Origin: Octopus vulgaris | Taxonomy: Eukaryota | Assembly (NCBI GenBank): GCA_951406725.2 | Contig: OX597820.1 | Span: 120,838,001 to 120,902,000 of the forward strand | Direction: 5' to 3' | Length of the DNA: 64,000 nt | In this document: piece after piece, positions 1 through 64,000 of the stretch | Layout of the letters: each line of letters starts with the position of its first letter | Position numbering within the stretch: the stretch's first letter is position 1 | The notes under the pieces: model-generated | The model's database searches: none | Told to the model about the DNA's origin: nothing | What the model saw: the letters and a program-made list of their open reading frames with translations, nothing else | Translations under genes and position numbers: made by a program

Positions 1-202
1 ATATATTAATGGCCCATTGAAGAATCGTTCCGCGAGAATGATGTTTGATGGTTGAGATCAAAGAGAAACAAATCATGTGTAAATGAAACGCTAATTAGAT
101 CTAGGACCATTTTCGGGGAAAATAGTAATGTGGAGTACAACTGAATGAATCTAGCGGAAAAAGACAAATAGAATGTATAGAAAATAGGAGTGTTGAAGGG
201 AC

Positions 203-226
203 AGAAGAAGAAGAAGAAGAAGAAGA

Positions 227-290
<64 letters not shown>

Positions 291-850
291 TATGTGTGGG
301 TATGGGTGTGAAATAAAGTATGAGAGAATTGAAAAACGGAAGTTAATGAGGTGCAGCAGAGATGAAGTGAGGAAAGTAAGACGATGTAAATGGTGAGTTT
401 GTGTGAGAGTGAGAAAGAAAACAATATGTGCAAGAGTTGGAAAGAACGAGCATGGGAGAGAAAATGGAGAGAGAGTGAGAGGGAGAGCGAGAGAGAGAGA
501 GAGAGAGAGTGAGTGAGTAAGAGTGATAGATTGAGAGTGTGAGAGAGAAATCTTGCAAGAAAATGATGAAAGGAATGGATTCACTGAGGCAGAAATGTAA
601 ACAGAGAGAAAAGGTAAAGAGATAATCTTTAGACTCGAGAATGAGATATGTAGAGATAGTGTATGATATAAAGATTGAAGGAAAGATAGATCGATACGAA
701 ATATATATGTACATGCATATACATACATATGTGTGTGTGTTTATATGTATAAAGAGAGGGAGAGAGAAGAATGAGAGAGAGAGAGAGAGAGAAGAAAGAA
801 AGAACGAGAATGAAAGAGAGAATGGAAGAGAAGAAGAGAGGGAGAGAGAA
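203..850. repeat. Purine-rich low-complexity region with (AAG)n and (AG)n microsatellites
   Basis: Direct runs of aag/ag at 203-288, 465-510 and 750-850. Confidence 0.9.
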
Positions 851-1763
851 AAACAGGGACATAATATTTAAGTATATACAGTGTTACACTAATTTCGTTA
901 AACACTTGATAAAAGTTGCATCGCTGAACTGAAAAATGGAAGCGAAAAAAGGAAAAGAAGCCATATTTTTATGTATTATGAGAATGAGAGAACAAGGAGA
1001 AAGAAAAAGGATAAATTGTCCCAAAATGGGAAATTATGAGAATATTTCTGACATGTAATGGAACACATATGGAGGTGTGAGAAAAGAAATTAAAAGAAAT
1101 GTTGGCGTAGAAGCAGCGAATGAATGATACAAATGGTGTATGCTAAAAAGTACAAGTAAAAAATGTGGAACATTAGAAGGCTGGATCAATAAACAAAGGC
1201 ATCGATCAGGTTAGAGGGGGAACGTGATAAGAGAAGGACACACATGAAAGAAAGTGAGTTAGATCTGTGAGAATAATTAGAAACTGTGTTGATTTAAACA
1301 TACAATAGCTCTGTTTGCACTTAAATTTGCCGATAGAGACCTATCTATCTCATCTCTTCATTCAAATGGTATCTTCCTCCAAGAAGTACAAGACAAACTA
1401 CCACCATCGGGATAGCCAAACACACATCTTTGCTCGAGTGTTCCATGGTGTCTCGAAGCATGATAAAAGAACCTCTGCGGGCGGTGCTATTAAGCCGTTC
1501 GTAGCCTGGGCTGATAATGTCCCAAATTAATTTCAATTATATAATATTTATAACCACTTTTAGTACGGTTTGTGGCCTTTTCTATTTCATTAACTGTTCT
1601 GAGAGTGTTGGACAGACTGTGTTTTGAATAAAAAGCATGTTAAGATTTCTCTGATTTGCCATAAATTTTATTTACCATTATCGCTGCGTTCACAGATATC
1701 AATCCAATTAATTTCTATTGTCAAAGTGGTTTCCGTCATATGATTTGCTGCATAGAATGGTTT

Positions 1764-1971
1764 CAGATTTTGTCACAAGGGCAGCCATTTTGGGGAGGGG
1801 ACGATGTGGATTACATCAACCCCGGTGTTCCACTAGTACCTTATTTATCGACCCGGAAAAGGTTGAAAGGCAATGTCGAGCTCGGCGGAATTTGAACTCA
1901 GTATGAAAGAATGGGCGAAATTCCGCAATGTATTTTGCCCGGTCTGCTAACGATTCTGCCAGTTCGTCGCC
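1764..1971 (-). mobile_element. Older, diverged SINE-A-related copy
   Basis: Reverse match to the SINE-A head (ggcgacgaactggcagaatcgttagc), B-box gagttcaaattcc and gcctttca core, with a different tail. Confidence 0.75.
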
Positions 1972-4490
1972 TTGAATTCGCAGTATATAATGATATGACC
2001 TATGAATTGGAGCGAGACTCATGGGGGAAATGAGAGGCTAGCACAAGCGAGAAGCAACCGAGCTGCACAATTCTGGAACTGGTTCAATCTCTCTTTCCCT
2101 CTCAGTGTGTCTTTCTTCTTTCTCTTTCTCTCAGTCTCACCCCTCTCTCTCTCCCTCTCCTTCTCACCATATATCTCTCTCTTTCTATGTTAATCTAGCT
2201 CACCCATAAACAACAGTCGACCAGAAAATTGGTGAATTTGTATGGCGGGAAAACTCGCTCACTTTCTGTGACGTGGCTGCTGAAGCCAGTGATAAATCAT
2301 CCAGTGCTCATTGGTCAAACAAATGATGCTGTTTGTGTCAACCGTGGTCATCTTATGAAAACATATTTAGGTCTTGATTCAAAATACGACAAAATCAGAG
2401 AACTAAGGTATGAATCAAATTCAAACTATGGTTCGAACTTGAATAACTCCCATGCAAATATCCGCTAACGAAACGAAAGTATGCAGTAAATCGAGGAACT
2501 AAGAGCGAACATAATTCCGAGATTTACAGAAAATATAAAGGCAAAAATTCTCACAAGCGTAAGAGAAGATATCACAATATTCACAGAAGTCCAGACAAAA
2601 TGTTCAACATACGCTCAACACTACCTAAGCTTGTTCTTATATTTCATCTTTCATAATGATATGAATATCCGAATATGTTATATGACACTCCATCTAATCT
2701 TCTGTAACCATATAATATTCTTCTCATATTTTCTTTTTGATGGATTCTTCTTTTGGACTGAGAAGCAAAGGTAATAAGTAATTAATTATAATTATAATTT
2801 ATTTAATTTTTCCATGTTTCTTACATGTTGGTGTTGCCATTCGAAACGATCGTATGTATGGATTGAAATTTTATAAAAACTTTTAACATCTTCTCTTCTC
2901 CATGTTTAATTGTTGAGTTTATATACGATACGAGTTCTATAAATGCTCGTAACACACTTTATACTTGTAATATTTTCATATTAATAAATACTTACAATGG
3001 TAAAGCTAACAATTTTAATATGAAGAATCTTTATTAGAGATCAAACTTTGGACGCCACTCCAAAGTAAAAGGATGAAAATGAAATCAACCTTTCTCATAT
3101 ATATATATATATGTGTGTGTGTGTATGTGTGTGTGTGTGTGTGTGTGTGCGTGTGTGTGTGTGTAACTGGCAATCACAGCACAAGCACTTTATGTAGGAA
3201 CTTGGCTAACATAGTCTTCGACTAGAGGCATAAAAGTTACGTATTTTAATTAACCAAAGGAGGATTAATCAATTATTAAGGGACTGTCTCACCAATCTAA
3301 GTGTATATTAAGTGGGTTATTTTACAATCCACGCAGACCATCCACAATTTTAATTTAGGATGCGAGAAGTTAAATAACGGTCACGTACGTTTCGCCATTT
3401 ATTTCATAATAGATGCACTGTTATGCAATAAGATTTCATTTCCTTCTTTAAACAATATAATTTGAATCACTGTCAGCTTGCGGGGCTAATTCCTGAGTTG
3501 ATTATCGTGATTCAAATTGTGTCTGAAGAAATATATCAACCATGAATTTATTGTACAAATTACATAAATTTCTACAATGATGAAATAATGTCGTTCGTTC
3601 CAAAGTGGTACTATATTAGACACATATAGGTACCTTGTCACACACAAACACACATTCTCACCCCTCCATGTGTGTGTGTGTGACGAGGTACTTAGATGAT
3701 TCTACCACTTTGTAATTAATATATATATCTTAAGCCGTTCCCATGAACTTTAAGACTTATTTATTATATCTTTCTTTTTCTGTTTATACCCTAAATGCGG
3801 TTCGTCCTACGCAGGTGGTATGATATAACATATGAAATGTTCAGAAAATAATTACAAATTGTTAATGCATTGAAACGGAATCCAGCTTCAGGACGCTAAT
3901 GACTTCCAAGTACATTAGCTACATTGCTCTTTTGCTAATTAAAACAACACCCATATAGAAACATTTAATACAAGAATGATTATTAAGAGGAAGTTGTAAG
4001 AAAAGAAAATAATAGAACATCTTACGTTTGTTTAATAATAAATGGGTCTTTGAAACATGCACGTTGCGAGGATTGTTCATTAGGTAATTATATCAAGAAT
4101 AAATTTACCTACTCTTTATATTCTCCCATTTTAATTGACTCGTTTTTCCTGTAGTATTTCCATATATATTGAGCAATTTCAATATATATTTTGAGGGGAT
4201 GTTTTTTTTCTAAAAAAAAAAATATTTCTATTCTGTTGGAGGATAACAGAGAACTCTATAAATGAAATCATTATTTAACGATATTACGTCCAAGTAACAG
4301 CGACGCTTACACTTGCATTTAGAGTAATATCGTATATGTGTGGCTAATCCAGCATAAATTATCCATTTATCTAAAACTTTTTGAATATATGTCCGTGTGT
4401 AGATTTACAAATCCATACAGGTACAAACACACGCTCAAACAGAGACACACACGCATGTAAGGGGAGAGGTCAACGGTTTGATAAATATGA

Positions 4491-4721
4491 GACGGCGAGC
4501 TGGCAGAAACGTTATCACGCCGGGCGAAGTGCGTAGCCGTATTTCGTCTGCCGTTACGTTCCCAGTTCAAATTCCGCCGAGGTCGACTTTGCCTTTCATC
4601 CTTCCGGGGTCGATAAATTAAGTACCAGTTACGCACTGGGGTCGATGTAATCGACTTAATACCTATGTCTGTCCTTGTTTGTCCCCTCTATGTTTAGCCC
4701 CTTGTGGGTAATACAGAAATA
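4491..4721 (+). mobile_element. tRNA-derived SINE-A, full length
   Basis: A-box-like tggcagaaacg, B-box agttcaaattcc, core gcctttcatccttccggggtcgataaattaagtaccag; 16-bp TSD ggtttgataaatatga at 4475-4490 and 4722-4737. Confidence 0.9.
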
Positions 4722-5206
4722 GGTTTGATAAATATGAGGCATTCTCTAGAGGTGGTGACAATCTTGATAGAACTGAAATGCTTGTTGTAAGGCATTTGTC
4801 ACACAGATGTTTCTATGTTTTTGAAATAAAACTCAGTGGCCGTTTCCAAGTATGTCTCCATCTGATTTTTGTATTCATTTCGTAATGTGGATGTGTACTA
4901 GGTGAATGCATTTGTTAAAAATGAAAATAGAATATCAAGTTGAAGAATCAACTATAAGTTGAGTTTTAATGCAACACATCTGTTGTGCGAAACATTCGTT
5001 AAAAATAATTACAACTACAAGGGGTTGATCAACTTACAAGAATTACATACGGAAATTTGTGAATAACTTTAGAAATATTCATATTTTTCTTTGTAAATGG
5101 GATGGAATGAGTTAAAATATTATTTGTAGAGTTGATCTCACGTGTGTGTTTATGATATCGACGAACATACATTTAAATATCAGTTGAAAATACGTTCGCG
5201 TATGTC

Positions 5207-5257
<51 letters not shown>

Positions 5258-5423
5258 CATCATCATCATCATCATCGTTTAGCGTCCGCTTTCCATGCTA
5301 GCATGGGTTGGACGGGTCAACTGGGGTCTGTGAAGCTTGAAGGCTTCGTCAGGCCCAGTCAGATCTGGCAGTGTTTCTACGGCTGGATGCCCTTCCTAAC
5401 GCCAACCACTCCGCGAGTGTAGT

Positions 5424-6100
5424 GGGTGTTTTTTACGTGCCACCTGCACAGGTGCCAGACAAAGCTGGCGAACGGCCACGAACGGACGGTGTTTTTACGT
5501 GTCACCAGCACGGGGGCCAGCCGAGGCTGGCAACGGACGCGAACGGATGGTGCTTTTACGTGCCACCGACACGGTTGCCAGACAGAGCTGGCAAACGGCC
5601 ACGAGCGGACGGTGCTTTTACGTGTCACCGGCACGGGGGCCAGCCGAGGCTGGCAACGGACACGAACGGATGGTGCTTTTACGTGCCACCGACACGGGGC
5701 CAGACAGAGCTGGCAAACGGCCACGAACGGATGGTGCTTTTACGTGCCACCGACACGGGGCCAGACAGAGCTGGCAAACGGCCACGAACGGACGGTGCTT
5801 TTACGTGTCACCGACACGGGGCCAGGCGAGGCTGGCAACGAACACGAACGGATGGTGCTTTTACGTGCCACCGACACGGGGCCAGGCAGAGCTGGCAAAC
5901 GGCCACGAGCGAATGGTGCTTTTACGTATCACCGGCACGGGTGCCAGACGAGGCTGGCAACGAACACGAACGGATGGTGCTTTTACGTGCCACCGACACG
6001 GCGGGGCCAGGCAGAGCTGGCAAACGGCCACGAGCGAATGGTGCTTTTACGTATCACCGGCACGGGTGCCAGACGAGGCTGACAGCGGACACGAACGGAT
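5424..6100 (-). repeat. ~61-bp tandem array, 11 units, within the RTE 3' UTR
   Basis: 11 copies of ggtg(c/t)ttttacgt..cacc..cac; two unit types (cagagctggcaaacggcc and cgaggctggcaacg(g/a)ac) mostly alternate. Confidence 0.95.
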
Positions 6101-6149
6101 GGGTCACTTAACCCCTGCTTTCTGATATATGATTTGATTTTGATTGTTC

Positions 6150-6745
6150 TCACTGGTCTTGCCGGGTCTTCTCACGCACAGCATACTTCCATAGGTCTCG
6201 GTCTCTGGTCATTTCCTTGGTGAGACCTAGAGTTCGAAGGTCGTGCTTCACCACCTCGACCCAGGTTTTCCTGGGTCTACCTCTTCCACAGGTCCCCTCA
6301 ACTGCCAGGGTGTGGCACTTTTTCACACACCTATCTTCATCCATTCTCACCACATGACCATACCAGCGCAATCGTCTCTCTTGCACACAACATCTGATTC
6401 CTCTTAGGTCCAACATTTCTCTCAAGGTACTTACACTCTGTCGACTATGAACACTGACATTACACATCCAACGGAGCATACTAGCTTCATTTCTCGCGAG
6501 CTTACGCATGTCCTCAGCAGTCACGGCCCATGTTTCACTGCCATGTAGCATGGCTGTTCGTACACATGCATCATACAGTCTGCCTTTTACTCTGAGCGAG
6601 AGGCCTTTAGTCACCAACAGAGGTAAGAGCTCCCTAAACTTTGCCCAGGCTATTCTTACTCTAGCCGTTACACTTTCAGCACACCCACCCCCACTACTGA
6701 CTTGGTCACCAAGATAACGGAAGCTATCAACTACTTCTAGGTATT
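6150..6745 (-). pseudogene. RTE reverse transcriptase C-terminal fragment
   Basis: LEVVDSFRYLG, KGRLYDACVRTAMLHGSETW, RRLRWYGHVVRM and RGRPRKTW are RTE motifs; the ORF-track N-terminus is just (TA)n. Confidence 0.9.
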
Positions 6746-6775
6746 GGTTATATATATATATATATTTTATATATA

Positions 6776-7440
6776 TATTGTTGTATTTCGGAATGGTCAT
6801 TTTGCCAGTTTAGCCAATATATGTAATCAGGCAAACTACAACGAGACTTGTGCAGCTCTCCATGGGATCATCCGGTTCCGTCGAGGTTACCGACCTCATT
6901 GGACTATTCATACTCCACTAGCTCCATATACATTTTCCTAACCTCAAGAGATGCTTCTGCAGAGATGAAGCCCTGATACATAACAAGAGCGTAAATAAAT
7001 CCTCTTTAGAACGAACTAGAAAAGATCTACACCAATATTTCTCAAGCCTAAGCCTATCTATTACTTTTGAAAATTCCCACAAAACCACTAACTTTTTACC
7101 CGTAAGTTTAAACTTAGAAACCTCCCAGCACTCCACTTTTCACAAAGCTAACCAATACCTTAAATACTTAAACATTTACTCCAATCACCCCAAATCCACC
7201 TTTGATAACATAATTAAGAGTATCTCGATCCGTATATCTGACATCTCTTTCACTAAGCAAGTATTCAATAACCACGCCTGATATTACGACCAAGCGCTCG
7301 CTGCCAGAGGCTTCTCCTAACAAATAAAATACGTCACTAATACTAGGCGCAATCAACATATATCTCACATCACATCACAACGACATGCCAACCAGCAGCA
7401 TCACAACAGACCACACATACGGTATGCTAGAATCCAGGCA
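6776..7440 (+). mobile_element. Penelope-like element RT fragment preceded by a pLTR-like piece
   Basis: Frameshifted translation includes YLNIYSNHPKSTFDNIIKSISIRISDISF...YYDQAL (PLE RT thumb-like); 6776-6817 matches the element at about 13407-13449. Confidence 0.65.
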
Positions 7441-7478
7441 GAACCTTCAAGAAGACAACCTAGACATCATACTCATAC

Positions 7479-7568
7479 ATAAACACTCACAACGCCCGGT
7501 CTGAGAATCGAAACCGCTATCTTACGACCGCGAGTCCTTTACCCTTAACACTAGGCTATTGCGCCTCC
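7479..7568 (-). mobile_element. SINE-B head fragment
   Basis: Reverse of ggaggcgcaatagcctagtg...gactcgcggtcg...ggtttcgattc. Confidence 0.85.
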
Positions 7569-8247
7569 ATGCTGGCCGTGATAGATGATACTTGAATACT
7601 CTAGTGAAAGGTACTTTGGAGTTGTTTTTGTTAAAATCAATCTCTTCCCTGAGGCTAAGACTATTGTACTATTTACTACGAGAGACTGTGGCGAACATCT
7701 ATGTAGTTACTCTGACAGAAATAAGAGAAATAATACTCACGAAATTCAACATTTTATTATATAAATAAAAATGTACAATTGTTAATGCAGACCTGAAAAT
7801 ATTAAGTGACAACGAAGTGGTATATCTATGGCTATGAATCACTTAAAATTCTCGTTGATCAGAAGTAAACTGATACGCAAGAAAGAGTAGGCCAAAGATA
7901 TGACTTCGATTATATTGATGAAGAAATAAACGATCTTCAGCATCATCACCATAGCATTTGTTTATGTTTTCTATAATTGAGCTAAATTTGTTTATAAATT
8001 AAATGATACGACATTCGAAAATCCGGAAAGTTCCATTGAAAATTGTTAAGAAATACTTGTTTACTACAGAAAAGAAATCAGACAAAGAAGCAATTTTCTT
8101 TGATTAAGCGAAAAAAAAAAGCAAAAGAAAGAGAGAAAGAAGACTTATGAACCGTTTTTTATCATATCTTCCGCACCCTCTCTATTTATCGACTTATTTA
8201 TTTATGAATCTGTTTATTCTCCTTTTCTATCTATCTATCTATCTATC

Positions 8248-8312
<65 letters not shown>

Positions 8313-8362
8313 TTCTTTTTAATCTAGTTACTAATTTACCAACCTACGAAGCTAGCAATCCG

Positions 8363-8428
<66 letters not shown>

Positions 8429-8799
8429 ATTATAAATTTCTTTCGTTTTGGTTCTTTTTTTTTCGTTCTTTTCTTCATGTAGTTTCTTTTGTTTCTTCTA
8501 TTTTTAAAAAGTTACTTCAGATAATCTGTCTCATGATTTTAGTAATTTTAGTAAATATTTTGACTATTATGATGGTAAATACAACCACTTCCCTTCCTGA
8601 AGTCTACAAATCAATAGTATTTTTCATAGAAATGTCTATTGTTTCTTTGTAATAGTTATATTCGAAATTAGTTAGGAGGCCAATGTCGAGAGATAAATGT
8701 AATTATCCTGTGTAGGCGAGGTGGAAGATGTAATATTCTATGATGGCAAAATCTTCTAAATCTGTGATATTATAGTGGCAGTGGCAGAAAAAAAAGGGA

Positions 8800-9350
8800 C
8801 AGTGTTCATGGCTTTGGAAAACCGCCTTGACCGTTAAGGTGGACACCATTAATGTAAGCTACAACCGTAACCCATCATCAGCACGTATTGTACGAGGATG
8901 GAGGTAATTCCAGTGGACCAACATTCTGGGAAGAAACGACTGGAGGATTTTTTCTAAGAGCGGCGTCTGCGGTAGTAAGTGATGAGAGTAGAAGAGGCCG
9001 ATCTTTGAATGAGAAACCATGCAATTTGGGATTGAAATGGCAGAGGCGACAACATGGGAGAAAGCCACGGGTCGGGGCATAAAGGATAACTTTATTAAAT
9101 CATAATCAATGATAGTTGATGAGCAATCAGGTGTCCTTTTCTAAATGAATTCTATGATATTTGTGCGTAAATCAATGTCAGAGTAATACTTTGTTGTGTG
9201 CCTCATCTGAGCTTCGTAACGGGACCTCTTACAGGTGATATGTTCCACAACTTTATAGTTAGTTGTAGACACCTGGTGAGGCAGATAATGGCGCTTTTAG
9301 ACGGCTTTGTTGCTTTCTATAATAATTAAGAGCTCCGAGACATTTCTTTG
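8800..9350 (-). mobile_element. Degenerate CR1/L2-like LINE RT C-terminus
   Basis: SFLPRMLVHWNYL resembles the SFxPRxxxxWNxLP motif; boundaries approximate. Confidence 0.4.
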
Positions 9351-10139
9351 CATGCATATCTTTCATTCAGATATTACGCTTGCTGCGAAATACATTCTAA
9401 CTTATTTTGACAAGACAGTTTCTATTTGTTTCATTCAGTGATATTTTAGAATTGGGATATTCTAGAATTATATTTTTATTCGTATTTGATCAAACCTTTA
9501 TTCGTTAAACGTATATTCTCATCGGTGAGTACAGTATTTTCCCCCAAATAAGATAAAGAGGAAAGGCGAGGGAAAATTTACGATCCACTTATAGATCACT
9601 CGGTCCCATAAACAAATCTTTAGTGAATGTTTATCAGCGTGGATGCAATTTCTTCTATAAATGGAATGCATTTAAGTGAACAGAGAACCAATGCAACCCA
9701 ATGGAGTCAAGTGCCCTTGTAACAGTAACGTTGAACTAAGTCACATCTTTGAAAAATGTTTCTTTAAGGAATACTGAGCCAGATATACTGTGTCGAGGCA
9801 GATTCGTTGATGTAACAACAAGATTAACGATTGATTAAAGCGAAATAGGATTTCTTATTTTGTATTTGACCTCTTATCTTAATTCAAATTCTAACCTGAT
9901 TAAATTTCCAGATGTTGATGGCGATCGGATGAAAGATGAAAACATTGCTATTATACTATATTTTACAGTCCTATATTCAAGAGATGTGGAATTATTTACA
10001 TTATTTACATTTGACGGATATTTGACCTCATCTTGTTCGTTGTTAACACAACGTGTCGGCTGATATACCCTCCAACCTTCATCAGGTGTCTTAGGGAAAT
10101 TTCGAACCTGGGTTCTCATTCCTAAGGTATATTTCGATC

Positions 10140-10392
10140 TCCTTCTTCTTCTTCTTCTTCTTCTTCTTCTTCTTCTTCTTCTTCTTCTTCTTCTTCTTCT
10201 TCTTCTTCTTCTTCTTCTTCTCTTCTTCTTCTTCTTCTTCTTCTTCTTCTTCTTCTTCTTCTTCTTCTTCTTCTTCTTCTTCTTCTTCTTCTTCTTCTTC
10301 TTCTCCTCCTCCTCCTCCTTCTCCTCCTCCTCCTTCTTTTTCTTCTTCTTCTTCGTCTTCTTCTTCTTCTTCGTCTTCTTCTTCTTCTTCGT

Positions 10393-10478
<86 letters not shown>

Positions 10479-10486
10479 CATTATTA

Positions 10487-10570
<84 letters not shown>

Positions 10571-10573
10571 GTA

Positions 10574-10644
<71 letters not shown>
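10140..10644. repeat. Compound (CTT)n/(CCT)n/(ATT)n microsatellite, ~500 bp
   Basis: Direct observation. Confidence 0.97.
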
Positions 10645-10647
<3 letters not shown>

Positions 10648-10777
10648 TTCACTGCCTGGAATCGAACTCGGAATCTTGGGGTTAGTAGCCCGCGCTCTTA
10701 ATCACATGGGGCGTAGTGGTAATAATAACATCGAAATATATCTTAGGAATGAGAACCCAGGTTCGAAATTTCTCCAA

Positions 10778-10823
10778 GACACCTGATGAAGGCTGGAGGG
10801 TATATCAGCCGAAACGTTGTGTT
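10778..10823 (+). ncRNA. Minimal type I hammerhead ribozyme motif
   Basis: gacac-CTGATGA-a-ggctg(gagggtatat)cagcc-GAAAC-GTT-gtgtt; palindromic aacgtt as stem III. Confidence 0.75.
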
Positions 10824-11259
10824 AACAACAAACAAGATGAGGTCAAATATCCGTCAAATGTAAATAATGTAAATAATGTACATAATGTATTCTATATTTT
10901 GTTCTGAAGATCAGTGATACTCTGTTCGTATTCAAGAGTATTTCTTATGCCAGTATACTGTAAAAACAAATATATACTGAGCCGTTACCTTCGCATTTTA
11001 AAGATATAAGAAAGGAATATAGCTGCTATGTCTACCTTGCTCAGGCACCACGAAGGAATTTTATCGCTGCTTCATGACATCGGTGTCGTTTAGAGCCGGG
11101 TCGATCCTTTTTCATCAGATTGAGGATTAATGACACTTTGCAAATATCCGTAGGGTTTTTGTTTTGAAAGGATCGATCGGTGTGAAAAGCGTGATGAAGT
11201 TTATGTAATTCTTCGTTGGTAAATCAAACTCGGTCACATTTCTGTTGTCACTTTTAATG

Positions 11260-12026
11260 AAGACGACGACGACAAAGACGATGACGTGAATGATGATGAA
11301 CGATGATGAAGCGGAGGAGGAGGTGGGAGATTTTGGTGATGATGAGGATAAAGATGATGACGATGATGATGATGATGATTTCTCTGATTATGACGCAATA
11401 GTGTAGATAATTATGTACATAATAATTGGGCGGTGGAAATTGTGATTTTCCTACTGATTGCGGTTATCATGATTCCTAACTACACTGATTGTGATTACAA
11501 TTATCAAGGTGGTAATGATAATGATGATGATGACGATGATGTTGGTGTTGGTGCTGGAGTTAGTGTTAGCGTTGGTGGTAGTGGTGGTAGTGGTAGTGGT
11601 GGTGGAGGTAGAGGTGGGAGTGGTAATATTGATGTTGGTGATGACGATGATAATGATGATCATGATGAGTATGGTGGTGGTGGTGGTGGTGGTGATGGTG
11701 GTGGGGATCATGATGATGACGGTGACGACGAAGATAACGAAGATGTTGGAAATACTGATGATGTGATTACGATATTTGCAGCAATTTGTGTAAGTGGAGG
11801 CGCTAGTGGTACGATTGGGGGAATATGGTGGTGTAATTGTTGAGAGCTCGCATTGACAATTCTTGTGCAATGCCTGCTCTGCCTATGTCCTCGCTCACGC
11901 ATTAATTATTATTTCACATGATGATGATGATGATGATGATGATGACCATTATGAAGATGATGATGATAACTGTGATGTTGGTGATGTTGGTGATGATGAT
12001 AATGGTAGTGACTATGGTGGTGGTAT

Positions 12027-12103
<77 letters not shown>

Positions 12104-12263
12104 CTGATGCTGATGATGATGGAGATGATGATGATTTTCATCATCCTTATCGTTATCCCCATAACGGTTGATTTGACGTAAATGATGATGATGATTATTA
12201 TTATGAAGATGATAACTGTGATGCTGGTGGTGATAATAATGGTAGTGATTATAGTGGTGGTAG

Positions 12264-12306
<43 letters not shown>

Positions 12307-12390
12307 AATCATGATCATGATGATAATGAGGATGATGATGATGATGATGATGATAATCATGATCATGATGATAATGAGGATGATGATGAC

Positions 12391-12421
<31 letters not shown>

Positions 12422-12460
12422 AAGATGATGATTTTCATCATCCTTATCGTTATCCCCATC
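11260..12460. repeat. (GAT)n/(GGT)n cryptic trinucleotide region with an internal duplication
   Basis: gat/ggt runs; gatgattttcatcatccttatcgttatccccat occurs at about 12130 and 12427. Confidence 0.9.
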
Positions 12461-13350
12461 GACATATTTTATCTGCCGTTATCACCCTCCTCATCAAATC
12501 CTCACCGAATTCGATATCTGCTGTATTGGGGTTTTCTTATCACCAACCAAGTCTACGCCACCTTGACACCCACATTATCAACCTACCTGCAAATTACTTC
12601 CTACCATTTCATAATCTATCAGTAACGACTCGGCTACTGTCAGAATTCTTTTTCTTATTAATATTATTACAATTTTTTATTGTTTTTGTTGTCTTTCATC
12701 GTATTCTATTTTCCGTTGAATCTATTCTCATTCTATTAAGTTTGGTTATATATTTTCCTCTGAAAATTTACCCATGATTGTGTACAGCCAGTCAGTTTAA
12801 AGTCAAGACGAATGTGTGACATGTTTTGTGTGTATATTCTGTGAGTATATGTGTGTGTGAGAGCAATGGTGTATCTCTGAGTACGGTTGATTTGACGTAA
12901 ACAGGAATGCTTTTGGACTCACTAAGATACATAAGACATGCATAAGAGAGAGAGAGAGAGAGAGAGAGAAAAAAGGAAAAAAAGAGAGAGACAGAAAAAA
13001 GGAAACTGTTGTCCCTTGCATTTGAAAACTAGAGAAATACTTTTAAAAACATTTCATTTAATTTTGCACAATTTAATTGTTTTTCTCTGATTTATACTAA
13101 GTTCAAAAAGTCGCAAAGACAGAAACGAGTACTAAAATGTTCTTCGTGATAAAATTGTTTAAGCATTTTCTATTTTGTCTTATTTTCCCTATATATATAT
13201 ATATATATATATCTAAATGTATATATTTGTCACTACCTGTCATAAATAGCCTTTTCTATCTGCAATATTTTACCCTTACATTTCCACGTGTATTTTATAT
13301 TTTCTTTTCGTAACATATTTCTACTATATATATATATATATATATATATA

Positions 13351-13625
13351 CGTTTAAATATTTGTTGTGCAAGATTTTTTATGTGAAGTCGTGTGTTGAA
13401 ACAGATATTGTTATATTTCGGAATGGTCATATTGCCAGTTTAGCCAATAAAAACACACGCACTATATATTTGGTGTTATTTTGCTTCAGTGATATTTATT
13501 TTTTACATTAATCTTAATCTTATTTCGGCCAAAGTTCTTTCGTCACACTCCTGTGACCGCATCAGTGGTCCTTTGTTTTCTTCTCACTTACTTGTGTCTC
13601 TCCTTACTAACCGTCAGCCATTTTG

Positions 13626-13626
<1 letters not shown>
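13351..13626 (-). mobile_element. Solo PLE pLTR-like remnant in (TA)n with a hammerhead variant (13527-13570)
   Basis: gacca-CTGATGC-g-gtcaca(ggag)tgtgac-GAAAG-aa-CTT-tggcc; shares sequence with 6776-6817 next to the PLE RT. Confidence 0.6.
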
Positions 13627-13659
<33 letters not shown>

Positions 13660-14251
13660 TACATGTATATCTATCACGTATAACGTATTGACATAAAGGT
13701 ATAAATTCTTCCAATAGTTTCTCACCATTGAGACACCTGATGTTTATTATCTGCCCTGTGTATTCTAACAAACTCTAGGCTCTGGCCACCTCGTTTGTCC
13801 TATTACTAAAGCATGTGCCCAAAGCCTGTATTTGATAGAAGGCAAAATGATATGCGGTTTTGAAGTAATTAACTGGAAATGAAAGTAATTATCCTAAAAA
13901 TTAAAAAGAAGCTACAGAAGGAGCCCAAAAACCTCTGTTTTTCAATCCAGTGTAGATAGGTCGCGCATCCGCCGTGAGGATGGCACTTGATATAGTAACA
14001 GAGCAATTGTAAATTAACAACATTTCTCACTAGCAGAATTAGAGGTAAGCAAAAGGAACAGCCATAAGAGTAATACGTGATGATGAAGAAGAATAAGAAA
14101 AGACAAATGCCATGAGGAATCGATAACAAATTACAAAGTTAAAACAATCGATACCATTAGAGAAAAACTGATCCGTTGTGAAGTAGAGTGAGTTATTGAT
14201 TTAATAATTCAGTCAAATAGATGATGGGTGAAGAAGGAGTGAGTAACGAAT

Positions 14252-14669
14252 AGGCGCGGGAGTGGCTGTGTGGTAAGTAGCTTGATTATGAACAATATGG
14301 TTCCGGGCTCAGTCCCACTGCGTGGCACCTTGGGCAAGTTTCTTCTACTATAGTCTCGGGCCGACTAAAGGCTTGTGAGTGGATTTGGTAAACGGAAACT
14401 GAAAGAAGACCGTCATATATATGTATATATATATGTGTGTGTGCGTGTGTTTGTGTGTCTGTCTTTGTCCCCCCCCCCAACATCGCTTGACAACCGATGC
14501 TAGTGTGTTTATGATCCCGTAAACTAGCGGTTCGGCAAAAGAGACCGATAGAATAAGTACTAGGCTTACAAAGAATAAGTCCTGTGGTCGATTTGCTCGA
14601 CTAAAGATGGTGCTCCAGCATGGCCACAGTCAAATGACTGAAACAAGTAAAAAAGAGAAAAAAAAGAGA
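14252..14669 (+). mobile_element. tRNA-derived SINE-C, full length
   Basis: A-box tggctgtgtgg, B-box-like ggctcagtccc, ccttgggcaag motif, internal (TA)/(TG) tract, tail gtgctccagcatggccacagtcaaatgactgaaac. Confidence 0.9.
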
Positions 14670-14687
14670 ATATGTTTGCACACACAC

Positions 14688-14743
<56 letters not shown>

Positions 14744-15143
14744 ATTTATCCACAATAATAACGCGACTTACGAAGGCAGCTTGTGATTAACCAATGATGC
14801 GCAAGGCAGGAGCTGTTTCAATGAGAAGCTGGTTTAAATACAACACACTCACCAACTCACAAATCATAGAAAAGCTCTCGGAGAACGGAGAAATATTGAT
14901 TAACCACTTCGTGATTTAGACGTCGCTAAAGATATGATTAAAAATATTCAATAACATTTTAAGAACCTTTTTTTTTTTGCTACAAACGACAGAAGAAAAC
15001 GTAAGCAAACGTATGACTAAAAGTAATAACAGAAAATATATATAACCCCATATAGCTATAAATAGACGTGTGAATGTGTGTATATATATATATATATTAT
15101 CATTTTCTCTCCTCCCCTCCCCTTCTCTCTCTCTCTCTCTCTC

Positions 15144-15195
<52 letters not shown>

Positions 15196-15786
15196 GTTTT
15201 GGGTCAATCTTAATTTACTATATCTATTTTCAATTATTTCATTATTCACCTACATTATATATTTTTTCATACATCCCGCCATTTCTTTTCACTTAATTGG
15301 TTTATTTGTTGACTTCTTTCTCTCTTTGCCCTCCTTCATTTATGATTTCAGTCAATCAATTCGAGTGCATATTTATTGGCTTTCCTTGTATCATTTTTAT
15401 TAATTCTGATTTTCATTTGTTGTACTAAGGTCTTCACATTAAGAAGCTCAAGCTGCACCCGTCTCAATAATTCTACTAGGAGCTTCGCTACGTTTGGCAA
15501 AGGATGGTACGTGCTGTTGTGCGAGGGACCAGACTCCACACATCACTCATCTTTATTCAGCTTGCATTATACATCTACACTGCAAACCAAGTAGCAATCG
15601 AAGCAGACTCATCCAACTGGAAGTCTTATAGTTATTCCCTCTTCTTTTCCGATCTTACAGTTAATAAATGTTGATATCTCACCCTTCCAAGTATTTCCAC
15701 CCCCACTCCAATACACTCTTACACACACACACAACCCATTCCTTTATTAACGCTTTCAAACACCACATTCCTTAGTGAAATTCATT

Positions 15787-15895
15787 TCTTTACTTGTTTC
15801 AGCCATTTGACTGTGGCCATACTGGAGCGCCGCCTTTAGTCGAATCAAATAGACCCCAAGACTTAGTCTTTGTAAGCCCAGTACTTATTGTATCA
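15787..15895 (-). mobile_element. SINE-C 3' fragment
   Basis: tttacttgtttcagccatttgactgtggccat matches the SINE-C tail. Confidence 0.8.
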
Positions 15896-16934
15896 GAATA
15901 ATCCTTTTTCTTCAAACCCAGCTGGAATTGCAATGTTATAACATTAAATCTTTGGTTTCAACGATAAACATTTTTAGCTGATGAGTATCCATACATATGT
16001 AAAGCAATTCGCAAGACGACAATTTCACCGATTTTTCAAGACTGTGAAACCACTTTGAGAGCAGCGTTATAGCCCCTTTTAACGAATAGCAGAGTATCTA
16101 TAACTTCGAAGCTAATGCCGTCGCGAACACACAAATGTACAGATTACTCCAGATGTTGATTTATCTACCTTTCGATTTAAAGAGAATGTCAGCCGCATTT
16201 TCAGATGTATGTATTTGAACTGCGTTGAACGCGTGCATGAAATACAACTTCAATAATATTACAGCGTTTTATGGAGAATTGGCGTTTCTTGGCATTTTTC
16301 CGAAAAGTTGTATTTGAGGATAGTTGGATGACTCACGGTTAATATTGAATAATATTCTACATTTTCTACGCAACTATAAAGACGCTGACAAATTATTTAC
16401 ATTCGCTCTGACATAGTCATCAGAAATATTTGAAACGGGACAAGTGATACTGAGAAATATTAGCTTCTTTATCGTATATAGAGTTTGGACTGCAAAGGTA
16501 CAACGAAATGGATTTCAGGGGTCCCGGTTCAAATTTTAACTTCTACCAGTGCATCTGATGGATATCTTTGCTTGATAGTTTCCGTTTTCTCATGTAGTTC
16601 AATGATGTTACACTTCGGGGAGACAATTACCATATTCTCTAGCGAAAGAAAAATGAAATGCTCCTCCATCTTTCACTGCTAGTCTTTAACTAGAATATAT
16701 GGCTTAAAAAATGATGAAGTGTGTGTACAATTTATATGTAAGAGGGAGCATTTAGTCTCTTTATATATATTCCGGCCGAGTGATGAATGAGCTGATGCGT
16801 ATGCCACACATATATATCGATCACTATAATGGGTTACTGCCGTTTCGAAACATTAAATGATTTAATATATTAAGTATAATTACGTGGAAATACATACATG
16901 CATATATATATATATATAAATATAAATATATATA

Positions 16935-17312
16935 TCTCTTATTATAAAAGGCAGATTTTATCTGCCTCCCTTTGGGAGTTATACAAATCTACAATATAGG
17001 ATTTCTTCAATTACAATTTACCTAGCAATTTTAAGAGTACAATGCATCGCGTCATGCCAGCTCCAGTTTTTAAAATTTAAACTCCAATTAAGCAAAATTT
17101 ACAGAAAACTCACATTCTGGTGTGTGTGTCAAATGCTTTTCTTAGTCTGGTTTACACCACACGCAAACGCACACAAACAGTGGGCAGCGAATAAAATGAA
17201 AGTAATTTACTTACTGTAGTGAGTGATTCTTTCACTCTGCCTCCCACTTCCTCTTTCAACACAGACACGCAAATATATAAATAAAATTGTAAGCTAACGT
17301 GCGTGTGTGTGA

Positions 17313-17347
<35 letters not shown>

Positions 17348-17440
17348 TGAGGGTGCGCGCGCGTGTGTGTGTGTGTGTGTGTGTGCGTGTGCGTGAGTGT
17401 GTGACAGGAAAGTTTTTTACGACGAATATAAGTAGCAGAA
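16935..17440 (+). mobile_element. Possible Helitron-like 5' fragment
   Basis: Begins a|TCTCTTATTATAAAAG like the Helitron at 18903; no 3' CTAG end seen. Confidence 0.35.
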
Positions 17441-18135
17441 AGATAAGACAGTAAGGTGTGATTTGAGGGAGATTTGGCTGCTATTTCTACCATGTCTAGC
17501 TGCCATGTAGGGGTCTCCCTCATAGGCTCATACATACATATATACATAGATAAGACAGTAAGGTGTGATTTGGGGGAAATTTGGCTGCTATTTCTACCAG
17601 GTCTAGCTGCCATGTAGGGGTCTCCCTCATAGGCTCATACATACATATATACATAGATAAGACAGTAAGGGGTGATTTGGGGGAAATTTGGCTGCTATTT
17701 CTACCAGGTCTAGCTGCCATGTAGGGGTCTCCCTCATAGGCTCATACATACATATATACATAGATAAGACAGTAAGGTGTGATTTGGGGGAAATTTGGCT
17801 GCTATTTCTACCAGGTCTAGCTGCCATGTAGGGGTCTCCCTCATAGGCTCATACATACATATATACATAGATAAGACAGTAAGGTGTGATTTGGGGGAAA
17901 TTTGGCTGCTATTTCTACCAGGTCTAGCTGCCATGTAGGGGTCTCCCTCATAGGCTCATACATACATATATACATAGATAAGACAGTAAGGTGTGATTTG
18001 GGGGAAATTTGGCTGCTATTTCTACCAGGCCTAGCTACCATGTAGAGGTCCCCCTCATTGGCTCATATATATATACATACATAAGACAGTAAGGTGTGAT
18101 TTGAGGGAGATTTGGCTGCTGTTTCTACCAGGTCT
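17441..18135. repeat. 107-bp tandem array, ~6.5 units
   Basis: agataagacagtaaggtgtg starts at 17441, 17548, 17655, 17762, 17869, 17976 and about 18080. Confidence 0.97.
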
Positions 18136-18202
18136 GTTAGGCCTTCTCATGTAAACTCAAGCTTTCTTATGCCTTGAACATAAGACCAAAGCAGAGAATG
18201 TA

Positions 18203-18400
18203 TTCTTTTATTCTTCTGCTTTTTCCAGCCATTGGTCTGTGGCCATGCTGGGGCAATGCCTTGAAGAATTGTAGTTTAATGAATCAACTCCAGTTTTATT
18301 TTTGTAAGCATTGTACTTATTCTATCTGTTTCCACTAGGTGACAGGGATGTAAACAAACCAACATTCGTTGTCAAGCAGTGGTGGAGGACAATCACAAGC
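18203..18400 (-). mobile_element. Degenerate SINE-C-related copy
   Basis: ctgtggccatgctggggca...gttgtcaagc similarity. Confidence 0.6.
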
Positions 18401-18465
18401 ACAGACACGCACACACACACACATACATGCATACATACATATATATATATGTGTGTATATATATA

Positions 18466-18790
18466 TTGCAGCGTGGAAGGTGTTTGTAAGCCATTTAAGA
18501 AACACACAAAAACCGTTACATTCACTTCAACATTTAAATTTCATTTGCCAAAATATTTTCGTCGCTTTGAGACCGCGACCTGTTCACTGACAAAAATATC
18601 GTGCTAACAGGTCGCGGTCTCAAAGCGACGAAAATATTTTGACAAATTAAATTTAAATGTTGAAGTGAATCTAACGGTTTTTGTGTGTTTCTTAAATGGC
18701 TTATAAACACCTTCAACGCTGCAACTGTTTTCGTTCCAGCACACGATCTCAGATCAAGTCACATGCTATGCAAGTACATCTCTGTAACTA
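18466..18790. mobile_element. PLE-type inverted pLTR pair with a hammerhead-like variant
   Basis: 18466-18584 is inverted relative to 18606-18724; right arm carries an extension; (TA)n flanks. Confidence 0.65.
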
Positions 18791-18797
18791 TTTATAC

Positions 18798-18839
<42 letters not shown>

Positions 18840-18902
18840 TGTTAAAAACAGTAAGATAACAAAAGAAAGAAAGAGACCTCAATATTATGTAAATAGAGGA
18901 AA

Positions 18903-19297
18903 TCTTTATATATAAAAGTGAGGTTGTGTGTCTGTCTCCTACGATTTAGATTCCTAACTACTCCCACATTTTGCGGTGCAGTTTAACCAAAAGCGGGTAT
19001 CTTATAGTCGTGATTCATATCGAGACCGTCTGGGTATTAGCGCGCGTCTACGATGAGTCTACGATTTAAAAAAAAAATTACCATCAATTTTTCCCATTTT
19101 TAATCCATTTTTGACATATATAAGGGAAGTAACTCTCTAAAATTTATTATTAAATCTCAGAACGTAAAAAGCTACAGTAACACCCCTCCCCCTTTGTGGT
19201 TAGCCATATTGAGATGGCTATTATACTTTACATCTCTAAAAATGCTTATATAATTATTTCCCTTACAAACCCGAGCAACGCCGGGCGATACTGCTAG
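18903..19297 (+). mobile_element. Non-autonomous Helitron
   Basis: 5' TC, 3' CTAG, A|T insertion, subterminal hairpin cccgagcaacgccggg; second copy at 45092. Confidence 0.88.
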
Positions 19298-19378
19298 TAT
19301 ATATATATATATATATATACTACTAATATAGGATGAAGATTTTTACAGAAAAAATTTCATCAAAAAATGTGGCAGCAT

Positions 19379-19565
19379 GCCAATATGCTGATAACAGACT
19401 TTTAAATCGTCAATTTCCACATATTCACTCGCTACAGAAAATACGTTTAAAATCCTGTTGGCTAGCTTTCCTCGATTTCAGCTCTACGTATTTTCTGTAG
19501 CGAGTAAATAATATGTGGAAATTGACGATTTAAAAGTCTGTTATCAGCTTATCAGCACATTGGCG
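19379..19565. repeat. Inverted repeat, ~65-bp arms
   Basis: gctgataacagacttttaaatcgtcaatttccacatatt...ctcgctacagaaaatacgt versus its reverse complement. Confidence 0.85.
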
Positions 19566-19769
19566 TTTGCCTTTGTCTTGGATAACACCGGATATGGGAT
19601 GGTGTGGAGATGGGAGGTTGGTATGGATGGGCGACTGCTGGTCTTCCATAAACAACATTGATTGAACTTGTGCCACGAAGAGGAAATTTCTAGGTACAAT
19701 TCCCCGGTAATTCATCACCCAAGATGGTTTCTACCCTTTCCCATTTTATATAATTGCATATATATATAT

Positions 19770-19804
<35 letters not shown>

Positions 19805-19813
19805 AATATATAG

Positions 19814-19849
<36 letters not shown>

Positions 19850-19850
<1 letters not shown>

Positions 19851-20033
19851 CGCCATGATAGATCGTTAGCCACTACACATTCCTTTCTCTCCTTGTTTCT
19901 CTCCTTGTTTTTGCTGTGTCCCTTTCTGTAGAAGAGCGTAGGCTCGAAACGTAAAAGACTTTTTCTATTCCTAATACATCTGTTTGTTTTGTACACCACC
20001 TGTCTTCGTCTTTTGTTTTTTTTCGTAAACTTT

Positions 20034-20036
<3 letters not shown>
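19850..20036 (+). mobile_element. Solo PLE pLTR-like remnant with a hammerhead variant (19922-19957)
   Basis: cttt-CTGTAGA-a-gagc(gtag)gctc-GAAAC-GTA-aaag, lying between microsatellites. Confidence 0.6.
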
Positions 20037-20087
<51 letters not shown>

Positions 20088-20096
20088 GTGTATGTA

Positions 20097-20134
<38 letters not shown>

Positions 20135-20154
20135 TACATACATACATATATACA

Positions 20155-20191
<37 letters not shown>

Positions 20192-20232
20192 TAAGATAGA
20201 TAGATAGATGGATGGATGGATATATAGATATG

Positions 20233-20325
<93 letters not shown>

Positions 20326-20365
20326 AATGATAGATAGATAGATAGATATAATGATAGATAGATAA
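20037..20365. repeat. (TA)n and (GATA)n microsatellites
   Basis: Direct observation. Similar tracts at 20860-21028, 24150-24600, 25130-25425, 40740-41080, 41960-42240, 47420-47860, 48330-48990, 51750-51990, 55445-55740, 59850-60050 and 61180-62400. Confidence 0.95.
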
Positions 20366-20855
20366 AGCCATAAGTATTTTGCATGTTTGAATGTTCGTGG
20401 GAATGCGCGTCTTGGACACTAGAATGACAATATTCCACATAATGTTGTGAGCATTTATAGAGCCATGTGGAGGACAGAAGAGTTGTAGTGGTGAGGTGAT
20501 TGGTGTAAAGTTTCTAACGTACTTTCTAAAGAATGGGCGAGAGAAAGTACGAGAACGTAAGACATTGCTAAGTGTAAAACAATGATGAATCATTGAATGT
20601 GTGTGAAATTGAAAGCCAGGATGTTACGGCATTGCAGCTTGTCAAGTATTTGCATGTAAGAGGTGCGAAGCAGGATTCATTTATTTATATGTGGAATGTG
20701 TGTGTGTGTGCTTATGTGTTCTTATCTACACCTATATAAGAGGATTCCGACTTTGATTAGAATCTGGAGAGATTGATTAGTTGATTGGATAATTGGCATT
20801 GGAGAACGCTTCTACAATTTACCAAACGTGAAAATCCAGTAACTAATTAATATGA

Positions 20856-20917
<62 letters not shown>

Positions 20918-20918
20918 G

Positions 20919-20950
<32 letters not shown>

Positions 20951-20968
20951 TGTATGTATATATATCTA

Positions 20969-21031
<63 letters not shown>

Positions 21032-22202
21032 TGTTGTTTCTCAATTTTGAACAGGAAAGCTTTGCATCTTAATTTCATATATTTCTGAAAAAGAAATATT
21101 TACGATGGAATGCGATTAGAAATATTAAACTTAATCTTTATATCAACATATTGTTAGATGCTAATAAGTTGTTTTTGTTTGCTTCTTATTATTGTCACTA
21201 GCAAAGAAAACCAAATATTTAAATATTAATTATTTTAAAAATAAATATTAATAACGCAGTGAATTTATATCGTGTTATTAAATCACCATTTTTGTTTGTT
21301 TTTTTAAATAAAATATTGCTCAAAATTGTGCTTTTTCTCAATTTAACAATATGTTTGACTTCAGAGGTATATACACGATCTGAAATTAAATTTCAAAATT
21401 CTACAAGTCTTGACCTTGTCTACACGCCAATTGTAACAAAAAGAATTTTAACGATACTAATAATGTTCATCCTGTGAAAATGCTGATAATTAGGATAAAA
21501 AACAATCACTTATTTGGTTAAATGGATTTCTAATATTGAGATGATATCATATATTTTTGGTGGGTGTAGAGCATAAAATATCATATACCTCTGCATATGA
21601 GTCTGAGGCTGTATCTCATCAATGGATTCCGTAGCTATTGTAAAATATAAGCGCTCTTTCACAAGACAGTATATGTATTTTTGGTGTTCTCTTTGTTCTT
21701 TGGTAAACTTTGATATAAAAATTATATGTACAAAACTGTTACTCTTGCATTCATCCGATTTGTTGTTTGTTGGACATATCGCCCCTAGAATTTGATTACA
21801 CAAGCCGTTACATTGACAAACAAGGAAGATTTATCTGCTATTTTACTTAAGCCGAATTATCACATAACATCTACTTTATGTCTATGATGTAGTTCTGATA
21901 TAAATATTACATTCATTTTGATATATACCACCGGAAGTGTATATCACTATTTCTGTGTAAGAATTGATTAATAACTTCTTCTGCGACACTGTTCGATATA
22001 TCAGACGTGAAAAACATGTACGACAAATATACTTGTTTTTCTTATTGCCAGATTTTTGTTCAGTTTTTCTCGCTTTCATTGAGTTCTTCACTTCACGGTT
22101 ATTGTCCATGATTTATTACATCTAATCCAGAGGCTTCAAAACAGCCTCTTCCTTCATTCTTGATACATATCTTTGGGAACTTATCTGTAATAAAATGGGT
22201 GT

Positions 22203-22652
22203 TAAAGTGATAGTATATTGTTATCTTAATGCGACAGTCCCATGAAATGGTTGAACGCTACTGTTATTTAGCTCTTGGAAACACCGTTTCCTGTTGGACT
22301 TGACACTTTTCCTGTGTCCTTATATTTTCAAAGTGTAGACAAGCATCTCCACCCAGAAAAGTCAGCATCCAGAAACTAGTTTCAGAATCATTGTTCATCA
22401 TCAGTGTGGTGTAGCATAACGTGATAGCTATTGATACCTACTCCAGTCTGATTATGAGCAATGATACAGAAACTAGTCTCTGGATGCTGGCTTTGCTGGG
22501 TGGAGGTGCTTGTCTCCACTTTGAAAACATAAGGACACTGGAAATGTGTCAAGTCCAACATGAAACGGTGTTTCTTAGGGCTAAATAACAGAAGCATCAT
22601 TCTGCCCTTTCATGGCACTGCCATATCAAGATGACAACATACTATCACTTTA
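22203..22652. mobile_element. ~450-bp imperfect foldback with a hammerhead motif in each arm (inverted PLE pLTR pair)
   Basis: Arms of ~210 bp; plus 22442-22484 tccagt-CTGATTA...GAAACTAGTC-tctgga; minus 22368-22409 ccaca-CTGATGA...GAAACTAGTT-tctgga. Confidence 0.75.
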
Positions 22653-22899
22653 TCGTGCTGCTACTGCATAAATCTCACTGAGAGATTTAGAAAAATAAAA
22701 TGGATGTTGCCTGATAATTTCCAGTCACATATTTTCGTTACTGCATATAAACAGAAATATGCTAGAACATGTAGGATCGTAGAATATGCTAGAACATGTA
22801 GGAGAGCGGTTGAAGCAGTGGCCCCAACATAATTATCTGATCGATGATCCGAAACAATATATTTCAGAATGTCCACAATGGATTCCTAGGTTGCAACAA

Positions 22900-23700
22900 A
22901 TGTACTCTCAGCAACACTTAATAAATTTTATTTTGTTTGTGCGTTCCGCTTCTATCTCTTGATGACTGTGGTCATCGTTGGAACGTCCATTTGGCTTTCC
23001 TCGTTTGCACAATAGCTACAAAAAGAAATATTGCATTAAACATACAAAAACGTATTCAGACAGGACGCTGGGCTTTCTAAAGTTATACTGTTGTATCATA
23101 ATATGATCCGTGTTTAATACGGAGACGAACAAAACAACAACTCACTCTCGATGGAAAAGCTTGATTAGAAGGCTCCACGCTATTCAAACTTCATCAAGAA
23201 ATGTCCTGCTCAAAACGGGTAGGGAAGAGAATCTTCTTTGTTATTCCTCCCGCGTGTTTGAAGTAATTATGTATAATACTTCTGTATCACCTTGTTATCC
23301 CAGAAGATAGAATACGGATGCCTCTAGAGACCAATTTCTTGGAGAAAATAAATACATTACATTCAAAGATAAAATGTTTTGATACCGGTAGAGGAAAGGG
23401 ATGATATCGTATTTTTTTATGTTGGAGCGTGCGATATCTGATGTATTTCCGAGGCGAGAATAGGTTCGAGAAATGCGTAATACTCAAGCGTTAATACATG
23501 GGAAATCAACAGCAAGTGATACACACATAAAATGAAATAATCGGAAAGCTATCAATTTCTGGGGTAAAATAGCCAGGAGACAGTTTATTTTAGTATCTGT
23601 AAGAGGAACAGTTGAGATATGTAAGTCATTTATAATGTTCCATGTATAACAATTAAAAGTTTGTAACACGAGATCCAGTGATGGAGCGTTGATTCTGTGT
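22900..23700 (-). mobile_element. Highly degenerate PLE RT/endonuclease remnant
   Basis: HFIFECNVFIF resembles the PLE (L)ILENNxFxF motif; weak signal. Confidence 0.3.
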
Positions 23701-24330
23701 TACGACAGAGCACCTTCCTCATATGAACACTTGAAAGAACTTTACCTGTACATTCGTAATTTAAAGGAAAAGGTGTACAATCATACATAGTACGATTGAA
23801 TAACTCAATACAAATGTAGTATACGAAAATAAAATATCTAAATATGTAAAGGAATATGAAAATGTTCTCGCAAGCATTCAGCTATAGAGAAAACAAAAAA
23901 AAAAAACACTAACTAGAAAACTTTGGTGGAAGTTTCACAGAAATTTCAACGATATTATCAAATGAAACAACAACAGATGTATAAAACAATAAGGAATATA
24001 AAAAAGCAAAACACTCGCATCCACCTTTGTGAACATGTCTTTGAATATATTTTGCATTCATTGAGTTTTTCATCAGCAGTTTTTTGTCAGATTATATATT
24101 ATAAAGCACCACATACGCAATTTCACACAGACACACGACACACATACATTGATCATATGTATATACGTATAGATACACACAGGAACGTACACATATATAT
24201 GTGTATGTATGTATGTATATATATACATATACATACATACTTATATATACATATATATATATTTATATATGTATGTGTATATATAAATATACATATACAT
24301 ATATATATATCTATATATATATACATATGC

Positions 24331-24416
<86 letters not shown>

Positions 24417-24505
24417 GCAGAAATATATATAAATGCAAATTTGCGTACGCTCATAAAAATGTGTATCTTATACATATATACGCATAGGTATATATACATA
24501 TATAT

Positions 24506-24560
<55 letters not shown>

Positions 24561-25159
24561 CACACACACTCACACACATACATATTTATAAATATATACG
24601 CTCGTGTGTGTGTACTGGCATAATAGGACGGTTCAACACAAGCACATAACCACGCATATATGTGTGTGATTACGTAAATATGTATGCGTTTCTATGTATG
24701 TATATATGTGTGTGGTGTGTGTGTGTGTGTGTGTATGTGTGTGAGTGTGTGCATTTGTTTATCTGACCCACCGCATGTGTATGTATGGACTTATGTAAAT
24801 TAAAAGCGTAGATACATATGAATTTTATAAGTTTATATAAATACATGACGCAGAGGTACATATTTTATGAAAGAAAATACATTTATATTTGCAGATAAAT
24901 ACGATATACGGTATATTTTATGCAGTATGTCTCTTCATGTGCAATGTGGGTGTATTGATGTATGTACTCAGTGTTGCTGTGTTTTCATTTTGGAACTAAT
25001 ACATACAGACTGTTTCAATGATGCGTAAGAATATGTTTTTCGAGTGTGTTTAGGGTATAGAGGAATGGAAATTTCCTATATATAACGAACTCTATTCAAA
25101 TTTATTGTCGTTTCTAATTGTATAAAATGTGTACACACACACACACACAAATATGTATG

Positions 25160-25208
<49 letters not shown>

Positions 25209-25345
25209 TTGTGTGTTTATATATATATATATACTTATAAAATAAGGGCATATATACATTAGATGTATATATATATATCTCCCCCCCTCTCTCTCTGTAT
25301 ATATATGTATGTATATGTATATATATATATAGAGAGAGAGAGATG

Positions 25346-25424
<79 letters not shown>

Positions 25425-26104
25425 TGATATGCATATGCATTGGTTTACAAAAACCATATAAAAACAAAAAGTTGTATTCACTTTCAACTCGCAGAATAAC
25501 TTTGAAATAATACTGAATAGAAATTTTATTTTGTAGTTTTCAAAAATTCATTAAAAAGTATGTATTCAAGAGAAAAAAATCATACAAATTCTATTTTAAA
25601 AATCAACAAAGTGATTTTTTTTTTTTTTTTGCAGACAGACGAAATTCTTCAAAAGTGTCCTTTGCATGAAGAAGACAGTATTTAGTATAGAATTTTTTGT
25701 ACAATTGTGTAACTGTGTATTTAAATGTAGGATATTACTTTTGTTGCTAATGTGTAAACCTTGTACTACGATTGTCATCGGCTGCTACAGTTGAATGTTT
25801 CTAAAAACCATGTTTTGGAATGGTTTAGGTGGCTATAAATAGAAGCAATAATCACGTAATAATACCTCTTGAAGTTGTTTCGGAACAGTTCGGACACAAA
25901 GCAGGAAATATATTTTGATCATAGTGTCCTCAATAGTAAGCCTTATAAGGTGTAAAGAGAAATAATGACCCAACATCCAAATATAAGTTCATGGTGTTGT
26001 CGAATTTATTGTTTTGGTTCCAGCTTCTTGAAGACGTAAGTAATTGCCGAATGTAGACGACGGCTGTGCAATGTCGGTTTGTTAGCCTCAGTATCGAAGA
26101 ACAA

Positions 26105-26491
26105 GGAGGTGCAATGGCCCAGTGGTTAGGGCAGCGGACTCGCGGTCATAGGATTGCGGTTTCGATTCCCAGACCGGGCGTTGCGAGTGTTTATTGAGCG
26201 AAAACACCTAAAAGCTCCACGAGGCTCCGGCAGGGGATGATGATGATCCCTGCTGTACTCTTTCGCCACAACTTTCTCTCACTCTTACTTCCTGTTTCTG
26301 TTGTACATGTATTTCAAAGGGCCGGCCTCGTCACTCTCTCTGTCACGCTGAATATCCCCGAGAACTACGTTAAGGGTGCACGTGTCTGTGGAGTGCTCAG
26401 CCACTTACACGTTAATTTCACGAGCAGGCTGTTCCGTTGATTCGGATCAACCGGAACCCTCATCGTCGTAACCGACGGAGTGCTTCCATCC
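26105..26491 (+). mobile_element. SINE-B (tRNA-Arg-like head), tail type 2
   Basis: A-box tggcccagtgg, gac-TCG-cggtc anticodon arm, B-box ggtttcgattcc; TSD atcgaagaaca at 26093-26103 and 26492-26502. Confidence 0.9.
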
Positions 26492-27230
26492 ATCGAAGAA
26501 CAGATAGAGGTCGGAATGTAACAACCTCATTATATGTTGGAGACCTTTATAAGTCATCGAAAGGTCTCCAAATATCTAAGATTAGTATTAGTGAAATATA
26601 AGGTGGTCACGTGGCAGAATTCTTAGCTCGTAGAGCTAACAAATTATGAGCGGCATTTCATCCATCTTAACGTTCTGAGTTCAAGTACGACCGAGGTCGA
26701 CTTTGATTTTAAGGTCTGTTCCTTGTTCGCTAATGTTTTGTACTCAACTCTTCCACACATCACGTCATACGATGCGCACATTTAAAAACGAAAACATTTA
26801 ATTTCCACATAAATATGCTAAATTATGTGACTGTCAGCAAGGTAAGATGTCTGATATTAGTGTAAAGGGAAACTAATGAACAAACAATGCCTTTTTTTTA
26901 CATGCAGTTACTATATTGACAAACTAGTTACCCAAAACATTCTCAAATGGAATGGATTTTCTTGAAGAAAATGCCAATGCAAGATCGTATAGCTCTTATT
27001 TACAACAACTATGGATTATATTGTGCTAGTCATTCTTACTCAATTATTGGCTCAGATTAATTTTGTTTTTTTCGAGGATGACAAATAGTTCCAGTTGAGC
27101 CCTGGGGTTGATATAATCAACTTGCCTCCTCCTTTAAAATTCCAGGCTTTTGTGCGAAAATTTGCAACCAATGTTAGAGAAATAACAATGTGTGTAAAGC
27201 ATAGCACTTAAGTAAAAATAGAATTCATAC

Positions 27231-28069
27231 CTATTTCTTTACTACCCACAAGGGGCTAAACATAGAGTGGACAAACAAGGACAGACAAAGGGATTAAGTC
27301 GATTATATCGACCCCAGTGCGTAACTGGTACTTAATTTATCGACCCCAAAAGGATGAAAGGCAAAGTCGACCTCGGCGGAATCTGAACTCAGAACGTAAC
27401 GGCTGACGAAATACCGCTAAGCATTTCGCCCGGCGTGCTAACGATTCTGTCAGCCGCCAAATAGAATTAATACCTATTTCTTTATTACCTACAAGGGGCT
27501 AAACATAGAGTGGACGAACAAGGACTGACAAAGAGATTAAGTCGATTACATCGACCCCAGTGCGTAACTGGTACTTAATTTATCGACTCCGAAAAGATGA
27601 AAGGCAAAGTCGACCTCGGCGGAATTTGAACTCACAACGTAACGGCAGACGAAATACCTATTTCTTTACTACCCACAAGGGGCTAAACACAGAGAGGACA
27701 AACAAGGACAGACATAGGTATTAAGTCGATTACATCGACCCCAGTGCGCAACTGGTACTTAATTTATCGACTCCGAAAAGATGAAAGGCAAAGTCGACCT
27801 CGGCGGAATTTGAACTCACAACGTAACGGCAGACGAAATACCTATTTCTTTACTACCCACAAGGGGCTAAACACAGAGAGGACAAACAAGGACAGACATA
27901 GGTATTAAGTCGATTACATCGACCCCAGTGCGCAACTGGTACTTAATTTATCGACCCCGAAAGGATGAAAGGCAAAGTCGACCTCGGCGGAATCTGAACT
28001 CAGAACGTAACGGCTGACGAAATACCGCTAAGCATTTCGCCCGGCGTGCTAACGTTTCTCCCTGTCGCC
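27231..28069 (-). mobile_element. SINE-A cluster: monomer plus head-to-tail trimer
   Basis: Units 27231-27458 and 27474-28069 (184-bp period); aaatagaatt(c/a)atac at 27216, 27459 and 28070. Confidence 0.92.
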
Positions 28070-28374
28070 AAATAGAATTAATACCATCAATGTAGCACCA
28101 ATTACATGACAACATAAAAATAAAATTTCTGTTAATTTGAATAAAGCTACGAAGTCATCACCTTTATTGGAATTCATCGCTTCTTCACCAATCAGATTCT
28201 TTTTATCGAACCGTGGGTACAGCGTGAAAGAATCACTGCTAACGAAAATGTAAATGACATATAACAGAAACCTATACGTGCGACCTTTTTTCTATTTTTC
28301 CAACCTAAAACCAACGCCATAATACTGTACTAAAATGCAAATGTCTTAATCTCCATCAATATTTCTACATTGTA

Positions 28375-28995
28375 AGGCGGCGAGCTGGCAGAAACGTTAG
28401 CACGCCGAGCGAAATGCTTACCAGTATTTCGTCTGCCGCTACGTTCTGAGTTCAAATTCCGCCGAGGTCGACTTTGCCTTTCATCCTTTCGGGGTCCATA
28501 AATTAAGTACCAGTTACGCACTGGGGTCGATGTAATCGATTTAATCTGTTTGTCTGTCCTTGTTTGTCCCCTCTGTGTTTTAGCCCCTTGTGGGTAGTAA
28601 AAAAATAAGAACTTTAGAGTGCCGGGCAAAATGCTTAGCGGTATTTCGTCTGCCGTTACGTTGTGAGTTCAAATTCCGCCGAGGTCGAATTTACTTTTCA
28701 TCCTTTCGGGGTCGATAAATTAAGTACCAGCTACGCACTGGGGTCGATGTAATCGACTTAATACCTATGTCTGTCCTTGTTTGTTCCCTCTATGTTTAGC
28801 CCCTTCTGAGTAATAAAGAAATAGAAATAGTTATTTCCTCTGTCTTTAACTTCTGCGTTCAAATTCTACCAAAGGTCGGCTTGGCCTTTCATCCTTTCAG
28901 GGCCGATAAAATAAATACTTGTTGAGTACTGGGGTCGATCTATTCGACTGGGCCCCTCCCCCAAAATTTCGGCCCTTGTGCCTAGAGTAGAAAAG
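28375..28995 (+). mobile_element. SINE-A composite trimer
   Basis: Full copy followed by two 5'-shortened copies, the last with an older tail; outer TSD aatatttc(t/c)acattgt at 28358-28373 and 28996-29011. Confidence 0.88.
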
Positions 28996-29084
28996 AATAT
29001 TTCCACATTGTTTAACAACAGAAATTAAATGTTATGTACAGAATACAACTGAAACGGAGATAAGTAAGAGAAAATGTAATTGGT

Positions 29085-29292
29085 TTCATGTTTTGGCATA
29101 GGTGCTGTAACTTCGAAGGAGTGGGTAACTCGATTATTCTGACACCATTGCTCAACTGGAATTTATTTGATTCTCCCAGAAAGGATGCACTGCAAAGTCA
29201 ACGTTGGTCGAATTTAAATTCAGAACATAAAGCGGGACAAAACGCGGCTAAACATTTTGCCGGGCACGGCTATAATACTGCCAGCTCACCGT
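29085..29292 (-). mobile_element. Old SINE-A-related copy
   Basis: Diverged match to head and core; other remnants at about 26600-26710, 27085-27170, 46540-46680 and 47305-47410. Confidence 0.65.
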
Positions 29293-29630
29293 TTTAAAAA
29301 AATAGGAATTATATTTCAACTACATTAAATAAAGAATACATAAACAAAATTACGATGAATGTGACGAAGTGTCTACGAACCACAATTTCACCAGCCATGT
29401 GTTAAGATAACATTAAATGTTCTCTTACAGAAGTTATCCTCAAATAACGAAACAAACCATTTACGATGTATATATGACGGCAAATACAGAATGAAATAAA
29501 ATCGGAAACAGTAAAAAGACGAAATTTGAAGAAAGAATTGCGCTCGATTTTAATTAGTAGCAGACAATCACTTCGGCCGTTCCTAGCGACTTCAGAACTT
29601 GGTTTGTAATATAGTAAAAACAATTCATCT

Positions 29631-29674
<44 letters not shown>

Positions 29675-29822
29675 TGGCATACGTTTTTGTCTTATGTTAT
29701 TATCCTTTTGTATGTTGAGATCTGAATAATGCCGGCCATATTTTAGAGATATATTCCTTTGGTATTTTTGCTATAAGGCGAAGTTGCCAATGTTATATAT
29801 CTATTCTTACTGTAGATCTCGT

Positions 29823-30191
29823 GGAGGCGCAATGGCCCAGTGGTTAGGGCAGCGGACTCGCGGTCATAGGATCGCGGTTTTGATTCCCAGACCGGGCGTT
29901 GTGAGTGTTTAGTGAGCGAAAACACCTAAAGCTCCACGAGCATCCGGCAGGGGGTGGTGGCGATCCCTGCTGTACTCTTTCACCACAACTCTCTCTCACT
30001 CTTGCTTCCTTCAAAGGGCCGGCCTTGTCACTCTCTGTGTCACGCTGAATATCCACGAGAACTATGTTAAGGGTACACGTGTCTGTGGAGTGCTCAGCCA
30101 CTTACACGTTAATTTCACGAGCAGGCTGTTCCGTTGATTCGGATCAACCGGAACCCTCTCCGTCGTCGTAACCGACGGAGTGCTTCCAACA
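29823..30191 (+). mobile_element. SINE-B, tail type 2
   Basis: TSD actgtagatctc at 29809-29820 and 30192-30203. Confidence 0.9.
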
Positions 30192-30667
30192 ACTGTAGAT
30201 CTCACTTTTTCCCTTTTCTCTATATGCATCACTGTTGGTTCTCTATCCTTTTCACTTTCTCCATTCATAGTTTTCCCAGAGTTAGCGATTGTATCAATGA
30301 CATTTATAGTTAATATTGTAGTAAGAATGTGATTATGTATTGTTGTTCTATTGTAGTTGTTGTGGCTGTATATCTTCTGTGTATTCACCTTGTATGTTTA
30401 ATGATTTGACGTTATTAAGTAGTGTTCACATGGTGGAAGATTTGTCAATTAAATCTTACAAAATGAATTTAATGATGTTTATTAATAAATATTGTAAATA
30501 TCAAAGTATATTTATTCCTGTTTACGAACGGAATTAATTAAAACGAATAACGTTAAATTGGATGGAATCTGTGTATGTACGGCTACATGTATTATTTGGT
30601 GTGAGATACCATTTAATTTCAAGTAATGAATCTGAAATACACTTCTTCACGCTACACACAGACACAA

Positions 30668-30711
<44 letters not shown>

Positions 30712-31149
30712 TAGTCACATGGTATGCATTATACATTTGCATTACAATAAGTACCATGAATTTAGATATTTTGGATATAAATATACTGTCATATAACCTA
30801 AATTACTTTTCTTTTTACTGATGTTGTTAGATTGAAGTATATATGCATCGATGCACTGCACGAAAATCCAATGAGTAATCTTCGTTTGACGATAAAATGA
30901 GTACAACTTGAACAGTTTAGTATACGCCAACTAAATTCCAGAATTAGGAGATATCCACATTTTGATATCATTCCTTCTTCATCGACTGTAATTATACTTT
31001 GAAATTTAAGTCGAATTTTAAATGCCATAAATAGTCATGGAAATTTGTGTGCTTACGAGTACGATAAATAGATGTTTCGATGCATTGCCACGCCACTTTT
31101 TAAGCTTGTTGGAGCTGAATACTCTTCTAAGTTCTTCATCTACCTGAAA

Positions 31150-31480
31150 CATATGGAAATGAAATTGAAACAATCTTTTGATAAACGTCCAAGAGACAAG
31201 CTAACAAATATTCAAATATTCCTAATTATCTTCAGTCATTTAAAACAGAATTCCAGTTATATTAAAGACGTTTAGACATATTGAATCATTTAATATCACA
31301 TTATTTTATCATAGAGGTTGTTAGCATTAACCCAATTGTACGTTTTATCAATATTCATAATTTTCTGTCATGAATTACAAGGTATTATTATCCAAGTTTT
31401 ATTAATGCCACACATATACGTCTATAATAACAACGAGGTCATAGAATGTGCAAATTTATGAAAGTGAAACTTGCATAGAT
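31150..31480 (+). mobile_element. Degenerate PLE RT remnant
   Basis: LKQNSSYIKD and FIIEVVSINPIV resemble PLE SYIKD...DVxSLYPNI. Confidence 0.35.
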
Positions 31481-31748
31481 TTTGTCCCACAAAACATCTA
31501 ACCTCATAATTTTAGTCGGTTTGAATAGTGTGCGGTTTTGACGAGGGAGAGTCCACGGCAAAATATCACAGCAGACATTGTTACACCGGAGCGAGGCATC
31601 ATCTATAAACTATAGACGCTCACTATTGTGATACAGCGAGAACATACTGATATTCTGCTTCAGATGGGATACGTAAGGGTGTGCAGCTGTGTGAGAGTGG
31701 TTGTGTAATTTTTAAGACGATAATATCTTTGTGTATGAGTTTCTATGT

Positions 31749-32059
31749 CACCGTGATCACCGTGACCGACCAGTCTATCAGATGTTGCTACACATCGCTG
31801 GTCACAATGCGCTTCGCATTGTTTTAGCCTTCGAATGACGCCACCCCACTGGCTAAGCGAGCAGGCCAACAGAGGAAAGAGTGAGAGAAAGTTGTGGCGA
31901 AAGAGTACAGCAGGGATCGCCACCACCCCCTGCCGGAGCCTCGTGGAGCTATAGGTGTTTTCGCTCAATAAACACTCACAACGCCCGGTTTAGGAATCGA
32001 AACCGCGATCCTACGACCGCGAGTCCGCTGCCCTAACCACTGGGCCATTACGCCTCGAA
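31749..32059 (-). mobile_element. SINE-B, tail type 1
   Basis: Ends in cacggtga(t) repeats; TSD gagtttctatgt at 31737-31748 and 32060-32071. Confidence 0.9.
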
Positions 32060-32472
32060 GAGTTTCTATGTAGGCGTGAATATTATTTTTGGTTTACTAC
32101 AGTTTCTTGCGTTATAATCCCTATTTGAATCCCTATTTGAAAATACTTGTTGTTCAATACTATCACTTGGATTACTCTTTCTTTTTCCTGATGTTTTTCC
32201 CTCATTTAGTTCATTATTTTTTTTATATGTACCCTTATATACTTCCATCTTTTTTATTTACATGAACTACTTTACTTTCTTTCCTTCTCCTCTCTGTCTT
32301 TTGATACCATAGGAATGACCAACTTCTTGAATATAGGTACAGCACATTAATTGATCTGAAACAAAATCTATTTATAACTTATATTTAATTTTAATGGGTA
32401 TATACCTAGCTAAATTTATCAAGTATCTGCCATTCATACGTTGTATATATATAAATTTTAAAAAATGCATAT

Positions 32473-32862
32473 ACTCTTTTATTCTCTCTTTTACTTGTTT
32501 CAGTCAATTGACTGCGGCCATGCTGGAGCACCGCCTTTAGTCGAGCAAATCGACCTCGAGACTTATTCTTTGTAAGCCCAGTATTCATTCTATCGGTCTC
32601 TTTTGCCGAACCGCTAAGTGACGGGGACGTAAACACACAAGCATCGGTTGTCAAGCAATGCTAGGGGGACAAACACAGACACACAAACACATACACACAC
32701 ATATATGTATATACATATATACGACAGGCTTCTTTCAGTTTCCGTCTACCAAATCCACTCACAAGGCATTGGTCGGCCCGGGGCTATAGCAGAAGACACT
32801 TGCCCAAGATGCCACGCAGTGGGACTGAACCCGGAACCATGTGGTTGGTTAGCAAGCTACTT
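32473..32862 (-). mobile_element. SINE-C body, head interrupted by the Tx1-like LINE (remainder at 38301-38332)
   Basis: Collinear with the intact copy at 55024-55444. Confidence 0.92.
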
Positions 32863-33090
32863 TATTTCATATAATTTGCCATTTAGGCATTTACAAAGAG
32901 GGGACCAACAAGGACAGACAAATATAAAGGGTGAAGTAGCTTAACACAGTTACAATTTTCGAATGAAATTACGGATAAGATTATAAACAATGAATTTTAC
33001 GAAGGCAATGTTTAAAAATATTAATGATCATGTCGAAGGACGGACACCCAGCCATCCGGGTAGAACCTTTACTTTCTGATCCGGTCACAC

Positions 33091-36000
33091 TTACCTGGTG
33101 CCAAACATACCCATCTTGTATGCCACAGGCTTCCATCTTTTCACAAACATATCTCGTGACAGACACCTCTTCTCCAGCCTGATTTTGCTACTGAGGTGGT
33201 AACTAAAAAAGTTAATCAACCCCTGGCCTGAGACAAAGGTGCCTGTCACTATACCTTTCGTACGCGTCTTCCATACTGTTTCTTTCAGTATGGCTACTAC
33301 ACAGAAAAAACAAGCCTTTCTTTCCCTGTTAAGGAAAGGCGGCGGCACAATCTCGATGATAGACTCAGCTGATAGCTGTACTCTTCCTATCACTGACAAC
33401 AGTTGTTCAACAAAAGCTATCAGTCCCGATAACTCCGGACACTCCACGAATGCGTGCAAGACGGTCTCCCTATCCTGCTAACATCGCGGGCATGTCGGCG
33501 AGACGGCACTACCGTGCCTTGACAGCTTGTCGCGAACAGGTAAAGCCGCACGGAAACAATGCCAGGCCAGGGATTTCTGGTAATTATCCAGATACCCCGG
33601 CCCGAACGTCCTCCGGAATAGGTTGACCAACTGATTTTCATCGTAGCCCAGGGTCTCCCCAAGGCGTCTTCGGACTTAATCTCCACTAACCCGCTATAGA
33701 AATCCGTGGTGGAACTCCTGTTGCCGGCGTTGCCCACCCGAGATAGTAGCTGGAGCGCCTGACGGCACTCCAAATGTCATTCACTCAGTTTAGGTCTCCG
33801 CTTGATCCATGCACCGATGTCCGTTAGGGATGTTAACTGGGGAAGGTAGAACCGGACGTGCGGCGACCACACCTGCTCTCCATCCAGGTAAAGCCAGAGG
33901 TGCCTCAACCTTAACGCGAGTTTTCGCATCCTCAGCCAAGGCATCCCTAGTCCACCCTTTAGCGGTTTCTGGCAGCAGACAGAGCGCTTTACAAGTGGCT
34001 TTCCTCCTTTCCACAAAAATGGGAAAAGGATTCTCTCCAACTTGTTCAGCCACAAATCGGGGCAAGGCACCACGGTCAGACGGTAGGTGATTACTGATGC
34101 TATAAACATCTGCACCACCTCCGCCTTCCCTAGCAGGGATAACGCCCGCCCAGACCAGGTCTGGGTTAGAGCGGTCACCTTGTTGGCCACCTCACTCCAA
34201 TTTTTCTCAATCTGGAGGTCTGGCCCGAACCAGACTCCGAGCAGCTTAACAGGACCTTCCGTCCAACGCCCTACGACGTTATTGGACGGCATCGGCTTGC
34301 CCCTCCAGGTGCCGAGTTGCAAACCGACAAACTTGTCCTTGTTAACCTTTGCTCCTGCCACCGCCTCGTAGCTTTTGATGGCCTCTTCCACCACTGGAAG
34401 CTGGCCTTCGTCTGCCACGATGATGGAGGTGTCATCCGCATACGCCGTAGCTCCTCTTCCACACCATAGATCATGCGGCGCGCCCCCTAGTGCCTCCAAC
34501 TTCCGCAGCAAAGGCTCAAGAGCCAATACGTATAGGAGCGAGGACAGGGGACACCCTTGACGAACTGAACGCTCGATCCTGAACGGCTTCGAAAAGGAAC
34601 CGTTCACCTTGACTACAGACTCGATGTCGCTATACAAAGCAGCGATCCAACCTCGAAAGGTCGGGCCTAGGCCAGCCTCTCCGAGGACCGCCGCCATGTA
34701 CCGATGGTCGACCCTATCAAATGCTTTGGACTGGTCTAAATGTACCAGCGCTCCCCCTGCGCCAGAAAGCTTCCCCACCCTCTCTAAGGAGTAGCGTATA
34801 AGGTGGAGATTGTCGTGGATCGTTCTGCCGGGGATAGCGCACGTTTGCGCTTCCTCGACAAGTTTGTCCACGACCCGCGCCAACCTTTTTGCTAGCACCT
34901 TGGCCAGAATCTTTAACTCTGTGTTTAACAGAGTTATGGGCCTAAAGTTCCCTATCTCGTCCCCCTTGTTCGGGTCCTTCCTGATCAACGTCACCGCTCC
35001 CCGGCTCGCAGACTTGGGAATTCTCCCATTCTGCTGCCAGTTGGCGTAGACGCTAGCCAGCAGGTGCCCGAACAAGTCTGGCATACTTCTATAAAATTCA
35101 TAGGGCAGACCATCGAGACCCGGCGACTTCTCCCCGGGGCACTTGCCCAACACCTCGATTACTTCCTCGGCTGTGATTGGCCCTTCACAGCACTCAGCCT
35201 CTCGTGTCGAGAGGCGCGGGCCACCAGACAGGAAGTCCCTAAGGGCCTCACCATGATCCAGCGTCCCGCACCTCCCGAACAACTCGGCGAAGTGCTTGTG
35301 AAGTGCCTCACACATCTCGTCCCGCTTCTTGATCGTGCATCCGTTTTCATCAACAAGAGACCCAATTGTGGCATCGTTTCCACGCTGTGTTTCTATCGTA
35401 CGGGCCCATCCGGCAACATTAATTCCCTCACGGCCCAATGCTCGTACTTTAGCCCGGACTCTACATCCCTCATGTTTGGCTTTGAGGTGACGGTCTAATG
35501 CCGTTCTCGCCGCTAAAATGTGAGATGCAGAGCCCAACCTCAACGCCTCCTCTAAGTTCTTAACTAGTTGCCCTTCTATTCTAGCCCTATCTAGTCTTAG
35601 TTGTTTACTAAATCTAATGGACTCGAATCGAATGGCTCTTTTGAAGGTGAACCACCACCGGTTATTAACCACGGCTCCGGTTAACGCCCTCTGCACTAAC
35701 ACCTTAATCCGGCTACGGTATGCCTCGCGTGTCAAAATAGACTTGTTCAGCTTCCAGTAGCCGGTTCCTATCTTAAGTGTGCTATCTATGTCCAGTCTAC
35801 ACGTGACCATTCTATGGTTAGTATAGGGCACCTGGACGAGCTGTGGACAACTAAAACTAGACTTATCTCTAGTTCTTATCACTATCCTGTTTAGATAAGA
35901 CTTGAACCTTCCGTCGCCACTCATCCAGGTCCACTCTGGGACGTTCGGATGGTCAAGTCTGTAACGATCTGCTAGCTGAAACCGCTTAAGCAGATCCACG

Positions 36001-36491
36001 AGACGTGAGTTCACTTTCCTATAGATCGAGCCAACGCTATCGATGTGTACGTCAACGATAGCATTAAAGTCCCCTAATATCACTAAAGTCTTCGACGTCA
36101 CGAGAAAGCCCTCTAGGCGCCGATAAAAATCAGTTTGGAAACCTCTAGCACAAGGTGCATAGAGTCCGATCAACCTGAAGGCCTTACTGCTGTATGTCAC
36201 ATCAAGGACGACCAGCCCACCTTCTGGGTCTACATAGACTGTACTTGTCTGTAGAGCCAAGTCTTTACGGATCAGTACCACTACGCCCCCTCGCCCTCCG
36301 GTCTGGCCAGGAGACATGATTTTCTCGTAGCCATTCAGGAGAGGCGAGAAGGTTTGTAGGCTGTCCAGCTTGGTCTCTGTAGCAACCATCACATGTATAT
36401 CATGTGATCTGAGGTCGTCGAGGAAACAAGCCTGCTTCCACTTCGAACTCAGACCACGCACATTTAAACAACCAAGGTTAAGCGAAGCCAT
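33091..36491 (-). pseudogene. ORF2: APE endonuclease, reverse transcriptase and C-terminal CCHC finger (904 aa open, then stops and a frameshift)
   Basis: NVRGL, ETK, GDFN; KSPGLDG, FRPITLLN, DQSKAFDRV, RQGCPLS, YADD; CPRC...HAFVEC; premature TGA at 33777. Confidence 0.93.
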
Positions 36492-37935
36492 TACAAAAAG
36501 TAAAAGTTCTACTTACATTTCGTTGGAGAGGTGGGGCCGACCTCACCACACGTTTGTGGGCCCCTTCTTTCTCCTCCTTCTTCAGATAGTCCGGCAAGTT
36601 CGCGATATGCCGGATGGCGTTTGGGTGTCTGTCTTTTAATTGTTTGAACGTTGTTTCCGCAATCCACGCGTGTCTATTTCGATCTTTGTATTTGTTGTAC
36701 AGTCTTGCTGACTGATGCTGAACCACAATATCGTTTATGTATTTGTCTTGTGTGTCGAATTCAATTAATATGAGTTCATTTTCTTTTTTTGTCTTCTTTT
36801 TCTGGGCCAGTTGAGCGGGATTTTTTTCCGTGTCTGTGGTGTGTCTTTGTTTTTATTATTTTTTGTAGGGGATGTGGACGGGGATGCTGCACGAATTCTT
36901 TTACGAACTGGTTTAAATCCCCCCTCTGATACCTCCATGGTATCGTCTGGGGTAGCAATAGTTTGTTCGGTAGGCACCGCAGTTTTTAGGGGGGTGGGAG
37001 GTTTTAATAGTGTAGGGGTTTGTGAGTGCGAGGGCTGGGTTTTTTCTTCAGTCTGTTTTGGGGTTGGCACCGTAACAGCAGGAGTGGGATTTTTTTGTTT
37101 TTGTAGGGGTAGGTGTGTTTGCAAGGGTAGGGACTTTTTTATTATCTGAGGGGCCTGGTGTCTGCGGTTTCTTTTGCTTGTCTGGACAGTCTACACGAAT
37201 GTGGCCCTTTTTGCCGCAGGCGTAACAGGTAGGTTTTCGGCCTTCGACCTGTACCCTGAGGGCTACGTTCTCGCCCACGAGCACCCTCTCAGGAAGGAGC
37301 TGCAGGTCCTCCGCTGTTCCTTGAATTAATATATTAATGTTACGCCCGAGCCAAAATCGAGGGGTAGAGCATGTTACTTCTAGTATTTTTATTTTGTCCG
37401 CCCTTTTATATAACAGGGCGGCCACTACCTCTACCGGATCTACTTCCGGCGGGGCTTCTACAATCCTGACCCGGGACGTCCTGCGTCCCCTATAGCTTGG
37501 GAAAAGTACCACCTCCTTGGTTTTTAGGGGGTTCACAGAATGCCCGCGGGCCATTTCTTCCCCCGAGAAGCGGACATCCACAGTGCCATATGCCCTTCCC
37601 CTGGCGATGTACACGATGTCCTTCCAAATCGGGGACAGGCATTTCTCGATGGTGCTTTTTTCAAAGTGTTTGAACCTTCTGCTTTGTGGACAGAAAGTTT
37701 TAAACACTACGGTCCGCTTCTCGGTCTCCATGATACTGGCAGAGGGTGATATTTTAACATCACCACCCTCCTCTTGCATTCTTTTAAATAGCTCGACGAG
37801 CTGGTTGACATCGATGTTAATGTTTTCGGTAGCCACTGCGGCTACCGCAGAAAATTTTTTAACATTGCTCTCCTCAAGAGCACTACTTTCGTGAATAATT
37901 TCAACAGACATTATTCTGTTGAAATTAGACAACAC
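36478..37935 (-). pseudogene. ORF1, Gag-like nucleic-acid-binding protein, split across three ORF pieces
   Basis: CYACGKKGHIRVDC zinc knuckle, P/T/K-rich linker; pieces 37048-37935, 36765-37124 and 36478-36726; last piece overlaps the ORF2 start by 14 nt. Confidence 0.85.
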
Positions 37936-38739
37936 AAAAATTACGAGTATTGGTTTCCCACAAAACTGGGAAACCTATAGAAAGTTTTTCTTCCAAAGTA
38001 GTTCAAAAAAGCAGTTCAAAAATTCCAATTCCCACCCCCATTCGGGGGAGGGGCACGAAAATAGTCTGGCAGGACTATATATAGTCACGTAAATAAAAAG
38101 CCACAATGGCTAACAGTTCAACGGTAAGAAATTATCCAATTATTCCCCGGTAAAACCGGAGAACAAGACAGTTCAGCAACGTTTAAAGACAAATTTTCAG
38201 TAGTAGAAATTCAACAATTAACAACACAGCAAAACTCTTACCGGGAAGCAAACGCGTCCAAACCGTAGTACGGTAGGCAAAGTCACTCTTCAGTCAGTGA
38301 GGTTAGCAAGCTACTTACCACACGGCCACTCCTATATATTCGTAGTTTTGCAGCATTTGTGTAACCATGATGTTATGATGATCTCATGAAGTAGCAATCT
38401 TCATCTACACTGTTTTGTAAATATACAACTGTATTGCATTGCGCGCAGGATACATATTTGTGCGCATATTGTGAACATGGTTCATGATAGACTGAAATTA
38501 CTATTACATGATGAAGGCTGTGAAACTACCGTGGCAAAGAAATACATTAAATACATGAAAAATACATAAATATATTACAAATGGTTAAATAAATACATTG
38601 CCACCTCATACCATCTGACATTTTATGGGTTATATACTTCTCATGTAGTAATTTCATGGAACGAAATCCCTGGATTTCAGTTGCTTATATCGTAGTATTA
38701 CACTCCTTTGTATTAGATTATTGTGTGGTCTTGCAGCCG

Positions 38740-39270
38740 AATCCGCTAGAGGAGCTTGCTGTAAATTTCACATGATTTTATGAACCCAACACTCGCTAAA
38801 TGGAGCGCTAGACATGCCATGGTTGATGATGCACAGACATGCGCTGAGACTGCGGTATCTAGGCGCTTCATAGACAACGGTGAACAGGTGTGGTTGCCGT
38901 TTATGCGGCGCGTTTTCCTGCAGCTCGTCTCCTTGGTCGAACTGCAGTCGTGGATCAAATAGAGACCGAGGCTAGGCGAGTGGCACCGCGAGTGTCGCGT
39001 TGCCCTCAAGCAACTCTGCCGTCTGGGACCAAACTTGTGCGACTTCATTGCAACAAAAGCGTTCTACAGAGGATTAGTGGAGGGGAGGTGCGACGACGTT
39101 CTCGATCAGAATCTGGGCGTCGACGAGGAACACCTGACCCGCCTGTTCAGGACAACTTTCGAGCCGGGACCTATGGACAATCATCAGAGATCCTTGGCCT
39201 GGCAGTGCTATCGAGAAGCATTACCTGTTCGGGATAAGCCCTACAGGCACGGTTCGAGACACACCGGATC
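38740..39270 (+). mobile_element. Fragment of a second Tx1-like family (ORF2 C-terminal part)
   Basis: GEQVWLPF...SWIK*RPRLGEWHREC...FYRGLVE...QRSLAWQCYREALPVRDK aligns by eye with ORF2 of the full-length element. Confidence 0.85.
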
Positions 39271-41171
39271 GACAGGGTTACTATTAATGTGGATGTTGCC
39301 AGGTGCTGTCAGTATCATTCTTGTGTTGATATCCAGGCCGCGTGTCTTGTCGAGTGACCAGTCCAATATCCCAAATGTTGTTACTAGCACTGATATTGCA
39401 AAGGCATTGTGGGATGTGATCTTGTAAATTACTAACAGTTGTGAGTTCCACACATTGCCGAGCCTACAATAGTTGTTTGCTTTTCTCTTTTTTTTCTGAT
39501 TTTGGTAACAACACCAGTGTTGCAACATCTGCATCGATCCTGAAATAATTATAGTTTTATTCATTAGCGCTAAGTGAGCTGGAAAAACCGTTGACGTACA
39601 TCTTTTCTGTATAATCGACAATCTTCCCTCCGTTGACTGGCTTGTATGAGCATTTATCTTGCCAAATCTCTATTCTTGTATCTCGTGGGAATGTTGGGAT
39701 TAGTTCTCTCGATATTGGTCATAGAATATACTTTAAGCCACGAAGAAAAATATATGGCTGATATTAGTTTCGTTCTTTTCTTCATATTCCAGCATGTATT
39801 TTGGCATTTTGTTAACGGGGCCAACAAGGAGACCACTACCAGTACAAACAACATTACAGCTAACTAATACGACTGTTAATAGCTTCATTTTGTTGTGTAA
39901 CAATAGTTATTGTTTTAGAAGCTGTCAGTCATAAGTCCGGAACATGTTGTTGTCAGTCTTTCAGTGGAATTCCCTATAGCAGCTGGTACTTTGGCAACGT
40001 GTAGTGATTCTGTTAGTGAAGCTCAGAGTCGAATACCTCTATATTGTTTTCCAGGTAAGTATGTTCTTTTCTGTTTTTGATTATTTAAAACGGAGCTGGT
40101 TTCTGATAAAGATACAAAGCTCCATCGTCGAAATGCAGACAACGAACACAATGTCACATTTTAAACTTTAGAAAAGTCTTGCATATTTTTACTGTTGTGC
40201 GTCTTGGTTGGCTGCTTTCTTTTTCTGAAACTCTAACTTATTTTGATAGGTCACTTACGCATTTCCCCACGAACCCAAGTGCTATAGTTCATCTTGGTAT
40301 TAAATATGAATGAATAATCTGAATATAGAAACGAAAGGTTTAGAAGCATTTGTCCAAAGTCATCTTCTCTCTCTTTAATTTTTAAAGAGACATTCACATC
40401 AGTAGGACAGTTGACCAATATGATGGTACACATTTTTTCGTGTCCGTCCCAAATAACAATATCCGGCTTGTTTTGCTTGCACTTGACAAACGTTTTAATG
40501 GGAATGTACCTCCTGCATTCCTTGTGCTGGTATTTGGGAACATATTCAAAAACAGGAGGATTCTTTATATTTATTCCAGGTCAGAATATTTTCATGTATG
40601 TATGTATGTATGGATGGATGTCGTTGTTCAGTTTTATTTCAAGATTTCTGGCAAATAGAGAAAGAGTCGATCCCTAAACTAAATCCAAGTATTCTTCTTT
40701 GGAATTTCAACATCAACAACAGGGTACTTTTGTTTGTTTGTATGTATGTATGTATGTATGTATGTATGTATGTATGTATGTATGTATGTATGTGCAGATT
40801 TGTATGTTCTGTTTTGTGTATGTATTCGCATGTATATACTTGCATATCTAAACATTCTCACATATATTTAAATGATAAACTTCTGGCAAGTTTTTCAGAT
40901 TTTTTAAGTCCAAGTGATGGGTTGGATATGTAGTCTTCGAACTAGCTTTCTCCTTTCTGGTTTAAGAAGCCTAATTTCTCAAGATTGGTATTTAGGCAGT
41001 GTGTTATATACCACAGAGGTATGTATGTATGTATGTTGTATGTATGTATGTATGTATGTATGTATGTATGTATGTATGTATATTCAAAAAAGGGTAATAA
41101 CATAGATTACTACCAGTGGCCCAGCACAAAAGACGAATTAGTCATTAGACAAAATATTATTCATATAGAAA

Positions 41172-41367
41172 AATATTATTCATATAGAAATATAATTAAG
41201 GGCTCCTAAATAAGGATGCCAAGTACTAGGGACACAAAAAAGGAATAAATTCATCGAGAGTGAAAATCAAAAACATTAACAGGATGTATCGTTAATGGTA
41301 AATGTATTTGATTTTCACTCTCGATGAATTTATCCCTTATTTAGGAGCCCTTAATTATATTTCTATG
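41172..41367. repeat. Imperfect inverted repeat (PLE-type or MITE remnant)
   Basis: atagaaatataattaagggctcctaaataagg and ataaattcatcgagagtgaaaatcaaa are each mirrored. Confidence 0.75.
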
Positions 41368-41999
41368 TATGTATGCATGCATGTGTGTATGTATATATGT
41401 ATATATTTATATTTCTTTATGTATACATATTTTATGCATTTTGCTGACGATATATATAGAAATAGTTCAGAAAGTAGCTTCGATGAATCCTTGAGAAATG
41501 CTCTTTGCAGTCTTTGCTGGTGTTGGATATATCACAGCGGCATCTTCATTGAAATTTTATGTTGTCTTGGTCGTCTAATGATTCAGAATGAAATGGTTTT
41601 AAACAGAAAATGTTTCGAGAAAATTCGGACTGGATTTACCTGTAATTACCTGGTCCACGCATCAGCTACTGCGTCCCGCTGAGTCAGTCACAGAATTGCG
41701 CAAGAGATACCTGCCGATGTGGATTTCTTAGTCATGTACAATGTAATTCGGAGTTTAATTACTGTGGTTAATGGAATATCATTGTGTTGCCGACGGAGAT
41801 CGATATATTTAATTACAGGCACACACAAACCTGAGCTTCATAGACGCACACACGTACACACGTACACACACACGTGTGTGTATGTGAGTATGTGTGTGTA
41901 TAAATGTATATATGTGCATGCATATGTATATATAGAAAAATGGATTATACCTCCTTGTGTATGTATATATATATATTTGTGAGAGTCTGTATATATGTA

Positions 42000-42060
<61 letters not shown>

Positions 42061-42067
42061 GTACATA

Positions 42068-42115
<48 letters not shown>

Positions 42116-42175
42116 CATACATATATATATACATATATACATATATATATGTATATATGTATATATATATATGTA

Positions 42176-42242
<67 letters not shown>

Positions 42243-42642
42243 GTTTATGCATGTACAGAAAGATGCGTGCGTGTGTGTAAGCATTGAAATTACTTTTCTA
42301 TGTAATTAATGCATAGTTGTCATGATAGAATTAGCAAGTTTAATTAGAAATACTAGAAAAGCTCATGCAGCAGTGAAGTTTTCAAACAGCAATAAAACAT
42401 CCAATGATTCAGTTATGTTAATTATCATATAACCTAAATTTTAAAGGTTATGTTCAAGGAACAGTTTTAATTACTAGCAGCGTACTTAACTGGCAACCTG
42501 TTTCGCATCTTTTATGTGCTCAAATACTCTTGGGAATTCCTTCAATACCGCTTGAATTTAAATTACCCCTACCCTGTCACTTTATACGATATATATATAT
42601 ATAAATAGATATACAGAGCAATGAAGAGAGATGGAAGCGTAC

Positions 42643-42679
<37 letters not shown>

Positions 42680-42730
42680 TGCACAACGGAGCACATAGGT
42701 GCAAAACTCAGAATAATATACCATTCTATT

Positions 42731-43400
42731 CATTATTTACATTTTGACGGATATTGCTTTTCATCTTGTTAACTCAACGTTTGGGCCGATATACCCTCCA
42801 GCCTTCATCAGGTGTCTTGGGGAAATTTAAAATCTAGGTGCTTATTCCTAATGTATCTTTCCATGTCGCTGTTGTTGTTATTATTATTATTAAGGTCACT
42901 GCCTATAATCTAACTCGGACTCTTGGGGTTGGTAGCCCGCGCTCTTAACCACTACGCCATATATCCGCGTGCAATTACGAAGTGAATTTTAGGGCTTATA
43001 AATCTAATATTTTCCTATCCTTCCTTATTACCGGTTCCCATATGTTATTCGTCGCTACACTCGGTCTGCTTAGGAGGTTGTTGTTTCCTAGAATATATGC
43101 TACTTCTATTGACGAAAATATCTTCACAAACTGTTATTCAGAGTTCCACGCGACCGTTATCAAACAGCTCATTATTATATTTTACTTACGATTCTGTAAT
43201 AATGTTGGACTATTAACGGTTTCTGGTGGTCGTCATCTATTTGCGACAAATGAGAATATTTAGTTTGGTACACAAGGCTTTTTCTCAACTTGTGATTGGG
43301 AAATTAGATGTGCAAACGGTTTCGGTCTAAATGGATAAATGTGTAATGCAGTCTACACCATACACTTGCAAGAAATGTTGCAACTGTCATTTTACTCCAT
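42731..43400 (-). mobile_element. PLE 3' end: GIY-YIG-like C-terminus, tRNA-like head, (AAT)n, degenerate hammerhead
   Basis: Translation ...IEVAYILGNNNLLSRPSVATNNIWEPVIRKDRKILDL* ends at 42996; tRNA-like at 42894-42960; hammerhead at 42771-42816; upstream limit approximate. Confidence 0.65.
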
Positions 43401-43522
43401 CTAGTGTTATTTCCAGTAAGTGGAAAATCTCTCATTATCTTCGCCTCATGACTTATCGCTTGGGAGACCTGTCTGTTTGTAGCAGAACACATTTTATATT
43501 TGCCTTCGTATAATGACTATCA

Positions 43523-43827
43523 TGGAGGCGCAATGGCCTAGTGGTTAGGGCAGCGGACTCGCGGTCGCAGGATCGCGGTTTCGATTCCCAGACCGGGCGT
43601 TGTGAGTGTTTATTGAGCAAAAACACCTAAAAGCTCCACGATGCTTCGGCAGGGATGGTGGTGATCCCTGCTGTACTCTTTCACCACTCTTTCTCTTGCT
43701 CTTTCTTCTGTTGGTCTGCTCGCTTAGCCAGCGGGGTGGCGTCATTCGAAGACTAAAATAATGCGAATGCATTGTGACCAGCGATGTGTAACAACATCTG
43801 ATGGTCTATCGGTCACGTGATCACGTG
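43523..43827 (+). mobile_element. SINE-B, tail type 1
   Basis: TSD ataatgactat at 43510-43520 and 43828-43838. Confidence 0.9.
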
Positions 43828-44109
43828 ATAATGACTATGATACTTCAATTTTGATTTTTATTCAATGACATTAATTATTGCATCTAAATATAGGAGCTTG
43901 CATAATGAGATTAGAACATATGAAGTTTTCCACGGAATGGTGTGTAACAACAACACTTCACGCTGAAGTCCTTAGACATACATCCAGTGAATCTGATTTC
44001 AATAGCATCCCCTTTTAATACAACTTTCGTATATGCCATAAGTGGGTTCACCTGAAGTGATATGGTCTGTAAGAACTGGAAAGTCCCAAAGTATTGCTAT
44101 ATTTTCTCC

Positions 44110-44322
44110 GCGAGCTGGCAGACACGTTAGCGCACCGGGCGAAATGCTTAGCGGTATTTCGTCTGTCGTTACGTTTTGAGTTCAAATTCCTCTGAGTTCG
44201 ACTTTCGGGGTCGATAAATAAAGTACCAGTTTCGCACTGGGGTCGATGTAATCGACTTAATCCCTCTGTCTGTCCTTGTTTGTCCCATCTATATTTAGCC
44301 CCTTGTGGGCAATAAAGAAATA
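44110..44322 (+). mobile_element. SINE-A with an internal deletion
   Basis: TSD tatattttctcc at 44098-44109 and 44323-44334. Confidence 0.88.
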
Positions 44323-44349
44323 TATATTTTCTCCCTCAGTTACAGAATG

Positions 44350-45050
44350 ATGCTTATACCACAGCTTAACATTTTTTTATTTTATAATGCCGACATAGTA
44401 ACCAGTTTAGATATTGGTCAACTCTGTCAGGTCATGATTTATACTGTATAGGTGCTAAAACTTTACATCCAGAGAATGGCTGGTCTGTTATTTCATATTA
44501 ACCTTGCACACTTGTCATGTCGGGTCTACTCTATTTATTTTTATCAAATTTGTTTTATTGTTCTGAATTAATAAGTCATGAATTTTAGCAGCTACGATGA
44601 ATCCTTCGCTCCCTGCCATTATCTGTGAACTTCGTAGCCATTGATGGGTGTGCTTCTTGTTCACATCACCTTCCTTGCTACGGGTCGCATATTTGCCATG
44701 CAGAAGTTTTTCACTCACATCTACCAGCCAATAATTTATGCCATTTTTTCTTTGCTATTAATTTTCGTTCATGAAATTTGCAGACAATGTTTTCGTCTCC
44801 TCCAACATAGAACGAAGACTCTCACGCCGCATCAGTTTTATATCAGCTTCTACAGCCCCACCGATTATATTTCTATATTCCTGGAAGATCGTTGTATCAT
44901 GTCATATAAATTGGAGCATGCTTATATTATATGAAATTTGTCTCGGCTTCTACCTTTCTTTACGTTTAATAGTTTTCTGCTTCGTCAGTTTACGAAGTGG
45001 AACATCTGAATCTCAGCCGAGTTTTTTTGTTGAGAAGCACTTAATCAGCC
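44350..45050 (-). mobile_element. Degenerate R4/Dong-like (restriction-like endonuclease) LINE fragment
   Basis: KLLHGKY...THQWLRSS...SEGFIVAA...DPT matches the LHG..WL..EGFIxAAQDQ..DPxCRxC pattern. Confidence 0.65.
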
Positions 45051-45091
45051 TATATATGTGCTATTTTTCTCTCTTGTTACGTAAATGCATA

Positions 45092-45487
45092 TCTTTATAT
45101 ATAAAAGAGAGGTTGTGTGCTGTCTGTCTCCTACGATTTAGATTCCTAACTACTCCCACATTTTGCGGTGCAGTGTAACAAAAACCGGGTATCTTATAGT
45201 CGTGATTCATATCGAGCCCTTCTGGGTATTAGCGCGCGTCTACGATGAGTCTACGATTAAAAAAAAAATTACCATCAATTTTCCCCATTTTTAATGCATT
45301 TTTGGTATATATAAGGGAAGTAACTCTCTAAAAATTTATTGTTAAATCTCAGAACGTAAAAAGCTACAGTAACACCCCCCCCTTTGTGGTTAGCCATATC
45401 GAGATGGCTATTAAACTTTACATCTCAAAAAATGCTTATATAGTTATTTCCCTTACAAACCCGAGCAACGCCGGGCGATACTGCTAG
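45092..45487 (+). mobile_element. Non-autonomous Helitron, second copy
   Basis: Near-identical to 18903-19297; TC...CTAG at an A|T site. Confidence 0.88.
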
Positions 45488-47460
45488 TATATATATATAT
45501 ATATTTGTACCATACTGGGCATCAGTTTGGCGTGATTTTGTAGAGGGATTCCTATATATCTTGTAATTTATTTGGTGGTTATTATATCGGATACCGGTTT
45601 TAGGAAGAAAGTGTTTTATTTGAGTTGTGCTGATAGATAAGTTGCAAGAGTTTTGTGTTGAATGTGGTCAGCGCTAAGCATTGTTTTTGTGTGGAGATTG
45701 TGTAATGTTATATATTTTGTATGCTTGAGTTTATATTTATGAATAAAACATCTTGATTCCAATATTCATAATTTTCTTGTTTCAATTTACAGACATTAAT
45801 ATATGGAAGATTTCCTAACTTCATTTCAGTTACTAGTTTGCGATGTAGAGATTGAAATATCTAAGACTAAACAGGAATTTACGTTGACATTCTAGAAAAT
45901 GTCATCTGTAGATTTCGCTTTGTCTCAATTGCCAGCGTAAAGAATCATATCCCAAGTCTATTGTGGCCAAACCATTGTTGCATATCATAATTCGAATAAG
46001 CTTCAATCAGTTATTGCTGGTTTTCATATCAAAATGCCGGTATATCACCAAGTGGCACGGAAGCTATGGAACTTTGGATCGGATTCAGTAGGAAGTGAGC
46101 ATCTGTAAGTGATGTGGGTTGTCGACTCATTGTACATCCTTGCATAACCTGCACTCGATGCTGGCATACTTTCAATATCTTCTTTTTGTATTTATGCTTA
46201 ACTGGGTATTAATGATGTGTGGCTAGTTTTAGATCTGGTTCTGCTTTAAACAAGAGTTATGAGTCACTGTTAGTTCTTAATCTGATATAATTCTTCTCTG
46301 TCGTCACTTGTCAATTATTGAAAATGGAGGGGATTTTCTACGAAGCTTCTAAAGAACCATAATGCGTATTTCTACACGCTCATTAGGTTCTGTTTCTTTT
46401 TTAGATACTGATAAATTTTCCTGTTGGAAGGTATAAACTGCCATCAAATATTAGAGTTTATTTAAAGCAGATTTAAAGTCTTACGCTTATATTAGAAAGA
46501 AAAAGAATGATAACGGAACAAAAATAGTATTTTGTAAAATAGGTATAAAGTCAGAAATTTTGGGGAAGGTGTAGGCGATCACATCGACCCCAGTTTGAAG
46601 CGGTACTCATTTTATCGACTCAGAACGGATGAAAGGCGCAGTCGATCACGTCAGAATTTGAATTCAGAACGTAAAGACAGGCACAATTAATAACAGTGTT
46701 TTCTACGGTAACCGCTGAGGGTTCACAAGGTCATTGGAGATGATTTGGGAGAATACAATGAGAAACGGCATAAAAGAATGTAAAAAGCAGTATAAGAGTA
46801 ACAGTAGTTTTCAAACAATGAGTATTTTCCCCCAAAGGAGAACTGTGAGCGCTGCTTGTGGAAGCTGCATAAACCAATAACCAACATCACATCTAAAACA
46901 AGACCCTTGTCGCTGTTATTCCTTAGTCGACGGACGAATGATCACAGGACATCCAAGGCAAATGTTAACTTCCAGTCTTTGTTTTGAAAGATGCAGGAAA
47001 GTAGAAAGAATAATCTTTGCGACCGGACCTGCCCTGCGAATGCGCCGCTAGATTGACGGAAGAGGTTGGTGGGAAAACATTTGCCTGAATGGCCAGGCTC
47101 ACCATGGTAATTTCTTGAAGATCTCCCACTTTTTGACAAAATTTCTTATCTCTATTTCACTGCCCTCACGCCTTCCTGTAGCGTCCTTCAGTTCATTGTA
47201 AACATTAAGTGGTTAACAAAGAAATCATTACTATGATTTTTGTTGTTCTTGTTGTTTTAGTTGTTGTTATCATTATCATAATTTTTATTAGTCAAATATC
47301 ACTGAGGTCAACTTTCATCTTTTTGGGGGTCCATGTCATAACTACTAGTGGAACACTGGTATCCATGTAATCGCTCTTCCTCTTCCCCAAAACATTTAGG
47401 AATTCTGCTTCTAGTGGAACGGATCATTATTATCATTATTATTATTATTATTATTATTAT

Positions 47461-47520
<60 letters not shown>

Positions 47521-47579
47521 TAGCAGTTGTTTTTGTATTATTATTATTGTTATAGTTATTATTATTATTATTTTTATTA

Positions 47580-47673
<94 letters not shown>

Positions 47674-48332
47674 TGTGGTAGTAGTATTTGTATTATTATT
47701 GAATGATACGATAAAAATACAATACTTTATTTATTTATATATTTATTATTATGTATTAATTATTTTTATTATTATTCTTGTTGTGGTTACTATTATTATT
47801 ATTGCTGCTGCTGCTGCTGCTACTACTACTACCACTACAACTACTACTATCATCATCATTTTGTTGCTATATTAATGTTGTTATTACTGCAATTTTACTC
47901 TTTCGCTGTTTTTCTAATTTTCTTTCAACTTCTTTACCTGACATCTGTGTATATTTGTTTCTGTGCGACTATTATGAATCGTTGAGCTGTGTGTCAGACA
48001 ATATATAAAATTACTAAAACTGTATACTTCGTTTTCCATTAAACTGTCATTTATATCGAAGAAAACAACCGCTTCTCAGCACAGATGGTCTTATAGCTTG
48101 ACTGGTAAGCGAAGGTAATTTTGTCAAGTAGCCTTATACAATAGTATAGAGAGTAATGTAACATAAATATGTGTATAAACACGGTTGATATATGAGTCAT
48201 GTGCAAGCGAATTGGAATGTGTGACTGCTTACATACACCTAAACACTCACAAACACGTTCTCGTACATAACAAAACACATGCATGAAAATGTGGTTACAA
48301 TAGTTGAATAATTTGTCTATGTATATATCTAA

Positions 48333-48381
<49 letters not shown>

Positions 48382-48431
48382 TATATATATATATACATAT
48401 ACGCACACACACACACACATATATATATATC

Positions 48432-48472
<41 letters not shown>

Positions 48473-48920
48473 TATATACATGTATATATTCATTCATATA
48501 TATACATACGTATATATGTGTATTTATAAATACATATGTATCTATATGTAAGAATTTATGTAGATACACACATACGTACGTAACAATACATGAAATTGTG
48601 TGTGGTGGTGTGTGTGTGAGTGTGTGACTATGGCTAAAATTGTATAAAACTTTAGCAACAATTCAGCCATTTTGATAGGAGGATTAGTTTGCGTTATTAA
48701 AACAGGTGATATTGACACAAATTTGTATAAATTCCAATAAAAAGAAACTTTCGTTCTATATTCAGTTATAAGGTCTATTAGTTTGGAGGTCAATTCCTGG
48801 AATAGAAAGAAATGATGTGAAGAGCGTGCTAGTGAAGAAACCGTGGTTACTAGAAGTGTGAAATGTGCGGTAGTTTGTGTGTGTGAGAGCGTATGTACAT
48901 ATGTATACACACACACGCAT

Positions 48921-48988
<68 letters not shown>

Positions 48989-49769
48989 TGTCATAGAGGT
49001 AAGCATAATATTACGTCAGACAGACAGTGGAGAAGGTAAACTTGAAATATATATATTTTCGACATACAAGAACGGGTAGAGCAAACGAAAATGAGAAAAC
49101 GAAAGAAAGAAAACAGCTTGATTATTGAACAAAAACTAATTTATAGGTGAAAATGAAAAAGATATATGTGAAAGAAAAATCTGTGATAAATCAACTAAGA
49201 ATAGTAAATAAAACGTATAAACAGAAAATAACGAAGATGAAAAAGACAATAAGGTACATAATGAATGTTATGTGAAAATAATTAAATAAACACGAAACCT
49301 TATGTTTTAGAATATGTTCGTTACATTGTGATGCAATCTGAGTTCAGTTAGAAGTAGATTTCGAGTTGTGATATAAAAGTCACCCCTAACATAATCGAGG
49401 TAATCAATCGTACACATTGATCAGCGTTTGTTCAATGGAATTCAGTCATAGAGAAAAGAATATATATACATATATACATATGTTGTAAAAACTAATGTTT
49501 TTCCCGTTTCCGTTTCGCCTCTGTTTTTTTGTAAAAATATGGCTTGTCCGTTTTCGGTTTTCGTTGAGTTCTACGTCTAGTTGCAGTGTCCTGTACTCAC
49601 GTATATATATTTATATATGCTTGTATATATACATGTAAATGTAGGTACGTACATATATGTTTGTATGCATGCATATATTTTATTTATTACATTATTGTCT
49701 GACAGCGCGTTCGCGTCAGGGTCGATTCGATTCGTCGTTTCGTCCCACTCCCCTTCCTCCCAGTTTTGT

Positions 49770-49835
<66 letters not shown>

Positions 49836-50754
49836 TTTAAAGAAAGTGTTTTGTTCACATGAAGATCTCATGTCTTAAAAGAAATATCGTAATCTAAATC
49901 AACTTGCTACAGACGACGTCAACAACTATGAGACAATATGGGCGACAAATGACGTTGACGTAATAAATGCTATGTACGAGTGAGGAAGGGTGAGAGAGAT
50001 AGAGAGAGAGGCAGACAGACAGACAGAGGGTGCTGTTGACATCTGGCTTCCTATATGTCTTAACGAGCGTTGCACATGATTTTTTCTTCATAGGTGTAGC
50101 AGAAAATAGTGAAGTGGAATCAGCGATTATGTATTCCGGTGACAGTATGCAAAAAATATCACAAAGATGTCTCATAAAACCATAGACATGTAAAAACGCT
50201 GGGATGATAATTACGAACGCATTTACATATCAGCAGACTGACTTGAAAGAATTTACCGCTGCCTACAGACATAGAGATATGCTAGAAAAATGTTTCTGCA
50301 GCACAGAAAGCCACAGAGAAATGGTTAATTAGATTGGTTGCTGATCTAAAAAACTATTTTCCGGTCTAAAGTTTTCTACAGTGAAAACTTACATTACTTA
50401 TTAAATTTTGTATTCCTTATAAAACGTGTTCTTTGGGGTGAGCCTAGCCACAAACTATGACAAAATCAAATACCTATCGATAGGAACACCATCTTGTTCT
50501 AGAATCGATCTGACAAGAGCGACCTTCAGTTCCTTCTTAAATAATGATAAACGGCATCGCACGGTACAATGGTGGAAAAGAATTCTGCCTTAAATGTCAC
50601 ACAAGAAAACCACGTCCTCTTACTAAAAGAAAAACATTGACATGATTTTGACACAGAGATTGACGTCGTTGATAGCAAAGTGGAATGATCAAAATTTCAA
50701 TGATAACAAATGAAAAGCAATGGAAGTATGGAGTGGCACAATTCCTAGACATGT

Positions 50755-51043
50755 AACGACCTCGTACAATCTGACTTTCGACTCTTTCCGAACACCAATT
50801 TTTTTTTTTGAATGAAAAGCACTTTTCGGGTGATGATGAACTTCTTCCCGAGTTAAAACCTTGGCTCCAGACGCAACCTACGAACTTCTAAAGACGAAGT
50901 CTCCACAGCTGCATAAAGCGATGGGAGAAGTGTGTCACCATTGGTGGTGGCTATGTAGAGAAGGACAAATAATTATGCCAAGTATAATTTTCCCAGTTAT
51001 TCGGAAGTGGGTTAACGGTAATCATTAATAAACACTCCTCGTA
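50755..51043 (+). mobile_element. Mariner transposon 3' fragment
   Basis: SDFRLF...DDELL..LKPWLQTQP...KRWEKCVTIGGGYVEK; ends cctcg|ta, consistent with TIR plus TA. Confidence 0.8.
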
Positions 51044-51483
51044 TGATGTATAGAAATACCACACGAGCAATATATGTGGTAAAATTTTAAAATCTACCTT
51101 CAGACAAGCAGTGTACGAGGGATGTATGATTGTAGAATTGTAGAGTTTCATGTGGGATATGAGGTTAACAATGCGAAAAGAAATGACTAAGATGTTGCGT
51201 AAGTCAAAGATAGCGACAGAGGAGTGGGAAGTTGAATCAGGAAACCTACAGACATTGATTTAGATCTTGGATTCTAAAAAAGAGGCGGTTTCTCCACATT
51301 TTCAGTAACGATTCACAATTTTCAGGATAAATTCCATAACAGAACTTTTATAACGCAGTGAATGTAACCATTTATCAATCAAAAACTCAATAAATCAATA
51401 TATATATACATACACACACATACAAGTATATATACCGCTACATATATTCATATACGAATATGTATATATATATATATATATAT

Positions 51484-51746
51484 CGTTTTGGGATTTGGTT
51501 TGCAAGATTCTTTATATGAGTTCGTGTGTTGAAGCATATTCTGTTGTGTCTGGGGAGAGTCATTATATTTTAGTGCCTTATTATTTAACACACTCACCGG
51601 TAAAATTCCCGCCTCTTTTTTATTAATTTTTTTAATTTTTATTTTTTATTTTTAAAAAATAAGAAAAATAAGAAATAAGTGGAAATTTTACCGGTGAGTG
51701 TGTTAAATAATAAGGCACTAAAATAGAATGACTCTCCCCAGACACA
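51484..51746. mobile_element. PLE-type inverted pLTR pair
   Basis: About 51544-51609 is mirrored at about 51680-51746; left extension resembles 13360-13430; (TA)n flanks. Confidence 0.65.
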
Positions 51747-51750
51747 AAAG

Positions 51751-51787
<37 letters not shown>

Positions 51788-51911
51788 ATCCATATCCATT
51801 TATATTTATATAACTACTATATAAATGGTTATAGATTTATAGATATATACATATATATGTATATATATATATATATATATGTATGTATATATATGTGTGT
51901 ATATATATATG

Positions 51912-51986
<75 letters not shown>

Positions 51987-52507
51987 CCACAAATATAAAC
52001 AAATATACATGCTTACGCAAACAAGCACATTGACAGAGACAGACGGGGACACACACATATACACACAAACTCACATATATGTAAGAGTGCAGAGAAAGAG
52101 CGAGAAAGAGAAAGAGATAGACAGACAAACAGACAATTAGACAGAGAGCGACATGCATTGAGAGAGAGAGAGTGAGAGAGAGAGAGAGCATTGAAGAAAA
52201 CAAGGACGCAATGACATTAAGAGAAAGAGAAACGAAAGTTTAGAATTAGCTTGAAACAGGTTTGGACGAGAGATTTCCAGTCTTTAATAACCTAAGACAT
52301 CTACTGGGAAATAGACGTTTTCCGCTTTCCTTTTTACATTGTAATCCTTAGTATACGTTGCGTGGCTTTGTTATTTTAATTACTGTGTACTACAAGCTAA
52401 CATACTGGAGTCTATCTATATCTATATGAATTGCTGAATACAGTGATGCCGTGTATATATGACTGTGCATGTACGTATATATTATAGACACACACGCACA
52501 CACTCAT

Positions 52508-52554
<47 letters not shown>

Positions 52555-52640
52555 AACATTTTTTTCTTTCTCACTGGACCGCTGACGGCGAAAAATTCTC
52601 TTGAATCTTTTGCTACCCTGATATTGATTAATTAATAATA

Positions 52641-52719
<79 letters not shown>

Positions 52720-53069
52720 ATATATATATACATACATATATATATATGTGTGAGTTGTCTATTTAGTCGAGGTAATGTACATATAGATGTATACGTATAT
52801 CTCACACACTCACACACACGAACAACATTGTAATCATCATCAATATCGTCGTAATTTCCTTTTTATAAGCCAAAGGATTAAGTCAAGTGGTTTGTACTGA
52901 TATGGCAGACTGTTTATAACGAAGACTTATTGTCTTAAGACGCACTTAATCACTCAGTTCTCTAATTCTATTAAAAGAAAAGGAAATAACCAAAATCAGT
53001 TCAAAAAGTGAATGTTATTAACAGACCAAATGAGTGAAACCGATTACATGTTCTCTGTACATGTGCATG

Positions 53070-53116
<47 letters not shown>

Positions 53117-54039
53117 ATATATATATATATAGGCATACATATATATAAATAATATATATATATATATGCATATATGCATATGTATATACTTACTTACATC
53201 TTTATGTATATATATATGCATATGTGGGCACAGGATGTCACGAAACGTGTACAACGAAAAAGTACGAAGCACGAGTACATGGAACACTGAAAGACATCAA
53301 TGAGAAACAAAACAAATAAAATAGGGAACGACCCTTCACCAGTAGTTGGTCGTTTTTCTAGTCTCGTATTTCGAGTATTTAACAACAATATACGCTATAG
53401 AAAAGATTGTTTGCTAATATAAACGTCGCAGTACTGTTTAGGACTAATGCTGGTGTAATTTAGCACCAGGAGACATCGTCTCCAGCTGGCTATACAACAC
53501 GATCTGTGTCCTTATATTTTCGAACAAGGGAATCTAGCGCCCCCACTCAGCTCAAAACAACATCTCTGTATCACGATTTCTAGGTTATATCTCTTCATCG
53601 GCCCAGAACTATTGCTCGGCTAGAGGTGGCGCTGCCAAATTCCCGTTCGAAATATATAGTGACAACTCGTTACTGATTTATAAATTAGAAGATTACTATT
53701 TTCAGATCTCACAACGTGAGATATTCAGCAACAGTACTTTGTAGGAAAGATATACGCTTTCGATAATATACTCTTTCGATAAAGCAGTTGCTCCCGCAAA
53801 GCAAATTAAGTAAAGCAAATTGGAATGGGCAAAAACGTAGAAGCATCTGGTTGAAAAGTAAATTTCTTACTACAAAGTTTATAAATACAAACATACCCAC
53901 AGGAAGGTCCACGCATGCATGTATGTATGCGTGTGCGTGTGTGTTTAATGTTGGTACTCATTTAAACAACGTTGCTTCTCGAAATTTCCTGTTCTGTGAC
54001 GATATTCTGAAACATTTGACTACATTATATAAATAATAA

Positions 54040-54075
<36 letters not shown>

Positions 54076-54104
54076 TCAAAATAAGCAACAAGAATGACTC
54101 CGGT

Positions 54105-54195
54105 AATTTGGTACGATCGTTTCGTACTACATCATTTTATTAAATGTTGTAAGTATTAAAACAGATTTAAGATGATGAGTACTCATCAGCCAATT
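54105..54195 (-). ncRNA. Canonical-core type I hammerhead ribozyme with a long stem II
   Basis: ttgg-CTGATGA-gtac...gtac-GAAAC-gatc-GTA-ccaa. Confidence 0.85.
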
Positions 54196-54350
54196 ATAGA
54201 GGTTTTCCATTAATACAAACATTTTCAAATCAAGTGGCAACATTATAGAGAAGGTAGATATACAGACAAAGATGTGGATTTAAATTTTAAGAACATATGA
54301 AGTAGTACAATCCTTCCACTGACTGATTCAGATATGGTTGTTCCTGACTG

Positions 54351-54386
<36 letters not shown>

Positions 54387-54389
<3 letters not shown>

Positions 54390-54684
54390 CGAAGGATTGA
54401 CTGTGTGGTAAGTAGCTTGCTAACCAACCACATGGTTCCGGGTTCAGTCCGACTGCGAGTGTTTTCTACTATAGCCTCTCCCCTATCAAAGCCTTGTGAG
54501 TGGAATTGTTAGACGGCAACTGAAAGAAGCCCGTCGTATATATGACCACCGATGCTGGTGTGTTTAGGTCCCCATAACTTAGTGGTTCGGCAAAAAAAGA
54601 CCGATATAATAAGTCCTAGGCTAACAAAGAATTAGTCCCTGGGTCGATTTGGTCGACTAAAGGCGGTGCTCCAACATAGCCACA
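54387..54684 (+). mobile_element. SINE-C with deletions
   Basis: Head ctgtgtggtaagtagcttgctaacc; tail ggcggtgctcca. Confidence 0.85.
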
Positions 54685-54704
54685 ATCTATATTTATATAT
54701 ATAT

Positions 54705-55001
54705 AATGGCCCAGTGGTTAGGGCAGCGGACTCGCGGTCGTAGGATCGCGGTTTCGTTTCCCAGACCGGGCGTTATAATTGTTTATTGAGCGAAAACACC
54801 TAAATGCTCTACGAGGTTCCGGCAAGGGGTGCTGATCCCTGCTGTACTCTTTCACCACTCTTTCTCCCACTCTTCCTTCTGTTGGCCTGCTCGCTTAGCC
54901 TGCGGAGTGGCGTCATTCGAAGGCTAAAACACTGCGAACGCATTGTGACCAGCGATGTGTAACAACATCTGATGGTCTGGTCGGTCACGTGATCACGGTG
55001 A
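54705..55001 (+). mobile_element. SINE-B, tail type 1
   Basis: Collinear with 43523-43827. Confidence 0.88.
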
Positions 55002-55023
55002 TATATATATATATATATATATA

Positions 55024-55549
<526 letters not shown>

Positions 55550-55644
55550 GGTCCCGGGTTGAGTCGGGGTTAACCACAGTAAATAAGGTACTCAATACAT
55601 AGCAGAGTAAATTAATTTAGAAGCTCCTTCTATAAAATAAAATA

Positions 55645-55718
<74 letters not shown>

Positions 55719-56373
55719 CATATACATATTTATATATGCATATATGTTATGTATGTATGTAGACTTGTGATATATTGCGCACACATAACGTTCCAAAGCC
55801 GGCTACTAAACGAGATTTCTCTTCCGATTTCTCTCGGCTGATTATATTATTCCCGTGAGGGATCGTATTTTTGGGTGTATTTTTGTCAGATTATGTATGT
55901 ACTCGCTTCAATGTGCAATTTACGCTACTAAATTTCTATGGTTTCTATCTTCGCATCTATCTTAATCCATTTACGCTGTTTCTCTATCACACAAACTTAT
56001 AAGTTGCGTCGTTGACATTTTAGTCTTAAGATTCCTCCGTCAACCATTTTCAATATCTTAAATGAAAATAAATAAAGAAAGAAATGAGACAAAATCCATT
56101 GTAGATTGAAGGAAAACCCGAGAAAGCAATGTAAAACTATCAATGAAAACGATACAACTGCCAAATAAGCTTGATTCTATCGGAGTGTTTATCAATTAAA
56201 CGAATTGTATTACAATATTTGTGAGTCGTGTATATATACTTGTGTGTACTTACTGACAAACAGACACTCATATGGGCGTTTGCCGATGTAAATGTGTAAT
56301 GTCTGTTTTTATAGGTACGTAGATACAGAAATAAAGATTTTCACGGATTTATTTTAATTCGTGTAAATATTTT

Positions 56374-56780
56374 CTTTTACTTGTTTCAGTTATTTGACAG
56401 TGGCCATGCTGGAGCACCGTCTTTAGTCGAGTAAATCGACCCCAGAACTTATTCTTTGTGAGCCTAGTACTCATTCTATCGCCTCTTTTGCTGAACCGCT
56501 AAGTTACGGAGATGTAAACTCACCGGCATCGGGTGTCAAGCGATGTTGGGGGGAAACACAACACACAAACATATACACACACATGCATATATTTATAAAC
56601 ATATATATACATATATACTACGGGTTTCTTTCAGTTTCCCTCTACCAAATCCACTCACGAGGCTTCGGTCGGGGAGAGGCTATAGTAGAAGACACTTGCC
56701 CAAGTTGCCACACAGCAGGACTGAACCCGAAACCATGTGGTTGGTAAGCAAGCTACTTACCACAAAGCCACTCCTACACC
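56374..56780 (-). mobile_element. SINE-C
   Basis: Collinear with 55024-55444. Confidence 0.88.
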
Positions 56781-56886
56781 TATTGTTGTCAAAAAACGAA
56801 CAAATTTAATTTTGATTTTCACGTAGATGCGTAGAGAGTAAATTTCAGTGCAGTTGATCCATTATTCAAATATATGTCACCACTGA

Positions 56887-56987
56887 TACATCCGCCTACA
56901 TGCGTAGGGGCAGCTAAAATACATGGAAAGCGATCGGCAGCCATACATCTGCCTACATGCGTAGGGGCAGCTAAAATACATGGAAAT
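56887..56987. repeat. Two units of the 57-bp repeat
   Basis: cctacatgcgtaggggcagctaaaatacatggaaa occurs twice. Confidence 0.9.
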
Positions 56988-57409
56988 TCTATGTCTTTAA
57001 CGAACATCAAAAAGGAAAAAAAAAGAAGCCAAATTTTTGTAAAATGAGTGAGACGCTTATAAGTTTGATATTTTGTAATCCCCTTTATTTGGAACTGCGA
57101 CAAATTTGACCTTCATATTTATTTGTCCCTTTTTATATTATTCCAAATGCCCTAATAACAATGGATAATGTTGTTGTTTGGAGTCGTCGCATTCGTTTGA
57201 TATCAATCTCCGTGTCATTATATTTGCTCAGTCATTCAACTGCATTCACTAAGATGTTTGCTTTTAACCGGGGCTGCAACATGCACCGAAAGACGTATCT
57301 TTTCAATAAGATTTTACAATGACATGTGGTCAGCTAACCTAAATACCCTGGTCAGTCTGAAAAGTGAAATTCGAAATGAAAATGAAATATGGCAAAGTAT
57401 GTCTATTCA

Positions 57410-57808
57410 GACCGGCAGCCATACTTCCGTGTACATACGTAGGGGCAGCTAAAATACATGGAAGGCGACCGGCAGCCATACATCCGCCTACATACGTAGG
57501 GGCAGCTAAAGTACATGGAAAGCGACCGGCAGCCATACTTCCGTGTACATACGTAGGGGCAGCTAAAATACATGGAAAGCGACCGGCAGCCATACTTCCG
57601 TGTACATACGTAGGGGCAGCTAAAATACATGGAAAGCGACCGGCAGCCATACATCCGCCTACATACGTAGGGGCAGCTAAAGTACATGGAAAGCGACCGG
57701 CAGCCATACTTCCGTGTACATACGTAGGGGCAGCTAAAATACATGGAAGGCGACCGGCAGCCAAACATCCGCCTACATGCGTAGGGGCAGCTAAAATACA
57801 TGGAAAGC
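57410..57808. repeat. 57-bp tandem array, 7 units
   Basis: gaccggcagcc at 57410, 57467, 57524, 57581, 57638, 57695 and 57752. Confidence 0.97.
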
Positions 57809-58407
57809 ACAAATGATGTATAGACGTAGCAATAAAGTACAGTATCCACTCTCCTAGTATTGAGGAACTCGTTTTAAAATTTTCAAAGAATAAAATGTTT
57901 AAAAATAAAAATTCAAAATAAAATGACGCAAGAAAAATGGTAAAACAATTCTAGAATTCTTAAAATTTCAAAAGTAATCAGACACCATTTTTCTTTTATC
58001 TGGATCCATGTATATGCAGGAAATGATATTTTAGATGCAAAGTGTAAAAATATATTGAATGCTTTAGAAGACAGGAAAAAAAAAGACATTAAGAATAAAT
58101 GAATAAGAACATGAAAGGCATTCACAGATAAAGAGAGGCTAACACGCACAAGCAAGGATAGGCGCAGAAGGAAATTATATATACGTGCGCGGGGGGAGAG
58201 TGAGGGAGGGAAGAGAATAGGGGAAGGAGGAAGAGAGAGAGGGGGAGGGAGATGGGGAACGGTCGATCGAAGACTGGTGTTCTTAAAGCTAGTCTTGAAA
58301 GGTTACTTAACACCTGAATAATGCAAAACATCAAAACGAGATATTACTTTTAAGAATTGCAGCTGTTGTTCGCATAATGTATAATTTTGCATGTACGTAT
58401 GTGTATG

Positions 58408-58451
<44 letters not shown>

Positions 58452-59536
58452 GAGGGAAAGAGAGAGAGAGTGAGATGTATATAATGTGTGTTATATGATG
58501 ATTGTAAAACATTAAAATATTCTAGAAAAGAGACACAGGTATTAGGAATTTTATATCATATGTAAGATTATATTATTGTGAACATCAATCGAATGGGTAT
58601 GTTAGGTATGTTTGACTAATCTTGTGATGAAAAGCTTTCATTCCTGCCCATCAGGTATCTTTGTCCTTACCACCACTACAGGTTCAAATGCAGTTTCTGC
58701 TTTCTAACTAGTAGATGACTAAGCTACTATAGTTAGGAGATGTTGCTGCTGTTTCTAGCGGCAAAATAGTCCAATGTACAAACATAAATAATGAAATCTC
58801 AAGAACAGAGGTTTGAGTAACTAAATAGATTGAATCTATCAAAGAAAAGATGGCAGAGATGATGATGAAGAGGATCAGCAGGATTAGGCGAAGAGAGAGA
58901 GAGAGAGGAGAAATTTCATTGTAATCAATGATATTTTTACACGTTTATAAACATTTCCATTTCCTCGTCTATATCATCTTGGCATCCAACTCCGCCATCA
59001 CCATGAACGCCATCTTCATCCCCACCATTATTTGAACACTTAACTCTGCGTGTATGTGTGTGTGTGTGTGTGTGTGTAGTTATCTTGAAGATATAATAAA
59101 CCTCTCATAGGGATAGTTTTATCCAAGCTACCCTGGTTTAATATATTATACTATGAAGATATAATTCTTCAATAAATGTATCATACAAATATCAAATATT
59201 ATGTATGAATATAGAGAGACATAATGGATATAAATTAATTTTTAATTAATTAGCATTGCCTACAATTGATTCAATTTACTCTCAATACGAATTACAAAAC
59301 ATGTAATATAAAATAAATTTGCATTTTTTTAAAGATTTTGAGTGAAATATCTTTAGGACAAAAAGGACATTATGGAATTTACATGTGAATCAGTTGAGGT
59401 AATCCAATATAATATCAAAAATCCAAATCTGTTGGAGATCGTCAACTGATTGACATGTAAACTCTGTTGTCATATTTGCTCTGCAGATATTTCACTCAAA
59501 ATATTTAATAAATGCAAAATTTTATTATAATATATA

Positions 59537-59846
59537 TCACCGTGATCACCGTGTCCGACCAGGCTATCAGATGTTGCTACACATCGCTGGTCACAATGCG
59601 CTTCGCATTGTTTTAGTCTTTAAATGACGCCACCCCGCTGGCTAAGCGAGCAGGCCAACAGAAGAAAGAGTGAGAGAAAGTTGTGGCGAAAGAGTACAGC
59701 AGGGATCGCCACCATCCCCTACCGGAGCCTCGTGGAGCCTTAGGTGCTTTCGCTCAATAGACACTCACAACGCCCGGTCTGGGAAACGAAACTGCGATGC
59801 TACGACCGCGAGTCCGCTGCCCTAACCACTGGGCTATTGCGCCTCC
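59537..59846 (-). mobile_element. SINE-B, tail type 1
   Basis: Collinear with 31749-32059. Confidence 0.9.
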
Positions 59847-59853
59847 ACATAAT

Positions 59854-60185
<332 letters not shown>

Positions 60186-60429
60186 TTATTTCATTATATT
60201 GGCCATAAAGGCCTTACATAGAGATAGGAAGCTGTGGGCTGGACACAGACATAATGTTATATGAAATGAAAATGATGATTAATGGGGGGAAAAGCGACGC
60301 CCGTCGATCGTTCACCAGAACATTGATGTTTTATGTTATTCATGCGGCAACAAACCTATTACATTGTTCCTAATCCAATAAAATGAGGCTCTAATCCCCA
60401 TACCTTTTTTTTTCTAAACTAGTAACTTT

Positions 60430-61160
60430 CAATAACACTGAGGCTTTTTTCAACCGCTCAACCATGTTCCTCCCCAACATCGTTTGTGACCCCATCCTGG
60501 GCCATCACCCACGCCCCATTCAAGCACAAGGCGGGTGCCGTGTTGGCATCGCCCGGCCACAAGCGATATTCCCCGTTGAGTACCTGCAGCGTACACAACA
60601 CGGGCAACGTTATGACCTCCACAGCTATCTGTGGAAGCCATTCGGGATCTCGTGTGCAGGCTAAAGGTACCCCCTTATGGTGCTTTTTCAACACCTTTGC
60701 GGAAAAGCATTTATTTTAGTTTTCTGATTAGACTCAAGGTATACAATTCCCTGGTAAGTTTCTGTATGGGTGTGACAGCTGGCAGGGAGAGAAGAATCAG
60801 GACATTTGAATACAAGTGCACAAGAAATCTGCAACGCAAATAACACAAAACAAATAGCTTTGTCAGGCAACAAGCCACTAAGAAGGCTACACACCGGAAT
60901 CATTAATCATACAGGTGAAATGCAAATTTTTGCCAGGTACTGGAACGTACTCTGTCACAACTCACTGCCCAAACCATATTTAGGGGGTACAGATGAGTGA
61001 AGACGTAAGTGAGAGGAATAGGGAAGAGTCTGATTTGATAACATCAAGGACTAGATACGTCAAAACTCTGCGCCCCAGCTACGCATGACAGAGAAATGTG
61101 GCAAGGGCTGACTGCAAAAGCGTCTACAGTGGCACACCGATAAACTCCTGCACCATTTAA
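60430..61160 (+). mobile_element. Degenerate RTE-derived element, possibly internally deleted
   Basis: RLKVYNSLV...ERRIRTFEYKC...FDNIKD RTE C-terminal motifs; gatgacgat tail; GC-richer non-coding 5' part. Confidence 0.6.
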
Positions 61161-61176
61161 AGTTAATTGATGACGA

Positions 61177-61215
<39 letters not shown>

Positions 61216-61222
61216 ATGATGA

Positions 61223-61332
<110 letters not shown>

Positions 61333-61411
61333 CATATATATATATGCGTGTGTATGCGTGTACGTGTGTCTCTCACTATATATTATAGACACACGTACAC
61401 GCATACACACG

Positions 61412-61511
<100 letters not shown>

Positions 61512-61800
61512 ATCCAAACACATATATATATAATTCAGAACTACATTTATACAAATTACATTTATTATTTTTTTTTTTTTTGCAATTTTGAGAAAGTGAA
61601 TATTAAGAAAATAGTTAAAATAATTTTATTGGAAATTATTTCCTTGTGTATTATAGTATTAAATTTGATAGCTGAAGCTCGGCTCGAAAATCTATTAAAA
61701 TTCATTGGGAGAAATCTGCTGAGAGAAATCTTGTATTAAAATTCTAATTTTAATTTAATCAAAGAAGATAAACTCCTCTGAGATAATAATAATAATAATG

Positions 61801-61873
<73 letters not shown>

Positions 61874-61938
61874 TGATGATGATGATGTTGATGATTATGA
61901 TGATGTTGATGATTATGATGATGTTAATAGTAATAATA

Positions 61939-61984
<46 letters not shown>

Positions 61985-62128
61985 TGATGATGATGATGAT
62001 GTTGATGATGATAATGATGATAATAGTAATAATAATAAATATAATTATCATCATTATTATTATTATTGTTATTATTACTATTATCATCATCATCATCATC
62101 ATCATCATCATCGTCATCATCATCATCA

Positions 62129-62189
<61 letters not shown>

Positions 62190-62192
62190 CTA

Positions 62193-62300
<108 letters not shown>

Positions 62301-62506
62301 GTTGTTGCATTTCAGTTGGGTTTGGGAGCAGATTATAATTATCATCATCATCTTCATCATCCTCACATCATCATCATCATCGTCGTCATCATTATCATCA
62401 AAATGCTCGTTGTCGTTGTCATCGTTATCATTATCATGAACCTTGTCATTAATTCAAGGAGAGAATTTCTAAAAAGTCCAGCTACATCCTAGAAATAGCA
62501 GCAAAA

Positions 62507-62550
<44 letters not shown>

Positions 62551-63044
62551 AATCGCACAAGTCTGATCTGAATAATGAAAGAGGAAAGAAGAATTATTAC
62601 ATAACTTTAAAATATTGGGTGGTTACGAATATATTAGGCATACATAAATTCTTTCCACCATTTCACGGAATACTCCGTGTCAGTAAGATCACTTTTATCG
62701 TCCATTGTCGACATGATGATGATCATCATCATCATCGTCGTCATCATCGTCATGATTTTTTGTTGTCATTTTGGGTAGTGGTATGTCATTTTTAATATAA
62801 GTGAACAACAGTAATTATACATATATCTACGAATATATATGCGTGTGTGTGTGTTTGTGTGCCTGTGTGTGTGTATGTGTGTGGAGGCAGTTATATGGAT
62901 AAACAAATAAAATCTGTCAGTTTGGGTTTGATATCCAAAATATATGCAACTGTATACATGCAAACCGAAATAAAACAAAGAATGAAGATTTTTCAGATGA
63001 TTAATATTTAATCATCTGAAAATCATCTGATAATAGTTAATCAT

Positions 63045-63400
63045 CTGCATGGTGCCAAAGATTCCAACATCACCATCAAAATACAGGACCAGATGCTGCA
63101 ACAGAATGGGTTTCAGAGGACCACAGCTCTTTAACATCCTCCCTAAATGCCTGAGAGACTAGCATGGTGTGGATATGGGTTTCTTTAAAACCAAACCGGA
63201 TCTCTTCTTGTCGGGGGTCCCAGATGAACCTACCTCACGACAGGAGACACAGATGCGGGCAGCGGCATCGAACTCCCTTGTTGACCAACTGCCACGTATG
63301 AGAGGTGGATTCACATATTAGTGTAGCTCATTCAGCGGTGGTGCCCCAGCATAGCCGCAGCCTTAGGGCATAGACATTTTTAACGATTTAAGGATTTAAG
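63045..63400 (+). mobile_element. CR1/L2-group LINE 3' end
   Basis: GFRGPQLFNILPKCLRD*HGVDMGFFKTKPDLFLSGVPDEP; 3' UTR ending in gatttaag repeats. Confidence 0.75.
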
Positions 63401-63721
63401 TATAAATACATAGATATTGATAGATTAATCGATCAAACTCAGAGTACAAACAACAGAGAAAATTAAAGAAATGCAAGTACGGTGTTATATGACCGACAGC
63501 TGTTTCTAGGAGCTCGGAGATCCATTATAATGCCAGTAGATGTAGTTCACCAAAATATGCAGACAGTAATGAAAACACTTGCACGTTAGATAAATCGAAC
63601 TTCCATCATCAGGATAGAAAAATTCTTACATTTCAAATTCTCTATAACCACTGACGATTTTGTGTAGGATCGAAACTTCAACTTCACTTCCATTTTTGCA
63701 GAGCGTCAAATTAATACCTCT

Positions 63722-63748
63722 TCTTTGCTTTTCATTCCCCTGTCTCTT

Positions 63749-63815
<67 letters not shown>

Positions 63816-63922
63816 TCCTCTCTCTCTCTCTCTCTTTCTTGTTAATGTACAGTTTTGATAAGTTTGTGTGTGCGCGTGTGTGTGTGTATGAGTGCGTGCG
63901 CATGCACACAGACACACACACG

Positions 63923-63994
<72 letters not shown>

Positions 63995-64000
63995 CATATC
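63722..64000. repeat. (CT)n, (TG)n, (CA)n and (TA)n microsatellites
   Basis: Direct observation. Confidence 0.95.

What the first reader, a model, noticed from the sequence alone, without database searches (positions are those of the whole stretch)
9970..10885. Mobile module of tRNA-like Pol III promoter, microsatellite and hammerhead ribozyme, in inverted pair
Seen: on the minus strand a tRNA-like head (B-box gagttcgattcc at 10658-10669) is followed by (AAT)n/(AAG)n, a hammerhead (10045-10090, GAAA changed to GACA) and aatgtaaat repeats. The inverted partner keeps an A-box remnant ggcgtagtggt and an intact-core hammerhead (10778-10823). No ORF is present. Established: minimal dimerising hammerheads occur in PLE pLTRs and retrozymes, and schistosome Sm-alpha combines a tRNA-like head with a hammerhead. 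Inference: a Pol III-driven, self-cleaving, PLE-mobilised small RNA element. I do not know of a description in cephalopods.
Basis: partly seen in the sequence, partly recalled or inferred. Interest (0 to 1): 0.78.

Follow-up and report, generated by a model that had tools for sequence, protein, structure and literature searches.

The report
Penelope retrotransposon end with tRNA head
This is a broken, head-to-head pair of end repeats from a protein-coding Penelope-type jumping gene, a known layout; the unusual part is a tRNA-derived piece at the start of that repeat, which likely acts as the element's promoter and would, if confirmed, mean that RNA polymerase III can drive a protein-coding retrotransposon.

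Summary
It is the terminal repeat (pLTR) of a Penelope/Poseidon-type retrotransposon with roughly 10^4 copies. The tRNA-like head starts 29 nt after the stop of an RT + GIY-YIG-type ORF, and the hammerhead encodes that ORF's first codons. The window locus (9965-10887) is one insertion: two 5'-truncated pLTRs head to head, a 25-nt tail on one arm and a 13-bp target duplication (12/13). This layout is known for these elements. Neither arm keeps both promoter boxes, so the locus is probably dead.

What looks new is the tRNA-derived A/B-box head. It forms the pLTR's 5' end: 14 of 17 copies with non-palindromic junctions that reach it stop at -7..+5 of tRNA +1 (P 1.6e-10). The 831-codon majority ORF has no run of four T (P 0.012-0.025). 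None of 39 relatives carries such boxes. Best reading: a captured tRNA serves as the internal promoter, likely for Pol III. The polymerase, the cleavage and any small RNA are untested, and the RNA-seq available was uninformative.

The parts
9952..9964 (.). left copy of 13-bp target-site duplication
   Evidence: 12/13 identical to 10888-10900
9966..9990 (-). PLE 'tail', present on this arm only; it is the next stretch of the element's ORF
   Evidence: tail runs on into the ORF in tandem copies; tail on exactly one arm in 24 of 32 pairs
9994..10011 (-). two 9-nt AATGTAAAT repeats, frame-preserving; tail-less copies end here
10045..10090 (-). minimal type I hammerhead with core change GAAA to GACA, predicted inactive
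9960..10119 (-). first 54 codons of the PLE ORF (ATG at 10119-10117), running through ribozyme and tail into flank
   Evidence: aligns with N-terminus of homolog P0003
10138..10644 (-). expanded (AAT)n then (AAG)n microsatellite; in most copies (AAT)n(AAC)n of variable length
10645..10705 (-). tRNA-derived head, positions about 15-75, with B box at 10658-10669; A box mostly lost
10706..10720 (+). head-to-head junction and A-box remnant (tRNA positions 9-19) of the right copy, whose positions 20-75 are deleted
10749..10887 (+). first 47 codons of the PLE ORF (ATG at 10749), including ribozyme and three 9-nt repeats; no tail
10778..10823 (+). minimal type I hammerhead, intact core: stem I 5 bp, stem II 5-6 bp, palindromic AACGUU in place of stem III, predicted cut after 10818
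10888..10900 (.). right copy of target-site duplication
42722..43110 (-). third, older copy (79-88% identity): last 36 codons of the PLE ORF, 3' UTR, full head with A box, short microsatellite, ribozyme with GAAA changed to CAAA

Best explanation
The locus is one dead insertion of two head-to-head, 5'-truncated end repeats (pLTRs) of a protein-coding Penelope/Poseidon-type retrotransposon, whose repeat begins with a tRNA-derived A/B-box sequence that likely serves as the element's internal, probably Pol III, promoter. Shown: the module lies 29 nt after the stop of an RT + GIY-YIG-type ORF and also directly before that ORF's start. The ATG, hammerhead, 9-nt repeats and tail are the ORF's first codons. 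Copies pile up at the tRNA's first bases. Inferred by analogy with Anolis Poseidon: the element's protein nicks both target strands and starts reverse transcription internally, at the end of the 9-nt repeats and at the end of the tail. When it uses these sites in the 5' pLTR, the cDNA runs back only about 250 nt to the RNA's 5' end, which gives the abundant ORF-less module. Two such cDNAs join head to head, often at the small palindrome that spans tRNA +1. Inferred: that RNA 5' end is a transcription start set by the A and B boxes. The hammerhead would cut only as a dimer or with protein help, and cutting would sever the start codon from the ORF.
For: The head follows the ORF end in 28 of 30 ORF-end-seeded loci by BLAST, at 29-31 nt from the stop in 20 of 30 (4 at other distances, 6 not parsed). 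The module precedes the ORF start in tandem in L288, L291, L293, L298, L301, L304, L305 and L315. The majority ORF is open for 831 codons from the pLTR ATG and is 57% identical to homolog P0003, including the ribozyme-encoded peptide. The 120 listed homologs carry RVT_1 and/or PF26215/PF28514, three also GIY-YIG PF01541 (atlas). An inverted partner is present in 57 of 90 core-seeded copies. The tail is on exactly one arm in 24 of 32 pairs. TSD-like repeats flank 17 of 51 pairs against 4% of mismatched controls. 5' ends: of 90 copies, 49 reach the head, 19 stop inside it, 23 stop at -16..+5 and 7 go on upstream; for non-palindromic junctions 14 of 17, P 1.6e-10; for solo copies 8 of 10, P 4e-6. 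The head keeps tRNA spacing (T8, A14, G15, T33, GTTCGA at 53-58) and aligns to the genome's own tRNA-Arg at 49/74, z 7.3. The majority CDS has no T4 run: expected 4.4 / 3.0 / 3.2, P 0.012 / 0.022 / 0.025. Eight other retroelement ORFs from this genome have 1-10 such runs, and 3 of 57 relatives have none. The architecture and internal RT start come from PMC11167929, PMC3846280 and PMC8557442.
Against: There is no direct evidence of a start site or of the polymerase. Three RNA-seq runs showed no pile of molecule ends and equal depth on both strands. Some tandem copies run upstream past the head into the previous ORF end (L293, L298, L301), and 7 of 30 copies pass the boundary, so longer read-through templates exist. 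The T4 result is modest: it rests on a majority sequence compared with single copies, G4 runs are also absent (mononucleotide P 0.048, codon controls P 0.27), and a natural copy (L127) has 3 T4 runs. D. virilis Penelope uses a LINE-like TATA-less internal promoter. A Pol III transcript would be uncapped and still has to be translated. Clade placement rests on domain order and motifs, not on a tree, and Pfam did not call the endonuclease in the two C-terminal pieces scanned.
Confidence: 0.6

Rival explanations
1. Same PLE pLTR, but transcribed by Pol II from an internal promoter as in D. virilis Penelope. The tRNA piece is a captured tRNA or SINE remnant that happens to sit at, or was co-opted as, the start. 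Its anticodon-loop stretch reads TACTAAC and could act as a branch point of a 5' UTR intron.
For: Penelope has an internal TATA-less promoter and an intron 46 bp after the start. The tRNA stems have decayed and ARAGORN of 92 full heads at normal stringency. A capped RNA solves translation. The motif TACTAAC and a pyrimidine-rich CCAG 26 nt downstream are in the head majority (branch-point consensus recalled).
Against: The A and B boxes are intact in the master while the stems are not. The boundary lies where a type 2 Pol III start is expected (recalled). The ORF lacks T4 runs. No GT..AG joint with RNA reads appears among the 15 joints shown in each lay (134 and 35 more were not shown).
Confidence: 0.2
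2. The boundary is not a start site. Long read-through transcripts are cut at the tRNA-like structure (RNase P-like), or the cDNA folds back or stalls at the short palindrome spanning tRNA +1.
For: Many junctions are perfect palindromes centred there. Palindromes at pLTR 5' ends with self-priming are described (PMC3846280). Several ends lie exactly at +1/+2.
Against: The pile-up holds for non-palindromic and solo copies (14 of 17, 8 of 10). Ends spread from -7 to +5, not only +1. The acceptor and T stems are largely unpaired in the majority, and the window head folds no better than shuffles (z -0.65).
Confidence: 0.1
3. One reading: a self-sufficient Pol III, self-cleaving small RNA element (SINE or retrozyme like Sm-alpha) that replicates from its own solo copies using the PLE protein in trans.
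For: ORF-less copies dominate (83 of 90 core-seeded copies stop short of the ORF and its 3' UTR). RNA and contig depth over the module is about 100-fold that over the ORF start. Intact solo copies have both boxes.
Against: There is no separate subfamily: four differently seeded groups give the same majority sequence. No head-to-tail monomer arrays were seen. In Anolis Poseidon the template needs ORF sequence beyond the RT start sites, which solo modules lack. The ribozyme core is intact in only 58 of 106 copies and diverges almost like its neighbours (3.6% against 4.9%).
Confidence: 0.1

Closest known systems
Poseidon from Anolis carolinensis (PAc; Frangieh et al. 2024, PMC11167929, parts 1-2 of 4 read)
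   Same: Single ORF with RT and C-terminal GIY-YIG; hammerhead overlapping the ORF start with the cut site downstream of the ATG; tail equals ORF sequence between two internal RT start sites; both strands nicked and extended.
   Different: No tRNA-like head appears in the parts read; its promoter is only called 'likely in the pLTR'.
Adineta vaga Penelope families (Arkhipova et al. 2013, PMC3846280, passages) and general EN+ PLE layout (Craig et al. 2021, PMC8557442, passages)
   Same: Inverted pLTRs, tail on one end, TSD around the whole unit, pLTR holding the first codons, palindrome at the pLTR 5' end, solo pLTRs.
   Different: TATA/Inr-like motifs are proposed there; here A and B boxes and a trinucleotide microsatellite leader.
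Minimal hammerheads of PLEs (Cervera and de la Pena 2014, PMC4209133, part 1 of 4 and passages)
   Same: No stem III, unpaired base before stem II, short stem I; pairs 100-700 bp apart on opposite strands were already noted in Schistosoma.
   Different: No mention of molluscs, octopus or tRNA in that text.
TRIMp3: Cassandra, Helenus, Ajax (Kojima 2024, PMC10886601, passages)
   Same: A tRNA- or 5S-derived Pol III promoter inside a terminal repeat, with boxes kept and RNA function lost; origin by SINE insertion proposed.
   Different: Those are short non-autonomous LTR elements, and the paper argues that autonomous partners must use Pol II. Here the head is in the repeat of the autonomous, protein-coding PLE.
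Schistosome Sm-alpha and animal non-LTR retrozymes (PMC8490949 and PMC7229834 passages; bioRxiv 10.64898/2026.07.22.740005 part 1 of 5 and passages; Ferbeyre 1998 not read)
   Same: Type I hammerhead in a short repeat; retrozymes are argued to derive from PLE pLTRs; Sm-alpha is SINE-like (its tRNA-type promoter is recalled, not read).
   Different: Those are tandem non-coding monomers that make circles. This module is dispersed, mostly inverted, and indistinguishable from the autonomous pLTR.

Membership tests
Penelope-like element (EN+, Penelope/Poseidon type) | single ORF with RT and C-terminal GIY-YIG endonuclease | tested here: met
   831-codon majority ORF; RVT_1 hit; homologs carry PF00078/PF26215/PF28514, some PF01541; Pfam did not call the endonuclease directly in the two pieces scanned
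Penelope-like element (EN+, Penelope/Poseidon type) | pLTR on both sides of the ORF in partial tandem, holding the first codons | tested here: met
Penelope-like element (EN+, Penelope/Poseidon type) | inverted 5'-truncated copy, tail on one end, TSD round the unit | tested here: met
   57 of 90 inverted; 24 of 32 one-sided tails; TSD 17 of 51 against 4%; window 12/13
Penelope-like element (EN+, Penelope/Poseidon type) | phylogenetic placement in Penelope/Poseidon rather than Neptune or Nematis | tested here: inconclusive
   no extra Cys-rich linker between RT and EN in the ORF; no reference tree built
Minimal type I hammerhead | CUGANGA and GAAA core, stems I and II, palindrome for dimer stem III, NUH site | tested here: met
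   right arm; left arm has a core change; Rfam gives no hit
Minimal type I hammerhead | self-cleavage | not testable with these tools
   no pile of read ends in RNA-seq, which is a weak test
tRNA-derived SINE | tRNA-derived head with A and B boxes | tested here: met
   relaxed ARAGORN 11 calls among 92 heads against 1 in 1000 shuffles
tRNA-derived SINE | non-autonomous unit with its own lineage, separate from the autonomous partner | tested here: not met
   the head is a fixed part of the autonomous element; same majority sequence in all groups
tRNA-derived SINE | Pol III transcription | not testable with these tools
   indirect only
Non-LTR retrozyme | head-to-tail tandem monomers, each with a hammerhead | tested here: not met
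   head-to-head pair in the window; inverted or solo copies in the sampled loci
Non-LTR retrozyme | circular RNA monomers | not testable with these tools
   no small-RNA or circRNA run was listed
TRIMp3 (Cassandra/Helenus/Ajax) | small-RNA-derived promoter inside the terminal repeat | tested here: met
TRIMp3 (Cassandra/Helenus/Ajax) | non-autonomous LTR retrotransposon with true LTRs and primer-binding site | tested here: not met
   the element is an autonomous-type PLE
Sm-alpha | sequence homology to schistosome Sm-alpha | not tested
   no Sm-alpha sequence was supplied by a tool

The most novel reading that the evidence does not exclude
This Penelope lineage captured a tRNA as its promoter and is transcribed end to end (about 2.9 kb) by RNA polymerase III. 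It has purged T4 terminators from its ORF and translates its RT-endonuclease from an uncapped RNA whose leader is a tRNA-like head plus an unstructured (AAU)n(AAC)n run. That would be an autonomous, protein-coding retrotransposon driven by Pol III, with about 10^4 dispersed Pol III promoter remnants as a by-product.
Probability: 0.28. Interest if true: 0.82.

Novelty: new variant of a known kind. Interest (0 to 1): 0.52.

Why it matters
The locus itself is ordinary PLE debris. The family matters because PLE promoters are barely known (one dissected, in D. virilis), and Pol III promoters in retroelements are thought to be limited to short non-autonomous forms (PMC10886601). A tRNA head that defines the 5' end of an autonomous PLE gives a direct test of whether Pol III can drive a protein-coding retrotransposon. 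It also shows how SINE-like, ribozyme-bearing repeats such as Sm-alpha or retrozymes could arise from a pLTR. It further explains thousands of 250-nt 'SINE-like' copies as short products of the internal reverse-transcription start described in 2024.

Tried and rejected
Rfam on the window and on 9900-10950 found no hammerhead or tRNA hit; ARAGORN default found none. The RT fragment at window 6853-7338 was first suspected as the partner. It belongs to an unrelated PLE family (my notes and script labels call it 'Naiad', which its C-terminal endonuclease contradicts). An independent SINE with its own TSD was rejected, as was a separate non-autonomous subfamily on majority sequence (no tree built). 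A cis dimer of the two ribozymes was rejected by geometry, and energy folding did not recover the dimer fold. Selection on the ribozyme in inserted copies gave at most a weak signal. Sequencing runs: no RNA holder listed. Three raw RNA runs of organism B were laid; they were unstranded in effect, showed no begin/end piles, and their depth followed that of the contigs. Viral contigs gave no relatives. Earlier findings: none. The tRNA source is not settled: only 30 tRNA genes of 6 amino-acid types were compared; Arg scored best, with Thr and Cys close. Lunse et al. 2017 was not held. Repbase and Dfam could not be consulted.

Full report
Observation. Rfam and ARAGORN do not call the ribozyme or the tRNA. 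The right ribozyme has CUGAUGA, a 5-6 bp stem II after one unpaired A, GAAAC-GUU with the palindrome AACGUU in place of stem III, and a 5-bp stem I. This matches the minimal hammerhead described for PLEs (PMC4209133, part 1 read). The left ribozyme has GACA. The genome is 2.8 Gb in 227 contigs.

Copy number. The 34-nt core has 1,690 exact matches against 0 for the control. It is exact in 14 of 109 core-spanning copies found through the head or ORF, which suggests about 13,000 copies. No copy lay in 268 kb of loci fetched for other reasons, in line with that density.

The module is a pLTR. Of 30 loci seeded on the head, 25 continue into the ribozyme body. Several loci, and a third copy in the window (42722-43110), share sequence upstream of the head that reads as the end of an ORF. 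Seeding on that ORF end, 28 of 30 loci show the head by BLAST and 28 of 30 the body, with tRNA +1 at 29-31 nt from the stop in 20 of 30. [quoted passage not shown] Its 120 best listed homologs carry the PLE-associated domain set (atlas). Seeding on the ORF start shows head, microsatellite, ribozyme and tail directly before it in eight loci, and shorter pLTR pieces in most others. The majority ORF is open for 831 codons from an ATG 34 nt before the ribozyme core, with minimum depth 15 in the 5' part. It aligns from residue 11 with homolog P0003 at 57%, including the ribozyme-encoded peptide. So the arms in the window each hold the first 47-54 codons. Anolis Poseidon has the same overlap, and its tail lies between two internal RT start sites (PMC11167929, parts 1-2 read).

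The locus is one insertion. The tail is on the left arm only (9966-9990) and a 13-bp duplication (12/13) flanks the whole unit. Across copies, an inverted partner is present in 34 of 59 and 57 of 90 (the two sets share 30 loci). The tail is on exactly one arm in 24 of 32 pairs, on both in 1 and on neither in 7. TSD-like repeats were found in 17 of 51 pairs with a rough edge finder, against 4% of mismatched controls. This is the layout in PMC3846280 and PMC8557442 (passages). At this locus the left copy lacks most of the A box and has a broken ribozyme, and the right copy lacks the B box. The two ribozymes face away from each other on opposite strands, so one transcript cannot carry both. It would instead fold into a 157-bp hairpin (inference).

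The tRNA head. The majority of 143 distinct head copies keeps canonical spacing, with an A box at 8-18 and a B box at 51-62, while the D, anticodon, T and acceptor stems are partly unpaired. Relaxed ARAGORN makes 11 calls among 92 full heads against 1 in 1000 shuffles. Among 30 tRNA genes of the genome the best match is tRNA-Arg(TCG), 49/74, z 7.3, with Arg(TCT), Thr and Cys close. Of 79 related PLE loci from metagenomes, 39 had enough downstream sequence; 20 show a hammerhead motif and none an A+B box pair. These relatives are only about 29-48% identical, and DNA around the closer homologs (55-68%) could not be fetched.

The head marks the 5' boundary. I took 90 of the first 100 listed exact-core places on contig C1, chosen without regard to upstream sequence. 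Of these, 14 end in the body, 27 at the microsatellite, 42 in or at the head and 7 upstream. Of 30 that reach tRNA +6, 23 stop at -16..+5 (four of these are palindrome-extended alignments). Leaving out palindromic junctions, 14 of 17 stop at -7..+5, against 13% expected from the truncation rate inside the head (P 1.6e-10); for solo copies 8 of 10, P 4e-6. Contig depth in two public runs also steps up several-fold at this place, though the tool warns that such depth is no copy number. The simplest reading is that most template RNAs begin here. Some do not: 7 of 30 pass the boundary, and three tandem copies run into the previous ORF.

Which polymerase. A Pol III start just upstream of the A box fits the boundary (established for tRNA-type promoters; recalled). 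Pol III stops at four or more T (recalled), so I tested the ORF for such runs as a prior prediction. The majority CDS has none; P is 0.012, 0.022 and 0.025 under three shuffles (an earlier, shallower majority gave 0.013 and 0.06). G4 is also absent but is explained by codon content (P 0.27). Eight other retroelement ORFs of the genome have 1-10 runs, and a decayed copy of this family has 3. Relatives have an excess overall (525 against 343), and 3 of 57 long ones have none. This is suggestive, not proof. Against it, D. virilis Penelope uses a LINE-like internal promoter with an intron (PMC2377424, abstract and passages), the head contains a TACTAAC, and an uncapped RNA must still be translated.

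No separate small-RNA lineage. Four seeding strategies give the same body majority. The ribozyme core is intact in 58 of 106 copies and diverges 3.6% against 4.9% elsewhere. RNA-seq of organism B shows both strands equally, no pile of ends, and ORF-start depth about 100-fold below the module. That looks like passive transcription of dispersed copies and cannot test a start site or a cut.

Literature. Nine searches found no description of a tRNA-derived sequence in a PLE pLTR, nor of this family. The 2026 O. vulgaris repeat paper and its one held supplement do not mention hammerheads (the supplement store gave no answer, so other files may exist). The giant squid paper lists 235 hammerhead hits without analysis, so cephalopod hammerheads are not unknown. 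The retrozyme preprint has no mention of tRNA or octopus in its main text (its supplements are closed). Repbase, Dfam, Ferbeyre 1998 and Lunse 2017 were not seen, and the family may be catalogued there. The nearest concept is TRIMp3, whose author argues that autonomous partners must use Pol II (PMC10886601, passages).

Verdict. PLE identity about 0.97; head as transcription start about 0.75; Pol III for at least the short templates about 0.55; Pol III for the full coding RNA about 0.28. New variant of a known kind; interest 0.52.

Noticed in passing
window 6853-7338 (+): RT fragment of a second, unrelated PLE family (43% to the L079 ORF). Its relatives include a young set with near-identical 506-aa frames (L079, L085) and copies with asparagine-rich inserts and a Cys-rich linker before a C-terminal GIY-YIG (L083, L084).
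   Followed up: partly
window 33777-37974 (-): L1/Tx1-type element with a 911-aa open endonuclease + RT frame and an upstream 308-aa frame with a CCHC knuckle; looks recent.
   Followed up: partly
L288-L315, about 230-300 nt into the ORF: About half of the 30 loci seeded on the ORF start break off 230-300 nt into the ORF, and many of these are joined to a further pLTR piece at differing breakpoints (two share one junction). This may mark a preferred template jump or RNA end; it is partly biased by the query.
   Followed up: partly
window 10681-10687 (-), head positions 33-39: The anticodon-loop equivalent reads TACTAAC, the recalled branch-point consensus, with a pyrimidine-rich CCAG 26 nt downstream; no spliced joint was seen among those shown.
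   Followed up: partly
head positions 7-15 of the family majority: A tiny upstream frame (ATG GCG TAG) overlaps the A box; the microsatellite and the 9-nt repeats are all multiples of three.
   Followed up: no
window 5431-6102 and 6150-6809 (-): An 11-copy 61-bp tandem array lies directly after the 3' end of an RT-like frame; similar tails recur in other loci (L010, L122).
   Followed up: no
window 51547-51744: About 200-bp near-perfect hairpin, MITE-like; weak Rfam miRNA match far below the gathering score.
   Followed up: no
L005, L025, L011, L317, L367: Head-less copies often sit in the (AAT)n tail of other retroelements, which suggests insertion at, or microhomology joining to, AAT repeats.
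   Followed up: no
window 17441-18135, 27216-28026, 57410-57808: Tandem arrays of 107, 184-243 and 57 bp; the 184-243 bp units look like tandem SINE copies (SINE label recalled).
   Followed up: no

What the first reader, a model, noticed from the sequence alone, without database searches (positions are those of the whole stretch)
42731..43130. tRNA-like promoter sits inside a Penelope-like 3' end, between the ORF stop and the hammerhead
Seen on the minus strand: a frame ending LLSRPSVATNNIWEPVIRKDRKILDL* (stop at 42996), then about 36 nt, then tggcgtagtggttaagagcgcgggct (A-box and tRNA-like arms), (aat)n, a hammerhead and aatgtaaat. The peptide resembles PLE GIY-YIG C-termini as I recall them. 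Inference: an autonomous PLE captured a tRNA-derived Pol III promoter in its pLTR, giving an internal promoter upstream of a ribozyme, and is the parent of the ORF-less module at 9970-10885.
Basis: partly seen in the sequence, partly recalled or inferred. Interest (0 to 1): 0.72.

Follow-up and report, generated by a model that had tools for sequence, protein, structure and literature searches.

The report
Penelope retroelement with built-in tRNA head
This is the dead, front-truncated end of a very common Penelope-type jumping gene whose tail carries a tRNA-derived module that likely acts as a promoter, launching short copies that would ride on the Penelope enzymes, a SINE-like partnership that I did not find described.

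Summary
On the minus strand, 43110-42731 is a 5'-truncated, decayed copy of an abundant Penelope-like element (PLE). In order it has: the last ~37 codons of the RT/GIY-YIG protein, stop at 42998-42996, a ~30-nt spacer, a 73-nt tRNA-derived module with A and B boxes, (AAT)n, a PLE-type minimal hammerhead, and an (AATGTAAAT)-type end.

The tRNA module is a fixed part of the family: 17 of 17 protein-selected copies and 29 of 29 DNA-selected copies have it.

The module plus tail also occurs as a separate ~245-280 bp unit. In 28 of 29 copies found with a head+tail query, the 5' end lies at tRNA position +1. Three such units have target-site duplications, and many form Penelope-style head-to-head pairs.

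Pol III promoter activity is inferred, not shown. No raw RNA reads were available, and ARAGORN and Rfam call neither a tRNA nor a hammerhead.

The window copy is dead: hammerhead G12 is C, the B box is decayed, and there is an internal TTTT.

Whether the PLE captured the head or absorbed a pre-existing SINE is unresolved.

The closest known relatives are the schistosome Sm-alpha elements and PLE pLTRs. This scan has already noted the same family in other windows of this genome, and similar elements in other genomes.

The parts
42999..43110 (-). Remnant of the PLE ORF: about the last 37 codons, which are the tail after the GIY-YIG domain. Family homology starts at about 43110, or at 43098 if AATAGAA is a target duplication.
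   Evidence: The 45-aa frame aligns to residues 548-578 of 582 of the RT-bearing homolog P0001, E 8e-12. Longer copies continue upstream into GIY-YIG and RT.
42996..42998 (-). Stop codon (TAA) of the PLE ORF.
   Evidence: the same position in other copies.
42967..42995 (-). Spacer between the stop and the head. In the family it ends in the palindrome TGCCCAyGGGCA, which is decayed in this copy.
42894..42966 (-). tRNA-derived module ('head'). The A box is at 42959-42949. The B-box-like stretch at 42915-42905 is decayed here (agttagattat against the family's AGTTCGATTCC).
   Evidence: Colinear similarity to real tRNA genes of this genome: mean best score 37.3 against 20.3 for shuffles, best match tRNA-Arg(TCG). 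A-to-B spacing is 44. ARAGORN and Rfam do not call it.
42869..42893 (-). (AAT)n/(AAC)n microsatellite between the head and the tail.
   Evidence: Its length varies between copies: the spacer is 13-80 nt.
42771..42816 (-). PLE-type minimal type-I hammerhead, inactivated in this copy. Helix I is GACAC/GAGUU with 1 mismatch. CUGAUGA lies at 42811-42805, followed by a bulged A. Helix II is GGCUG/CGGCC. G12 is C at 42783. The palindromic ACGU is at 42780-42777. The predicted cleavage site lies after U at 42776.
   Evidence: Alignment to the modal family motif shows 3 substitutions in 51 nt. Family census. Feature list of min-HHRs in PMC4209133.
42731..42868 (-). The whole PLE 3' tail, which includes the hammerhead. 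It ends ...CCGTCAAAATGTAAATAATG, the short 3'-end variant. An internal TTTT lies at 42832-42829.
42724..42730 (-). AATAGAA directly after the 3' end. The same 7 nt stand at 43110-43104 at the 5' junction. This is a possible short target-site duplication or microhomology (weak).
9997..10691 (-). Left arm of the ORF-less module. It is a unit of the same family in minus orientation. Its head lies at 10691-10625 and lacks the first ~31 nt of the 250-nt reference (which starts 4 nt before head +1). The microsatellite is greatly expanded. The tail lies at 10135-9997.
   Evidence: 94% and 92% identity.
10703..10884 (+). Right arm of the ORF-less module. It has the first ~14 nt of the head, then (TAA)n and a tail with an intact hammerhead core (10720-10871).
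   Evidence: 93% identity.

Best explanation
Window 43110-42731 (minus strand) is a 5'-truncated, decayed copy of an abundant endonuclease-bearing Penelope-like element whose 3' region holds, after the ORF stop, a tRNA-derived A/B-box module, (AAT)n and a Penelope-type minimal hammerhead; this module likely works as an internal RNA polymerase III promoter that would launch short head-to-tail RNAs, which the element's own RT/endonuclease would copy in trans.

Shown:
- The unit order is ORF, stop, ~30 nt, head, (AAT)n, hammerhead, tail.
- In tandem copies the same stretch is the pLTR in front of the next ORF.
- The head is fixed in the family.
- Separate ~245-280 bp insertion units begin at tRNA position +1. 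They end like the PLE, have target duplications, and form Penelope-style head-to-head pairs.

Inferred:
- Pol III starts at the head.
- The short RNA is recognised through the shared 3' tail and inserted by target-primed reverse transcription, which makes the short form a SINE whose partner is a PLE rather than a LINE.

The window copy itself is dead.
For: PLE identity:
- RVT_1 is found in a longer copy (L044), E 2.9e-8.
- The 122-aa C-terminal frame of L013 aligns to the GIY-YIG domain of homolog P0024, E 2e-16. That domain is a PF01541 hit at residues 505-562.
- 130 homologs have E<=1e-5. Among the 120 listed, nearly all carry PF00078 and 4 carry PF01541.
- The window peptide aligns to the C-terminus of P0001.
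- Copies are 5'-truncated at many points and often lie head to head.
- The tail of an upstream partial copy runs directly into the 5' end of full-length copies in 14 of 20 N-terminal loci, which is the pLTR arrangement.

The head is fixed in the family:
- 29 of 29 copies from the 400-nt query have it, some with internal deletions.
- 17 of 17 protein-selected copies have it.
- Of 14 further protein-selected loci, 11 have it, 2 have it in part, and 1 ends before it.

The head is tRNA-derived:
- Best local score against 30 real tRNA genes of this genome averages 37.3, against 20.3 for shuffles (largest shuffle 30).
- The alignment to tRNA positions 10-62 is colinear.
- Of 77 heads, 37 keep both boxes, and in 31 of those 37 the boxes stand 44 nt apart start to start.

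The hammerhead:
- 48 descriptor matches were found in 421 kb of held sequence.
- The modal form is GACAC-CUGAUGA-A-GGCUG...CAGCC-GAA-ACGU-U/GUGUU.

A separate short form exists:
- With a head+tail query taken from a PLE-type copy, 28 of 29 targeted copies end at ori 1628-1652, where head +1 is ori 1645. Only 1 of 29 runs on into the ORF.
- Counting partner copies as well, 38 of 47 end at 1628-1664, 1 is PLE-type and 8 are tail-only.
- Solo units start at (T)GGGCATATGGCG.
- Target duplications flank L073 (11 bp, perfect), L066 (11-14 bp) and L062 (10 of 11).
- Only about 1-2 of the 14 upstream pLTRs of full-length copies start at head +1. The pile-up therefore belongs to the short class.
- Summed contig depth in a DNA run is roughly 13: 3: 1 for tail: head: ORF end. 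This is a crude measure (one search is similar).
Against: - No RNA evidence exists. All runs offered are assembled contigs, which cannot show starts or ends.
- ARAGORN finds no tRNA in the window or in 29 loci. Rfam finds no tRNA at E<=10 or E<=1. The head has boxes and tRNA similarity but no cloverleaf, and its B box starts with A rather than G.
- A 12-nt palindrome (TGCCCAyGGGCA) lies exactly at the head's 5' edge, and head-to-head pairs meet there. A fold-back or truncation hot spot could produce the same pile-up.
- Short and long forms share one consensus. There is 1 weak, CpG-type semi-diagnostic column in 217, and distance to the majority is 5.6% against 5.5-7.9%. The short form is therefore not shown to be a lineage of its own.
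- Tail-only pieces are more abundant still, so plain 5' truncation makes many short copies.
- The sample is the 40 best-scoring of 2960 candidates, not a random sample.
Confidence: 0.62

Rival explanations
1. The head is a passive passenger, for example an old tRNA pseudogene or SINE fragment fixed in the master copy's 3' region. On this reading, the short units are ordinary 5'-truncated PLE insertions whose truncation point is set mechanically. The palindrome at the head's 5' edge would let the growing cDNA fold back or switch template there, which also gives the head-to-head pairs.
For: - The palindrome TGCCCAyGGGCA lies at the edge, and inverted pairs meet at CCCATGGG.
- Short and long forms have the same consensus and similar divergence.
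- Truncation elsewhere is common: 8 tail-only pieces among the 47 copies, and tail depth is 3-5 times head depth.
- No cloverleaf is called.
Against: - Solo units without any inverted partner start at the same place and carry target duplications.
- The 5' end coincides with tRNA position +1, with the A box at +8 and the B box at +52. This is the layout of Pol III-driven tRNA-derived SINEs (recalled knowledge), and a mechanical stop has no reason to respect it.
- An obstacle to RT would leave copies that lack the head, not copies that end exactly after it.
Confidence: 0.18
2. The head serves the autonomous element itself and not, or not only, a parasite. In the upstream pLTR it lies ~60-110 nt before the likely ATG. 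There it could act in three ways:
- As the element's promoter, through Pol III reading a T-run-free unit or through TFIIIC helping Pol II.
- As an RNA-end or processing signal.
- As a handle for the RT.
For: - The head lies in the stretch that precedes the next ORF in tandem copies. The main reading frame is open back through the tail and hammerhead to an in-frame ATG between (AAT)n and the hammerhead.
- The head is fixed in all full copies seen.
- The majority sequence of the ~2.65-kb unit has 0 runs of T>=4 on the sense strand against 35 runs of A>=4.
Against: - The T-run depletion is not significant under a dinucleotide-preserving null. Expected 2.2 + 0.6, observed 0; the fraction of shuffles at or below the observed value is 0.076 for the 5' part.
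- Upstream pLTRs of full-length copies start at many points, and only about 1-2 of 14 start at head +1. Full-length RNAs therefore do not seem to begin at the head.
- Pol III products of kilobase length that are then translated would be unprecedented (recalled knowledge).
Confidence: 0.12
3. This rival concerns origin only and is compatible with the main mechanism. A tRNA-headed SINE with a PLE tail existed first, and the PLE master later took it up at its 3' end, for example by template switching from SINE RNA to PLE RNA. That is the reverse of the first reader's 'capture of a promoter by the PLE'. The confidence given is for the origin question alone.
For: In PLE-type copies the 6 nt before the head (TGCCCA) are the reverse complement of the head's first bases (TGGGCA). 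The short inverted stubs found at the 5' ends of SINE-type insertions look the same.
Against: - No SINE subfamily older than, or distinct from, the PLE 3' region was seen.
- No sister PLE family with or without the head could be isolated. Searches with two distant homolog C-termini returned the same family only.
Confidence: 0.35

Closest known systems
Canonical endonuclease-bearing Penelope-like elements (Penelope/Poseidon, Neptune) with pLTRs and minimal hammerheads (PMC4209133, passages and section 5 read; PMC8557442, passages read)
   Same: [quoted passage not shown]
- Heavy 5' truncation.
- Tandem (pLTR) and head-to-head insertions.
- Insertions next to microsatellites.
- A min-HHR in the pLTR with a bulged nucleotide after A9, a G10.1-C11.1 pair and a palindromic helix III.
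   Different: A tRNA-derived A/B-box module lies inside the pLTR-forming 3' region, upstream of the hammerhead. The passages I read of these papers do not mention such a module (PMC8557442: 0 occurrences of 'SINE' and 1 unrelated 'tRNA'; PMC4209133: 0 occurrences of 'tRNA').
Sm-alpha / Sj-alpha SINE-like elements of schistosomes (Ferbeyre et al. 1998 and Laha et al. 2000, seen only as cited in PMC6765202 and PMC8490949, passages)
   Same: They are short non-coding retroposons said to be transcribed by Pol III, and they carry a type-I hammerhead. They are abundant and dispersed.
   Different: - They carry a canonical, not a minimal, hammerhead.
- In the passages I read, no autonomous partner is shown that carries the same promoter module inside its own 3' region.
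- I had no Sm-alpha sequence, so no sequence comparison was made.
Animal non-LTR retrozymes (PMC7761336, passages; bioRxiv 10.64898/2026.07.22.740005, abstract and passages)
   Same: They are non-autonomous, hammerhead-bearing elements thought to depend on PLEs and related to pLTRs.
   Different: Retrozymes are described as head-to-tail arrays that give circular RNAs, with no stated promoter module (0 occurrences of 'tRNA' or 'Pol III' in the preprint). Here the units are dispersed, solo or in inverted pairs, with a tRNA-like head.
tRNA-derived SINEs that share a 3' tail with a LINE partner (recalled textbook knowledge; Repbase scheme in PMC5753468, passages)
   Same: A tRNA-related 5' head with A and B boxes, a 5' end at about tRNA +1, a 3' tail identical to that of an autonomous retroelement in the same genome, and target duplications.
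   Different: The partner is a PLE, not a LINE. The autonomous partner carries the whole SINE, head included, as its own 3' end. The tail also holds a ribozyme.

Membership tests
Endonuclease-bearing Penelope-like element (family level) | Reverse transcriptase domain | tested here: met
   PF00078 in L044, E 2.9e-8, 34.1 bits against a cut-off of 29.6. Homologs P0001 and P0005 also carry it.
Endonuclease-bearing Penelope-like element (family level) | GIY-YIG endonuclease C-terminal to the RT | tested here: met
   Pfam does not score the decayed copies directly. However, the L013 frame aligns to the PF01541 region of P0024, E 2e-16.
Endonuclease-bearing Penelope-like element (family level) | pLTR / tandem arrangement, inverted 5'-truncated partners | tested here: met
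   An upstream tail abuts the 5' end of full-length copies in 14 of 20 loci. Head-to-head pairs are seen.
Endonuclease-bearing Penelope-like element (this window copy) | Coding capacity (autonomy) | tested here: not met
   Only ~37 codons are left. No intact full-length ORF was seen in any copy. The longest open frame is 569 aa, with YVDD changed.
PLE minimal hammerhead (min-HHR) | Core CUGAUGA ... GAAA with helices I and II | tested here: met
   Family: 48 descriptor matches. Helix I has 5 of 5 pairs in 39 of them, and helix II has 5 of 5 in 40. The window copy has G12 changed to C, so this copy fails.
PLE minimal hammerhead (min-HHR) | [quoted passage not shown] | tested here: met
   The bulged nucleotide is A in 48 of 48. 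The modal form is GGCUG/CAGCC. CG or another pair stands at 15.2/16.2 in 33 of 48, and the remaining 15 do not pair (mostly CA or TG, as CpG decay of CG would give). The criteria come from PMC4209133.
PLE minimal hammerhead (min-HHR) | Self-cleavage (as a dimer) | not testable with these tools
   This needs in vitro transcription of dimeric constructs.
Rfam hammerhead families | Score over the gathering threshold | tested here: not met
   No hit, even at E<=10. This is expected for motifs without a helix III hairpin.
tRNA-derived SINE (SINE2/tRNA type) | tRNA-related head with A and B boxes at tRNA spacing | tested here: met
   The box consensus sequences are recalled.
tRNA-derived SINE (SINE2/tRNA type) | Discrete short units with a defined 5' end, target duplications, and a 3' tail shared with an autonomous element | tested here: met
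tRNA-derived SINE (SINE2/tRNA type) | Transcription by RNA polymerase III | not testable with these tools
   Only contigs of runs were available.
tRNA gene | Cloverleaf fold | tested here: not met
   ARAGORN finds 0 in the window and 0 in 29 loci. Rfam RF00005 gives no hit.
Non-LTR retrozyme | Head-to-tail arrays of hammerhead units giving circular RNA | tested here: inconclusive
   The units seen are solo, inverted, or upstream of a PLE copy. I did not search for arrays, and circular RNA cannot be tested here.
Sm-alpha / Sj-alpha | Sequence or structural homology to the schistosome elements | not tested
   No Sm-alpha sequence was in hand, and PMC108972 is not held.

The most novel reading that the evidence does not exclude
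The tRNA module is the Penelope element's own promoter. From the upstream pLTR, Pol III, or Pol II recruited through TFIIIC, would read through (AAU)n, the start codon and the hammerhead into a ~2.65-kb unit that has no T>=4 terminator on its sense strand. One and the same built-in module would then drive both the autonomous element and its SINE-like short form. This would be an autonomous retrotransposon with a tRNA-type promoter that spawns its own SINEs from inside.
Probability: 0.1. Interest if true: 0.9.

Novelty: new variant of a known kind. Interest (0 to 1): 0.62.

Why it matters
SINEs are defined by their dependence on LINE partners. A tRNA-headed short element that ends like a Penelope-like element and inserts like one would extend that partnership to a second class of reverse transcriptase. 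The role of Penelope hammerheads is still called unknown in PMC7761336 and PMC8557442.

Here the autonomous element carries the complete short element as its own 3' end. Every PLE copy, even a truncated one, would therefore be a potential source of short RNAs. That is a simple route to SINE birth, and it may explain the many dispersed minimal hammerheads of animal genomes.

The family is abundant, with thousands of candidates in a 2.8-Gb genome, so it also bears on how this genome's repeat load grew. The claim can be tested with 5'-end RNA mapping.

Tried and rejected
- **Automatic callers.** ARAGORN and Rfam (gathering threshold, and E<=10 or E<=1) found no tRNA and no hammerhead in the window or in other copies. 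I relied instead on box and similarity tests and a hand-written descriptor.
- **Direct domain calls.** Pfam gave no GIY-YIG hit on decayed copies, and a PDB sequence search gave no match. Homologs resolved this.
- **Sister PLE family with or without the head.** Searches of the genome with C-termini of P0005 and P0024 returned the same family only. The direction of capture stays open.
- **RNA evidence.** No RNA holder was listed. Both read-laying runs gave contigs only, so there are no starts, ends or strand. In the two runs guessed to be RNA, the head and tail to ORF-end depth ratio was about twice that of DNA. I give this no weight.
- **Subfamily test of short against long form.** One weak CpG column and no separation.
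- **Pile-up of 5' ends at the hammerhead cleavage site (ori 1829).** Tail-only pieces start anywhere from 1744 to 1846, with no sharp peak.
- **Depletion of Pol III terminators in the whole unit.** 0 observed against about 2.8 expected under dinucleotide shuffles, which is not significant.
- **Earlier notes of this scan.** Look-up by sequence and by one word set returned nothing.
- **Ferbeyre et al. 1998 (PMC108972).** Not held.
- **Literature.** Searches for a tRNA-headed, PLE-tailed SINE found no description. Subscription journals, Repbase reports and unread supplements may hold one.

Full report
**Observation**

- A frame ending ...LLSRPSVATNNIWEPVIRKDRKILDL with its stop at 42998-42996. 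It is open for only 45 codons.
- A short spacer.
- tggcgtagtggttaagagcgcgggct...
- (aat)n.
- ctgatga...caaac.
- ...aatgtaaataatg, ending at 42731.

The motifs are not chance. The head word matches once and the ribozyme word three times, against 0 expected. The 400 bp recur at 80-85% identity in 39 of 39 other scored places, out of 4267 candidates in the 2.8-Gb genome. ARAGORN and Rfam call nothing here.

**What the repeat is**

The other copies agree with each other further upstream than the window copy does. They break off at many different points, the pattern of 5' truncation, and often lie head to head with a second copy.

- In L013 the frame before the stop reads 122 codons. It aligns to the GIY-YIG domain of homolog P0024, a PF01541 hit at residues 505-562, with E 2e-16.
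- A longer copy (L044) carries RVT_1.
- 130 homologs from many animals have E<=1e-5. Among the 120 listed, nearly all carry PF00078 and 4 carry PF01541.
- The window's 45-aa peptide aligns to residues 548-578 of the 582-aa homolog P0001, E 8e-12.

No intact copy was seen. The longest open frame is 569 aa, with the YVDD box changed. C-terminal queries give 4457-5860 candidates and an N-terminal query 426, which fits heavy 5' truncation.

**Architecture of the unit**

- In 14 of 20 loci found with the N-terminal query, a partial upstream copy ends ...AAATAATGTACATAATTCCTCATCTCTTAAATATAGAAC and runs straight into the 5' end of the full-length copy (TGTATTATCTAATCGG...). This is the pLTR arrangement of PLEs.
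- The 31-nt 'long 3' end' seen on part of the copies is the stretch that leads into the next unit.
- The main reading frame stays open backwards through the tail and the hammerhead to an in-frame ATG that lies between (AAT)n and the hammerhead.
- The predicted N-terminus of the homolog P0005 matches this stretch (...TPDDG...PKRCVNN... against ...TPDEGWRVYQPKRCVNN...).
- The stretch between the stop and the 3' end is thus at once the 3' region of one copy and the leader plus first codons of the next. The tRNA-like head lies upstream of both the ATG and the ribozyme.

**The head**

The head is part of the family, not an accident of this copy.
- It is present in 29 of 29 copies, some with internal deletions.
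- It is present in 17 of 17 copies chosen by protein alone.
- In 14 further protein-chosen loci it is present in 11, partial in 2, and absent in 1 that ends before it.
- No copy was seen in which the ORF joins the tail without it.

The head is tRNA-related.
- Against 30 genuine tRNA genes of the same genome, the 77 heads score 37.3 on average against 20.3 for shuffles (largest shuffle 30).
- The best match is tRNA-Arg(TCG), colinear over tRNA positions 10-62.
- Of the 77 heads, 37 keep both boxes, and in 31 of those 37 the boxes stand 44 nt apart start to start, as in tRNA genes. The box consensus sequences are recalled.

Against this, no cloverleaf is called in any of 29 loci.

**The hammerhead**

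- The modal family form is GACAC-CUGAUGA-A-GGCUG-loop-CAGCC-GAA-ACGU-U/GUGUU. There are 48 descriptor matches in 421 kb of held sequence.
- It is a type-I motif with no helix III hairpin and a 4-nt palindrome in its place. It has a bulged nucleotide after A9 and a G10.1-C11.1 pair.
- These are the features that Cervera and de la Pena list for the minimal, dimer-dependent hammerheads of PLE pLTRs (PMC4209133, passages and section 5). This also explains why Rfam's models miss it.
- In the window copy G12 is C, one helix I pair is broken, and 7 nt are missing further on. From recalled knowledge of the ribozyme, G12 is essential, so this copy is predicted to be inactive.

**The short form**

- I searched with the head+tail of a PLE-type copy and then let the alignments extend upstream. 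Of 29 targeted copies, 28 stop at ori 1628-1652, where tRNA position +1 is ori 1645, and 1 runs on into the ORF.
- With their partner copies, 38 of 47 stop at 1628-1664, 1 is PLE-type and 8 are tail-only.
- Solo units begin (T)GGGCATATGGCG, which puts the A box at +8.
- Three solo units are flanked by target duplications: L073 with 11 bp perfect, L066 with 11-14 bp, and L062 with 10 of 11.
- Many units lie head to head, the same scar that the PLE leaves.
- Upstream pLTRs of full-length copies start at many positions, and only about 1-2 of 14 start at head +1. The pile-up therefore belongs to a class of short units.
- Summed contig depth in a DNA run gives roughly 13: 3: 1 for tail: head: ORF end (one search is similar). 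This is a crude measure.

My reading is that RNAs starting at the head, most simply Pol III transcripts, are copied through the shared tail by the PLE enzymes.

**What weakens that reading**

- There is no RNA evidence.
- The sample is the top 40 of 2960 candidates.
- A 12-nt palindrome lies exactly at the head's 5' edge, and inverted pairs meet there. A fold-back or truncation hot spot remains possible.
- Short and long forms share one consensus and similar divergence. This fits short RNAs made from PLE copies, but it also fits truncation.
- Which came first, the PLE 3' region or the short element, could not be settled. Searches for a sister family returned the same family only.

**This copy and the module at 9970-10885**

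- The window copy is 11.6% from the family majority. It keeps the A box, has a decayed B box and an internal TTTT, and its ribozyme is predicted to be dead. It may be flanked by AATAGAA on both sides.
- The module at 9970-10885 is a head-to-head pair of the same family. One arm has a head, a greatly expanded microsatellite and a tail. The other arm has a 14-nt head stub and a tail with an intact ribozyme core.
- The PLE family can be called the parent of such units. This particular copy cannot.

**Known relatives and novelty**

- PLE pLTRs with min-HHRs are known (PMC4209133; PMC8557442; PMC6765202, passages).
- The schistosome Sm-alpha/Sj-alpha elements join apparent Pol III transcription to a hammerhead (PMC6765202 and PMC8490949, passages).
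- Animal retrozymes are proposed to be non-autonomous PLE derivatives (bioRxiv 10.64898/2026.07.22.740005, abstract and passages).
- A recent octopus repeat annotation reports SINEs at 11.6% of the genome and a PLE expansion, but its text has no occurrence of 'hammerhead' and does not link the two (PMC13282606, passages).
- Six searches found no description of a tRNA-headed SINE with a PLE tail, or of a PLE that carries such a module.
- Earlier notes of this scan describe the same family in other windows of this genome and similar elements in other genomes. One of them reads the unit as the PLE's end repeat rather than a separate SINE. My data show both forms.

I did not test which species the genome belongs to.

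Noticed in passing
L140-L159 around locus position 1400-1560; L013 (reoriented in my scripts, reverse strand of the locus) positions 1720-1896; homolog P0005 residues 1-75: The PLE reading frame is open back through the tail and the hammerhead to an in-frame ATG between (AAT)n and the hammerhead. The ribozyme core therefore lies inside the likely N-terminal coding region (TPDEGWRVYQPKRCVNN). The same stretch is kept as TPDDG...PKRCVNN in a homolog that is only 53% identical. Self-cleavage would then cut the message after its start codon.
   Followed up: partly
majority of L140-L158 (5' part) and of 14 copies (3' part): The ~2.65-kb unit has no run of T>=4 on its sense strand against 35 runs of A>=4. 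About 2.8 are expected under dinucleotide shuffles, so this is suggestive but not significant.
   Followed up: partly
window 43523-43700 (+ strand): A different tRNA-derived SINE (ggaggcgcaatggcctagtggttagggc...ggtttcgattccc) lies 400 bp from the PLE copy. Its summed contig depth is several times that of the PLE tail in all four runs laid. ARAGORN does not call it.
   Followed up: no
window 42640-42700 and 41800-42300: (TA)n-rich microsatellites lie directly downstream of the PLE copy. Several other copies also abut (TA)n or (CA)n. This fits the microsatellite bias reported for PLEs (PMC8557442, passages).
   Followed up: no
L053, L050, L056, L078 and other loci, at the 5' edge of the head: Head-to-head pairs of short units meet at a perfect palindrome (GCCATATGCCCATGGGCATATGGC). 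PLE-type copies carry the half-site TGCCCA just before the head. This may be a clue to how the head joined the PLE, or to how pairs are made.
   Followed up: partly
3' ends of copies: There are three classes of 3' end...AAATAATG...ATATAGAAC (+31 nt), and ...TGTATYATC (+40 nt). The longer ones contain the start of the next unit of a tandem, as if reverse transcription could begin inside a following unit.
   Followed up: partly
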